Shown in pieces: positions 1 through 64,000 of a DNA stretch of 64,000 bases. Positions within the stretch are counted from its first letter, which is position 1, and each line of letters starts with the position of its first letter. A program made the position numbers and the translations under genes. The DNA is from Microthyrium microscopicum (taxonomy: Eukaryota): contig MU004233.1 of assembly GCA_010405405.1 (NCBI GenBank), positions 2,706,539 to 2,770,538 on the forward strand, read 5' to 3'. A model generated the notes under the pieces. It worked only from the letters and a program-made list of their open reading frames with translations. It was not told the origin of the DNA and searched no databases.

Positions 1-782
1 GGAGCGCAGTCTCATGTCCAGAGTGTATGGTAGCTGTATTCTGCGGCCAAGACTGTCTAGATCTTGCTACAGAGTCATACCATACAGCGCTATGTGGCAC
101 AGATGTCTCTTCTCTTCAGAGAAATATCCCCGCGACTGAAGCAGCAGATGCTTTATATTCTCAGCTACTACTTCGAGCTTTTGCCATGTCAGTGGCTCAA
201 GACTGTCATCCTCTTGAGCTACCTGAAGTAAAATATATTTGGGGAGATCATAAATTAGCTCAACATGATCCTACAACACATTCGGATGATCCTTTCCACC
301 ATCAGCCACGCACATTGCCATTTAGCTTTCAAAACAATGTGTTGTTACCAATTCACATTCTTGAAAAGATGGATGTCAACATATTCTCCACTCAAGCTCG
401 CTTCGATCCATGGGTAACGAATACCCTATATGCCAAATTCCGTGGCACTGCATCTGCAAAACTTGGTCCTACAGCCCTGCCAGAGATTGGTGCTGTTCAT
501 CCACTTTGGTGTCTTACAAATCATAGCTGCGATCCAAATGTTGCCTGGGAGTGGGAGGGAACAATGCGATTCTGGGTCCGTGAGAATAGAGCATTGTGGG
601 ATGGGAAGAAATCCGCCAAACCTCCAGGCATCAGAGCTGGCGACGAGATCCTTAGTCATTATTGTGATATTAGACTTCCAGTCAAAGAGCGCAGAGAGTG
701 GGCTTCTGGTGCATTAGGTGGAGACTGCGCATGCGAGCGCTGCCTATGGGAAGACAAACAAAGCGACAAGAGCGACGGATGA
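1..782 (+). CDS. SET/MYND-type lysine methyltransferase, 3' part (5' end outside window)
   Basis: SET motifs NHSCDPN and GDEILSHY, post-SET CACERC; MYND-like remnant CPEC...FC...C at the start. Confidence 0.8.
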   Translation, partial: SAVSCPECMVAVFCGQDCLDLATESYHTALCGTDVSSLQRNIPATEAADALYSQLLLRAFAMSVAQDCHPLELPEVKYIWGDHKLAQHDPTTHSDDPFHHQPRTLPFSFQNNVLLPIHILEKMDVNIFSTQARFDPWVTNTLYAKFRGTASAKLGPTALPEIGAVHPLWCLTNHSCDPNVAWEWEGTMRFWVRENRALWDGKKSAKPPGIRAGDEILSHYCDIRLPVKERREWASGALGGDCACERCLWEDKQSDKSDG

Positions 783-945
783 AAGAACATCTTGTATACT
801 TTTACATATTCACGCGACAGATGTATGCATAATACCGCAAACAATGCAATTACTCGCTCAACCTTACCGACCCAGCCCACGACAAGACCATTTCAGTGGA
901 GTCCTTGCAAACCGTGGTAATGATTCATACGCAATATCATGAATT

Positions 946-3450
946 TCATAGTAAATCATCATCCGGTTGCGGAACAGGTGCCGTAGAATCCCAATTCCAA
1001 TCCTGATCAATATCGAATGTACCAACATTTTGCCACCCATAACTTGGCGGTAAATGCGCCGAAGGGATATGTTGTGATAAACCAGCCTCTCCATTTTTGA
1101 CGTATGCTTCTGTATTATATGGTGATGGTTGCATATAGACACCATCATAAGCTATAGACGGTTCGAATGTTGCCGAAACACTTGCAGGGTGCATACTTGA
1201 CGGAACAGAACTTCTTGGTGGTGTCGACATGTCGTGCGAACCACTTGAGGTACCATATATAGCACGAGAGTTGTTGGAAGGATATGGAGAGCTTGGCGAG
1301 ACTGAAAGCATTCCTGGCATACTGGAGATCATAGGTTGACGAAGCGTTGAAGCAGAGCCCGCTGGACTTAGAGGAGAAGATAGTCCCATGTCTCCAGTTG
1401 CGCTATTGTTGGCCATGCTTACAGGTGTCTTGCCTGGGAAATTTGAGTCTTCCTGCTGGTCCTGAGACTTGAACTTCAGCGTGATTGTTCCGAAGAATGG
1501 GACGACGACTTTTACGCCAGACTCTTCACCTTCGACTGGTCCGTTTCGAAACTTGGTGAGTTGCTGAAGCGCCCGATAGCTCTGGCGGGCGACCTTTCCA
1601 AATGGTTGGTCCGAGATACGTTGATACACTTCAATACAAGTATCCACAGTGTCCCAATCTTCGGCTTGTCGTTTCTTGTCGGCCAGAGGGTTGTTAGCTG
1701 AAGTGGGAGAATTGGGAGTTTGGTTGGCGCTGACGAGGCCAATAATCAGTGTGACCAATGCCATGAAGTTTACAAAGTCGAGAAATTTTGCTTTGTAAAC
1801 ATGACGATTGCAAGGGTCTCGCATGACGAGATATACAGCTATCATGGACCTGGCAGATTCGAAACATGTGTCTCGACTGTACTCGAAGCCATTATTCGTC
1901 ACACTTTTGAGCATATAAGGGATGTGGAGAATCAGCCGAGTCTGGTGATAGAGGATTTGCCCAAGAATCTTTTGCAGCCAGGCCATATAATCTTCCGGCG
2001 CTTCTCTCTCCACGGTCCAGAATTCAGGGGGCATCTGATTTCCAAAACGGGTCAAGTCGTTGTCAATGGCGATGAGAGCTGAAAATGAAGATTCATGAAG
2101 TCCATGAGTTAAATCGATAACACGGCCGGCAAACATGGCAAGTCGAGTAAGGAATCCTTGATGCGACATGAGCAGTGGAATATCCTTTCCTTTGAAAGTA
2201 AGGTTGCAATGAATATCTGGTACTCCATAAGGAGTTCCTAACAGGAGAGAGCTGAATCTATCGTGTTGAAATAGGCCCCAGAAGACAAGATCCTGTCTGA
2301 GATTGACGCGAGTTCGATGAAGCCCCATAAGCTGGGCAAAGTTGAGAGCACGACGAGCTGTTAGCCAGGCTCTTCTAGCTTGTCCAATATCTGAATACAT
2401 TCGGCATTGGGACAATGCTGACTCAACTCCGGAAAGAGTTCCCATGTACTCATCGTCGTGCAAGACTACTCGATCAATCAGATGGAGGATCTTTTGAATC
2501 TCCCCATCATCTGATGATTCGCCTGCGACCATTTGAAGTATCTTGGCCATTTCCATTGGTGTGCCCAAAGGTCCCATGGCTTTGGCTGCAAATGAATGAA
2601 TCGAAGTCAATTCTTCTGGATTTCCAGTTCCCACCATCAGACTTGTCAGCCGCTTCCATCCTTTACTTCGATGATTTAGCACTTCCAGAACCTTTTCCTG
2701 AGGTGGTAGAGCGTTCTTCAGAATTTGACACACCCTCTCATTTTTCCTCCTCGCAGCTTCCGGTAGTCCCCCAGCTATAGTGCTATTTTCATAAGGATCT
2801 AGACTGGCGGCATTGTCTAGTTTTTTCAAATCTTCATCAATGGGCATGTCATCTGTAGATGACCAAAGTCCATTGTCAAGGAGCGATAGCAACGGTGCTC
2901 CTGGGTGATGACGTGGTAACTGAGATTTGTCGTCATTTTGCTCCACAACTGGGATTTGTGTATCATGTCCTAGGTCCCCAATGGAGTGAGAAGACTTTCT
3001 GTCGTTCAATTCATCCAGTAGAGTTTCAACCAATCCTTCTAATCGCGCGACACGTTCTCGAAGATTCTTTCTTTGATCAACAATGATGTTAGGATCCGCA
3101 TGTTCTTGATCGATACATCTGGATCCTCGTGAGAAGCATTCTGAGCATACTGAAGGATTGTTGGGCGAAAATATGCATCTTATCTTTCTTCGTCGACCTT
3201 GGAAAGTTAGCAAACACCAGCAAGGGATAGCAAAAGCTGGTTATCAAGTAGATCATTGATTATGACTCGAACTCATGTCAAGTCCATAGTAGGTACTTGG
3301 ACAGCGCAAATAGAATAAAATCAATGGAAAGAGTCAAGAGTAAGCTGGGAATACCTTACACTCGAAGCAACTATGAGTTCCCTTCCGCATCTTCTTCCGA
3401 ATTCCGCCGCTTCGGTTTGGGGACAGAGCATCCGAAAGTGGAGAATCCAT
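946..3450 (-). CDS. Zn(II)2Cys6 fungal transcription factor
   Basis: Exon 1 3450-3360 (MDSPLSD...RKKMRKGTHSCFE), GTAAGG...AAG intron 3359-3198, exon 2 completes CFECRRRKIRC...CSECFSRGSRC; fungal TF middle region (FWGLFQHDRFSSLLLGTP). Confidence 0.9.
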
Positions 3451-4862
3451 GATTGGGTAATGAGTTCGACCGAGTGGAAGAGTCCGTTTTCGTGGAGATC
3501 GCACAAGTTTTATGTTCGTCCGTCCAGTATCAGTAAGCCTTCTTATCCCTTTTGACTTCTCAAATAGTACTCAGAGATTTCCTTTTAAGTCAAAGCAACC
3601 TTTACAGAATTCGATTTGACAATTTAGAAGAGAGTCAATGTTCTCGATGTTAGTGAGGAATCGGAGTCCAGTCTTCAGGGCTTCATTTCCCGAAAAGCCA
3701 CAGATTCTTTTTCTTCCTGATCTATTTTGTGGCCAATTTCTCGCCAGCCCAATTTGTGCTCTTCCCAAGAAAAATAGAAGTAAGTATCCTCGGACCTGAT
3801 TTCACCTTTCTGGGTAGATATTGTGAAGCTTCGGAAGGTGACGAGAAGCCAAATGGGAATAGAAGCAGGACGAACAGGTACGGATGATTCGAAATAATTT
3901 CGTCCGCTCAGAGGCTAGGGACACGCTGTGTATTTTGTATGCCTTCCAGGCACATGGAAATCACTATCTAGTATCAGGGTATAATAGTTTAGTCATTGAA
4001 GTTTATGAATTTATATTATAACCTTTCCAAGAGTCAATTTCTGGGTTATATAAATGGTTCGAGCAAAGGGTATTTGGCTCAAAATAGACCACATTTCACC
4101 AGCTACAACCAACAGGAAGGGCCACTGGAAGTCTTGCCTACAAAGTTACAATATGGTTCGATCCAAGTGAATGGAATATAGCTGGGGAAGACCAATGAAT
4201 GGCGAGGAAAAATGTCTATGGGAGGGCTTGGTAATGGCTTCCCAGGTGAGTAGAAATAATCTTACTTTATATCCTTTATTCGAAACAGCCCCAGACTGTG
4301 TTGAAGTTCGGTGGGCTTTCAGGGTCGTTCAACCCTTCAGGCTTTTGAGATCATGGAAAGAAATCTCCCGTAGAGTACCATAAAGCACTGGACAACGATA
4401 GTGAGATATGTCTGTTTTAAGTATGTTGTAACTAAGTCGAAAATATTCGATTCTTCTGGAAGTAGTCATGTTATAAACCACAACTTCCAGAATACCGTTC
4501 TTATGCTATCCAAACCCTTTCATTTCAAAAGAATCAATCACAAATACCTCCTATCCGGGGTTTCGGGACTAACAAGTGAGTCACGGCTTGATTTACTCTG
4601 GAATCTTCAATATCTCTTTTGGAGGTATTCGCGATTATCAATTATTTTAACTTGGGCGGAAAAGGTGAATTTATCATACAGGCGAAGAGAAGATTTGAGA
4701 ACAAAATGAAATGATATTCGAAATGACTACAAAAACATTAGAAAAATTATGATCCTTTCATACACCACATACCGGGTATCTTCTTGCCCCTTGCCTTTTC
4801 CAACAAATACCCCCCCCATTTTCTTTTATTATCTAGACATATTCACATCTATACAACTTTAT

Positions 4863-7470
4863 CTACACCGGAACACAAACAACATCATCAAATGCCACTG
4901 ACGCTGTTCCGCCCGAGATATCTGTATATGTTGCTGACAACACTAGGTTGGTGTTTGGACTTCCTGTCGTCAAAGTGCCATTGTAGAACGACCATCCGTT
5001 CGCATCCGTGCTCACGAGACTTGGACTATAGCCACTGACCATTAGGCTCGTGGTGATGGAACCAGTGGCCAATCCCATGGTGACTTTGGAGTAGTAGCTG
5101 CAGGCGAGCACGGTTCCCATTGGCACGTTGGCCAACAGTTGCTGAGATTGGGAGGATGCTTGGCCGCTGATGGTGGTCACGTTCCATGTCAGGCATGCAG
5201 ATCCACAGTGGCAGCTGGAGGCGGAGCCAAGTCCTTCGCAGCGAGGGGCGGATCCATCGTTGGTCCAGGGGAGTTGGCCGAGTTCGAAGCCGGGATTAGT
5301 GATTATGTTGCCGGAAGTCGAGTTACCGGCAAGGCAGGTTGGTGTAGCGGAGGCGGAGGATGATGAGGCTGATGAGCTGGACGAGATGGTAGAGGTGGCG
5401 TTGAGGGATGCGCTTGAGGAGATGGTGCTGGAGAAGCTAGAGATGGTGGAGTTGGCGATGACAGTGCTAGAGGAGAGGGATGAGGAGCTGGTGATGGTGG
5501 CATTCGCGGAGAAAGAGGACGATGGGAAGCTCGAAGTTGCTGTGCTTGAGACGGAAGAGCTCTCGGACGAGGAAACAGTGCTGGCGACGGTAGAGCTATC
5601 AGATGAGGAAGAGCTAGCGGTTGAGGAAACAGTGCTTGATACTGAAGAGCTCTCGGAAGATGAGGCAGTGCTTGATGCTGAAGAACTCTCGGAGGATGAT
5701 GCCGAAGAGGAGGCTGTAGACGACGATGCTGAGGATGAGATGTCTGAAGACGAGAGGGAGGAGGAGCTGGAAGCAACACTGGAAGAGTCCGATGAAGAGA
5801 CTGTGCTGGATACTGAGCTAGACGAATCCGTTGAACTACTCAAAGAAGCCGAGCTAGTGACTGAACTAGAAACATCGGAGCTGCTGCTAGAGGACGCTGT
5901 GCTGGTCACTGAGCTAGAGCTGTCGGTGGACGATGCAGTGGAAGAAACCTCAGATGATGAAGCGGTGCTTGTGGCCGAAGACGTCTCAGAGGATGACACT
6001 GTGGATGATACATCGGAGGAGCTCGAGGTCACAGTGCTGCTGACTGAGCTGGAAACATCAGAGCTGCTAGAAGTCGCGGTGCTGCTGGCTGAGCTGGATA
6101 CGTCGGAGGAAGATGCTGAGCTGGAAACCGTTGACGAAACCTCGGATGACGAAGCTGAGCTGGAAGCAGTGGACGACACTTCTGAGGACGAAGAAACAGT
6201 GGATGAGACCTCTGAGGACGAAGAAACAGTGGATGAGACGACTGAAGAAGAAGCAGTGGAAGAGACCTCCGAGGATGAAGCAGTGGATGAAGCAGTGGAA
6301 GAGACCTCCGATGATGAGACCTCGCTGGATGAAACACTTGACGACAAAGCGCTAGAAGATACCGCGCTGGAAGAGACTGCACTTGAAGACACAGCAGATG
6401 AAGTCGCACTTGAGGAGACCACTGCGCTTGAGCTAGCACTAGAAGATGCCGTAGATGTAGCCGAAGAGCTCGCTACCGAGCTTGTAGCCGGGAAACATGC
6501 GATATCGTAGAAAGCATATGGGCTCGCGGTGTTGGAATTGAAGTTTCCAGCAACAGCGCTCGTGTAGAGAAGACAATCAGTGGAACCAAAAGCGAAAGAG
6601 ACACAGCTGGATTGTCCGTGGCAAAGAACAGCACAGGCAGCAGCATCAGCGATACCTCCGAGAAAGTCAAAGGCAGCTGGGTTTTGCATGTCATAACCGG
6701 CAGAGCCGCACTGTGCCGTTACGGATGGCACCGCGCTGGATGAAGCGATAACACTGGAGGACTTTGCGACGCTGGAGATTATGCTGGAAGTTGGCTTAAC
6801 AGAGCTTGACTTCGCAGAGCTTGAAGCCGGGACGGAACTGGTCTTGACGGAGCTGGAAGCCTTGACGGAGCTGGAAGTGTTGACGGAGCTGGAAGCCTTG
6901 ATAGAGCTGGAAGTCTTCACCGAGCTTGAAGCCTTGATAGAGCTGGAAGTCTTCACCGAGCTTGAAGCCTTTACTGAAGAAGAAGCCTTGGCCGATGACG
7001 AGGGTTTGATGGAACTGGATGCGGAGCCTTTGCATGTATCTCCAGTGCCTCCGAAGCCGACTTGACAACCAGTACCGCAATATGAGGACGAAGTGCCACA
7101 GAATCCGAAGGAACTACAGCATCCAGTCATACATCTTTTTGTTCCACCGCATGTTCCATCAGTCGAAACCTTGAGGGTACTGCTAGATCCGGCAGCTGTT
7201 GTTGTTCCAGTGCTTGAACATGTGCCGAATGTTGAATCGCAACCGGAGCCACAGTAATCTGAAGATGTACCACTATGAAAAAGGTCAGTCATTTATCAGT
7301 CGCATACCATACCATGATACGCACCAATATCCGTAAGCCGAACAGCACTGTCCAGTTGGACATGTAAGTTTTTTACTTCCACCACATTGACCATTAGTAG
7401 AGACAGCACCAAAAACCGAATTAAAGCAAAGAGCAAGCGCCAAAAGCGAAACCGAACTAAAAGACTTCAT
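4863..7470 (-). CDS. Secreted chitin-binding protein: signal peptide, 2x CBM18/hevein, PAN/apple-like domain, very Ser/Thr-rich stalk, C-terminal CBM4/9-like domain
   Basis: MKSFSSVSLLALALCF signal; CG...C...CCSxYGYCG...YCGxGC twice (first split by a short intron ~7273-7325); CAVLC...CVSFAF...CLLY; NIITNPGFE. Confidence 0.85.
6181..6985. repeat. Coding tandem repeats in the Ser-rich stalk (18-bp SSSVK[AT] units ~6840-6985; 30-bp unit duplicated at 6181-6239)
   Basis: gccttgatagagctggaagtcttcaccgagcttgaa twice; tctgaggacgaagaaacagtggatgagac twice. Confidence 0.85.
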
Positions 7471-9453
7471 GATAGCGAGTGTGAGTTGTAAAAGGGCCCC
7501 AAAGTTGGGGAAAAAAAGAATTAATTTAACGACTGTGGTGAGTGAACGAGTGACTGAAAGGAAGAGCCACCGTCCATGATGAGAGATTACTGGTGTTTAT
7601 GACATCCACGCAAAATCCCCTTTTGAGGCGCTGTTCTTCGAACGCGCTAGACATAAAAGTTCAAATACGGGATCAACAAGGATGAACGAGCACTTGTCGT
7701 CCACTTAGCGTGATGTGGCGTCTTTTTAAAGCCATGGCGTAAGGCTCTGCGAGAATCATCGTTGCCAAGTGGTTGGTTTGCCCACTGATGCAGGTACGCG
7801 AGGTCCTGATTTAGGAAATGTACTGTGGAGAATTGGGGTAGGAAATTCAGGTGGCTCATGGTAAAACGTAATCCAATGTCCCCAATTCTCGATCATCGTT
7901 CAAGATTTTGAAGTATTAAAGCAGAGTTGGATATGAAACCTTAATTCAAGGTAAATTACTTCAAAATTATGGTTTACCAGAATGTCAACCATTATTCGAA
8001 AGTATTATCGATGTTCTTTTCGCTCCGTGTTGTGTTTCTCGCTTGGCGGTGGTTATGCATGTAAGGAGTCCCTTCTGATACTATTTCAATGGTGCTGCAT
8101 CTCCATCATGTCGGGTCCACTGAACTTCGTATCTAATTCCAATAAAAGATGTGCGCATGTGTTGGAAGAAGAAAATCCACACGTGGATTTGCAGTGACCT
8201 TTACCGTCGCCGTGTCGCCGCTGGAGATAATTCCGAGTAGACAGACAAGCAGATCAGTGGTACAGTACATACAGCGGTAAACTAAGTTCGTCATCTTGAA
8301 GTCGAAGGGTTGAACAAAAACGTGCCGTCCCGAGTACCAGGTAAACATACTTCCTTCCTAACCTCGAAATGTTTAGAACTCGCCGACTCGGTCACATCTC
8401 TGGTTGGACTCGGGGAGACGAGCCTCAGCAAGAGTCTACAGGTTTCAATCTTCTTCTCACCAGCAATGAGCATTTTGTCTCAACCACAAAGCCAGCTGAA
8501 GCGTGTGTCGCGTGTCTCGCTGAGTGAAGTTGGAGTGAACCATACATGATTCGATATTGAGAGTTGTAAAAATGTCAAGTTGTCAACAGGATTCACAACC
8601 AAGAAAAAAAAGGAGGCGTGCAGTAGCAGCCCAACAGAGTAAGGATGCCCCTGAGTTTATTCACTAGCGTTCTTTTTCCAGCAGCACCTTAATTTCTTAA
8701 AACCATAGCTATCACTTTCATTGGCTATTATCTAGACCTTATGCATTTACCCCTGTCTAGCCCCGAGTTTGTTTTCCCAGTGGCTTTGAGATGGGCAGGC
8801 ACAGCTCGTGTTGTGGCATCCGTCAGAGCCGTTCAACTCCACACCTTTAAATATTGCTATTTCTGTCTTGACTCTTCGCTAACAAACGTTCCACATGGAT
8901 ACATCTTGGCTTGTCGTCCAGGAACGCGCCGCGCTTGCGGTTTTTCAATGCCGACTGCCGGGCAAGCCGATTTTGAGCTACCGTTCGTACCAGTTGGCAG
9001 TACGTCACCTTCAATTCAAGGCTTAAAACCGTACTTGGAACAAAAGGAGTACCTCGCGCGTCTATGGAAACCTCATGATAACTAGGTAAGGTGTTGTATG
9101 TAACCGCAACATGTAACTTTACTACCATCCTCCATATTTCCAGACCTTTAAAACTTTCAGAGATCAAGACTTGCAATTCACGGACTTCACAAACTAGAAC
9201 TTTACAATCAAGCCAACAAATATTCTGGAGGTACCTTCTGTCAAAACGAAGCAGACATGCTACGCGATACCAAGAGACAAAGCAATCTCAAAATCCTTTG
9301 TTCATCAGGAATGCGCATACAAGCGCTTTCATCAACGGCATCTTTGTTATGTTTGCAGTGACCCCCATGAGGTAGACTAAGTGCAACATATTAGAATCAT
9401 TTGTAAAAGTAATCTTGCCATTCAGTTGTATATTGAAAATTAAGTCATCAAAA

Positions 9454-10146
9454 ATGACTGCCATTGACTTATCAAACTCTGATCCCATTCAATTCCGAAG
9501 ACCCTCTCAAGTCCCAGATTCTCCCTCTCCAGATCTAGAAGTCCACATCCCCACCAAAGAATTCCAATGTCTAGCCTGTCAAGAATATGGCCACATTGAC
9601 GACTGGGAAGAACATACCTGGACATACCACGGTAATTCATACACGCATTAAAACATCTTTCGCCCTACTAACTCAGTTCCAGAAAAGGCCAAGCCAACAC
9701 GCTATACACCAGCCCGCTCTCTCAGAGAACTCACCAATGACCATAAACCTGGTCTACCAGCTATAGACTACTACACCCCCTGGTCCTTCACCACAGCCAA
9801 AGAATTCCTAGTATCTAATCCACACATGAAGCCAAACCAGACCCTCTTCCTTATCTACGAAAGTTGGAGTTCGCGGCCCGTCGTTGGATTATATTGGAAT
9901 CGACTACGGGATAACTTTGTGCATACTCTCAGTCCACAGTACCATGGGGAAGCAAAAAAGCATGCGGAAGATACGAAGTATGTGGCTTGTATGCTGAGGA
10001 AGGGGAATTATAGTCGTCCGCCTAGGGATACTGAAGAAGACTGCAATGAGGTGCTTAGGGATTTGCTGCTGGAATGCGATCGGATGGAGTATGGTGGGAT
10101 AGGGCGCGGCCGTCAGGGGTCGATACCTCCGTTGGATAGTCTTTGA
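9454..10146 (+). CDS. Hypothetical protein (2 exons)
   Basis: MTAIDLS... exon joined through a GTAATT...CTAAC...CAG intron (~9632-9682), in frame with the 9826-10146 ORF. Confidence 0.55.
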
Positions 10147-10722
10147 GGGAGTGAGAAGCATAGTTGGGAATTGTTGAGGTCTGTCGACTGGTCTACGAAA
10201 AGATTTTCAACGTACTCAGGCTAGCTTTCGCTGGTACGATGACTTCAAGTCCCGTTGGGCGTACAATGTAGTGCTGGAGGAGGTAGGCTTCATGAGAATA
10301 TAGTTTTTCACCACTATCGTAGTGCGATGATTGCCCATACAGGCACCAATATAAAGGACAGTACGAACTAGAAGTAAGCTCAAATCAAACTCGGTCCAGC
10401 AGCCTGGGTTAATTCTCAATCTTAAGCAAGCAAGGAACATGGGTCCCAGCCAGGCAAGCCAGCGCGACGATTGAAACGAAACAAAGCGTAGATCAAGTTC
10501 TGCAAGTTCATTCAAACATATCCAATTCATTTTACATATCCTACAAAGCGCCTGCCTCTCATGCACCCACTGAACACCACCCAAGCAAGCGCCTAAAAGA
10601 ACTACTATGTAAACGTTCTGAAAATCTAGTTCTACAAGTATGCATCTAAAGGTGTATTGTGTATTCCCATAAAAGTCTTTTTTTGATGCCGCCCATAGAT
10701 ACTCGGAACAGGTAAAATCAAT

Positions 10723-13700
10723 CTATTCGCCTTTGATAGACTTTGCCTTGACATAGTCCGCCTTGGTTGCAGGCATAACGATATTACGCTCAGCCCACTT
10801 TAGGACCTCATCGATCGCACTGTGAAATTGTTAGCCTGTGATAAGTGGAGAATTGTGGTGGGAAGGAGAGGGGAGTACGTACATAATTGGTGCGCTGATG
10901 TACAGGACTGCCTGCCATTCATTCCAGTCGAGCGGGATGATGGAGAACAGACCCTGAAGGAACGGCACGTAGAGAATGGCAAAGTGAAGCGCCATCGACA
11001 AGGTAATGGCATAGACGAGCATCATATTCGACCATAGAGGTAGCGTGAGCAGTGACTCGCTAGAGGATAACGCGTTCATGGCGTTGAGCATCTCAATGAC
11101 GACGAGGATGGAGAGGGAGACGGTAGACGCTGATTTAGACATGTCGTTGCTGAACATTTGACAGCCAATCTCAGGGAAGTCTGTTGAGCAGCGGTGGAAT
11201 TTGGCGAGCTGGGAGAAGCTGATTTGTGGACCGGCCTCATTGTACATGAACCACCAAGCGTAGCCACCAACGGTTGCAATACCAACGTAGATGCCAATGA
11301 CCATGTAGCGGAAGAAAAGCCAGCCGCCGACGAGTGGTTCGTCACGTTTACGAGGTTGGCGTTTCATGATGTCGTGGTCCGGTGGGTTGAAGCTTAGAGC
11401 TGTGGCTGGGAGACCATCAGTGACCAAGTTGACCCAGAGAAGTTGGACGGGGATGAGAGCTTCTGGCATGCCAAGAGCGGCAGTGAGGAAGATGGAGACG
11501 ACTTCACCGATATTTGACGAGATGAGATAACGGATAAACTGCTGGGTGTTGTTGTAGATTGATCGACCTTCTTCGATAGCGCTTTCGATTGTGGCGAAGT
11601 TGTCATCTACAAGAACCATATCTGCTGCTAGACGGGCAACATCGGTACCTGAGCCCATGGCAACACCAATATCGGCCTTCTTGAGAGCTGGAGCATCGTT
11701 GACACCGTCACCAGTCATGGCAACGACTTCCCCAGCCTTTTGAAGAAGATCCACAAGCTTTGACTTGTGCGATGGCTCGGTTCGCGAAAAGAGTGATGCA
11801 CGTTGGGCAGCCTTGAATTGTTCTTCTTCTGAAAGAGCATCAAACTCACGTCCAGTATAACTCTTTCCAGTAAGATCTTCATGCTCTCCGAAAACACCAA
11901 TTTGTCTGGAAATAGACTCGGCGGTGTTCTTGTTGTCTCCAGTGATGACAATGACTCGAATGCCAGCGTCGCGACATTGTTGAATGGCTTGGGCAACTTC
12001 TGGCCGTGGAGGATCCAACATGCCAACAAGACCTATGAGAGTCATGTTTTGTTCCAGACTGGCATATTCTGCAGTGGTCTTGGCGTTCTTGTGGAGAGGA
12101 TTGTGGGAAACGTCGTCAATGGAAGCCAGAGCAATTACACGAAGACCGCGATTGCCGTATTCGGTAACCTCTTTGGCGATAAGTTGAGACAGTTTGCTGC
12201 TAAGTGGTTGGGCTTTGCCACCAGCTCCAACAACAACCTTGGTGCATCGTTCCAGAATAGACTCGGGTGCGCCCTTGACAAGCAGACGAGCGTTTTTTCC
12301 AGATCCACTAACAAGTACTGACATGCTCTTTCGGTCTCTAGAGAACTCGAAGGTGGAAATCTTCTTCACACGGCTCTCGTAATAACTGCTTTGGTGATGG
12401 AGTTGTTCATCAGCCGATGCGGCTGAGCGCTTTTCGTTGTGAGCAGTGTCTGGTGAGCCAATCTTTTCAACCAAAACACGCAATGCGCCTTCGGTTGGTT
12501 CTCCAACAATGCTATGGGCTCCAGTGGTTTGGTCGAAAGAAAGGACGGCTTCGTTACAGATAGCGGCAACTTCGGCGATTTGAGCAATGGTTGGAATGTC
12601 AACAGTTGGTTGTTGGATAACTTTGCCGTTGTATGTAACTTTTCCTTCTGGCGCAAAGCTTGTACCTTGTACATCAAGCTCAACCAAGTTGGAGCCAGTC
12701 TCGCCAATGTATACAATCTTTGCGACACTCATTTGGTTAGTCGTCAATGTTCCGGTTTTGTCTGAGCAGATGACACTGCAGCTTCCGAGGGTTTCAACGG
12801 ATGGCAAGCTACGAACAACAGCGTTCTTTGCCGCCATCTTTCGAGTACCGAGAGCCAGACAAGTGGTGATAACAACTGCCAACCCTTCTGGAATAGCGGC
12901 TACACCAAGGGAGACAGCGATTTTCAGATAGTAGATTGCGCCCTTGGCCCAGCTTCCGTGAGATGGATCGCTGAAATGCTGGTAGTTGATGACCCAAACG
13001 AGTACGCAAATGACAGTGATAACCTTGGCCAATGTGTCTCCGAATTCGTTCAACTTTTCCTTGAGAGGAGTTGGGGCCGAGATTTGAGCCGCAATGTCTT
13101 CATGAATGTCGCCAATAGCAGTTTTTGTGCCAGTAAGAACAACAATCGCGTCAGCATTTCCGGTAGTAACGGTAGTTCCAGAGAATAACATGTTGATCTG
13201 ATCTTGCTTAACAGCATCATCATCGGAGATGGCATCGATTGTCTTTCCAACACTCTCGCTCTCTCCGGTCAAAATTGACTGATCGACACTGAAAGAGTTG
13301 CTGTGAATATCGAGTACGCGGCAATCGGCGGGAATACGGTCTCCGACGGCGACAGTGACAATGTCACCAGGTACGAGTTCATCGGCCTTGACTTTGCGGG
13401 TGACTCCACTGCGAATAACCTTGGCTTCGTTGGCGGAATATTCTTGTAGAGCAGCAATAGCCTTTTCAGCACTGCTTTCCTGTGAAACACCAACGACGGC
13501 ATTGAGAATTAAAATGGTGAGAATGACAGCAGGGTCGACGAAAGCAGTCCAGCCATCACCACCCTCAAAGAGTGCCAATACGAAGGAGAGAGCGGCTGAA
13601 CCGAGTAGTATTATAACGAGTTGATCCTTGAATTGTTCGAGTATAAGCTCCCAGAGGGGAGTAGGAGGGTCTTCGGGAATCGCATTGAGGCCGTGCTTGG

Positions 13701-13800
13701 AACGTTGAGCGAGGTATTGCTGCTCGCTCAAACCTTGGGAGATCGAAACGTTGAAGCTCTTGAGGACAGCATCTTTTGACTTGACGTAGGCGTCTTCCAT
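10723..13800 (-). CDS. SERCA-type (P2A) ER Ca2+-ATPase
   Basis: TGES, AIPEGL, DKTGT phosphorylation motif, [26 protein letters not shown]; short last exon after an intron near 10822-10880, ending at TAG 10723. Confidence 0.97.
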
Positions 13801-14779
13801 TGCGAATGCGATAAGTTGACAAGGCTGGAGTTTGGCGGGACACAGCTGGATAGCTGACAGAACAAGGAGGAGAGGTCAGTCGAACAAGCCGAGTGGAAGG
13901 GACAGTCTGAAAGAAAGATTGAAAGAGTAGAAGGCTGAAAGTCAGGAAAAGACTGATCGAATGACAGGTAGATAAATGATACAAGTGTCAGATTGTGATG
14001 GTGAAGCGTGTCCTTTCACAGTCGGTGACTTTTCTGCGACGTTACTGGCATTAAGCATGGGGAGCTAGCTTCATAGGACAAGGCATGGGTTTGAAGCTAG
14101 CTGTGATAGGCCAAGGCCGATAGAAGCCCTTGCCCTGATCGGATCGGATCCAGATCCATACCAGTAGATTAGATGGATAAGATCTACCCGTTATCCAACC
14201 ACATGTCGTGCCTTTACTTTTCCTTCAACCTCCAATCCACTCTCATACAGGTGCAGACTGAGCTCAGCCCCTCTAAACACTCTTGGTCAGGCTGAGAATC
14301 ATGTCAGGCTTGCCCCGGGCGGTCTGTCTGGCTACTCGTAGCCACAGAACAATGGCATGGCCATTGCGGGGAGGCTCACTCCGCAGACCTGTCAAACTTG
14401 AGAAGCGCTTGTATGCCTTACACAACTCCAAATGAGCCGGCATTCGCGTTGAGAGCTGTTATATGATTCCTTTTTTCCTTTGAAGTATCCTCAAGGATCG
14501 AACTCGCTTCTTCCTGCGAGGCTGCAAACTCAACTGATCGATTACAGGCTATCAGTCTCCTAAACACTATCAGGTTGCGTACGAGATATCTCCTTACTAG
14601 TACTTAATAACAGCGTCATCAGTCGTATTACCCTGGAGGACAACTTTGTCCTCATTCCTGTCAAGCAAGGACAATTGTCTCAATAGCCACTGTCAGGGCG
14701 CTATAATTTCTCTGCTTACTATATGCAGTCCCTTTTCTAGACCCTTTGCATTGCTTCACTAGTTTTTAGCAACGCCAAA

Positions 14780-17700
14780 ATGGTTCTTGACCCATTTTCT
14801 GCCCTTAGTTTAGCCGGCAACATTGTCCAGTTTATTGATTTCGGAATCGGACTTCTGTCTGAGACGCATGAGATATACAACTCTGCCGACGGAAGTTTGG
14901 GAAGACATGCGCATATCGAGGGTATCGCAAACAGGCTACTGGAACTCAACAAGGCCATCGCAGCGATCCCTGAAACCGGCACAACCAACTACGAGAATGC
15001 GCTGGAGGTGCTTGGACAAGAATGCAAGCGAGATGGTGATCAGCTCATCAAAATCTTGAAGAAGCTTCGAGACGACAAAAAACAGGGAAAATGGGGTAGT
15101 TTCCGTCAAGCCATGAGAGCTATATGTAAAGAAGAGAAGATCGAAGAGCTGGAAAAACGACTGGAAACCTACCGCAATGAGGTGATCGCTCAAATAATGG
15201 TAATGCTTAGGTTTGCCTCCCCAACTATAGCTTGTTTAGCTTTGGTCTTGAGCACTAACATGCCACAGCGATCGCCAGTCATCGGTACTGAGTATTTTGA
15301 AGTCACTGGTCGAAGAGAGTCGCGGTATGAACCAACAAAGGACAGAGCAATTGCAGTACATGCAACGCAAGATTGATGAAATCAACAGATCGACTTCATC
15401 TAGAGTTGACATACCGAAATTGCCTATCTTACACACTAACTTGTCTGGCATGGCCTCGACTGGCTCAGATATCTGGATTGAGCAGGCAATTCTTCAAAGT
15501 TTGAGATTCAGAGAGATTCAAGTGCGATTCCACAAAATACCTGAAGCTCATGCAAGAACATTCGGTTGGATATTTGGGCGTCCAGCTCCAAGTCAGAATC
15601 CGGAGCTATGTCGAAACTCTTGTGTAGGAACACTGCCGAATGTCAAGTTTATTGATTGGCTTGAAGACTCCACCCCACAAACTTCTCTTTACTGGATAGC
15701 TGGAAAGGCCGGTGCTGGCAAATCAACACTGATGAAATTTCTTAGTGATCACGAAGAGACAAAACGTGCACTTGCATCTTGGGCCGGCTCCAATCCATTG
15801 GTAATAGCTAGCTATTTCTTTTGGTGTTTTGGTACACAGTTGCAAAAGTCCCAGGAAGGTCTTCTCCAGACTCTATTGTACGAAATATGTCGACAATGCC
15901 CGCATCTGATCAGAAGTTGCTGTCCATGGCGGATGGGACCGCTCGCACGTGACGCATGGTCTCTCTCAGAGCTAAGAAAGGCTCTCCATAACCTGAAGAC
16001 CGGATTAGTTGAGTCGACAAAATTTTTCGTCTTCGTAGACGGCTTGGACGAATATGACGGTGACACGAGAGAAATCGTGGAGGCCATCGAGGATTTGTCC
16101 AGTCTGCCCAACATCAAGCTCTGTGTCTCAAGTCGGCCATGGACAATATTCAGAGAAAAGTTTGGACAAGACCAAGACAGGCATTTGTTTGTACAAGATC
16201 TTACCAAAGGGGACATCAATCTATACGTCCGGAATACCTTTGAAGCCGACAGCAATTTCCTGCAAGCGAAAGTAGAGGATGAAAAATATGAAGACTTGGT
16301 CACTGATATTGTTATCAAGGCAGAAGGAGTCTTTTTATGGGTCATCTTGGTTGTCAAGTCTCTTCTCAACGGACTGACAAATGAGGATAGCTTACGAGCT
16401 ATGCATGATCGGCTCAACAGGCTGCCTGCTGATCTAGAGGATTTTTTCCACCATATGCTTAAATCTGTCGAACCTGTCTATCAAGAGAAAATGGCCCGAA
16501 CCTTCCAAGTCGCCATTGCAGGTGATGGGCCTTTACCGGTCCTGGTTTACTCGCATCTGGATGACATAGAAGAATGTCCCGATTACGCGTTGCGCTTGGC
16601 TTTATATCCCATTGTCCGCACCACAGGTGTGTGTTCGCCGGAAACCGAAGCAATGTTCATGACAGATTTCAAGAAAGGAGAGCGTCAAATGCAAAAGCGG
16701 TTGGACGCAAGGACCAAAGGACTTCTTGAGGTTGTGAGAGAAACCACCAATCGCAACGAGTTGGTCAATAAGGTCAGCTTTCTGCACAGGACCGTGGGAG
16801 ATTTTGTCAAACGAGAAGAAATCATGTCCGAATTTACGAAGATAACTGGCAGCACTTTCAACGTCAACGTTATGCTCTGCCACGCCTTGTTGGCGACTAT
16901 CAAGGCGCTACCGGGCATATCAGACGGTCGGTTCATTCTTACAATACTAAATGATCTTGTACATCCCCTGCTGGACCACGCCTATAGTGAGGAGATCGGG
17001 CAGAGGGCTGCGCAGATCGAAGTCATTGACGAGCTCGAAAGATCGTTGACATATTATCATCCGATCCATTTTCCAGTGAGTCTAGTGCTCGGTGTGCCAA
17101 TAAGTTTAGGAGAAGTGTTGAATTCGGAAGGGTCAAAATCACTGATCGACTGAGAAGTTAGGCCACGCACAGTTTTCGAACTCTGCGTACTGCATGGATT
17201 ATCTTTATACGTGGAAACAAAACTGGATCCTTCACTTCCACTCGAAACAAACAAGAAGGACCCCGCCCGGGCATCATTGTTACAGGCACGTCCCTTTTCT
17301 GACAGGAAGCTTGATCTCGCAGACATTGTTCAATTTCTGGTAAAGAAAGGCGCCGACTTAAATGCTCTCCAGGGCAAGTCAACCATATGGGGAGTTTTCA
17401 TGAAATGCGTGATCAAAAATCACTGGCTCGCTTCCATGCGTCCCTGTTCCCGGCGAGTACTCGATTTGATGGAAGCAATGCTATGCGGCGGTGCTGATCC
17501 TAATGTAGAGGATGTATTTCATGAACTGGTTTGTCCAAAAGCGGTGCAAAGTAGTAGTCAACAAGCGATCATGCTCTTTCTCAAATATGGGGCAAACCCC
17601 AATAAACCACACGGAACAACAACAGTCTGGCAATCCCACGTAGATGCATTGTATGCAGAAAGTCGAATAGCAAGGGAGCGCACTGCCGAATTTGAATTAA

Positions 17701-17972
17701 CGATAATGCTACTAGAATTTGGTGCCAATGCAGATGCCTCAATATGGAAGGAAAGCGGAAAGTTTCAACGCTCCAAATCTGGAGAGCCAAGCCGTCAAGG
17801 TCGTCCTATATATCAGGCTCCCGCAGAGGTTTTCCGAAAGGTATTCACCAAGGAACAAGCAGACAGACTAATAGGGATGTCGCAGCCAAATTGGACGGAA
17901 CAGAAACGGCTGCATCATGGACTGTTTAGGAAGATGCGGAGTTTGCTGAAGTCTTCAGGACTAGGTACCTAA
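14780..17972 (+). CDS. Fungal NLR-like protein: helical N-terminal STAND-associated domain, NACHT NTPase, degenerate ankyrin-like C-terminus (in-frame TGA at 17151)
   Basis: DPFSALSLAGNIVQFIDF N-terminus; intron 15211-15268; Walker A GKAGAGKS, Walker B FVFVDGLDE, CVSSRP, AEGVFLWV; GADLN/GADPN/GANPN repeats. Confidence 0.85.
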
Positions 17973-18804
17973 GAGTACTCTACTCTAGGCAGTAGGGTAG
18001 GTAGGCTGATGGAGTAGCACGTTTTGACAGCCCACAATACATAGTTCTCCTCCATGCAATGTAGCGCATAGTTGTACATAACAGTAGTAGAGGACTCTAC
18101 TCTGCACAAGCTTAAAATGTACTGCCACTCGAGGACGTGGCGTACTGTGACTGAGATTGAGATTGAGACCCTTCAGGCTTCAGTTGTCATCCATGCGATC
18201 TAAAGCTTTTCATACCTGAGAATCAGTGACCAGGTACGTCTTTATTATGTACCTTCCTATCAGAAATCGGTACAAGATACAAGCTGACAACGTACCTCAA
18301 AATGCGGTGGGCTAAAGCAACGGTCGGGCATAGTGACCAGCCCAATGGAAGACCATTCGACGAATAGCAAACGACTTTGGATTTAACGGGTAGATTCGAG
18401 ATTGAGTATCAAACATCAAAAAATAGGAGGACAGAAAATTTGACGGGCACTGCTTCAGATGTTGAACGCCACTGTCGCCTTCAGCGAGTAAAGGAGGATG
18501 TAGAGACTGTGATTGGACGAAATGGAGGACCAACCCCATGTTCAGTTAGCGCTTCCAAGCATCACCATCTCTTGCCTCTGATATTCACGGCGCTTACAGC
18601 CACGGCCTATACCCATTCTCTCGTGCTTCAGGAGTACCTTCAGGGAGAGCTTCAAGCTTATTTTGTCACCTTGTACCATCTCCTAACTCTATACTATCTT
18701 CACCTCCTAATATATCGTTTGCGCGACACCTTCCTCCTCACCGAACCTCTTGATATCATCTTCTAAACCCCTCTCCAAGCTTACGCCCTCCCCGCGCGCC
18801 CAAC

Positions 18805-21800
18805 ATGGCACATCACGGCCGCCCAGACGAAGAAATGTTTCTTAGACAGAACTCGGACCAACCAGTACCCGCCGTTGGTCCTCTGCGCATTAATAAAGCT
18901 GGCGCCGCTTCTGGTACTCCTCCTCCACGAACCTCTGCTTCTCCCGCCGCAGTCATGCATCCGGCCTCAAGACCCCCTACTGGCCCTCTGCCATATCCCG
19001 ATGATAGACCTCGTCCAACTGGAACTCCTGAAGGACGGTTACGAGGAGATAGTGTTACAGATCCTTTCAACTCGTCGCCTAGAGCAAAATTCACCGCCAA
19101 CGATCCGAATCGCCCAACCGTTGCTGGTTATGCCCATCCTCCCCTATCCGCAGGCAGAAATGCTTCGCCTGCCAACTCTCATAACAGTAGCGAGCGAGAC
19201 TCGGCAGATGGTCTTTTCCAAAGGCCTTTAAACCGAGTGCCTACTGAACCACCAACTGCTGAAGCTGGCTCAAACCCATATCCAGAATACCACCAGCAAT
19301 ACTGGCCACCTCCGGCCAATGGGGCGGGATCCGATGAACATCAAGATAATCTCAACGTTCCAGGAAACGCAAATTCGGGACTAAGTCGATTTGACTCTGT
19401 CGCGTCAGTCATGACAACCCGTGCCACTCGAGGCTCTCCTCCACCTCCGGAGACTCCAATTGCCCAACCGAGCAATGATATCGAATCGCGCTTTGCGGCT
19501 GCTGGATTCGCAAAGCCTGGAGGAGCAGTTGCACCCTCAAATGCTGCTGGAAGTGCTGGTCCAGGCAACACTGCCGCGGTCATGGGTCCTGCAGCGCTGA
19601 GTGCTGCAGCAAATCAGAGAGCCGCCCAATATTCTGGAGTGCAACAGCGACGTCAGGAAACACCGCCAGTCGCTCAGCCGGTTGCCCAACCTGTGCAAGA
19701 GAGCACTCGGCCATGGACACCTCCACGCACCGGATCTGGTGCAGGTAGACCAGGCAATGCGCCAGTATATTCTCCACCACCAGGAACCTCTATCACAGAT
19801 GTGCCCCCTGTCCAACATGCAGAGCACGCGCTCGAGCACGATTTCAGAGGGATGAATGTGAATGATGAGCCGCCACCAGCTTATGACAGCGTTGCTTCTC
19901 CTGCTCCTGGCAATCGTTATCCAAATGAAAAGGGTAGACCAGCTAATGTTGTGGTTGCTCAACCTACACCTACTGCTGCGCAACAACCACATAACCAAGG
20001 ACATCCAGCTTTTGATCCAAGAACACAAACAGGACAAACACCCTCCCCAGCTCCTTATGCAGGCTCAGTAGCAGGATCTGCTTCCGGTCATTATGCTGGA
20101 TCAAGTAAAGGTACACCACAGCCGATAAATGCTTCTCCCGCTCCATCCGCTCTTCCAGTCTCACCACCACCTCTACCAGAAGGCTGGATTGCACATTTAG
20201 ATCCAGGTTCAGGTCAGTACTACTATATCCATCTGGCAAGCCAAGCGACGCAATGGGAATTCCCCAAAGGTCCAAATCCACTAGATCCACCCCTCTCTCC
20301 CACGGGTACTTTCGTTGGTAGCATGGCATCTCCAATTACTGGCAGTTTCAATATGGGTAGCTCAAAACTACCGTTGGCTTCACCTGGTTTCCCTGTTCCA
20401 CAAACTGCTACATTCAGACCAGACGGCTATCTCAGCATGGCTAGTATTGCCAGTCCAACTGCTGTAGGCTTTACAGGACCACCACCAACCGCCGGTGTAG
20501 AGATCTTCAAAGTCGCACCATCAAATGGAGTCTACTTTGGTCCATATTTAAGATATACCAATATGGATATCGAACGTGGATACTGGCTTGGTTCTATTAT
20601 GCTAATAACCGACATTGCCTCCCCTCCAACAATTCATCTTCATCAAAGTGTAGATCTCTCTCCCAACCCTCGGCAACTCAAAGCAAATCCAATTCACAGT
20701 CATCAAAGATGGATGTTCTATCGCTATGACATTGAAATTAAGATGGAAGATCAAGGCGCCAAATGGACATATGCTATTACCTCCCATCTTGGTTGCACAC
20801 GATATGAATTCCTTGTTGCTGGCCAGCACGAAACAAGTTGGCGATTTATTGCTCATTCTGGCAATGACTTCGCTGTAAACGTCAATGCCAACGAACGGTC
20901 GAAGCTTGGTGGTGTTGGTTTCATGTGGAAAGACATCCTGCAAAAGCACATTGAATGTAATGGATTTCATTGTCAAATTGGTTTGGGTGATCAGATCTTT
21001 GGGGACAGAATGTGGAGAGAGATACCTACTCTCCGCGAATGGACCGGCATGAGTGGTAAAGAAAACCGAAAGAACGCTCCTTGGACGCCGAAACATGAAG
21101 AAGATGTCACACATGCTTATTTCCATTACTATACAAGTCACTTTGATCAACCACATCTTCGAGAAGCATGGGCGCAAATTCCTCACATCTTGACCCTGGA
21201 TCATCATGACATGTAAGTCGCTTTCATGCTTTCGATGTGCTCATTCTAATCAATGCTTTAGCTTCGATGGTTTCGGCTCATATCCCGACTTTATGCAACA
21301 GTCCAATATCTTCAAGAATATTGGTCGCATTGGTGTTGACATGTACCTCCTCTTCCAGCATCACACCACCGTTGATCTACTACGAAACGTTCATGACGAC
21401 ACTGACCTCTTTACCATAACTGGCGCCGGCTGGCATTTTATCAAATACCTCGGCCCAGCTGTTACAGTCGTTGGCCCCGATACTCGATCAGAACGCACTC
21501 TCCACCAAGTTATGGCCGGTCCCACATATCAGGGCCTATTTCCCAAGATCGCTCTACTACCACCCAGTGTACAACATTGTGTATGGCTACTTCCAGTGCC
21601 GGTTATCTACCCACGCCTGGAAAGCATGGAACATATCACCAACACCGTCGCATCTGGCAAGAAAATGGCAACAGGAACTTTCAACATGGTCGGCAAAGTT
21701 ACTAGCTCGCTGGCCGGTGTAGTTGGAGCCAAAGGTGCAGTAGGTGACGGTTTCAATGCCGTCAAGAAAGCAGTCGGCAAATCCGGTCTAATGTCTGGCA

Positions 21801-22470
21801 TCCTAAGTCCATTTGGCGGCATCGACATGCTCGATGAACTCCGCGACCAATGGACTCATGAATCAAAGGTACACTTTACCTCATCCCAATACCCTTTTAA
21901 CCTTCAAAAACTAACCTAATCCAGGATCTCGAACGAACTTATCTAATCCGCACCCTCCAAGGAATAGCCCACAACAAATCCCTCCGCATGACATTCCTGT
22001 CCGGTAATGTAAACTCCTGCGGCGCCGGTCTCCTTCACGACCCCTCGCACCCCCAAGACCACAAAACAATGTATCAAATCATCACCGCGCCCGTCGTCAA
22101 CGCCCCTCCCTCCGGCTACGTCCTCCGGCTCCTCCACAACAACAAGCCCCTATATGTGCCCGCCAATGGCCACCGCTCAACCAACCAACCTTCAGATACC
22201 AAAGAGGACATGATGGAGATCTTTAGCCAGGATGTCACAGGCAATCCACGTGAATTGAAGAGATTGATGGCCAGGAGGAATTATGTTGCGTGCGTGGCGT
22301 TTGATCCAGAGTTGGTGCAGGGTGCTTTTGGCGCGCCGCCGACGCCAGGGGGTGGACAGCAGGGACGACTGAGTTTGGCAGTGGATTTTATGGTGCAGGG
22401 AGATGGGGTTTATGCGGGAGCGGTTAAGTATGGGCCGGTTATCGTGCCTAGTGTTGAGTATGGACGATGA
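18805..22470 (+). CDS. Pro-rich WW-domain protein with C-terminal PhoD-like metallophosphatase domain
   Basis: WW domain LPEGWIAHLDPGSGQYYYIHLASQATQWEFP; GDQIFGD, DHHD, FDGFGSYP motifs; introns ~21212-21261 and ~21869-21925. Confidence 0.85.
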
Positions 22471-22973
22471 GCTGGCCATGGACTGAGATGTGTGCACAGA
22501 GAATGGGCGTGTAGAGAGAAGTCTGTAGAGAGGGTGTGTGTATTGATTTGCGATTGCATGGACGGTGTAGGTTCATTGGGTGGTTTTGGTGGGGTTTTCA
22601 TAGCGTAGATATTCTTCTTTTTCTGAATGATGGCTTCATGGCATTTCTATTCATTCTTCATACTTCTTATATCCTTATCACGATATCCAGTTCTTTAAGA
22701 AAGATTCATGTTCACTAAAGCACCGAATAGGTTGTTTCCAACCATTGATGGGTGTCCGCAAACATGGTAGATTCTATCAGCTACGCAAGACCGTCCTTGC
22801 TCAGATTAGCAAAGTGACGATTCTTCTGGGTGAGATAGTCTCCAGATGCTAGAGTAACGTCATTGTTCTGTAGAACCGACGACCTTAACATGTGTTAGCG
22901 ATTGACAATCGTCCTTGTAGAAACACGTACTGAAAAGACTGTTAGCAACCTGCATAGAACGACACCCGTAACA

Positions 22974-23576
22974 TCAGAAAACACTCACCTCATATTGGGG
23001 AAACGCTTCTATCTCGCAGTTGAGAATTAGTCGACACAAGACTATGGCTTCCCTTTTACCTTGCTCCTCCGAGACGAAGATGACATTCCCTTTGCATTGC
23101 TCCCAAGTCATGCTTTCGATCATCCAGCCACTGTCGTCAATTCTACGAGTTACATGTAGCAGGTAATGTCTATACCACCTCCAGCCTCGGCCGATGGTAA
23201 TTTTGGTAGTTCGTCCATCGTCGAGATCCACTACGTAGATGCTCCATTTATCATCCAGACTTTGAGGTGAAAATCCTTTCATGAGCTTTTCATAATCTGC
23301 GTCACTAATCGGCAGTTCCCAAAGTGTTGTTGCTGGGTCGATCATGGGCTTTTCTGGTGGGTCAGGGCAATCGTCGCCACCTTCAACTTCGGCGTCGTTC
23401 TCGGTAGCCATTGTGACGCCTGGGTATCTTTGAGCATGACCCATCGGTTGGTCTGGAGTGAGGACTGACTACGTACCGTGTTGCGAAATATCTTGGATGC
23501 TTTGGGCTGAATTGGCTATCCCAGCGTTGCGACTGGCCGCAATCTGGCTGAGGGCACTGCGGATTGCTGGATCCAT
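22974..23576 (-). CDS. Hypothetical protein (fungal family with GFxPQSxDDKW motif), 2 exons
   Basis: ORF 22974-23444 plus probable exon 1 from ATG 23576 via a GTACGT...CAG intron in phase. Confidence 0.65.
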
Positions 23577-23693
23577 TTTAATCCTGAATTTGTGTCATAA
23601 TCTGGAAGTACGTGCTTCGAAAGGTTACTGATTCTGTGTCAAGTGAGATCGTGGGCTTGTTCATGTAAGTTGCTGATGCCTCCCGTAGTACTA

Positions 23694-23840
23694 CCGTTTT
23701 TACCCTTTCAGTTGGGATAGGTTAGCGCGGTTTTTTAGGCGAGGTTTGTCCGTGAGCGATAGCGAGTCCCTGGCTAAATTCACAGCGCCACCAGCAAGAA
23801 AAAGCGCGCTAACCTATCCCAACTGAAAGGGTAAAAACGG
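23694..23840. mobile_element. 147-bp MITE of Tc1/mariner (pogo-like) type
   Basis: Perfect 36-bp terminal inverted repeats CCGTTTTTACCCTTTCAGTTGGGATAGGTTAGCGCG flanked by TA on both sides (23692-93, 23841-42); no ORF. Confidence 0.9.
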
Positions 23841-24499
23841 TAGGTACCTAATTGAAGCTTTAGATCCATGTCGAGGACCCTGCAGATCTTGCGGAGGGAT
23901 TCTAGTGCTTGGGAATATTTAGAACCGAAAGCCATTCCGGAGGGTCGGCAAACTGGATCCGTAATAATAGGCCCCTAATCCGTCGCTTAATTAGGAAAGG
24001 TTCTATTTAAGAATTAGTAGTAGTTATATAGCGCTAATAGAATCTATTAGCGCTATATAATAGAATTTAGCTCTAATTCTTAATAACGCTTTATTAGAAT
24101 AGTATTTATATAGAGTTTATATAGATATTAGATCTTAGCCTTAAGGTTAATAAAATATATAAAAAACTAATTAATTTTAAGTAGAAAACTAATTAATTTT
24201 AAGTATATTCTTAAAGCTATAAGTAAACTTAAGAATAGCTAAGACTCTTAAGAAAGCTATAGATTATAAAATACGCGCTAATAAAAAGATATAATCTTAT
24301 AGTAGTAATTTAGTAGTAGAAATTATTAGATTTAATATCTTTATATTCTATAACTTATATCTTTATATTCTAAAGCTTAATATCTTCTTTAAAGTTAAAA
24401 TATTTTAATAATCTACTTTAATACCTAGAATCTTAATTAAGAGTATACTTAGCTTATTTAAAGTAAACCTAATTTCCTCTCTTTTCTTTTATATCCTCT

Positions 24500-25560
24500 A
24501 GGGCCTTACTATATAAAATATACTTATATTAGTCTCTAGTTACTAATAAGCTATAGTGCTTATAAAGACCTTTTCTAGTTACTAGTTTCTTAGCTAGGGC
24601 TAAGATAATCTAACTAAATTAGTTAGAATCTATATTTATAATAAAGAATTATATAGTAGTAGTACTAGTAATACTCTAAGTAGTTAAAAAGGTATATTTT
24701 AGAAAAGCGTTATTTAAGATTTTAAGAGTATATCTAGTAGTAAAGTACTTATTAATTAAATAATAAAGAGTATTTTAAAAGATATAGTAATATAGTAGCG
24801 TAAAGAGAAGAATAAATACTATTTAGGAATAATTCTTAGTTCTAATTTATATTAAGAAGCTCTAGATATATAGATTATTATTAAAGACTAGTATAATTTA
24901 AGGGTATTAAGTAGAACTAACGCTTAGAAACTAGTTAATACGTATAGGTAAGAATAAGTTTAATAGCGTAATATTATTATAATAATATTTAGTAAGCGTT
25001 AGAAGCTAATTATTAAAGAAGATAAGACTTTACTATTATCTATAAATAATATATCTACTCTATCTATTTCTAGATTATTATTAATACTACTAGTTTAATC
25101 TTTATTAAAAGAATTCTTTAACTTTAATACTACTAGTTTAGGTCCTCTATTACTATAGTATATATATGCTTAAATATTAATACTTAAGCTTTTAATAAGT
25201 CTTAGCTTAAGAAGAAATAGAAGGGCTTAAAATCCTATAGTAAGATAAGTAAAGTATTAAAAAACGCTATCTTATATTAATAAGGTAGCCTTTATAATAA
25301 AAAAGTATTTTAAAAATACTAATAAGAAAGATAAAGAAGCTTATTATCTTATATAAGTATAGAATCTTATAGATATAGTTATTAATAATAGTAAAGGTAC
25401 GTTAAAATTATAATAAAATAAAGAGATATTATAAAATTTAAGAAGTATTAAAGCGTAGGTTTTTAGATTAAAAGAATAGGCTACTTAGCTTTTAGAGTAA
25501 TATTTAGAAATAGTAAAGAAACTTAGTTATAATTCTATAAATAAGCTTAGATAAATATAA
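24500..25560 (+). pseudogene. Harbinger accessory (Myb/SANT-like) ORF pseudogene
   Basis: De-RIPed frame reads LVRICIHHEELY...FWKSVIQDF...QEALDAWI, resembling fungal Harbinger ORF1; convergent with the transposase; ends approximate. Confidence 0.5.
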
Positions 25561-25569
25561 TTTTAATAT

Positions 25570-26900
25570 TCTTTATAAATTTTAGTAGTTAGTATAGATA
25601 TATTCTATTTATAGCTCTTTATAATATCTTCTAAAAGCTTTAAGAGTTAAATAAAATACTAACCCTAAATCTTTAATATCTTTATTCTTTAATATTTTAT
25701 AGGTACTTAACTATATCTCTTCTTTATTACTTCTTTAATATATAATATTCCTTCTAATCTTTAATAACTTTATAAATAAAACTATTAAATAAACTATTAG
25801 GATTTAGATAATCCTTAATTAATATTAGTAATATTCTAAAATATAAATTTACTAAATTCGTATAGTAATAGGTAAAATAGTTAGTTAATAAGAATGATAT
25901 ACCTAAATAATAGGTAATAGGTATTAAACTAACGTATAGGTTTAGCTTAAAATTAGATATTTCTTTACGTTATAATTCTTTTACCTATATAAAAAATTAC
26001 TTAATAAATATATACTTCTTTACTATAATTTAATTAAATTGCTACTTAGTAATATTTAGTAGGCTATTAAATAAGACTATTATAATATTACTACCTTAGT
26101 ATATAGTATCCTTATATAATTATTATTTTTAGTAGTAAAGAAATAGTTAATAAAGTTTATCTTTAAGATTTAATTCTAAAAGTATTATTTTATTATTAAT
26201 TGTCCTAAGATAACTAACGTTAATAGAGAGAATTATACTATTAGAATAGTATATAGCCTAGCTCTTTATATAGTATCTTTAAGTATAACTATTATAAAAT
26301 GCTTACTATTAATTCTCTTTACCTTCTAGTTAATAGATATTTATTATAGTAGCGTTAATAAAGCCTTAAAAGTAATCTCTACTACTAGTATTCTTTATAA
26401 TATCTATATATTCTTATATTTAATCTAGTATTAAAAGAGAGTAGAATTTTAAAAGCTTATAGTAGTAATGATAAAGATATATTAATATTTAATTAAAGTA
26501 ATCTTTTAATAGTATAGAACTCTTATAAAACTAATAAGAGAGGTTAAAATAAATATATAATTAAGATAGCCTTATTAGTACTAACGCTATTAGGAATTTA
26601 GCTTTATATAGTAGATTATAACGTTTCTTTAAGGAAAGGCTTTAGAAATCTATTAGATAAGCTAATTATTTAATTTCCTTTTTTAAAAACTTATTATATA
26701 CTAATTAGTACTATAGATATTCTTCTTTATAGCTTTAAATAACTATACTAATATTATAATACTATATTACTATTAAAGAAAAGATTAAGATTTTATTCTT
26801 AGTATTTATAGCTAATAGGTAGTTAATATTCTTAATTAATATAATCCTAATTAATATTATTAAGAAATTAGAAGAATTATAACGCTACTATAGCTACTTT
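25570..26900 (-). pseudogene. DDE_Tnp_4 (PIF/Harbinger) transposase pseudogene
   Basis: De-RIPed motifs in one frame: FWGFIDAT (GFIDAT at 26348-26365), ICRP...Q..FY.GH, PDG, ND..ML.ES.L, LYGDTAY (~26101-26119), FN..MA..RV.VE..F (~25990-26040); ends approximate. Confidence 0.8.
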
Positions 26901-27644
26901 AGTAGTAATTTATTATTTAGTATCTATTATGAGTATTTTAGCTATCTTAGGGCTTAAATTTAATAATTTTTAGATAATTTTTAGATAGTTAATAGCTAAG
27001 ATATTATTAAATTAGGGTTTAAAAAGCTATAGAGGTAAAATTTATATGTAATCCTTTATCTCTATTTGATACCCCCTAATAGGACCAATTAATCTACTCC
27101 TTACCTCTTTTGGCTGTTGGATAGCGTTTATTAATTATCAAGTTTTCAGCTGCTAACCCTCCAGATTGTATACCGTACCACTTGATGCCCAATTTATAGC
27201 CCCTGATACCGTTTTCTCACTTGTGGCGCTTGGACTTATCTGGATTAGCGTCCCTGACAAGGTTGCTGCCCATGCAGTGCAAGGATCTGGGCCTGGGGCT
27301 CCCCTGAGCATCCAATAATTCGGGAGTCTTGGGGGCTAAGCCTCAAGTATTCAACTCCTCCTTCATTATCGCGATCTGCTTGAACAACTTCAGTTTGTTG
27401 TCGATTCTTTTCCTTCTGATTTTGCGCTGAATTCTTATCCTTATGCTTTCTAGTAAATATCGCTGATACCTTCCATTCGCGCCCAAGACTCACTCATTCA
27501 CGACGCCCCTGAAGCCTGAATTTGGGGCATGCATACATCCAGACCCTGACTGCGATCACCGGCCTCTAACCGCGAACCTTCTATCGAGTCCCCGTTTAGG
27601 CCTATCCACTCGTTATACCATAAATCCAACTGAAATCGCGAGGG

Positions 27645-30600
27645 ATGAGCGTAAATCGTACTCAGCTCCCCCAGGATCCATTTCAGCGACCGGCGACTGT
27701 TGGATATACTGGTCAAGCCGCTGGGGCAACCTTCCCGCAGCAGCAACCGCAGCAATGGGCGCCACAGCAGCCTACAACAGGTTATAACCCTGCGCAGTAT
27801 CCTGTGATGCCGAGCGTAGCAGGGCAATATCAAGGACATGTACAACCGCAGCAACAACAGCAATCGCAGTATAATCAGCAGCAGCCAGTCTATCAAACCC
27901 CAGGATCCCAAGCGCCGCCAGCTCCTGGAGCATATCAGGCCGAGAATCAAAACCAGGGCTACAATAACAGATGGTCGGTTTCTGGCCAAGTCCCAAATCA
28001 AACCCAACAGTATGATCAAAATGCTCCACAACGGCAGTCGATATACGTTGGAGGTTCTGGCGCAACTCAAAATCCAATAGAGGGACAGAGTCAATATGCG
28101 CAGCAAGTGCCTCCTCCTCTACCACCGAAGGATGGCTATGCCCAGCATGCTATGCAGACACAACAGTACGGTGCCCAGCAGCCTCAGACTGCTGCAGGCT
28201 ACCAACAGCCAAATCAACAATTTGCACCCCCTCAAGGACAATATCAATATGCAGGGCAGCAACCACAGCAATATGGGCAACCGCAGCAAGTACCACCGCC
28301 AACTCAATCTCCTTTACAGAACTTTCATAATACTCCTCCGCCACAAGCTCAATATGGTCATCAACCGCAACCCTCCCAACCTGCAAACCAATATCAATCA
28401 CATGGGCAACAAATAGGACAGGCAGCAGTACCTAACCAGCAGTATCAACAACCAGGTCAACATCCACAGCCAGGATATCAAGGTTATCAACAGCAACAGT
28501 ACCACCAAACCTATCCACCTCAACAACAACCAGGTCAAATATCGAACATACCCTTGCAAAGTTCTCAAAACCCTCAAGTTGAACCAGTATCTCCTATTCT
28601 TGCTGGTCGACAGAATGATCTCCAAAATTCAAGACCGAGCTCACATCATTTACCTTCGCGAACCAATAGCAACATCAGCAAGCCTATTCTAACACCAAAT
28701 TCCAATTCTTCTCCTCCTAGACCTGCCAGGACAACTGATTCTCCAATTTCAGCATTGAAGCCCGTACATGGTCAGGGGTTTGAAACTAAGAAAAAGGTGG
28801 CAGATCCGAATGGCGTCGGCAGCACTGGTGCATCCGCTCTAGGCTATGGAGGACCATCTGATTGGGAGAGCTTCGGACCAGCAGAATACGAGGTTGATGA
28901 TCTAGATTTCTACTCACAACGACAGGAGAAAGCCGAAGAGCAAAAGGACGCTCCAATTGAGTTACCAACCGGGTCACCCGTTACTACTGGGCCGCCCCCT
29001 CCCACATCTGTGATCCATGGAGTTATGGAGGTTGAAGGTAGTACAGTTCCTGTTCAGCAGCATCCAATACATGCGCCTCAGCAATCAGCTTCAGTAGTAG
29101 GAGCTGCCATTGATTCTGGAGTGATCATGTCAGCAGAGCCTAGACAAGCCCATTCCAATCACCCTCCTGGCCCTCCACCTAATCATCCTCAAGTTGCATC
29201 TCCTCCTCCTGCAGAGAACGGCTTGATCATTAGTAATGCTAGTGGATGGGTACCACCTCCAAGCACTGGAGCTCAGTATCAACAACCTCCGTCCCAACCA
29301 CACACCGGGATCATCGTAGGAGCTGCTGGATCCCAAGCAGGATGGCAAGGCGCTCCTATTCAAGGTATGCAGATGTCTAATGTACCTCCTCAGCAGCCTG
29401 CATCAGCACCACCAGGTCAGATGCATGTTGCTCCACCTCACACTGGACTTCTAGCTCAGACCTCTCTAGCCCATTCGATTCCAAATACAGATGAGCACAA
29501 GGCACTTTTAGCAAAACTGGCAGAAACCGAAAGTGAATTGGCTCATTTCAAAGATCGCGAAATGGAGACTCGTCTACTAGGAGAACAAAGTACTGAAGAG
29601 GTACAAAAGCTCAACGGTCGAATTGCAAAGCTGCAAGACGAATGTAATGGTGCACAAAGTGAATATGCCAAGCTTGAGCGCTCAATGGAAGCAATGGAAA
29701 ATGCATCAGTCACCGCTTCAAATGAAAAGGCAGCAATGGAAAAGGAAAGGGGCAATCTGATTGCTAGAATTCAACAACTGGAAAGCGCTTTAGCTACCAT
29801 GAATGCCGAAAAGGAAGGTACTAGAGGAGATCTTACGACCAAACTACAAGCCGCTGAGACTGCACACGCAACGACGAGAACCGATGCTGAAGCAGCGAGT
29901 ACCGGATATCAAGCCAAAATCAAAGAACACGAAACTTCTCTCGCTGAAGCCAAATCCGAGATCGAAGTACTGAAGAAGCAATTGGAAGATGCTAAATCCA
30001 AACCTGCGGACATCGCTCCAGGGCTTGGAGACTGGTATAAAGGATCGCTATCTCGTTTCTCCGAGGTACTGTTTGCTGAAGAAGCAGCTGATAGTGTTCC
30101 GATTAAGATGAAGAAATTCCAAGATTGGGTTAATGCTGAGGCCCAGATGAGAGGTATACAAATGGAGTTTCGGCCCAAATCAGGTTTCAGTTCGGCTCAA
30201 GAACCTCTGGTCTCTCCGGCTTTCACACCTGCGGACACTCCAACTCACAAGCCAAGCCTTGATATGCAAGCTGTTCAGAGAGCTGTATCGAATGCTGATT
30301 CCGATGGCGAACAATATTCACCTGGAGGCAGACCGATAATAGGACGTCCAGTTGCCGGAAGTAGAACAGAGAGTGAGCCTGCATTTCCAGTCCAGCAACC
30401 AATCATTGCACAAATGGCTCCAGCAATTCCAGCGGAAACGAATTCCCCTACCACCGAAAAGCAGCCATTCCGTGCTTACAGAGATCGATCATCGTCAAAT
30501 GCTGTTGTTCATCCGCCACGAAACGATTCTAGATCCAGCTCAATTCCAAACAATGCTGGACAATCGGTGCAAGTTCCTGTTCAACCTCCAGTAGTCCAAG

Positions 30601-32225
30601 CAGCAGTTCCGCCGCCAGTAGCCAAGCCAGCATACCAAAAATTTCAGTATGTTCCGCCAACATCTCCTAACGCGGGAGTTCCTATCGTGGAATCTATCAC
30701 ATCTCCTGTTACTCTTACACGCAATTCGGCTTCCCTGCCATTGCTTCCCACATCCGCAAGATCAGCATCAGTGAGACCGCAGGAAGAGACTTTCTTACCC
30801 AGTGTAGCCGAGGGGAGCAAGGTTCCAGAGACACCCATCGATGAGTCTGCACTACCTGCTCCATTGAAGCCTAAAACGCCCGCTCCATTCACCAAATCAC
30901 CAGCTCAAGAAAAATCTCCAGCGCCCAAAATACTGACTCCTATCCAGGACAAGAAGAAGAAATCAAGCACCTCACCAATAGAAGAACTTCTGGACATTCT
31001 TCCACCGTTTAGAATGCCCACGCCATTACTCCACCATCCACTGATCATTCCAATCCATAAAGCAACATCCCGCTTCTCCCCCTCTGACTTTTCATTTATC
31101 CGCGCCGTGTCCTCCGAATGGGAAGCCCGCGCCGCCTCCAACCGCAAAAGACTGGATTCCGAACGAGCCAAACGCCAAGCGGCTTTTGAAAAAGACCCGG
31201 ACCAACTGTTCCAAGACGGCGAAATCGGCTACGGCGACATCAGCGCTATCGAAGAAGAGCACAAAAACCAAGAACTCAAACATCGCGATCAGGAAGATAC
31301 GGAGGAGTGGGAGAGCTATAATAAAGAAGTCTTTAGCATCGTCTTTGGACGTCTACAAGCGGAAATTGAAGAGCTCCTGCGTATCCGTGCCGACGTCGAT
31401 GCACTAGTTAGTGCTGCTGTTGCTGGTGCGGAGGCGTTGGGCCCGGTGGAGAGTGCGAAGACGGTGCCGTTAGTTGATGCGCTTGACTTGCTGATTCGCG
31501 TCCATGGGTTGCTAGAGGAGCGTGAAAGTGAAGCGAATGCAGCTGTCATTGAGCGCGATCGACGATTCAAGAAGGGCACAACGCGTGGTCTATATCGACG
31601 TGGACAGATCAAGGCGTTGAAGGAACGGGAGGCGCATTTCGAAAAGTTGGAGAGGAGAAATTTGGTGGATCAGCGGGTTAAGAGGACGAAGAACTGTGCT
31701 GAGCTGATGAAGAATGTGGAGACTACTTCGACACGTGGATGCGATAAGAATGAGGCGTGCGCTAGGCAGATACTCGCTCTGCTCAAGCGTATTGCTGAGG
31801 ATTCCTCATCGCCTGATGTGGGTGATGCGCTTGGGAGGTCGGCGGATGTGTTGGTTCAGTTGGCGGATAGTTCGACAAGGCTGATGAGGCTGTTTGGGAA
31901 GGTGGATAGTTTGTTGAATGATGCGGAGTATGGTCAGCAGGTGGCGATTGATAAGTTGAACGATATGGGACCAGAGGTCTTTAAGGATCTGGAAGGGGAT
32001 AAGAAGGAGCACGATGTGCTTCTGAAGCAGGATGCGAACAAGCGGGAGGCGGGTGTACAGACTGCGTTGAAGGAATGGCAGGCAGAGTTGGACAAGACAA
32101 AGAAGAGCTTAGGAAGTGGTGGTGATGCTGGTGCTTCTGCTGACGGGGACGATGAAGAGAGGGAGAAGAAGAAACGTCTTCAGGCGGCATTGGAGAACGC
32201 AAAGAGGAGAAATAGGGATTTGTAG
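27645..32225 (+). CDS. Large hypothetical protein: Q/P/Y-rich low-complexity N-terminus, central coiled coil, helical C-terminus
   Basis: Single 1526-aa ORF; motif YSPGGRP; heptad-rich segments. Confidence 0.85.
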   Translation: MSVNRTQLPQDPFQRPATVGYTGQAAGATFPQQQPQQWAPQQPTTGYNPAQYPVMPSVAGQYQGHVQPQQQQQSQYNQQQPVYQTPGSQAPPAPGAYQAENQNQGYNNRWSVSGQVPNQTQQYDQNAPQRQSIYVGGSGATQNPIEGQSQYAQQVPPPLPPKDGYAQHAMQTQQYGAQQPQTAAGYQQPNQQFAPPQGQYQYAGQQPQQYGQPQQVPPPTQSPLQNFHNTPPPQAQYGHQPQPSQPANQYQSHGQQIGQAAVPNQQYQQPGQHPQPGYQGYQQQQYHQTYPPQQQPGQISNIPLQSSQNPQVEPVSPILAGRQNDLQNSRPSSHHLPSRTNSNISKPILTPNSNSSPPRPARTTDSPISALKPVHGQGFETKKKVADPNGVGSTGASALGYGGPSDWESFGPAEYEVDDLDFYSQRQEKAEEQKDAPIELPTGSPVTTGPPPPTSVIHGVMEVEGSTVPVQQHPIHAPQQSASVVGAAIDSGVIMSAEPRQAHSNHPPGPPPNHPQVASPPPAENGLIISNASGWVPPPSTGAQYQQPPSQPHTGIIVGAAGSQAGWQGAPIQGMQMSNVPPQQPASAPPGQMHVAPPHTGLLAQTSLAHSIPNTDEHKALLAKLAETESELAHFKDREMETRLLGEQSTEEVQKLNGRIAKLQDECNGAQSEYAKLERSMEAMENASVTASNEKAAMEKERGNLIARIQQLESALATMNAEKEGTRGDLTTKLQAAETAHATTRTDAEAASTGYQAKIKEHETSLAEAKSEIEVLKKQLEDAKSKPADIAPGLGDWYKGSLSRFSEVLFAEEAADSVPIKMKKFQDWVNAEAQMRGIQMEFRPKSGFSSAQEPLVSPAFTPADTPTHKPSLDMQAVQRAVSNADSDGEQYSPGGRPIIGRPVAGSRTESEPAFPVQQPIIAQMAPAIPAETNSPTTEKQPFRAYRDRSSSNAVVHPPRNDSRSSSIPNNAGQSVQVPVQPPVVQAAVPPPVAKPAYQKFQYVPPTSPNAGVPIVESITSPVTLTRNSASLPLLPTSARSASVRPQEETFLPSVAEGSKVPETPIDESALPAPLKPKTPAPFTKSPAQEKSPAPKILTPIQDKKKKSSTSPIEELLDILPPFRMPTPLLHHPLIIPIHKATSRFSPSDFSFIRAVSSEWEARAASNRKRLDSERAKRQAAFEKDPDQLFQDGEIGYGDISAIEEEHKNQELKHRDQEDTEEWESYNKEVFSIVFGRLQAEIEELLRIRADVDALVSAAVAGAEALGPVESAKTVPLVDALDLLIRVHGLLEERESEANAAVIERDRRFKKGTTRGLYRRGQIKALKEREAHFEKLERRNLVDQRVKRTKNCAELMKNVETTSTRGCDKNEACARQILALLKRIAEDSSSPDVGDALGRSADVLVQLADSSTRLMRLFGKVDSLLNDAEYGQQVAIDKLNDMGPEVFKDLEGDKKEHDVLLKQDANKREAGVQTALKEWQAELDKTKKSLGSGGDAGASADGDDEEREKKKRLQAALENAKRRNRDL

Positions 32226-32648
32226 AGCGCTTTGGTTTCGGAAATTTTGAATTGTTGCTAATAGGGATGGGATTGTTTGGTGTTTCTGGAGCGAATTTGT
32301 AGCGTTGCATTTGCACTTTAGTTTGATATAAATTGTAATTCAGTCATACATACTACTCTCATTTGTCTATCTTAATCACTATCATGATTATCATGCTACG
32401 ATATATCAATATCATCACAGTTGAATTAAGAGCTTTGAGTTCCAGGAATTAGACACACATATAAACACACTTGCTCTCATCCAATACTCCACTTCTGAGC
32501 AAGAGATAACGAGTTGTCATTAGGACCTGAGGTTTGAAATGTTCTCTGAATCTACTGACAGCAAAAACAGTCCCCAAAATTCCTTCTCGTACATATTGTG
32601 CAGTGAACTCAGCAGGCCCGGAATCATGTTTTTGCAATGATAAGCACC

Positions 32649-32859
32649 CAACGGCATTGCAAAATCAATGGCGTACTCCCATCAACTCTGATGGCTACCA
32701 CCAGCGCTGCTAACCAAAAAGTGCTTGATTTCCGCGTAGCTGATACCCATTCCCAATCCGAACCCCCTTTATGGCAGATAAAGCACTCGACAACAGTTCG
32801 TAGCATCTGGGCGCCATCAGAGTTGATGGGAGTATGCCATTTATTCTACCATGCCGTTG
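32649..32859. mobile_element. 211-bp fold-back MITE with 47-bp TIRs and 7-bp target-site duplication
   Basis: TIRs 32649-32695 and 32813-32859 (CAACGGCAT..., 5 mismatches); AAGCACC direct repeat at 32642-48 and 32860-66; each arm contains CCATCAACTCTGATGG. Confidence 0.85.
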
Positions 32860-32988
32860 AAGCACCAAGAGTGAAGGACGGCGATCCGAAATTGTAGATG
32901 GAGTTCGTGAGACAGGCAACAGGGTTGTAATTCTTGTCTCACCAACACGACTCCAAACTGGGGTTCGCTAAGCATTAGCGCTGAAATC

Positions 32989-34119
32989 TTAACACAACTC
33001 CCCATGAACATTCTTCTTGTGTTTGATCAAGTCACTCAACCGAGCGAACCCTCTATTTCCAACGCGGTCGCAGTCCTCAACACTACAATCGTGCCTCTCC
33101 TTGCCATGCACCGTCCGCATGTGCTTCGAATAGTCCCTGCGTAAAGCGAACCCTTCCTGCCAATGACGCTTAGAGAACGTACAGCATTCATACGAGCAAT
33201 AGCGAGGAAACTCTGTACTAGGGTGTACACGATGCTTCTTTCTCAAATGTTGTCGTAGATGATCCCGGCGACGAAAGGATGCATCCCCACGATACTTTTC
33301 ACATTCTGGACATGGATAGAGTTTTGGAGAGCCATGGACTTCCCGATGTCTCGTCAAAGCGTCTTGTCGAGAAAAGCATGTGTTACAATTGGAACATGCA
33401 AATGGCTTGTGTTTGGTCGTCTTTGCATGTTCTTCCAGATCCAGGGCTCGTGCAAATGCTTCTTTGCATTTTGCACACGAGTGTTTTGCTGCCAGTGGCC
33501 CAGCATGATTGAAAGTAGAAGTCAGTAGATCAGAGGATCCTGGTCCTTCTGAACCTGTGGACGTAGCTTCAGATGGAGCTACTGACACTGCTCTGGTCTC
33601 CATCACAAGGCTGTCCTCGACGGGTGATGCATCAAGTGGCAGGACCTAAATGCATATATTAGCAAAGTTCACAAGTACAAGGATCTTGAGAATGTGCTAA
33701 ATCCACAGCTTGAAGGTTCTACTACGAAATACCGAAGCAGTCTTCGATATACCCATGAAGATATACTACAGTAGCACATTGCTTCCCTTGGAAAATCTTA
33801 CCCATTGAAGTAGCTCGCCATCCCAAGGAGCGTCCAAGGCTGCATCCAGGAAGCTCAGTCCGCGAAGTTCCACATCATCATGCTGATTGGGAAGTGGCTC
33901 CAAAAGATCTAGCGAAGTTGTCTCTACATTCGCTGCCAGCTCTGTCGACAGGACATTGAAGTTATAGTGGCATGTAGACGGTTTTTCAAGCTGCTTTCCT
34001 CCGTGGCTTCTCCAGTTCCAGTCTGCACGACTATTAAAGATCGTTATTGGCCATAGATCCTCGCTGTCCGAGAAGTAGATAGACGAGTATTCTTCGACTC
34101 TCAATTGTTGTGGACTCAT
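32989..34119 (-). CDS. C2H2 zinc-finger protein (about five fingers); start codon uncertain
   Basis: CAKC..F...L..H...H, CSNC..FSRQDALTRH, CPEC...FRRRDHLRQH, CSVEDC...F.RLSDLIKH; intron 33646-33801 (GTAAGA...TAG) joins the upstream ORF in phase 0. Confidence 0.8.
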
Positions 34120-36014
34120 TCCGGTGACGGTAGGAATATCGTAACTAGAGCAATAGCTGATTATGGATACCAGTAGCAGTATATACGATAGCATCTCAGA
34201 CTCTAGACATAAATCTCGATTGATACTCCTGGAAACAAGTAACAAAGGTCTGACGATTCGACTTTCATCTTGTGTTAGGCTCCTCTAATGATAGCAACAG
34301 GGGAAGAACGTTATTCCAGCCACTGCCAGTAATCGAACCCCCCAATGACAAGGTCTTGATTTTCCAGAGGATATGATGCAATCCAATCAGTGCAGCTTTC
34401 GATGCAGGATGGGAAGACCACGGTCCCAATTTGTTCTAGCCTGTTCAGGCGCAGTGGAGAGGGTGGGCGATGCATCGCGCCCTCTTCCCCTCCCAACTTC
34501 AAGCAACCACCCTCCGCCATACAGTTAAGCTATAATACTCCAGTATAAGTGCGAGAGGTCCAGAGCATGCAATCATAGCTCTTCCATCTCTTCGCGGTTC
34601 GATCTTTTTCAGCCTTGTTACTTTTGAGTAGCGAAGAGCTCAACGATATGGACCTCCGGAGCTTCGCCTAAGTCCTCATAGGCGCAGCTGTTGACCGGCC
34701 TCTGTCCTCGTCAACCTTGGATTAGCCCAAACATTATGTGGGATCTCTCAGTTCCGAAATAGGTCGATTGCATCTTACCGCCAGTGTCAGTCGCTCATAT
34801 CACGTCATGCTGCGCTGAAGAGGTGTGCTGGCTCGCCAGCCCAGTGTTTGGCCATCCAGTGAGGCTGCTAGGCACAAGAATGCCCAGGATACGATACGAA
34901 CCAGTATCGCACTTCACTGACTATGTAGACTAGCTAGGTCTCTTGCATATTCCCCTACTCCCAGTGGCCGACGGGGACCACCCGCGAGCCGTGGTTGGGA
35001 CAGTCTCTCTGCACATGAGACATGCCGCCGATGTAGGCAAGCGAGGAGCCTGGTTCGTTGAGTAGTTTTCTGGGATGATGGCACAAGCTTTGAAGAGGTA
35101 TTCGCTTGTGTTGCTATCTCTCGAGCCCCGCTTCTATTCGGATTTCTCGATCGATTGCTAACGATGGTTTCAGGCTATATGGTGCGAACCTCCGACGGGC
35201 AATCCTCGAATCAGTCCGCAAGCTCACAAGGCTCATTCGAGGTTTTCTATCCTTCGCTTCCCCTACCTCTCTACTACTTGGCCACTTGCTTTACATTCGT
35301 CATAAGAGCCAGCTGAACATTTGTTTAGAGGGGAACAGTGAGTCAGCCTGGAGCTCGCATCTCGATGGATTGAGCCCGGAAGCTTGTGGTCTATTCTAAC
35401 GACATAACCGCTTGTTTTATTCTCTTTGACTCGGCCCAATCGTAGAGACTGCAACATCTTGGTCCAAACGGTTGCTATCCCTTCAATGGCTTTGCAGTTT
35501 TTGCTTAGTAGACCGGCTTCCTCAATGAACCGTACAGAGTTCATGCTGCCATTCTATCCTGTTCCCAGATAAGGTTGGTGCTCGCCGATGATAGCCTGCC
35601 ACACTTCATCCCGGCCATTGGCCCAATTGCATTAGGAACGCAAGCTTTCTCCAAGTGGACGCTTGTCTTTGACTTGATAGGCGACCCCGCAACACAGCGT
35701 CGAGCAGCAACCCATCAGGGTGGATGCTTGTTCTGTAGTGCGTCGAGAGGACTGTAGACTTTCCTATTACCTTCGAATGCCCCACAATATATCTGTTTGC
35801 TTACTCTATCTTCAATTTCCCAGCTGTTTGCTGCGCTTCTTTCGTGCTGAATTTGAGATACGCAATTTCAGATAATCTATTCTTATCCCGATATCAATAT
35901 CACAAGATTATTGCGACTGAGCTACCATCACTTGAGCCTGCGCAACTCTTTCCAACAAGACCGCTTGCTTTTCATATTGTAAAACTCCAAGTCGCGTCCC
36001 TTTTGGAGGCCATC

Positions 36015-37393
36015 ATGACATCGCAGGTAAATGATTCCCTTAGCCGAGTTCATGTTGCGCTTTATACAGTGCAAATACCTGATACTCTCATCGATGACAG
36101 TGCCATTCCGCTTTCCCAGTGCAGAGTAAAGATCAGTTCGACTGCACTGCATGCACTCGCGCCTTGCAATGGAATGGGAGCACTTTTGAGCATCTTTGTG
36201 ACTTCATGCATTATTTGACTGCTACAAATTGTCCCTTCTATTCACCAACAAGATCTAAGTACTAACTCTAGACAGAATGCTGCCCATGGTGGTGCCATCA
36301 GCTCACATCATGATCTTGCTCAGCTTCAAGCAATTTATGAGCAAGCAGAGGAGTACAGGCGCCTGCATCCTATCGATGACCCCATTTCAGAGGCATTTGA
36401 GGGTCTAGCTATGGCGATTCAAGGTCATATTAGATTCGACAACCGGCGTGCATTTCTGGCGCAGCCAGCTCGACAGTCTATATCGTTCACCCAGTCTTAC
36501 TATCATCAACCTCGATTGCCAATTGCCTACTTTAGCCAAACATGGGCCGATGAAGTAGCCACCACTGGACCTTCAGAGCTACCCGACGACTACGACGCTG
36601 CAGCTGACGACACATATATGAATGAAACCTATGTCAACACTGGTACCGCGGACGAGACTCTACTCCAAGGCTCACCGCCTGGACACATCATCAATCTTCT
36701 CGGTCTTCCTCTCTCTGAGAACGGTATGTCTGACTAAAATTTTGTCCCACTCCATCGCTAACAGTTTTAGTTCCACTTACAATGCCCATACCTGAACAGA
36801 CGCCTGCTCCACTTGATATTATCAATAGAGTTGGGCTCAAAGTCAATCTAGACTTGCAGCAGACGCCGGATCTTGAGCGCAACGAGCTGCAACTCTCTGT
36901 TGACCACACTCAATCCGACAACTCAATCGAAGCCACAACCCGCTCACGCCAAACCCATCACCTCAAGAGTTTCGCATTTTGTTTCTTCATCTCCATCATC
37001 CTTGTTATCGCGCAAAGCTACACCGTTGCTCATTCCGCCTATATCAGAATCTCCCATCCCACCACTGTCTGCAACCAGTCCCTCGCTACCACCCTCGACT
37101 TCATCCAGGATTTATTGCACATTGTTGCGCCAGTAGCTTTGCTTATCACTGTGGTCGGGCAAGGACGGAACGGCGCAATGTATCACAGCTTTGGTAAGCA
37201 CTGGTGCTCGCTTGCCGTCATGCTAGTTTCGTTGAGTTTGTCCATGTTGGTGGCAATAGTACTACAAGCCAAGAGAATCAAGGAGATTGCCATGTTTTTC
37301 GTAGGTGTGTCAAACATTATCATTACTCTGGCGACTTGTTCTTATATCTTGTTTGTGCTGCGGCATTGGACTAGCATAGAAGAACCGAGTTGA
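36015..37393 (+). CDS. Hypothetical multi-exon protein with C-terminal transmembrane helices; exon structure uncertain
   Basis: Successive ORFs 36015-36218, 36411-36737, 36782-37393 with splice-like signals; four hydrophobic segments in the last ORF. Confidence 0.45.
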
Positions 37394-37599
37394 CTCTCGG
37401 CTTTGTTGACGATGTCCACAGGTATGATTCTGTATGTAGAAAAATTGAAAATGGCAGCCCACTCACTGTTCTTTTGCCTCTCTAGTGATTGTATGACAAC
37501 TTGAGCAGTCAGAAAGCACATGGCAGCCTCGACTTGCTCATCTGAAGTCCTTTTGTTTCAACTGCGATCTGGCAATGATCGAGTACCATGAAAGAGTCA

Positions 37600-38811
37600 T
37601 CATGAGATCCTTCTCTGTGACTCAAGCTTATTGTTATATTGTTTACGTGCCCTCTTGACTTGCTCGCCGCCAAAAAGCTGCAGTTCTCTCTGCCTCTCAC
37701 ATTCACAAATCGTCTTGGCCCCTTTTCTTGCTTCGACCACGGGGCTCATGTCGAGTTCCTTACAACTCGAGCAGCATCTTATATCCTTGTCAGAACAATC
37801 CAGGCAAACAACCAGGACAAGATGACAGCCTTTCGATTGACATTTGTTCAGCTGACTCGATGACTGGCCACATATATGACATGTTGAGACAGGTTCTGGG
37901 CCATGTGAGAGACTTGTAGATCCTCTGGCATCAAAAACATAATTTCGGCCTTTGAAAAGTGATTCTGATGGCTGCTTTCTGCCACTCGATATCTCGTCGT
38001 CCATCCAAGCTAAATATGCCGCAACTCCACCCTTGAGGGTGCTCACTGGAGCACTCTGGGTTGTATTTTCTTTCATCCACCTCACAGCCTTTTCACATCG
38101 AATACCACCAGTACAGTATGTTAATATTTGCTTTCCATTTGGATCAAACACACCCGCGTTTTTCAAATATTGCGGCCATTGAGAGAATCTCCTGATTTGC
38201 GGTCGTATTGCGGCTTCTCCGTTGTGGGGATCAACAAAATATCCGATCCTTGATTCGTAGTGATTTCGAACATCTAGAAGCAGGGCATTTTCTTCATGAC
38301 ATCTCTGGTGGAACTCTTCGGGTGATAATGACTCGATTATATTCCAATCTTGTGGGAGATAGTCTTGGATACCCATGGGCGTGATTTCTGCTGCGACTCG
38401 CACATTTGCTACTCGGTTGAACACACAGGCGCATCCTTCAGACGGCTTAAAGAACCGGTCTCTAGCTTCTTTCGTACCGAGTGATAGGCCGGTGAAACTC
38501 CAGTGTGAGCAGCATTCTTCGATGAAGGATTCAATCTCATCTTTCGTTCCGGCGACAGTGACATTGTAGCCTTCGGAGGCGACTCTGATTTTGCCTCCCA
38601 GACTATATCTACTCGTGAGTTCGCGGTACCATTGCGCAAGATCTTCAACATTAGACGCCAAATCTCTCAACTCGAGCGGCAATTGAGGGTCATTGGTCCA
38701 ATATCTGTAAAATAGCAGAACTTCCCCGCCCCTCTCAGCGGCTTTACACGAACATGAGTATGTTATCGGATCTGACTGGCCTTGAACCAGACCGAAAGCT
38801 CGTGCCGCCAT
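37600..38811 (-). CDS. Rhodanese-domain protein, TSTD2/TrhO (YceA, UPF0176) family
   Basis: LLFYRY, GKIRVASEGYN, LLDVRNHYESRIGYF, YCTGGIRCEKA, LKGGV..Y, FKGRNYVFD.R, Cys-rich C-terminus. Confidence 0.9.
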   Translation of the reverse strand: MAARAFGLVQGQSDPITYSCSCKAAERGGEVLLFYRYWTNDPQLPLELRDLASNVEDLAQWYRELTSRYSLGGKIRVASEGYNVTVAGTKDEIESFIEECCSHWSFTGLSLGTKEARDRFFKPSEGCACVFNRVANVRVAAEITPMGIQDYLPQDWNIIESLSPEEFHQRCHEENALLLDVRNHYESRIGYFVDPHNGEAAIRPQIRRFSQWPQYLKNAGVFDPNGKQILTYCTGGIRCEKAVRWMKENTTQSAPVSTLKGGVAAYLAWMDDEISSGRKQPSESLFKGRNYVFDARGSTSLSHGPEPVSTCHICGQSSSQLNKCQSKGCHLVLVVCLDCSDKDIRCCSSCKELDMSPVVEARKGAKTICECERQRELQLFGGEQVKRARKQYNNKLESQRRIS

Positions 38812-39642
38812 CGCTGAGCTGGTGATTTGATGATTTGGGTGAGCAAGGGATAAAAAGGAGATTTAGTTGTGGACAACACATGGAAGGTGTTAGAACATTC
38901 AACACCATCGGACTTAAAAGGCGTGATAGACTTAAATCCGAGTTTACCCCTTTTCTGTGCTGCATTTCATCAACAAAGACCGTGTTCCCGGCTGTCATCT
39001 GGCTTTGACTTTTTCAGGTGAGAGCTTAAATAGCATTTAAGATTTGTGCATCCCAATAGCTGGCCTTTGGGTTCTTACCACACTATCCCATTCTCCAACG
39101 CAGCCTTGTAGTGGCATTTTCGAGTTTTTTATCGACATCCCGTGGCAGTCGAGACTCGGAGTACTCTAAGAAATTACTAGAGCAGGAGAACTCGGATGTA
39201 TACCAACTGACTGTCAGTCTTCCGGAACGCTGATGCTTGGATGTTGTCTGTTCACAATGCTCATGCTCGTGAGCGGAGCTATCTGCGTTATTCCTTCAAG
39301 CTAGATCTGTTCTCCTTAGCTTCAAAGAGGGCTTGAACAAAATCGAATCGCACGCTAAATCGTTTAAAGTTATATTGCTGTACATAATATATAAAATACA
39401 AATGACTGTCCCTGGTCACTGGATTATATGCTCCCAGCGATAACACAGTGACCTCCTGCAAGCAAGTAGCCAACACAATTACACCGGGCTCCAGACTTTC
39501 CGGTGAACCCAATCCGCTGTCCTTTCAATACCTTGTCCATAACGCTCAATGTACGCCGTCTTAACTCCTATCAAACCGCAAGTAATAACCTGAAATCTGT
39601 CAGTATAAGATCATCCTTGGAGCACTTGAAACCGTAAAAACA

Positions 39643-39955
39643 CCATCGCATTCGATGGCGGCCACAGCACTTGATCAGATACGGCTTTCATGGGAGCCAT
39701 CGAATGCGATGGGAGATAAGGTGTTTTTGATTTCGTTGCATGTTGTCAAAAAATGTGATTCAGCACGGCAGAATCTCACCTGGATTTGAACATTGTCAGT
39801 ATAGGTTTACAGTCAAAGATGTCAAATAACCATGAAATACGCCTCAAAACACCAGTGAAGTTGCTGTGGTCATAATATGGTTTCGCCATCGTACTCGGTG
39901 GGAACCATAGCACTCGATGTGAAACGTATGCTATGGTCGCCATCGAGTGTGATGG
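39643..39955. repeat. Two 70-bp four-unit palindrome cassettes (39643-39712, 39886-39955) inside tandem ~190-240-bp degenerate units
   Basis: 16-bp CCATCR-N4-YGATGG-like units at offsets 0, 19, 35, 54 in both cassettes; shared flanks tgtcagtata...gtgttttt...tgtgatt. Confidence 0.85.
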
Positions 39956-40053
39956 AGAAATCGTGTTTTTGGATCCATTGGATATCGTCAAAGAATGTGT
40001 GATTTCACACGGGGAATTCTTACCTCTTAACGCCAATATGTGGTAGGCGATAT

Positions 40054-41837
40054 CTACTGCCAATTCTCGGCTCCAGACAACTCCTCATTCTGATCATCAT
40101 GTTCGCTGGCTGCGGGAGTTTCCTTATTTTTCCGCATAGGCAGTTTCACACCTTGCGCGTTCAAGGCTCGGGTGAGCTCGGTACTTTTCATCATTCCAGG
40201 AAACTTCTTAGCCGTGTAGACTTCGAAAACAGCACTAAAGCAGCTGACCGGGACGGGATTTTTGTCGCGCTGTTGGCCATCCCAAAATTTCTGTGGCCCT
40301 AGTCCAGCTATGTTTATCAAGGTGAATTTTAGACGAAATTTTCCGTCCTTGCGCACCGAAATATCTGCAAAGGGGAACAAGATAAGGCCGCCAAAAAGTT
40401 CGGCAGTCACATGCCGTTGTCCAATGATATTGTCAGTGTACTCCCCGACGTTTGGCTCTAGCATGTTGACAATTTGTGTCCTCGCATATCCGGATTGGCC
40501 GGGCATCGCATTCATGACCATTCGCTGCCCTGCGTCGCGGAACGGCGCAGGGGGAAACGAGGCTGTGCTGCTCGCACCGATACTCCTGGTGGAAGTACTA
40601 CCTGAAAATAAGTCAGTTTAAGATGGAGGAAGAGTGGAACTTAAGCCGCCACACGCTGAAGCCATGACATGATCTTCTCAGGATGAAATCCCATTGCAAT
40701 TTATGGGACCCATCCAGTACGATGGGAGCCATCAAATACTATAGAAAATCAAGCGCTATGGAAGCCATATGCCGCGATGGGAACAACCAATGGCACTAGC
40801 TATTGAGGGAAAGTGGGTAAAAGTGATGTTACAAGAGGAAATCTCACAGGAAGTTCTGCCACAGCAGAGAAGACTGGCAGGCTGCATGCTAGATGCGTCG
40901 ATTATATCGACCGCCACGATGAATTGCGAGATATCAATCTCGCTGACAGGTACTACCTCCCACGGTCCGAAAGCATTAGACCACACACAGAGTGCGACAA
41001 TAGGAGCGTGGGAGATAGGCCTCCTGTCTTTGTCGCCGAAGCCGCACATGCGGGCCCGGACGGGTTCTTGCAAAACGCTCAAGGTATACGCATGATCTCC
41101 TAGAGTACTGGTGACACTGCTGGGGACACTGCTTGGCACAGTGGGCACTGGAAACTATTAGCCTTATCACCAGATCGCACTTTATGACTCCCATCAAGTG
41201 TGATGGGAACCATCAAATGTCTTGAAACAGCATTGCTCGATGTGATAAATGATAGAATTAGCACAAGATGAGTTTTTTTTTACATATGCGAGAGCATCAT
41301 GTGGCAGCCATCGAATGCGATGGCAGCCATCAGATGTGCTCGCAATGTCTCATCAACTTCAGATAACAGAGAGAAACGGAGAGATCAGGGTACCGTGAAG
41401 CCCCGCCGAACGCGCCAAATGATATTTTTAGTGCAAAATAGCTCACAAAATGGGATGAGGGGAACTTGGGAGCGTTTGATATTTCTACCAAGGAAGCAGA
41501 TGGTCACCATCGAATGCGATGGGAGCCAGGTAGTGTGTTGTGATCATCGGGGTTTGCTGCGAAACATTTTCTTTAAGACGAGAGCGGACTTACTGCTACT
41601 GGGGTTGAAGCCATTAAGATGGCTCAAGTCGTCAGGAAAGTTGAAGTGGTTGACACCAGAGCCATCGTCAAACATGATATTGTTGTCATTGTTGTAATTT
41701 GGAAGTAGGTCTTGGGAATTCGGATCGAGCGTGACAGTCAGGTCTTGTGTAGTAATTGAAAGACTTGGATCTTCAGAGTAGGGATTGCTAGGCACATTGT
41801 TCACGTCGAGTTCGTTCCAGAGAGGTGCATAAGCCAT
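40054..41837 (-). CDS. Velvet-domain protein, divergent VelB-like paralog (3 exons)
   Basis: Exons 41837-41594, 41147-40848, 40601-40054 splice in frame (introns GTAAGT...CAG 446 nt, GTGAGA...CAG 246 nt); velvet motifs YTLSVLQEPVRARMCGFGDKDRRPI, SIGASSTASFPP, DISVRKDGKFRLKF, FSAVFEVYTAKKFPGMMKSTEL...QGVKLPMRK. Confidence 0.9.
40691..40780. repeat. Palindrome array in velvet intron 2 (5 units)
   Basis: Units at 40691, 40710, 40729, 40746, 40765 (e.g. CCATCCAGTACGATGG), mostly 3-bp spacers. Confidence 0.8.
41172..41541. repeat. Three palindrome arrays in velvet intron 1
   Basis: Units at 41172/41191/41210, 41289/41308/41327, 41488/41507/41526; exact CCATCGAATGCGATGG at 41308 and 41507. Confidence 0.85.
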
Positions 41838-44215
41838 GCTGGAGTGGTTGACAGTGCTCAAGGTAAAGAAATATGCACACTTTGCGCAAACTAGAGGATT
41901 AATGGTAATGCAGAAAATATGTTGGGAGAAAGTTACAGTTACTGGACATTGGCTACTTTTATACCAAATGCTCTGATAGCGGCACTTGAACTTCTCCGTA
42001 GCTGGAGAGAAGTATGGGACCGCTGATCTGTCATAACTATGGCGCGCTCTGAATGACTTGATGGCATCTACCGTTAAATCTTGACTTTTGTGGAGAAAAT
42101 AGACGATAGTAGCGGTCGCAGGTATGCTGTAGATCAGGCAGAAGAACTAAATTGGTACAGTCTCCTTGAAGAGCCCTGTTTCATGACTATTTAGGATCAT
42201 ATTGGAGTTCAACCAGAAAATTTCTGTGAAGAAGGTAAGCAACGGCATAGGCAAGCCTGTTGGTGAACCATGGTTGTAAACAACGCGGACGTTAGCATTG
42301 CGGTCTAGGACATAATTTGGTTCGAGCATTTGACATCTATGAACTGCATTCAAACACAAGGAGCCAGTGTTGTGATACTGGGTAGAACATGTAGGATACC
42401 GCGATGAATGGCGGTGGATGAATGCTGTCGGAAGAGAATGGAGCACGGCAGCTGTATTTCCCTAGAGCTTACTGCCGCCATGACTTCCATGTAGATTGGC
42501 AGGAATCACCTATCTCGTTCGGAAATCGGTATGATAGAGAACCGCGGTACGGATCTTTAAACTAAGATTTAGCGTTGGTTGACCATCATTTAACACTGCC
42601 ATTGTTTGACCCGACGAATCGCCACCCCCTGTCAGCCAAAAGTCTTTGAGCAGTTTTGATTATACATTAGCGATCCTGCATTTCTGTACTAGTAGTATAG
42701 GCAGAAGAAACCTCTGCGAAATAGAACAAAACCTTGTTGTTTTGTGGGCGCCAGTTCACAAAGTTTCTTAGTGCGCAGAGAGCGAGGGATAGTACCAAAT
42801 TTTATTCGGATATACGAACTAATGCTACAGTGGTGGCCCATGAGCAACTTCTATCGAGCCCGAGGTATCGAGTAATGGTTAAGAACGCAAAGATCCTGGC
42901 AGCTGAATTGCTAGTGTCTGATATGGGAATTAGGTAGCAGGGTAAAAGAGCTTGCATGAGTCAATCTAGACTGGCCTGGGAACCGTGGGATGTGAAGTAT
43001 TGTGTTCATTCTAGATGTGCTGAAAGCCGAAAATTGGCAGCGTTATCGACTGTTGATGTCGGAGAAAGTGATGTTAGATAAAATCGTGAGATTTGGGTAC
43101 GTACCTGACTGTAAAGCTAACGTGAGTATGGGGTATCATGGAATTTTCCATTGCTCCACAGGTACGGATTCTAGTCTACAGCTAGAGATTCAGCTCTAGA
43201 GAATGTGGTTGAATGTCATCACTTTTCGATATATGTCTCGGACTTCGTTGAAAGCCTAGCGAATCAGCTTCCAAAGTCAATTCTATCGTGCTTGATCCAG
43301 CGTTATACTGGTAGAGGTAAAATCATAGCGCCTACTGGGTAAGGCTCCTTTGCGGCTAGCGATAACAGGTGCCGTACTGTAATCACACGTCGACCTTGAA
43401 GTCTCGCGCTCGCATCTTCGGTTACTAGTTGTAGAGTCATGAATGATCAGGGCCCGTCATAGTATCAATATGGAGACCGACCATAGCCGCGCTACTACTG
43501 CCACGTCTTGATATACTGGGAGACATCCTGTTGCCTGCTAATCCAGTTCCAAGAAAGTAGAGGAGAGAGGGAGCACGTTCATCCGAGCAGAGCAACTCAC
43601 GAAGTTTGGTTGTCGTTGCACGCGATGTGGGTTAAAGTGCCACCACCTGCCTCGCCTTTCCTGATGGCTTGAATAGAGCACAAATACATGAATCAAAACA
43701 TGCATTACAGACAAGACTAGCATTCCCAACGGTGCCTTGCTCTTTACAATACGCAAACGGCGCTTTCGATTATTGAAAAATAGTTTCTGGAATTGATCTG
43801 GGCGATTGGTGGTGGGCATTGAGAATCAGAGGAAAGGAAGGTCGAACTCGAGAATTTGCAACAACCCCACTAATAGAGAGACGGTGTGTTTGAGAGACAT
43901 GAAGAACCATTGCATAACTTGTTATTATTTTATTTTGATGGATGAAGAGAAGGGTTGGTGCGATCAGAAATTTGGACGTTGAGATCTGATGAGAGGTAGT
44001 TGGAGTGGCAGCCTTGACCAATCAGTCGTTGCACTCCAGACCGAGGTTTCGCCATCCTAGAAATCCCGCCTAGCCAATCAGCTTTAGCCTAAGCGTCAAC
44101 GACGAACTTCATTCCAAAGTCGATTGATTTCTCCATCTCGAACTCTTCAACCGCTCAATTACCCGCAATTCCGCCTTTGCTCCTCCCGCAAGCTTGTGAA
44201 CAAGTCGGGCTCACA

Positions 44216-45450
44216 ATGCTTGTTCAATCCTGCGTGCGAGCCGCGCGTCCGACGGGGTCTGTCGCCCGTCAGGCTCTTCGATATGCCTCAAAGGTATGCT
44301 CACAATAAAACATCTTCAATGAGCTCTATTGGGCTCGATATCGGACTAGATTGCTGATCATCGGTTTTCTCATAGCGTAACGCCTCAACATCAAGTTCCT
44401 CTTCCGCAGAAAAGTCATCATGGACATCCTCGATTCTTACTGGAGCTGGTGCCGCGGCTGTAGCTGGAGGTTCAATGGCTTGGTATTCTCAGCTATACAA
44501 CAACCCATTGCATGCTATGACGCCTGCTGAAGAAGGGTAAGTTTGAGAATGGGAATATTGAGCTAGGATAGCAGCTAATTTGGTTCCAGATTACATCCTC
44601 AAGCTTATCCTTGGGAGCACCAAAAGTTATCCAAGACTTACGATCACGCAGCGTTCGTGTCCTAGCCACAATTCAATCTGGCTCAAACTGATAATCTTAG
44701 GCTACGACGAGGCTTTCAAGTCTACCGCGAAGTGTGCGCGTCTTGCCACTCCCTTTTCCGGATCCCATATCGCTCCCTCGTTGGTGTCCTAATGACCACC
44801 GACGAAGCCAAGGCCCTTGCCGAAGAGAACGAATACGAGGGTGAATTAGATAACGAAGGAGAACCAACAACACGACCAGGCAAACTTTCTGATTACCTCC
44901 CAAGTCCCTACAAGAACGACGAAGCTGCTCGTGCTGCCAACAATGGTGCTTTGCCACCGGATCTAAGTTTGATGGTCAAGGCTCGACACGGTGGCTGCGA
45001 TTACATCTTCAACCTTCTTACTGGTTATCCTGAAGATCCACCAGCTGGTGCTGTTGTTCAATCTGGTCTTAACTTCAACCCTTATTTCCCTGGTACCGGA
45101 ATTGCCATGGCCCGTGTTCTGTATGACGGCCTCGTCGAATATGACGACGAGACCCCTGCTACCACAGCACAAATGGCAAAGGATGTCACTGAATTCCTCA
45201 ACTGGGCGGCAGAACCCGAGTTCGATCAACGGAAAAAGATGGGTTGGAAGATTCTTTCAGTAACAGCCATTCTATTCGGCATGAGTGTCTGGCTCAAGAG
45301 GTTCGTTGATTACTGCAATAATGATTCACATAGGACTAATAGACTGGTAGATACAAGTGGGCACCAATTAAGACAAGAAAGATTGTATACAACCGACCAG
45401 TAACGAATCACACTCCAAGATTTACTGTTGACAAGACGAAGAAGGATTAA
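44216..45450 (+). CDS. CYT1: Cytochrome c1, mitochondrial
   Basis: Mitochondrial presequence MLVQSCVRAAR, heme motif CASCH, ARAANNGALPPDLSL, FNPYFPGTGIAMAR, TM helix, final exon YKWAPIKTRKIVY; four introns. Confidence 0.97.
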
Positions 45451-45804
45451 TCGCAACTCAAAAGGGATTGAAGTAGGTTTTGTAGAGCGGATCATGTACA
45501 GGTAGTTTGTGGCTGGGTAAACCACTTCCTGTTCTATATAGACATTGGACATGTTATTTTCCTTGTGTCTCGAGTCGTCACGCTATGACTTTAAAACGTT
45601 GTCCAGATCAGGAGTCATTGAAGATGTGTCTGTAGGTTCAGTTGTTGAAATTTCATGTTGGGCATTTCAAATGTCATTTTCATCCATACGCCTAGCCCAT
45701 CGGCACGTAATTCCATGATCTACGGAATATTATGCCCTTGTAATGCGACAAAGCCCGAATTGCCATATCTCCACCTTCCTCCCCAGCCAATTCCCAATCT
45801 CTCC

Positions 45805-46125
45805 TTATCTCAGTCTTCGTGCTTCGCGCTCGGATTCGAGTAGGCAGAGAATGTCGTTCTCACGGACTGGGCCCTTGACGTTGCGGATAATTGACTATTT
45901 CTCCAATCAGTACATGTACAATATTGTTCCCCGAAAAGATGCTTACTCGGGTGGTGTCGTCCATGAACTCAACGCGCACTTGCGTAACACCTCCACGGGA
46001 GCCAGTTCGGCCTAGAACGCCTATATTCGACTGGTTAGAATGATTTTATATTGGAGCGGTTGTATTTGCGGGCAATGCGTACGGGTCACTTTGACGAGCT
46101 TGATGGGTTGCTTGGCGGCATCCAT
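45805..46125 (-). CDS. RPS28: 40S ribosomal protein S28 (eS28)
   Basis: Spliced MDAAKQPIKLVKVT.R VLGRTGSRGGVTQVRVEFMDDTTR SIIRNVKGPVRENDILCLLESEREARRLR; two introns. Confidence 0.96.
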
Positions 46126-46433
46126 TTTGGCGGTGTGATTTTGCTGTGAGCTGCTGAGTGGTAGTTAAAGCTGTAGAGCGTGGACTGTCTGGAGGCTTGT
46201 GGTGTGCTGTCTGGAGATTTTGGCGATAGATTTTGGTGGTGGTTCAAAATGCGACTGAATTGCAGCGTGCGGGAAAGTGTGTCACGTGTGCCAAGATTTA
46301 GTGACAGCCAGCCCCCGCTTTTGACGCAGCGTTGCCCCTTTGTGTGATGCATTTGACGACCTTAGTCTTCTGGGTAGATTGACTTTGCATCTATTCCGAT
46401 CTATCCAAAGACTGAAACCCCCAAGTTGCCAAC

Positions 46434-47105
46434 ATGGCAGACTCGGACGACCCTTACGCTGACTTTACAAATATTGGAGTACCGCTCTACCCTGCCGACA
46501 TCTTTCCGCAGCAAGACTTTCTTCACTTTGTCAACGAGCGCCTTCTTGATGCACCCAAGCCCAAGAGCCAGCTCGCCGCGTACTTTGCTGGCCATCGCGA
46601 ATTCATGAGACCCTATGAAACACCATCACCTTCCACTTCTCCCGAGCCTGAACAGAAGTCAATAACTCGACGGAATTCACAAGGAAAGCGCAAGCGGCCT
46701 GCTCACGATGAGCCTGAATCTACTACATATGCTCAGAGTCTGCGGGCGAAGAAGGCTAGGACAACCAGAGGACCATTACGAAGACTTTCCAAGCCATCTA
46801 CTTCTATGGCGCCTATAAGAAGCTCTGATGCTACAGAGCAAAACGAAAACACACAAACACCTGACCAGCTCATCTCCCCAAAAAGCTCACCACTCTCTCG
46901 AACCCTGGAGTCATTCGAACATAATGCCCCACTTACTACACAAACTCGCCCTGTAAGGACTAAGAGACATATCCGTACGAAGGAATTGCAGGATCTCGGT
47001 GTTATCAGACGGACGGCTAGCAGCTACATGGTAGGCGGATATTCTTTGCGGAGGCGACCGCGTTTGAATCGCATCAATACTGGAATAATGGCTCAACCTG
47101 GTTGA
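46434..47105 (+). CDS. Hypothetical protein, basic disordered C-terminus
   Basis: 223-aa ORF with good ATG context, divergent from RPS28. Confidence 0.55.
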   Translation: MADSDDPYADFTNIGVPLYPADIFPQQDFLHFVNERLLDAPKPKSQLAAYFAGHREFMRPYETPSPSTSPEPEQKSITRRNSQGKRKRPAHDEPESTTYAQSLRAKKARTTRGPLRRLSKPSTSMAPIRSSDATEQNENTQTPDQLISPKSSPLSRTLESFEHNAPLTTQTRPVRTKRHIRTKELQDLGVIRRTASSYMVGGYSLRRRPRLNRINTGIMAQPG

Positions 47106-47375
47106 AGTATTTCAAAATTCGATGAACTCAACACCTACACCGTCCTACATGAGCATTTGATATGATCATATGCTTCTTTGAGAAACATACATGTTGTCAA
47201 CTTTGTTTCCCTGAGAAGTCAGGCAGCTCGGCACTCCCTCGGAGCTAAGCAAGCAAACAAATCCAGTTAGAGCCCCACCTTACCTGGATCCTTCAAGTTG
47301 AACTGATGATGCTTCCTTCCTTCTGGTGTTGGTGTTGAACATACCAACCAGCTAGAGTAAAAGCTTTCAATCATC

Positions 47376-49050
47376 ATGACGAGCAGCCTTGATGACTCAA
47401 CATCGCTGGATATATTTACGGAAGTTTTGGGAAACAGTGAGCCAACACAGCCTCAGTCAAACTCTCTGCATGACTCCAACTTTGACGGTCATTTTGCGAA
47501 CTTGGTTCCACTCAATAAATTCGCAAAGAACGCTATTGCTTCCACTCTTGCAAATGATCAACTTGAATTTCATCACAAATTTATCACCAAGTATGGACGA
47601 TATGGGATCGACCACTGTTTTGCTCTATCTCTACTCCAGCTCCCGGAGTTCCCACATCTTGGCTGGCGCATCGGCCGTGGACGCAAAAGACTTCCAAACA
47701 ATGGCGTTGATATACTTTTAACCACAAACGCTGACGAAAATGTCGCTGGCATTCATGCTCGCCTCGGTTGGCGCCAGTCATCCGGAGGCTTCTTCGTAAT
47801 ATCTACACATCGGCAGGGGAGAACCGTGCTATTGAATGGAGAGGCACTAAATGGCGAATACCGATTAGTACCTCGAAAGAACATGATCACGTTTGGCGAG
47901 TGTCTGTTTCGACTGGAATACATCGATATGAGTCCAAAGAACGAGATTCAGTTCCAAGTCGAATTACGAACATACATGCAAATGTACTGCGACGACGAAA
48001 ACCCATTTGTCATACCAACTCCCAAGGAGCATGATGCAGCGTTTGGTAAATGGACTGTTCAGTGGGCCATATCAAGAGGTGCTTTCGGAACCGTATACAT
48101 GGTCATCCATTCAGATTCTGGGGAACCAGCTGCCGCAAAGCACCTTCTGAAGACGAACCGAAATCAGATAGCCGTAGATCGAGAAATTCAAATGGCGAGA
48201 CTCATCTCTCGCTTTCCTCACGTATGACGCTCCCCATACCTCATTTGATGTGCGCTAAGCGTTCCGAAGCCACGTATCGCATGTCCACTCGAGATCATCA
48301 CACAAGGCAAACGCACCAAAGTTGAACTGGTATCTATAACTCATCATTCTCCTAAACCATTTCATTAATAACTCCCAGGACCGTATAAGGGCTCTTCTAT
48401 CCGACGAATGGGACCCCGTTGCCTCAGACGACATCATATCTGCCTTCATCATCATCTCGCCCCTTTCCTCCACAACCCTCGCATATATCTGCAACACCCT
48501 CCGGCCCGGTTCTCCAGGTCATCTCGGATACGCACCAACCACAACTTTCTTCTTACAGCTCGTTGAAGCTCTCGCCTTCCTCCACGGCCATGGCATTGCG
48601 CATCGAGACGTCAAGCCTCAGAACGTGCTCGTCAATAGTCTTAGTCCGCCAAGATGTGTGCTGACGGATTTTGGTAGTGCGAGTGATCAAGCTGTCATGC
48701 CAAATGCTACGGTCGGGACGTTGGCATATCTTGCGCCGGAACAAGTGCCAGGACGGGAGCATAGCGCTGCAGTGGATCTGTGGGCTGCGGGACTACTTGG
48801 ATGCCAATTGATGGGGTTGAGGTTGGGTGCGGGAAGAGTTGATGTAGAGGGGCCGTTGTTTAAGAGAATTGTGGAGAGTCTGGGGGCAAAGGAGAGCGCG
48901 TTGGTTAGATGTTGTCGTGAGATGTTAGTTGTGGGACCTGAGAAACGGATGGCGGCCGAGGAGGCGTGTCGGGTGCTGAAGGAGGATTTGCAACGGTTTG
49001 ATGAAGAACCTTTGGAAAGAGGGAAGAGAAGGAGATCAGGCAGTGCTTGA
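47376..49050 (+). CDS. FHA-like domain plus Ser/Thr protein kinase
   Basis: GWRIGRG...H FHA-like region; RGAFGTV, AAK, HRDVKPQN, DFG, APE, DLWAAG; introns ~48222-48268 and ~48330-48379. Confidence 0.88.
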
Positions 49051-49064
49051 TACCGAATTGACCG

Positions 49065-50309
49065 CTACAAGTTTCGACCATCAGTCGCTATCGGTCCCCA
49101 GAATTGTGGCCAGCGTCGAGAGAGGTCCAAGGGCGAGCGATGTGTTCCATTATCGTGAGATTTATGGTGCAACCGACGAGCAGTCTCAAAAGGAAGGAAG
49201 CAAAAAATAGACGTGGGCTCGATAGTGCCTTTCCCATCGATTCTAGGGGATACCCTAGGACTTTCGGGCTCTGTCTGAACGGTTTCACCATCTGGCTTGG
49301 TTGCGTGAGCGGAATTTTCCTGGTCGGAAAGCCATGGCCGCTTCAGTTCAGGATTGGATATCAGAAGATGCTGATACTTGGCGTGTGGCACTGCTATGCC
49401 AGACTTCTTCAGCATCTGTTTCCAGATCTTAAACATGGACTTGGGAGAAAGTCCGGCAATCGCTATTTGACGTAACCCCTCAGTAACATCCTGCACTTGA
49501 CTCTGAGATAACTGAATGGCGGGATTCATAGGTGCAGCAGGCCATGTGGGATTCAATCTCACCCTATGCCCTGCAGAATGTGCCCAATTTTCGTCCGGCA
49601 TTCCATCGAACATGTCGCGCCGACTATCCTCAATCTGTACAACAAACATAATTTCTCGGAGCTGAGAGAATGTTTCTATGAAAATCTCCCTCTTCTGTCG
49701 ATCCGTGATTATTGAGCTTTTGCTGAGTGTCTCAAGAACATCGTCTTTGTGAAGCCACGATAATCCTCCTCCATATTGTACGTCCAAGGTATGGGCAGAG
49801 CAAGTCCTACAGAAAATGCCGAGCAGACTGTGACATTCTACGGCAAGATTTACCAAACCAATATGGAGAGGATCGTGTTTGACTTTGAGCAGATATATGA
49901 AATCGACTAGAGCTTCGTTGGCATAGCGGCAGGACTCCCATGAAATGCTCAAGATATCGTACTCGGGATTCATATGAACAGTGATCGGTTTGGGGACGTC
50001 CTCAAGCCCGTCGTTCCTTCCTGCTTGTTTTAGATGACAGGCCAGGTGAACTCTATAGAAGCGCAGAGCCGCCCATCGGGCTTCGCGGTTCACTCGAAAT
50101 AGTTTGCTGAGCACTTGGTGGCCATCAACAGTCCATCGTGTGGGAAAGCCTTCCAGATGTATTCTGATGACCCGTTGGCCTTGGAGTGAGTGCCGCCATA
50201 TCATGAGACGGATCTCTGTTGGCAGTTTGGGAAACGAGTGAAATTTCGCCTGTTGTTGGCTCCCAGTCGAGCCCGTAGAGTTTTGAACCTGGTCGCAGAA
50301 GTATTCCAT
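49065..50309 (-). CDS. 2EXR-domain protein (start uncertain; ORF open to 50465)
   Basis: FHSFPKLPTEIRLMIWRHSL, L.RVNREAR..AL.FY, NPEYDIL. Confidence 0.8.
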   Translation of the reverse strand: MEYFCDQVQNSTGSTGSQQQAKFHSFPKLPTEIRLMIWRHSLQGQRVIRIHLEGFPTRWTVDGHQVLSKLFRVNREARWAALRFYRVHLACHLKQAGRNDGLEDVPKPITVHMNPEYDILSISWESCRYANEALVDFIYLLKVKHDPLHIGLVNLAVECHSLLGIFCRTCSAHTLDVQYGGGLSWLHKDDVLETLSKSSIITDRQKREIFIETFSQLREIMFVVQIEDSRRDMFDGMPDENWAHSAGHRVRLNPTWPAAPMNPAIQLSQSQVQDVTEGLRQIAIAGLSPKSMFKIWKQMLKKSGIAVPHAKYQHLLISNPELKRPWLSDQENSAHATKPDGETVQTEPESPRVSPRIDGKGTIEPTSIFCFLPFETARRLHHKSHDNGTHRSPLDLSRRWPQFWGPIATDGRNL

Positions 50310-50740
50310 ATTTATGGTGGTGGTGTTGATGGCTAATGATGACTTTTTGGTATTTGTGCCAGAAAAGAACAATGAAGCAAGCAAAATCCCACAATACTCT
50401 GGGTTCCTGCATCGCTTTATACTTACTTGTTTTCTCCTTGAGTAGAACTCGATATCGGCCCCCATCTCTAATGCTGACCCGTGATGTAGGCGTCAGGCTG
50501 CATCAAGAGAATGAGATGGAGGGGCGCAGCAAACTACAACTTCAAGATTGACCCAACATGTATTCTTCCGTTTAGCACCACAATGATCTGGCTATTATCA
50601 CTTCCAAATCCAGAGGACGATACAGTTATTGATCAGTCACTGTGTATGACTTCAGACTTTGAGAGCCCTTTAGCTTCACGAGCGGGTTCAAAAGCATCCC
50701 CGATCTCCTTACTCATACAAGCATAGAATACGTCAATGTT

Positions 50741-53023
50741 ATGTCCAGCGAAGGTTTGTTGTTGCCTTATATACTGGACGCTTGAAAGCTAACTTCTGCC
50801 CACCTGGCAGATTGGCCATTGTGCATGACTTGCCAGTCGATCGTCCTTCCTGACTGGTATGACACTGGCTGGTCGTTTGAGTACAGTTCTGTCAGCGACA
50901 TTTTTGTAGCTGCCAAAAATCGCTGTGCATTCTGCTACTATATTAAGCTCTGGATTGAACGTCTTGATTACAGATTACCTTTGGTCGAGTCCGTGCGATT
51001 GAGGTTGATCAAATATGATGACGGACAGAATACCATAGGGATTGGATGTATGCCATCAAACTTCCCTCCCAAGGTCGACGTCATCTTTCAAGGACTCGAC
51101 TTCTACGTTGAAAGATTAAAAGGTTCTATTGCATGCCCGAAGTGTGCAATATGTGTCGCTAATCACTCAGAACCAGACAGCAAACATACTACTGGCGTAT
51201 TCGCTAGGCGAGACACTATCAAAGATATGCAATCAATGGAAACATTCAATTTAGCCCGAAAATGGTTGAATAAATGTCTAAACAATCATAGTTCGGATTG
51301 TAAGGTAGCAACCGTACCTGAATTGCCTCCCCGAGTACTTGATGTATCTCTTGCGCAAAGAACTGGACAGGTCCAATTGTATATTACCTCTGAGGGTGCT
51401 GTCAAAGCTGCGAATTACTTAGCACTTTCCTACTGTTGGGGCCAGGTGCATTCCATAACTACTACAAAGTCGACCATAGAAGATCGTAGGAAAGGAATAT
51501 CAATGTCTGAGTTGCCAAGGTATCATTTTGATGAGGTCCATGGAAAAGTCATATGCTGATTTGCACTGTGCAGAACCATACGAGACGCTGTCAAAGTTAC
51601 GATTGAGCTTGGCTATCAATATCTATGGGTTGATCGACTTTGCATTCTACAGGGAACAGACTCCGAGTCTCTCGACGATTGGAAGTACCAGTGCGGTTTG
51701 ATGGAGCAGATCTATGGGCAAGCCACTGTTACTATTTCTGCTTCTGCAGTGGAGGACCCAGAAGGTGGACTATTTCTTCCCCGGCGATTTGCCCTGAAAG
51801 TGGTAAGTTAAATCTGCATATCGAGTCATTCACTGATCTCTCGACTCACTTGGTGGTAGCAAAGTAGCTGCTGGCTCTCATTGCAGTCGATGGGCACCTG
51901 ATACTTCACATGAGCGCTAGACTACTTTGTAATGTGAGATTGCACCATCACTTCGGCGTCTCTAGACTTCCTGTTTATATAACATACTAACCAGTTTCAG
52001 GCAATACGAGAGACCGGCGGAGCCTGGAGAGAAGAACCGGTCTTGCTGAGCTGCGCTCGACCGTCCAAGAAGTCCTACGATGAAGAACCCATAAACACTC
52101 GAGCTTGGACGATGCAAGAGTATCTCTTATCACCTAGAGTACTAGTCTACTCTACCCGTACTGTAACGTGGGTTTGTAGTAGCGGGTTCTTCAAGGAGCC
52201 ACTGGAAGGTAACGAAGGCGTTCATTGGAGCCGTGAGTACATCCAAAGACTTTCAGCTATCAACAATGGGTATGACTGGCACACGTTGGTCACGAACTAT
52301 TGTACACGGAACTTGTCACGAAACAACGATAAGCTGACAGCCTTTGCTGGAATCGCACGTCGGTTCCATAAACAAAGAGCCAAAGCTTCTGATCGCTACC
52401 TTGCCGGTATATGGAAAGCGCAAATCGCTCGGGACTTGCTTTGGATCCGTGTCGCCCCTGCACATATCACCACAGGGGCCACATTTTACAATCCTTCCCA
52501 GCATAGCACTAGCATCTGCTCAACGGAGGAATACCGAGCTCCCAGTTGGTCATGGGCGTCCATAGACGGAGGTATCTCATATCCTCCATTTACACAGGCA
52601 GCATCAAGAAGGTCCGCCACGCGAATCCTAAGAGCAGAGACGCATCTAGAAAACCTTGACGAATATGGAAGCGTTACTGGCGGCGAAATCGAAGCACGTG
52701 GGTCACTGCTACCTGGATGGTTGAACTTCGAAGATTCCCAAACGGGACCTTGGGTCATGGTTGATGTCAAATCCGGCTCAGAAGCTGTGACACATAAGAA
52801 AAAGCTAGGATATGCTTTCCTGGATGACAAAGACGGCATTCAGCGAGCTAGTGGAAACATATTTTGCCTGAATCTGGTGATTTCTGGGAAATTTGTTTAT
52901 GGTTTGATTTTGATCTCGGTCCCTGAGAAACCTGGGTATTTCACCAGAGTTGGAGTTGTACGGATACAACGAGCAGAACTTGCATCGAAAGAGGCGCCAG
53001 ACGAAACTATTGTCATATTATAA
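50741..53023 (+). CDS. HET-domain (heterokaryon incompatibility) protein
   Basis: LPPRVLDV, YLALSYCWG, LPRTIRDAV...YLWVDRLCILQ, M.QIY.QA.VTISA, INTRAWTMQE, YLAGIW, APSWSWAS; several introns. Confidence 0.9.
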
Positions 53024-53068
53024 GCTTATGTTATAATCTTGAGTAGTAACTTTGAGCTCAGTGGCTGG

Positions 53069-53305
53069 AATATGCCATATAATCGATGGGCAAAAAGCTT
53101 CCCGTGGCCCCATCAGTTTCAATGGCTCCCGCGACCACTACTAGACAACAAGTGCTATAATGTTCCATTGCACCCGACAAACTGTGCCGGCTGAAAGCTT
53201 TCTATGGTGCTAAGCGCACTCGATACTAGTGTGTATCGTGTAAGTGCCATCGAAGTCGACGGGTCACGCTAGTCATTTTGTCCATCGATTATTCTGGTAC
53301 CATTT
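53069..53305. mobile_element. Degenerate ~235-bp fold-back element related to the 32.6-kb MITE motif family
   Basis: ataatcgatgggcaaaa (53079-95) pairs with ttttgtccatcgattat (53276-92); inner arms carry CCATCAGTTTCAATGG (53110) and CCATCGAAGTCGACGG (53247). Confidence 0.55.
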
Positions 53306-53470
53306 GAGATATGTACCATTTTTCAGATTTGAGGAGCCATATAAGCAAGCTATTGTTCGGAGGCATGGATTCAACCATTTTCTCTCTCTTGAAATATTGC
53401 GAACTCTGCGGCATGATTCAATATCTCGGTTTTCGCCTACGAAGTTCAACCCACCTCCGCTAACATCAAT

Positions 53471-54826
53471 ATGGCCTGCCCCGATCGCTCAACAAGAACA
53501 TTCGATGAGGCGGTAGAGCTCTATCTTCAGGAGCGAAAACTTCTGTTTCCCGAAGCCCAAAACTGGAGTACAATTTCACCGATTTTATTGTCACCTTGGG
53601 GATATTCTTTTCGAACTGCAGCTCCACAGTTTAAAGCTAGGTTAGTACATTGTTATTAGAATGGTTATTGTCATCTCAGCTGCAACAGAATTAAAGGTCC
53701 CTGGAGATTAAAGTGCAATAATTAACAAATGACAGCTTTCGAACGCAGATCGAAGAGCATGTGCGGGTTCCCGCCTATATCTATTCCCCTGAAACGTACG
53801 AATTTATGGGATTTGACCAAGACACAGCCTGGAGGCTGTGGGCGACCATTGGCCCAGGTTTCGAAGAGGAAGATCGATCATATCCTGATTTCATGATCGG
53901 ATTCCTTCTTAGAGCATATATATTATGTGTCAAATTCAAATGGACATGTCCAGAGCCTGATTCCGATGCCATCTGCATGAACGATGACTGGCTTGGCCAT
54001 ATGAAACAGATTGGCATACGTCAGGTAAGTTGAGCTCCGCTGAATTTCCCAGAGTCTAATACAGTCGCTGCAGGAACTACAAGACGCGATCATGCTACCA
54101 GAGTACACTGATATACGCTTGACAGCATCTTGCAATTTCTGGCTAATCGACACCATGAGATTGAGATTTGATGCTCTCTATAAGTTGAACGATCGAGGAC
54201 ATGACCAACTAATTCATTCAAAGTATATCTTCACCAGTAAATGTCTACTGAACAGAAATCCCAGGCCTCAGCCACGTTCAGAATGCTACACCAGGTTATA
54301 CCACGTCAATACCCATGACATCAATTCGACAGCTGACGCGGACAATGACAATGAGCTGACTGGTGTGCCTACGCTTTGGCTACGATGTGGAGATTTCTCT
54401 AGTGGAGCAAATGTGGACTATTATACACCACAAGTTGAGACGGCGGATCGCTATGCTTGCTACGCCAAGGTTAGGTCAAAATATGCAGCCATAACGATTG
54501 CGGAGATATTCGTGCCGAACAAATGGCTCGCACAACTGACGACAAAACAGTTCGAAACGCCAGATACGGAATGGAAGGAAAAAGTCTGGACTTGCCGTAG
54601 GCGAAACATTCTACCTCTATTGGATGGGGTTGTACCGCCAGATGAAGAGGAAGCCTTGATTATTGGACCTATTTCTAAAATCTTCGATTGGCAACCAGAT
54701 GCATTTGGGAGCACGGAAGACATCTTGGACATGCATGCACTCAAGGTTCGTATTAATGGACAAGAAAAGGCGGCTGTCCAATGGGCTTTCTGTGGCCAGA
54801 ACTCTTTAACGAGTCTGAGAGTGTAA
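53471..54826 (+). CDS. Hypothetical fungal protein, multi-exon; ends uncertain
   Basis: In-phase ORFs VPAYIYSPETYEFMGFD and LQDAIMLPEYTDIRLTASCNFWLIDT separated by a GTAAGT intron. Confidence 0.55.
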
Positions 54827-55873
54827 GTAGAGTTTATTTAACCTTGAGTTTGGCAGCTTCGCTCTTCTGAATTGCTGCTCTGTTGAGATCGATAGATACA
54901 GATAGGAGCATTTTGAAGATTATGGCTAGCACTTCAAGTGCTGTGATTATCCCGTGCTAACGGTTTTCTAGGAATTTGAAACGGGATGGGTGGACTACAA
55001 CACATCAAATCGGTGCTTTTTTCAGGTCTCTTCCCTGGGGCCTTAATGTAAAGGTTTTGGTGAGAGAAATTGGCTAACTAAAAGAGGGGCTTATACCTTA
55101 GTTATTTATACATTTTCGCTAGTCACTGATCATTTCCTGGATGTCAAGGCACTTGCATTATGTGCGTAATGTGTCTATGATAGACATTGTAGTCCATAGG
55201 TAGATGGGAGCGCCGCCGAAATCGGTCAGTTTGGAGAGTTGATACTCGAGAGTACACCAGTCTTACTATTCTATCCAATAGTGCATTATTCTCTTGAATA
55301 TATACTTCGAAGTTCATTTTGTGTGTCTCTCGGTTGCTCGAATTGCCGACACCAGTTGAGTAGACTATTCTTGCAACTTCCAAATCCGAAGTTCAGAACA
55401 CTTCAAACAATATCTATAGTGGGATTCAGCTTAAACTATGTAAAAGGTAACGCATTCTACATACCGACAGGCATAATATAGCTATACTTAATCAAGTCCC
55501 TATACTAGGCTGATCAGCGTGGTTGATAGTCAGTTTAGCCACAGCCTTGCCGTCAGCCTCATAGAGGCCATTCTGGCCAATGACAGCCACTCTCCTGCAG
55601 GCCATTTTGACAACATTACCTCAACTTTAACAACGAACACTCAGGCATCCCATCCATACCTTCCACCATTACCCCATTATTCCACCATCGCTACATACCA
55701 TAAAGAACAATATCAATCCATCCATTGTCATCGTGGCCCAGCAACCGCCCGCATTCTCCTGATCCAACTACATCCTCTCCCACCATCGCCAAAACACCCC
55801 CAACCCCACTTCACCATCCACAATCGCACTACCACCGTCCATCGCAAAGGCATATACAATCGCTACAAGAACC

Positions 55874-56887
55874 ATGGGCAAATACGCCGACTCCCCCGAA
55901 TGGGCCGACGTCGTCCCAATCTCCCAACAAGAACACATGCCCGCACCCCTAGCCCAAATCGCATACACAGACGAATACGCCGAAGCAATGTCCTACCTGC
56001 GCGCCACAATGGCCTCCAACGAACTCAGCGAGCGCGTCCTTGCGCTGACGGAAGATATCATACGCTTAAATCCATCACACTACACCGTCTGGTAAACCAC
56101 CACCACCACCCACCCTTCCCCCTACACAATCCTCCCCATCCCCATCATACACTAACAACTAATCCACCATAGGCTCTACCGATTCCGCACCCTCTCCGCC
56201 CTCCCCACCGCCTCCCTAACAACCGAACTAACCACCTTCCTCAACCCACTCTCCCTGCGGCACCTGAAAAACTACCAAATCTGGCACCACCGGCAACTCC
56301 TCGTGTCCGCCATTGGATCCTACGAAGGCGAGGCGGAGTTTCTGGTAGATATGTTCGCCAAAGATGCGAAAAACTACCACGTCTGGAGCTACCGCCAATG
56401 GCTAGTCCGACATTTCAAGCTCTTCCACTCCGCCAGCGAACTCGCGTTCACAGAGCAATTAATCGGGGAAGATGTGAGGAATAATAGCGCGTGGAATCAT
56501 CGATGGCACGTGAATTTCGCTGATGGCGATGGATTGAGCGATTCAGGGCTAGTAGCGAAGGAGCTGGAGTATGCGATGGGAAAGATTGAGTTGGCGGCGC
56601 AGAATGAGAGTGCTTGGAATTATTTACGTGGGTTACTGGCGAAGGGGGCGGGAGTGGAGGAGAGTAAGGTGGTGCAATTTGCGGTGAAATATGCTGGGTT
56701 GGATGGTGGAGAGGTTAAGAGTACACATGCGTTGGATCTGCTGGCGAGTATATATGGTAAAGATCCTGCGAAGAAGGAGAGTGCTGTGCAGGCGCTGGAG
56801 TTGTTGGCGGATAAATATGATCCAATTCGGGCGCCGTATTGGCGGTATCGATTGGCGATGGTAAATTCTGGAGTTGCGGCTAGTTAG
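55874..56887 (+). CDS. RAM2: Protein farnesyltransferase/GGTase-I alpha subunit
   Basis: LAQIAYTDEYAEAMSYLRA, NPSHYTVW, KNYQIWHHR, DAKNYHVWSYRQW, DVRNNSAWNHR, NESAWNYLRG, DPIRAPYW; one intron ~56092-56172. Confidence 0.95.
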
Positions 56888-57158
56888 ACGGGCAGGGATG
56901 TTGATATGAAGTGATGAAAATGAAATCATTCTTTGCATTTAAATTCAGTTCATGGGTCAACAAAAGCTAGAAGCTCGTCGCGGCGGTATCACAGAGGACT
57001 ATTGAAAGGAAAGGCCAATATCTAGATTTCATCATTGATCATTGCATATAGATACATTCTGATTCAACCTGGTAAAAACTCTAGCGAATCACAACATTTC
57101 ATCCAAGACGATAAATATCGCAAAAAAAGATACAAAAAGTCCTCAGATACAGCAAATC

Positions 57159-60100
57159 TTACTTGACAATCTTGCAAATTAAATCTTGTGAATCGACTGA
57201 ATCTCCAACCTTGACAGACAAGCTGCCAACTTTGCCAGAATGTGAAGCAGAAATATTCATTTCCTACCAACCAGATTAGTAAATATTTCTTGATTATGTG
57301 AGAGGAGAGATTTACCATCTTCATTGCGTTCAACACGGCAATTGGATCACCCTTCTTGACTTCTGCGCCATCCTTTACGCGAATCTCGACAACAACACCA
57401 CTCATTGGTGCACCAACTTGAGTAGTATCAGTAGGATCCGCCTTTGGTCGTCGAACGTCCTCGACAGCCGCGTGAATATCCTCAACAGAGACTTGACGGA
57501 CTTCACCGTTGACCTCGTAAAACACTTCACGCTGGCCGGTAGATTCGGATAGTGGGCCGACAGCAAGAAGCTTGAGAATAAGCATCTTTCCTTTCTCAAG
57601 CTCAACGTGGAACTCTTGGTTGATCTCAGGCTTGGCGAGGAAGTAGCGGGTGGGAAGGACAGACAAGTCACCATACTTGGCAGTGAACTTCTTGTAATCG
57701 TCAAAGACCTTGGGGTACATAATGTACGAGGCAAGGTCAGTCTCAGTGCAGCCACCCCATTTCTCCTTGACTTCAGCGCGGAGCTTCTCAAAGTCGATTG
57801 GCTCGAGGTAGAGACCGGGACGCTTGTCCATCTTTCTTCGTCCACGGAGGGCGTGGGTGCGGAGAGGCTCTGGGAACCCACCATATGGCTGGCCCATAAG
57901 ACCTTCAAAGAACTCGAGGACAGATGATGGGAAATCGAGTTGCTCGGCTTTGGCGAGGACTTCATCATGGGATAGACCGTTGGATACCATGAATTGAGCA
58001 AGATCACCAACGACCTTGGAGGTGGGAGTAACCTTGACGATGTCACCAAGCAAGTCGTTGGCCTCCTCGTAGGCCTTCTTTGTTTGAGCCCATTGCTCAC
58101 CAAGGCCTTGTTGCGAGGCTTGGAAGATGAGGTTGGTAAGTTGACCACCTGGAATTTCGTGCTCGTAGACCTCTGGATCTGGACCCATGAGGTTGGCTTC
58201 AAATGGTGAGTACAACAGACGGAGTTGTGCCCAGTAGGCATCGATCTGGCGGAGAGAAGTGTGATCAAGGCCAGTATCTTGTGGTGTTCCGGCCAAGGAA
58301 CCGACAATGGCACCAATGCTTGGCTGAGATGTCATTCCAGACATGGCGTCAGTAGCAGCGTCAACAGCATCAGCACCAGCTTGAGCGCAGGCAATCATGG
58401 AGGCAACACCAGTACCGGCAGAGTCGTGGGTGTGGACGTGGATTGGTAGATCGGGGTACTTTGCTCTCAAAGCACCAATAAGCTTGGTGGCAGCGGATGG
58501 CTTGAGAACACCAGCCATATCCTTAACACCAAGGACGTGAGCGCCCATTGCAACGATCTTGGCAGCGAGTTCCATGTAGTACTCGAAGCTGTACTTCTTC
58601 TTGGGGTTTGTCATGTCACCTGAAATGCAAATGGTACCCTCGGCAATACCACCAGCGGCAAGGACGGCCTTGACACCGACTTCGAGCTGATCAACATCGT
58701 TGAGGGCATCAAAGACTCTAAAGATGTCAACACCGCACTTCTTGGCTTGTACACAGAAATGTTCAATGGCATTATCTGGCAGACTTTATGCTGTTAGTAA
58801 TGAATCCAGTCGCATCAACCCGGTGTGATCACTTACGAAGAATATGCGACACCGTTGGCACCACGGAGAAGCATCTGGAAAGGAATGTTTGGTACCAGCT
58901 TGCGCATCCTCTTCAAGCGATCCCATGGATCTTCATACAAGAAGCGCATGGCGACGTCAAAGGTAGCACCACCCCAGCATTCCAAAGCCCAAGCGTTGCT
59001 CAATGCATGCGAGGTTTCCTTGGCGATGTTGAGCATATCGACCGTTCGAACACGTGTAGCCAAAAGAGATTGATGGGCATCTCTCCAGGTAGTGTCCATG
59101 ATAAGACATCCTGGATATGCTCGAACTGCCTTGGCCCATGCTTCTGGGCCTTGTTCGACGAAGATATTTCTCCATCCTTTGGTAGAGGGGCTGGAGACGT
59201 CGAGCTTTGTACCATCATGAGTGCTGATGGTTGGGAGAATAATTTCGCTCTTGAACTTTGGTTCTCCAAGTTGACCCTTGATCTGACTTCCATTGACAGC
59301 CAAATCTCCAAGGTAGGAAAGGAGTTTTTGAGCACGGTTGGCACTGCCAACCAAATGGAAGAGCTCAGGAGTGTCATCAATGAAGGTTGTCCAGCAGTTG
59401 CCATCGATAAAGGTAGGGTGAGTAAGAAGAGACCCGAGGAAAGGAATGTTGGTCTTTACTCCACGGATACGGAATTCGACGAGTGCACGCAACATCTTCC
59501 GGCGAGCAATCTCATATGTGGAACCATGGCAAGTACACTTGACCAACATACTATCATAATGGGGGGCTATAATCAGTCAGTATGTGTTTAGCGAAATTGC
59601 ACCAGGCATGATGTAGCGCTGTTACTACAGTGCTAGATGCACAAAAGTACTGAAAATATTCTTTTGAGGAATAACTTACTGATGACAGCACCGGAAAAGC
59701 CATTGCCACCATCGAGACGGACACCGTTACCACCCGCAGAACGATACACTTCAATTTTACCAGTATCCGGTGCGAAGCCTTTCGATGGATCTTCGGTTGT
59801 GATACGACACTGAATAGCAAAACCACGGGTGGAAATTCGTTCTTGAGTGAGGCCAAGTTGCTCTAACGAAGCACCAGCGGCGATCTGAATTTGAGCTGCA
59901 ACGATATCAATTCCGGTAATTTCTTCGGTGATAGTGTGCTCGACTTGACTGCAGACAGTTAGCTTGGTCAATGAACATTTAGAGCAACTTACATTCTAGG
60001 GTTGATTTCAATAAAGTAGTAGCGGTTCTGTTGATCAACCAAGAACTCGGCGGTACCAGCATTGCGGTAATCGACAGACTTGGCGAGTTTAACAGCATCA

Positions 60101-61582
60101 GCCAAGATGGCATCGCGTGTCTCAATTGGAAGATCCTTTGCAGGTGCCAATTCCACAACCTTCTGATGACGACGTTGCACGGAGCAATCACGCTCGTACA
60201 AATGAACAACATTTCCATAGTTATCACCTAGCAATTGAACCTCAATATGCTTTGGTTTGTCCAAGAATCGTTCCACAAAGACTGTGCCATTGCCGAAAGC
60301 TGACTTGGCTTCAGAAGTAGCACGGTTGAAGGAGTCTTCTAGTTCTTCTTGTGCTCGGACTACACGCATACCACGTCCACCACCACCGAAAGCGGCCTTG
60401 ATGATGATTGGAAAGCCAAATTCATCAGTGAAGGCTTTGACTTCTTCGAATCTCTCAACTGGGCCGGGAGTACCAGGTACGACTGGAACTTCGCATTTGA
60501 CGGCGAGTTTTCTGGCCGAGACTTTGTCTCCAAGGGCTTCGATGGTTTGGTAGGTAGGACCAACAAACTGGGAGTATTGTCAGAAGCATATCGAAAGAAT
60601 ATGTCATTGAAGCCAGTGGATTGTGCAAATGCACCCACGAGGTCAACTAAGCGGTGTGACAAGGCTGAAGATTAAAAACGCCGGAAAAACAAAATACGCG
60701 GCTAGCAACGGTGTTCCAGATCAAACAACACAACGGTTTTCTGGGGCTCGCCTGACAACCTAAAAAAGACCGCACATGGGAGCTTGTGATTGCTTCTCAA
60801 TGGAAACCAGATTTGTACCAATCATGACCATGCGCGATTTTTCTGGTTGGAAGAAGGCCACATGGTACGATAGCAACGCCATAGAAACGTGAGCAACTTA
60901 CAATCAAACCAGCCTTTTCGACATTTTTGGCAAATTCAGAGTTCTCACTCAGGAAACCATAGCCAGGATGTATGAGGTCGGCACCATGTTCCTTGGCGAT
61001 CTTGATGATCTCGTCACCAGCGAGGTAGGCGCTGATAGTTTGTTAGTTAAGAATGTTCAGAGAAAGTACATTGCTATGCAATCGCTTGTAAACGTGCTGA
61101 AATGCAAATACAAGCATTTCAAGACGTTTAGCTGTGGTGGAACCAAGTATGATCTCACACGGATAACTCACCCAACCGGAGTAAATTGGCCGTGCACACC
61201 AATTTGATAGGCTTCGTCGGCCTTCTGTCGGTGCTGCGACTGACGGTCTTCATAGCTGTAGATGGCAATTGTGTGAAGAGAAAGCTCGTGAGCGGTACGG
61301 AAGATACGAATTGGAATTTCACCACGATTGGCAACTGAAAAAAGTGGTGTGAGCAAGTCGCTTTTGTAGCAGCATTCGGAACCAGATAGCAAGACAGGGA
61401 TTATTCAATCAGACAGATAAACGACACCACAGGTCAATTGGAGCGGAAAGTAGAGAATATAGCATACCAAGCAGCTTCTTGACTTGCATAATCGAGCTAT
61501 TCGCTCTCAAACGCTGGTGGACCGAGTTCTTGTGGACGGTACTGTCCTGGTCGACACCGCTGTGATCTTGAGAGGCATTCAT
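57159..61582 (-). CDS. PYC: Pyruvate carboxylase
   Basis: [60 protein letters not shown], biotinyl AMKM; multiple introns. Confidence 0.98.
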
Positions 61583-63052
61583 GATTGAGGAGAGAGTGGG
61601 GATCGGAGCGCAGGGCCAAACAAGACAATTGTCGACTGGACAGTTCCCAGCAGACTATAAACAGAACCAGAAGACTCTGGAGAGGAGTGGAGATTGTTAG
61701 AACAGAGGATTGTTGAGCAAGAAGAGAAGGAAAGGTCAGCAGAATAGACGGGAGAAAGATAAATAAAGAGCTTGGGGGAGCTTCTGGAGCTTGTTGTCAC
61801 TGGGCAGGCACGACGCAGCAAGCAGGCAGTTGCTGATCCGGCCCAGAGGGGAAGAGCGACACTGCATGCCCCCAAGACAGGGAAGGAGCGCCTAGAGCTG
61901 GAGGCAGGTGAGGGGCACATGTTTTTCCCCAGTTCCTTGCTCACCAAACTCCGCCAAACGCCAGGCGGGAGCCAGGGCAAAAAGCCTCTATTTTTTGCTG
62001 CAGAAAATGACTGACCTCACTCTGCCTACGAAGCATATTCACCCCACACCCATTGACCAAATATATTCTCTCATTCCCTCTCCCCTGCGACGCTCCGATA
62101 AGCCTCAGCATCGCACACATCTGAAATTCCTATCCTCTAACTGGTCAATCCTATCCGTCTACATCTTCAAGAACCACCACCATTGCCCCTCCAAAGCAAC
62201 AACTCGATTGATGAGTGTAAAACCAATTTAGACCCAAATTACCGAGCTTCGGATGGCATCAGGCTAAATTTCTTGACCGCCTACACAAAGTGCTATCCAT
62301 CTCGCCGGAATACTCCTCGTTCAGCTCCAGCCACGAAGTGAAATCGGAGATTCGGAGACGACGCTTTTTAACATCATGGGCATATGAGCCTCCTACCTCG
62401 GAAGCGGATACATTGAACCACCCAAGCTTAGAGTTCCGTGCTTTTCCTACCGGCCTCTTTTCCAGAGCAATCTAACTGTATGTATCCCTACTTGAGTTCG
62501 TGCTGAATCGGAGCTATTCGGGTGAACATTACAACTTCATCTACAAACAACCTCCTCGCAGAAGTTGAACCTTTTCAGCGCTGGGGTTGTTCAATGTTGT
62601 TGAAAACCTCGCATCTGTTTCCCCACGAACCGTATGGCCGGCGGGTATGGGGTCCACTAACCGATCGTTCTTGGCCCACAGCGTGGCGTGCTTGCGTACC
62701 AGATCTTGGTCCCGATCTCAAACATGTGCATTTTTTTCTCTTCAGATTTCGTGCGACCTGCGTGAGCAAGCAGAAAAACACACTGCCTCCAAACAAGACA
62801 TGAAATTATTCTCCAGCCTGGACTCGTATCAACTGAGAGTAATGCCCTGATATCAAAGAGCTCCAGCCTTGTTCCCCCACGAATCTGAAACTTTCTTGCA
62901 TCCAAGGTTTATCCTGGATCCGAGCTGGCATAAGTTCTGGAGCTATCAAACGCCGACTACGCAATTGAAGCTGCACGTATGCGGTATTTCTAACATCGAT
63001 ATAGTCTTATTTTTTTACTGTATGGCACGAGCGACATCTGCGCGGTCTATTA

Positions 63053-64000
63053 TCACACTCCATCATCCTCTTGAATTTGTTCCTGAGGTAAATCGATCAC
63101 AACTAGATGGTCTTGCGTATCATCCGATTTTCCCGACGGCTGAGTCGCGACTTGCCCCACACCTTTCTGCTCTACGTAGAGCTTGCTTAAATTTCTAGTC
63201 ATTAATGCGTTGAACTGAAAGTTCAAGAAAACAAAAAGACCAAAACATAGGACGATAACCGAAGACTTCGAGTTCAGTCAGTAAATTCAAAGAGCATTTA
63301 CACTCACAGTGCTTAAAAAAGTGTTCACATACAGTACTATCAACGGACCAATTTTCGTGCTTGATCAATGGTGTTGCAATGTGCAATGTGAACGCCATCA
63401 AGAATAACACCCAAGACCAGCTCATCAGCATGAGTGGATTTTGCCAGAAATATATCCTAAGAGCACTCTCTTTGAAATTGTTGTTACGAAGCTTCTTCGA
63501 AGTCGAAGTTTGTCTCGTGTCAGATCTCGCTCCACGTTTTGATGTATGTCGATCAGAAACTTCTTGAAGAACCATTCTCAGTGCTCGAGTGACTTCTTCA
63601 TCTGAGCAAGATACCTTACTCGGTAGATAGTGAAATGCTCGAGATTGCGCAGAGGAGACAAGCGCAGCTATGGAGGCCAAGAGACTGCACTGCCATAACA
63701 TATTGGCGACCCAATAAGTTTCCTGAAGACTTGTCCACGAGAATACCTGCACGGTACATGCGGCTGAAAGCCCACTCTGCATCACATTAGGAACGGTAGA
63801 CTTCTGAATAGAACTGGTGAACGTTACAGCGAGGCTGACGAACTTGAATTCAGAATCTTTGCGTTTTCGGAATTCTATTAGTTTCTCTCGAAGTGCCTTG
63901 CCGTCACGCTGGCATTGAATGATCTCCGCGATAGGATCTAAAGTAGAGAAATGGATGTGGTCATAGTAGCTCCAGATTGCAAGGCGGAGACAGCATTGGC
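63053..64000 (-). CDS. Hypothetical membrane protein, 3' part (5' end outside window)
   Basis: ORF with hydrophobic helices (VQVFSW...LWQCSLL, WQNPLMLMSWSW); final exon via a GTATGT intron ends at TGA 63053. Confidence 0.6.

Follow-up and report, generated by a model that had tools for sequence, protein, structure and literature searches.

Why should the introns and the 3' side of one fungal gene be filled with phased copies of a palindrome that is rare in the surrounding DNA? This question is raised by a velvet gene of Microthyrium microscopicum, which lies in the 64-kb stretch of DNA analysed here (hereafter the window). The initial annotation had offered two answers, a regulator with an operator array of its own or a velvet gene tied to a mobile-element family, and had recognised the arrangement from no described system.

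The velvet gene and its surroundings

The velvet gene is encoded on the minus strand at 41837-40054; its neighbours, as had been claimed, are genes for a rhodanese/UPF0176 protein and for cytochrome c1. It consists of three exons, is intact and contains no internal stop, and a frame check gave a coding sequence of 1092 nt, or 363 codons followed by TAG. All features of the gene are given here on the minus strand. Exon 1 (41594..41837, with the ATG at 41837-41835) is an open frame of 81 codons plus 1 base that lacks a Pfam match and leads into a GTAAGT donor. Exon 2 (40848..41147) encodes the N-terminal half of the velvet domain (RARMCGFGDKDRRPISHAP), and exon 3 (40054..40601) encodes a short S/T/A/P-rich linker and the C-terminal velvet half and ends with the TAG at 40056-40054. 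The two predicted introns are both GT..AG-ended. Intron 1 (41148..41593, 446 nt) has the GTAAGT donor and a 3' end of GCTAATAG...CCAG, and intron 2 (40602..40847, 246 nt) has a GTGAGA donor and a 3' end of AAACTGAC...TTTTCAG. The Pfam Velvet profile (PF11754, cut-off 25 bits) is matched by exon 2 with E 1.4e-17 and 64.9 bits over profile positions 1-67 of 237, and by exon 3 with E 6.9e-30 and 105.2 bits over positions 81-236 of 237. Open frame, intron ends and domain matches all agree with the intact three-exon gene, with introns of 446 and 246 nt, that had been proposed.

No full-length protein matching the velvet gene was found in protein collections that do hold the neighbour's annotated protein, and the gene appears to be unannotated. 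A search for longer proteins containing exon 3 returned a single weak match. Capture of the gene by a larger mobile element was considered and rejected, since no sign of it was seen: GC is flat across the locus (0.43-0.52 over 36-46 kb), and no long repeats flanking the locus were found.

A divergent VelB-like protein

The best-matching solved structure for both halves of the protein is A. nidulans VelB (4n6r_B, E 9.3e-15 and 4.2e-13), with weaker matches to VosA (E 2e-7 and 0.0053) and VeA (E 3.5e-5 and 8.5e-5). Exon 2 aligns to 4n6r_B residues 47-130 and exon 3 to residues 233-365, so that the N-terminal match stops at residue 93 of exon 2 (VelB 130) and the C-terminal one begins at residue 53 of exon 3 (VelB 233). 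As in VelB, the velvet domain is interrupted, here by a linker rich in S, T, A and P that occupies the position of the disordered insert, and VelB is the only velvet regulator with a disordered insert in its velvet domain according to the available text of PMC12614781. The linker is about 59 residues long here, compared with about 102 in VelB, and 29 of 58 residues are S, T, A, P or G. A further likeness to VelB is the RARMCGFGDKDRRP motif, in which R71, R80 and R81 are kept; these arginines are reported as essential in A. nidulans VelB in the available part of PMC13389560.

The canonical DNA-binding region RARMCGFGDKDRRPITPPPC is not fully matched. It is conserved up to P82, and T84, P85, P86 and C88 of VelB are replaced by S, H, A and I, so that ISHAP stands in place of the ITPPP present in 13 of 13 canonical VelB representatives. 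Another difference from VelB is the C-terminal FPGMMKSTELTR, which is closer to the VosA-type FPGMAEST than to the VelB-type FPGVIEST. Identity to the 13 canonical VelB representatives is 37-40% in the C-terminal half and 38-49% in the N-terminal half, against a median of 59-60% among those representatives (n = 13) themselves. Judged from these comparisons, the host gene is VelB-like and strongly divergent, in agreement with the initial annotation. It is probably, though not certainly, an extra velvet paralog, as had also been proposed.

Among the leaves listed for one published tree of velvet proteins, as far as the text of the source is available, are three from Microthyrium microscopicum (PMC10845976). 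One of them, 425332, adjoins a Verruconis protein near the VelB anchors AN0363 and NCU02775, a position that reflects text order rather than the tree itself (PMC10845976, available text). The placement of 425332 and the lack of a full-length match count indirectly against the host gene being the single-copy velB. A search with a canonical VelB query (P0022, Xylariaceae) returned no Microthyrium protein among the 120 listed of 1293, which is uninformative either way.

Phased palindrome clusters

The motif CCATCR-N4-YGATGG has 8 matches in the window, where 0.03 would be expected, and a count of 8 was reached in 0 of 100 shuffles. Six of the 8 matches fall at the velvet locus, at 39643, 39697, 39940, 41191, 41308 and 41507. 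The exact 16-mer recurs at 39697, 41308 and 41507 and its reverse complement at 39643, reproducing the positions reported before. Within 39590-41593, all 12 specified positions are matched in 6 units, at least 11 in 8, at least 10 in 14 and at least 9 in 17. The earlier count of about 22 units is generous given these numbers, with 17 reached at 9 or more of 12. Exon 3 holds one unit matching at least 10 of 12 positions, at 40094. Neighbouring units (matches at 9 or more of 12 positions, 39500-41900) are spaced by exactly 19 bp in 7 of 19 gaps, which bears out the claimed period. The density of perfect units at the locus is 93 times that in the rest of the window, and that of units matching at least 10 of 12 positions is 21 times as high. 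Many of the units are decayed at CpG sites.

The units form six clusters, the number of arrays that had been described in the introns and on the 3' side. Three lie in intron 1 (41488-41522, 41308-41342 and 41191-41225), one in intron 2 (40691-40780) and two further downstream (39886-39955 and 39643-39712). Six clusters within 2 kb, when the remaining 62 kb of the window hold two diverged relatives, are far more than expected of random insertion. Local duplication would explain this clustering, duplication itself being evident for the two downstream units (A and B, below) only.

No occurrence of the exact 16-mers was found in the papers searched. A metagenome scan for a donor-like 9-mer followed by the palindrome gave 0 loci; this 9-mer was rejected as a donor, being homologous to the window letters just before 39643, which are an element arm. 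A scan for two phased units gave at least 120 loci, with a single motif per locus among those listed, and comparison of the listed loci with the elements at the velvet locus gave two short BLAST matches of 23 and 27 nt. We treat these metagenome matches as chance.

Two tandem intron-shaped units in the 3' UTR

The palindromes on the 3' side had been assigned to the 3' flank of the gene, a description that did not hold, as two tandem intron-shaped units lie there. Unit A (39780..40023, minus strand, 244 nt) is an intron-shaped repeat in the 3' UTR that starts 30 nt past the stop codon, runs from GTAAGA through TATACTGAC to CCAG and has a foldback core at 39874-39967. Unit B (39590..39779, minus strand, 190 nt) is a tandem copy of A, running from GTGAGA through TATACTGAC to TTCAG. 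The two abut at CAG|GTGAG, a joint that would allow removal in one step or two. They are identical at 148 of the 190 positions of B, their 5' arms resemble each other with a z of 6.4, and the homology spans donor to acceptor, branch site included.

Unit B is symmetrical over its whole length, self-alignment to its reverse complement giving a z of 6.4 relative to shuffles; in unit A, symmetry is confined to the core, and the whole-unit z is 1.1. Both units are predicted to fold stably as RNA (z -3.83 for B, with both ends paired, and -3.52 for A).

One 500-nt contig of run X6 matches the locus with 0 differences over 39377-39587 and 40022-40310 and skips the 434 nt between, joining a downstream 3' UTR segment (39377..39589, minus strand) to exon 3. 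The joint at 39587/40022 can shift by up to 4 letters, and one placement corresponds exactly to units A and B together (39590..40023, minus strand), with GT..AG ends and the 4-letter repeat AGGT flanking the pair. The boundaries of A and B had been fixed beforehand from sequence alone, and the joint in the contig later agreed with them. This joint is absent from the contigs of run X3, a DNA run that is a possible source of the DNA studied here. We infer that the X6 contig derives from RNA, in which case units A and B would be removed as one 434-nt 3' UTR intron. The support from this junction concerns A and B, introns 1 and 2 being predicted, and parts of the locus left uncovered in runs X5, X6 and X7 were not counted as evidence.

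Comparison of the four units

Introns 1 and 2 share several features with units A and B. All four begin with GTRAG and end with YAG, and the branch site is ACTGAC, 12-19 nt before the AG, in A, B and intron 2 and GCTAAT in intron 1. The distance from the donor G to the first palindrome unit is nearly constant, at 68 nt in B, 68 in intron 2, 69 in A and 72 in intron 1. Their lengths of 190, 244, 246 and 446 nt compare with 47-49 nt for four reference introns, a small sample. One of the four, 48 nt long, belongs to the adjacent rhodanese gene and was recognised as a 16-residue gap relative to the annotated protein; the other three (47, 49 and 49 nt) come from a crude intron scan, which was noisy, with 3 of its 14 proposals trusted and the other 11 (81-294 nt) judged unreliable.

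Other features are less uniform. The predicted fold of intron 1 has a z of -3.23, and that of intron 2 is not significant (z -1.08, with 27 of 200 shuffles folding at least as well). In their 5' arms, introns 1 and 2 show a weak likeness to A and B (z 0.9-3.3). Inverted arms measure 22-52 nt. A flanking duplication is not constant, amounting to 4 letters (AGGT) around A and B and 2 around intron 2, and intron 1 has none. On the explanation favored below, introns 1 and 2 would be complete units; given the weak likeness of their 5' arms, they may instead be ordinary introns into which repeats have inserted.

Copies elsewhere in the window and the genome

Of 47 X3 contigs aligned to the locus, 38 fit in part only, and wherever the depth of a bin exceeds 1036.4, the single-copy value, a palindrome cluster lies in that bin or next to it. 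Position 39919, a G here, is C in 4 X3 contigs and T in 7, so that at least 11 other contigs overlap the core of unit A. Seven X3 pieces listed match over 64-76 nt with 8-13 differences, or about 80-88% identity, over the core only. The arrays are therefore not confined to the velvet gene, their cores being present on at least 11 further contigs of the source genome, and the proposed operator array private to this gene loses its basis.

In the window itself, a BLAST search with the units gave no match beyond the velvet locus, and a more sensitive search with a profile of A and B found two diverged relatives. One, at 32546-32942 (E 0.0079), is a 397-nt hairpin with a fold z of -4.0 that is symmetrical end to end (z 5.6); the other is a foldback at 53079-53292 (E 0.16). 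Both lie about 50 nt past the stop codon of another ORF. The first starts with GTGAGA and ends with CAG but has no good branch site, and no clear splice signals were found in the second. Because both lack full splice signals, the family is not strictly intronic. The suspected link to a mobile or repeat family is thus upheld in one respect, by the recurring cores and the two window relatives, and the gene capture that had been suggested with it is not, given the flat GC.

No Rfam family scored above threshold, and no tRNA was found. In the available part of its supplement, a large survey scores this assembly (GCA_010405405.1, Microthyrium microscopicum) with 0 introner families (PMC12130899), and our literature search found no paper joining "introner" and "Microthyrium".

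Origin of the palindrome arrays

The palindrome arrays most probably represent hairpin cores that belong to a repeat family of this genome acting as long introns. That the units are introner-like, internally symmetrical repeat introns multiplied locally is the explanation we favor, with a probability of roughly 0.6. A non-coding repeat family of M. microscopicum would sit in transcribed non-coding DNA and be removed by the spliceosome, with each unit supplying its own GTRAG donor, ACTGAC-type branch site and YAG acceptor. Between these signals, the 16-nt near-palindromes at 19-nt spacing would pair with inverted copies of themselves, and folding into a long hairpin would bring the two ends of the intron together. 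Two of the four units at the velvet gene would be long coding-region introns, and two would be tandem duplicates in the 3' UTR. As to how the family spread, we infer that copies would have come mostly from local multiplication, by tandem duplication and perhaps by re-insertion within the same transcript, and would since have decayed, largely at CpG sites. A further idea, less bold but likelier than the new regulon considered below, is that the four units are a live case of an intron multiplying inside the transcript that carries it, whether by reverse splicing or by local re-insertion, in a genome that had been scored introner-free; it seems to us doubtful.

The main rival is a foldback DNA repeat of the MITE type, with arms made of tandem 19-bp sub-repeats, that inserts in any non-coding DNA. 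Several insertions would then have entered pre-existing introns and the 3' UTR, and the splice sites of A and B would be fortuitous or later-evolved. We hold this to be possible, though tentatively. It would account for foldbacks that lack convincing splice signals, fully at 53079-53292 and partly at 32546-32942, for the sharing of mainly the core among other genomic copies and for the weak similarity between the arms of the two coding-region introns and those of units A and B. It also fits the score of 0 introner families in the available supplement (PMC12130899) and the statement, in the available text of PMC3609843, that some fungi carry repeats inside regular introns that are not counted as introner-like elements. 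Inverted ends are present in unit B and at 32546-32942, and the AGGT flanking A and B could be a target-site duplication; AG|GT is, however, ordinary exon-intron context anyway, and the duplication is not constant across units (4, 2 and 0 letters). Against this rival, A and B are homologous from donor through branch site to acceptor, and the donor offset is 68-72 nt in all four units, which would be unexpected from independent insertions into unrelated introns.

The palindromes could instead be sites for a dimeric transcription factor, the velvet protein or another, forming an autoregulatory or titrating operator array that was perhaps spread by an element. The 16-nt unit does have dyad symmetry, velvet proteins bind DNA as dimers (PMC3876986, available text), R71, R80 and R81 are kept in the alignment with A. 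nidulans VelB, and the local density of perfect units is extreme. The cores on other contigs are parts of repeat units, however, and the inverted groups form hairpins in intron-shaped elements, an arrangement that explains symmetry and spacing without any protein. Many units are CpG-decayed, unlike conserved operators, and the VosA motif CTGGCCaaGGC, as given in the available text of PMC3876986, is unlike the palindrome unit and absent from 39301-42300. We saw no evidence that the velvet protein is involved with the arrays and consider this explanation highly improbable. We give equally little credence to the possibility that a velvet protein with the ISHAP loop recognises the 16-nt palindrome and that a mobile hairpin scattered this site genome-wide and piled it up at the regulator, creating a new regulon. 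It is also very unlikely that the hairpins are functional RNA elements, such as small-RNA precursors or splicing or stability structures, kept for their role. The long hairpins are predicted to be stable, with z between -3.2 and -3.8 at the velvet locus and of -4.0 at 32546-32942, and 39873-39968 gives an Rfam match to a plant microRNA precursor model; this match, with 24.3 bits, falls well short of the gathering score of 88 and reflects hairpin shape only, the copies are diverged and decayed, and intron 2 is not significantly structured.

Relation to known repeat introns

The arrangement had been thought unlike any described, but counterparts exist in the introner-like elements (ILEs) of Dothideomycetes and the sister introns of Hypoxylaceae. 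ILEs of Dothideomycetes are reportedly the subject of work by van der Burgt et al. in 2012. In the available text of two sources, they are multi-copy, longer than regular introns and stably folded, degenerate fast and are sometimes duplicated within one gene (Collemare et al. 2013, PMC3609843; Collemare et al. 2015, PMC4457414). The units described here likewise have a Dothideomycete host and a canonical donor, branch site and acceptor, and they share with ILEs, as characterised in those texts, their length relative to regular introns, stable predicted structure, multiple copies, degeneration and presence in more than one copy per gene. The differences lie in number and placement. Described ILEs are tens to hundreds of near-identical introns of unrelated genes, whereas here four units occur at one gene, two of them in tandem in the 3' UTR. 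Copies elsewhere are seen as cores of 64-76 nt with 80-88% identity, known from contig pieces alone, and the genome was scored with 0 introner families in the supplement part cited above (PMC12130899).

Proliferating introns with terminal inverted repeats are known from Hypoxylaceae (Fekete et al. 2021, PMC8469720, available text). In these sister (stw)introns, as the available text describes them, the entire intron could form double-stranded RNA through its terminal inverted repeats; unit B and 32546-32942 are likewise symmetrical end to end. In both cases integration is seamless, without a consistent flanking duplication. The Hypoxylaceae introns are, in that text, donor-disrupted nested introns or cropped derivatives of these, belong to Sordariomycetes and carry the TTTCTAGAAA palindrome. 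The arms here are instead 19-nt phased near-palindromes, and the tandem pair abuts at CAG|GT and is not nested.

Foldback elements have arms of tandem sub-repeats, and the arms here are also composed of tandem sub-repeats. The units further resemble transposon-derived introners and MITEs, as presented in the available text of Gozashti et al. (2025, PMC12130899), in being short, non-coding, multi-copy and spliceable and in having inverted arms. They differ in that no transposase partner, consistent target-site duplication or near-identical copies were found here.

Implications

A new self-contained operator system is not supported by this locus. If the favored explanation is true, the velvet gene would provide a compact natural example of long, hairpin-forming repeat introns arising and multiplying, with four related units in one gene and a tandem pair that could leave in two steps at its CAG|GT joint. 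The apparently unannotated, strongly divergent VelB-like gene that hosts them is also relevant to how many velvet paralogs fungi are counted to have. The units would also have been found in a Dothideomycete order that a large survey reported to be introner-free. This discrepancy between the survey score and the locus suggests that similarity-based screens may miss older or low-copy families and families in genes that were never annotated.

A divergent VelB-like velvet gene

The velvet gene lies on the minus strand and consists of three exons (41837-41594, 41147-40848, and 40601-40054) comprising 363 codons with no internal stops; the intact three-exon model of the initial annotation holds. In agreement with that annotation, it is flanked by a rhodanese/UPF0176 gene and a cytochrome c1 gene. 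Pfam Velvet is detected at E = 1.4e-17 in exon 2 and at E = 6.9e-30 in exon 3. The two coding introns measure 446 and 246 nt, and four reference introns from the window, a small sample, are 47-49 nt long. Over all 327 aligned residues, the open frame of the rhodanese neighbor agrees with a protein that NCBI assigns to Microthyrium microscopicum, a Dothideomycete of the order Microthyriales; a single 16-residue gap corresponds to a 48-nt intron. The next-best relatives of this protein are merely 57-67% identical, and the lineage is therefore thinly sampled.

Among solved structures, both halves of the velvet protein match Aspergillus nidulans VelB best (E = 9.3e-15 and 4.2e-13), followed by weaker matches to VosA (2e-7 and 0.0053) and VeA (3.5e-5 and 8.5e-5). 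A linker of about 59 residues rich in S, T, A, and P interrupts the velvet domain where VelB has a disordered insert. Three VelB arginines reported as essential for function (PMC13389560) are conserved, and after them ISHAPI replaces ITPPPC, bearing out the altered VelB motif noted initially. Among 1.84 billion cluster representatives searched, identity above 50% was found only for an 84-residue fragment of the protein itself. The best non-self representatives were 41-47% identical, and several of them carry the name VelB or velvet complex subunit B in their source. With 13 canonical representatives the protein shares 37-40% identity across its C-terminal half and 38-49% across its N-terminal half; among themselves, these representatives have a median identity of 59-60%.

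No full-length protein for the gene at 40054-41837 was found in the protein collections, which do contain the annotated protein of its neighbor. The gene thus seems to be absent from, or mis-modeled in, the public annotation, perhaps as a result of its long introns. A published velvet tree lists three M. microscopicum proteins, one of which is placed next to a Verruconis protein and close to AN0363 and NCU02775, the VelB anchors, as judged from label order alone (PMC10845976, supplement 1). From this label order and the missing collection protein we infer, short of proof, that the gene in the window is an unannotated extra paralog. In X5, a sequencing run, a 29,895-nt contig with a depth of 140 matches the window at 41030-41064 alone (35 nt coding for the conserved stretch CGFGDKDRRP, with 4 differences) and is presumably velB of another organism; low-depth contigs of the same run agree fully with the window over 40066-40614 and 41201-41439.

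Palindromic units in the introns and 3' region

Matches to CCATCR-N4-YGATGG number 8 across the 64-kb window versus 0.03 expected, a count reached in 0 of 100 shuffles. Six of these 8 full matches are at the velvet locus (39643, 39697, 39940, 41191, 41308, and 41507), where perfect units are 93 times as dense as in the remaining window, and the exact 16-mer and its reverse complement proved to be correctly placed in the initial annotation. Units in the stretch 39590-41593, examined on both strands, were counted by scoring 12 specified positions: 6 match at all 12, 8 at 11 or more, 14 at 10 or more (including 1 in exon 3), and 17 at 9 or more; the initial estimate of about 22 units was thus generous. 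The units form the six clusters described initially and avoid the exons as stated. Adjacent matches are spaced by exactly 19 bp in 7 gaps. Many degenerate units, such as those at 39940, 41191, and 41327, have CA or TG where the perfect unit has CG. These substitutions make up the R/Y ambiguity of the original consensus and look like C-to-T decay of repeated DNA.

Two intron-shaped units beyond the stop codon

What had been described as 3' flank is more than plain flanking DNA and contains two intron-shaped units on the minus strand. Unit A (40023-39780, 244 nt) starts with a GTAAGA donor 30 nt past the TAG stop and finishes with TATACTGAC and a CCAG end. Unit B (39779-39590, 190 nt) abuts A, starts with GTGAGA, and finishes with TATACTGAC...TTTCAG. 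The two are homologous end to end, with 148 of the 190 positions of B identical and 5' arms at z = 6.4; the 5' arms of both coding introns bear a weak likeness to those of A and B (z = 0.9-3.3), and intron 2 shares the AACTGAC...TTTTCAG 3' end. The first palindromic unit starts 68 nt after the donor G in B and in intron 2, 69 nt in A, and 72 nt in intron 1. Since the palindromic units are arranged in inverted groups, the RNA is predicted to fold as long hairpins, with fold z-scores of -3.83 for B, -3.52 for A, -3.23 for intron 1, and just -1.08 for intron 2. Unit B is symmetrical along its whole length, and its two ends are predicted to pair.

The boundaries of A and B were fixed from sequence ahead of any read data. 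A 500-nt contig from sequencing run X6 covers 39377-39587 and 40022-40310 with 0 differences, skipping 434 nt. Four shared letters allow five placements of this joint, one of which is 39590-40023 on the minus strand with GT..AG ends. The same joint was not found in contigs of X3, a DNA run that may be the source of the window. X6 is classed as RNA by a software guess alone. The joined contig has a depth of 3.9 and the six other listed repeat-carrying contigs of X6 range from 15 to 428, while all eight listed contigs of X3 fall between 859 and 1170; this unevenness is weak evidence for RNA rather than DNA from a strain lacking the units. We interpret the joint as splicing of a 3' UTR intron in a putative RNA run, and removal in two steps would likewise be possible through the CAG|GTGAG junction where A meets B. 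An intron at 39590-40023 begins just 30 nt beyond the stop codon, under the usual 50-55 nt rule for nonsense-mediated decay, so that its exon junction would not flag the transcript for this pathway.

Related copies in the genome and window

Forty-seven X3 contigs matched the 2.9-kb stretch, 38 of them partially, and all bins whose depth exceeds the single-copy value contain or adjoin a palindrome cluster. Position 39919 reads C in 4 contigs and T in 7, which puts the number of other contigs overlapping the core of unit A at 11 or more. Seven other pieces among the X3 matches listed each match over 64-76 nt, with between 8 and 13 differences. At their loose ends, these contigs agree with one another and in places weakly resemble the arms of A and B.

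An nhmmer profile of A plus B found two further elements in the window. The one at 32546-32942 (minus strand, 397 nt, E = 0.0079) is a nearly perfect hairpin with a fold z-score of -4.0, 87% complementarity between its 52-nt arms, and an inverted pair of CCATCA-N4-TGATGG units inside. It opens with GTGAGA and closes with CAG, lacks a good branch site, and sits between two convergent genes, 46 nt past the TAA of a C2H2 zinc-finger ORF (32989-33645). We regard it as a probable, diverged relative of the units at the velvet locus. The foldback at 53079-53292 is a weak match (E = 0.16) with 32-nt arms that are 78% complementary, degenerate 19-nt phased units, and no clear splice signals, about 55 nt past the stop of an ORF at 51983-53023.

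The window also contains an unrelated foldback (23691-23843; 45-nt arms, 98% complementary, 63 nt apart) directly before a 3-kb AT-rich block at 24000-27000. This block has a GC content of 0.17-0.22 versus 0.46 for the window and many AT-rich inverted repeats, and it resembles the remains of mutated repeat DNA. An uninterrupted plus-strand ORF of 1533 residues follows at 27624-32225 and matches no Pfam family at E <= 0.001.

Origin of the arrays

We favor, with a probability of roughly 0.6, the interpretation that the arrays form the hairpin cores of a repeat-intron family, introner-like and internally symmetrical, which has multiplied locally here. Units A and B would represent a tandem duplication, and the coding introns may be copies of greater age or ones that were re-inserted within the transcript. 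The closest systems are the introner-like elements of Dothideomycetes (PMC3609843; PMC4457414), the internally symmetrical sister introns of Hypoxylaceae (PMC8469720), and transposon-derived introners (PMC12130899), and the locus works like these. The locus is a candidate rather than an established member of the introner-like elements, which are defined by many near-identical copies in unrelated genes, and a published screen was negative, its supplement rows listing the assembly with 0 introner families (PMC12130899). Besides this survey, several observations count against an introner-like origin: copies seen elsewhere share only short, diverged cores, intron 2 is not significantly structured, the two relatives in the window lack good splice signals, and X6 is only guessed to be RNA. 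The local excess of six clusters in 2 kb versus two diverged relatives across the other 62 kb is also poorly explained.

Foldback-type repeats could instead have inserted into ordinary introns and the UTR, a situation that one study of introner-like elements warns of (PMC3609843), and we consider this a possible but distinctly less probable origin. An array of transcription-factor operators, which the initial annotation had offered as an arrangement unlike any described, now appears very improbable: the cores are scattered, the locus lacks CTGGCCaaGGC, the motif published for VosA (PMC3876986), and hairpin architecture alone accounts for both the symmetry and the spacing. We give equally little credence to a functional hairpin RNA. 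No Rfam family or tRNA was found that explains the hairpins. The seemingly unannotated, divergent VelB-like gene and the tandem, putatively spliced 3' UTR units of this locus make specialist follow-up worthwhile.
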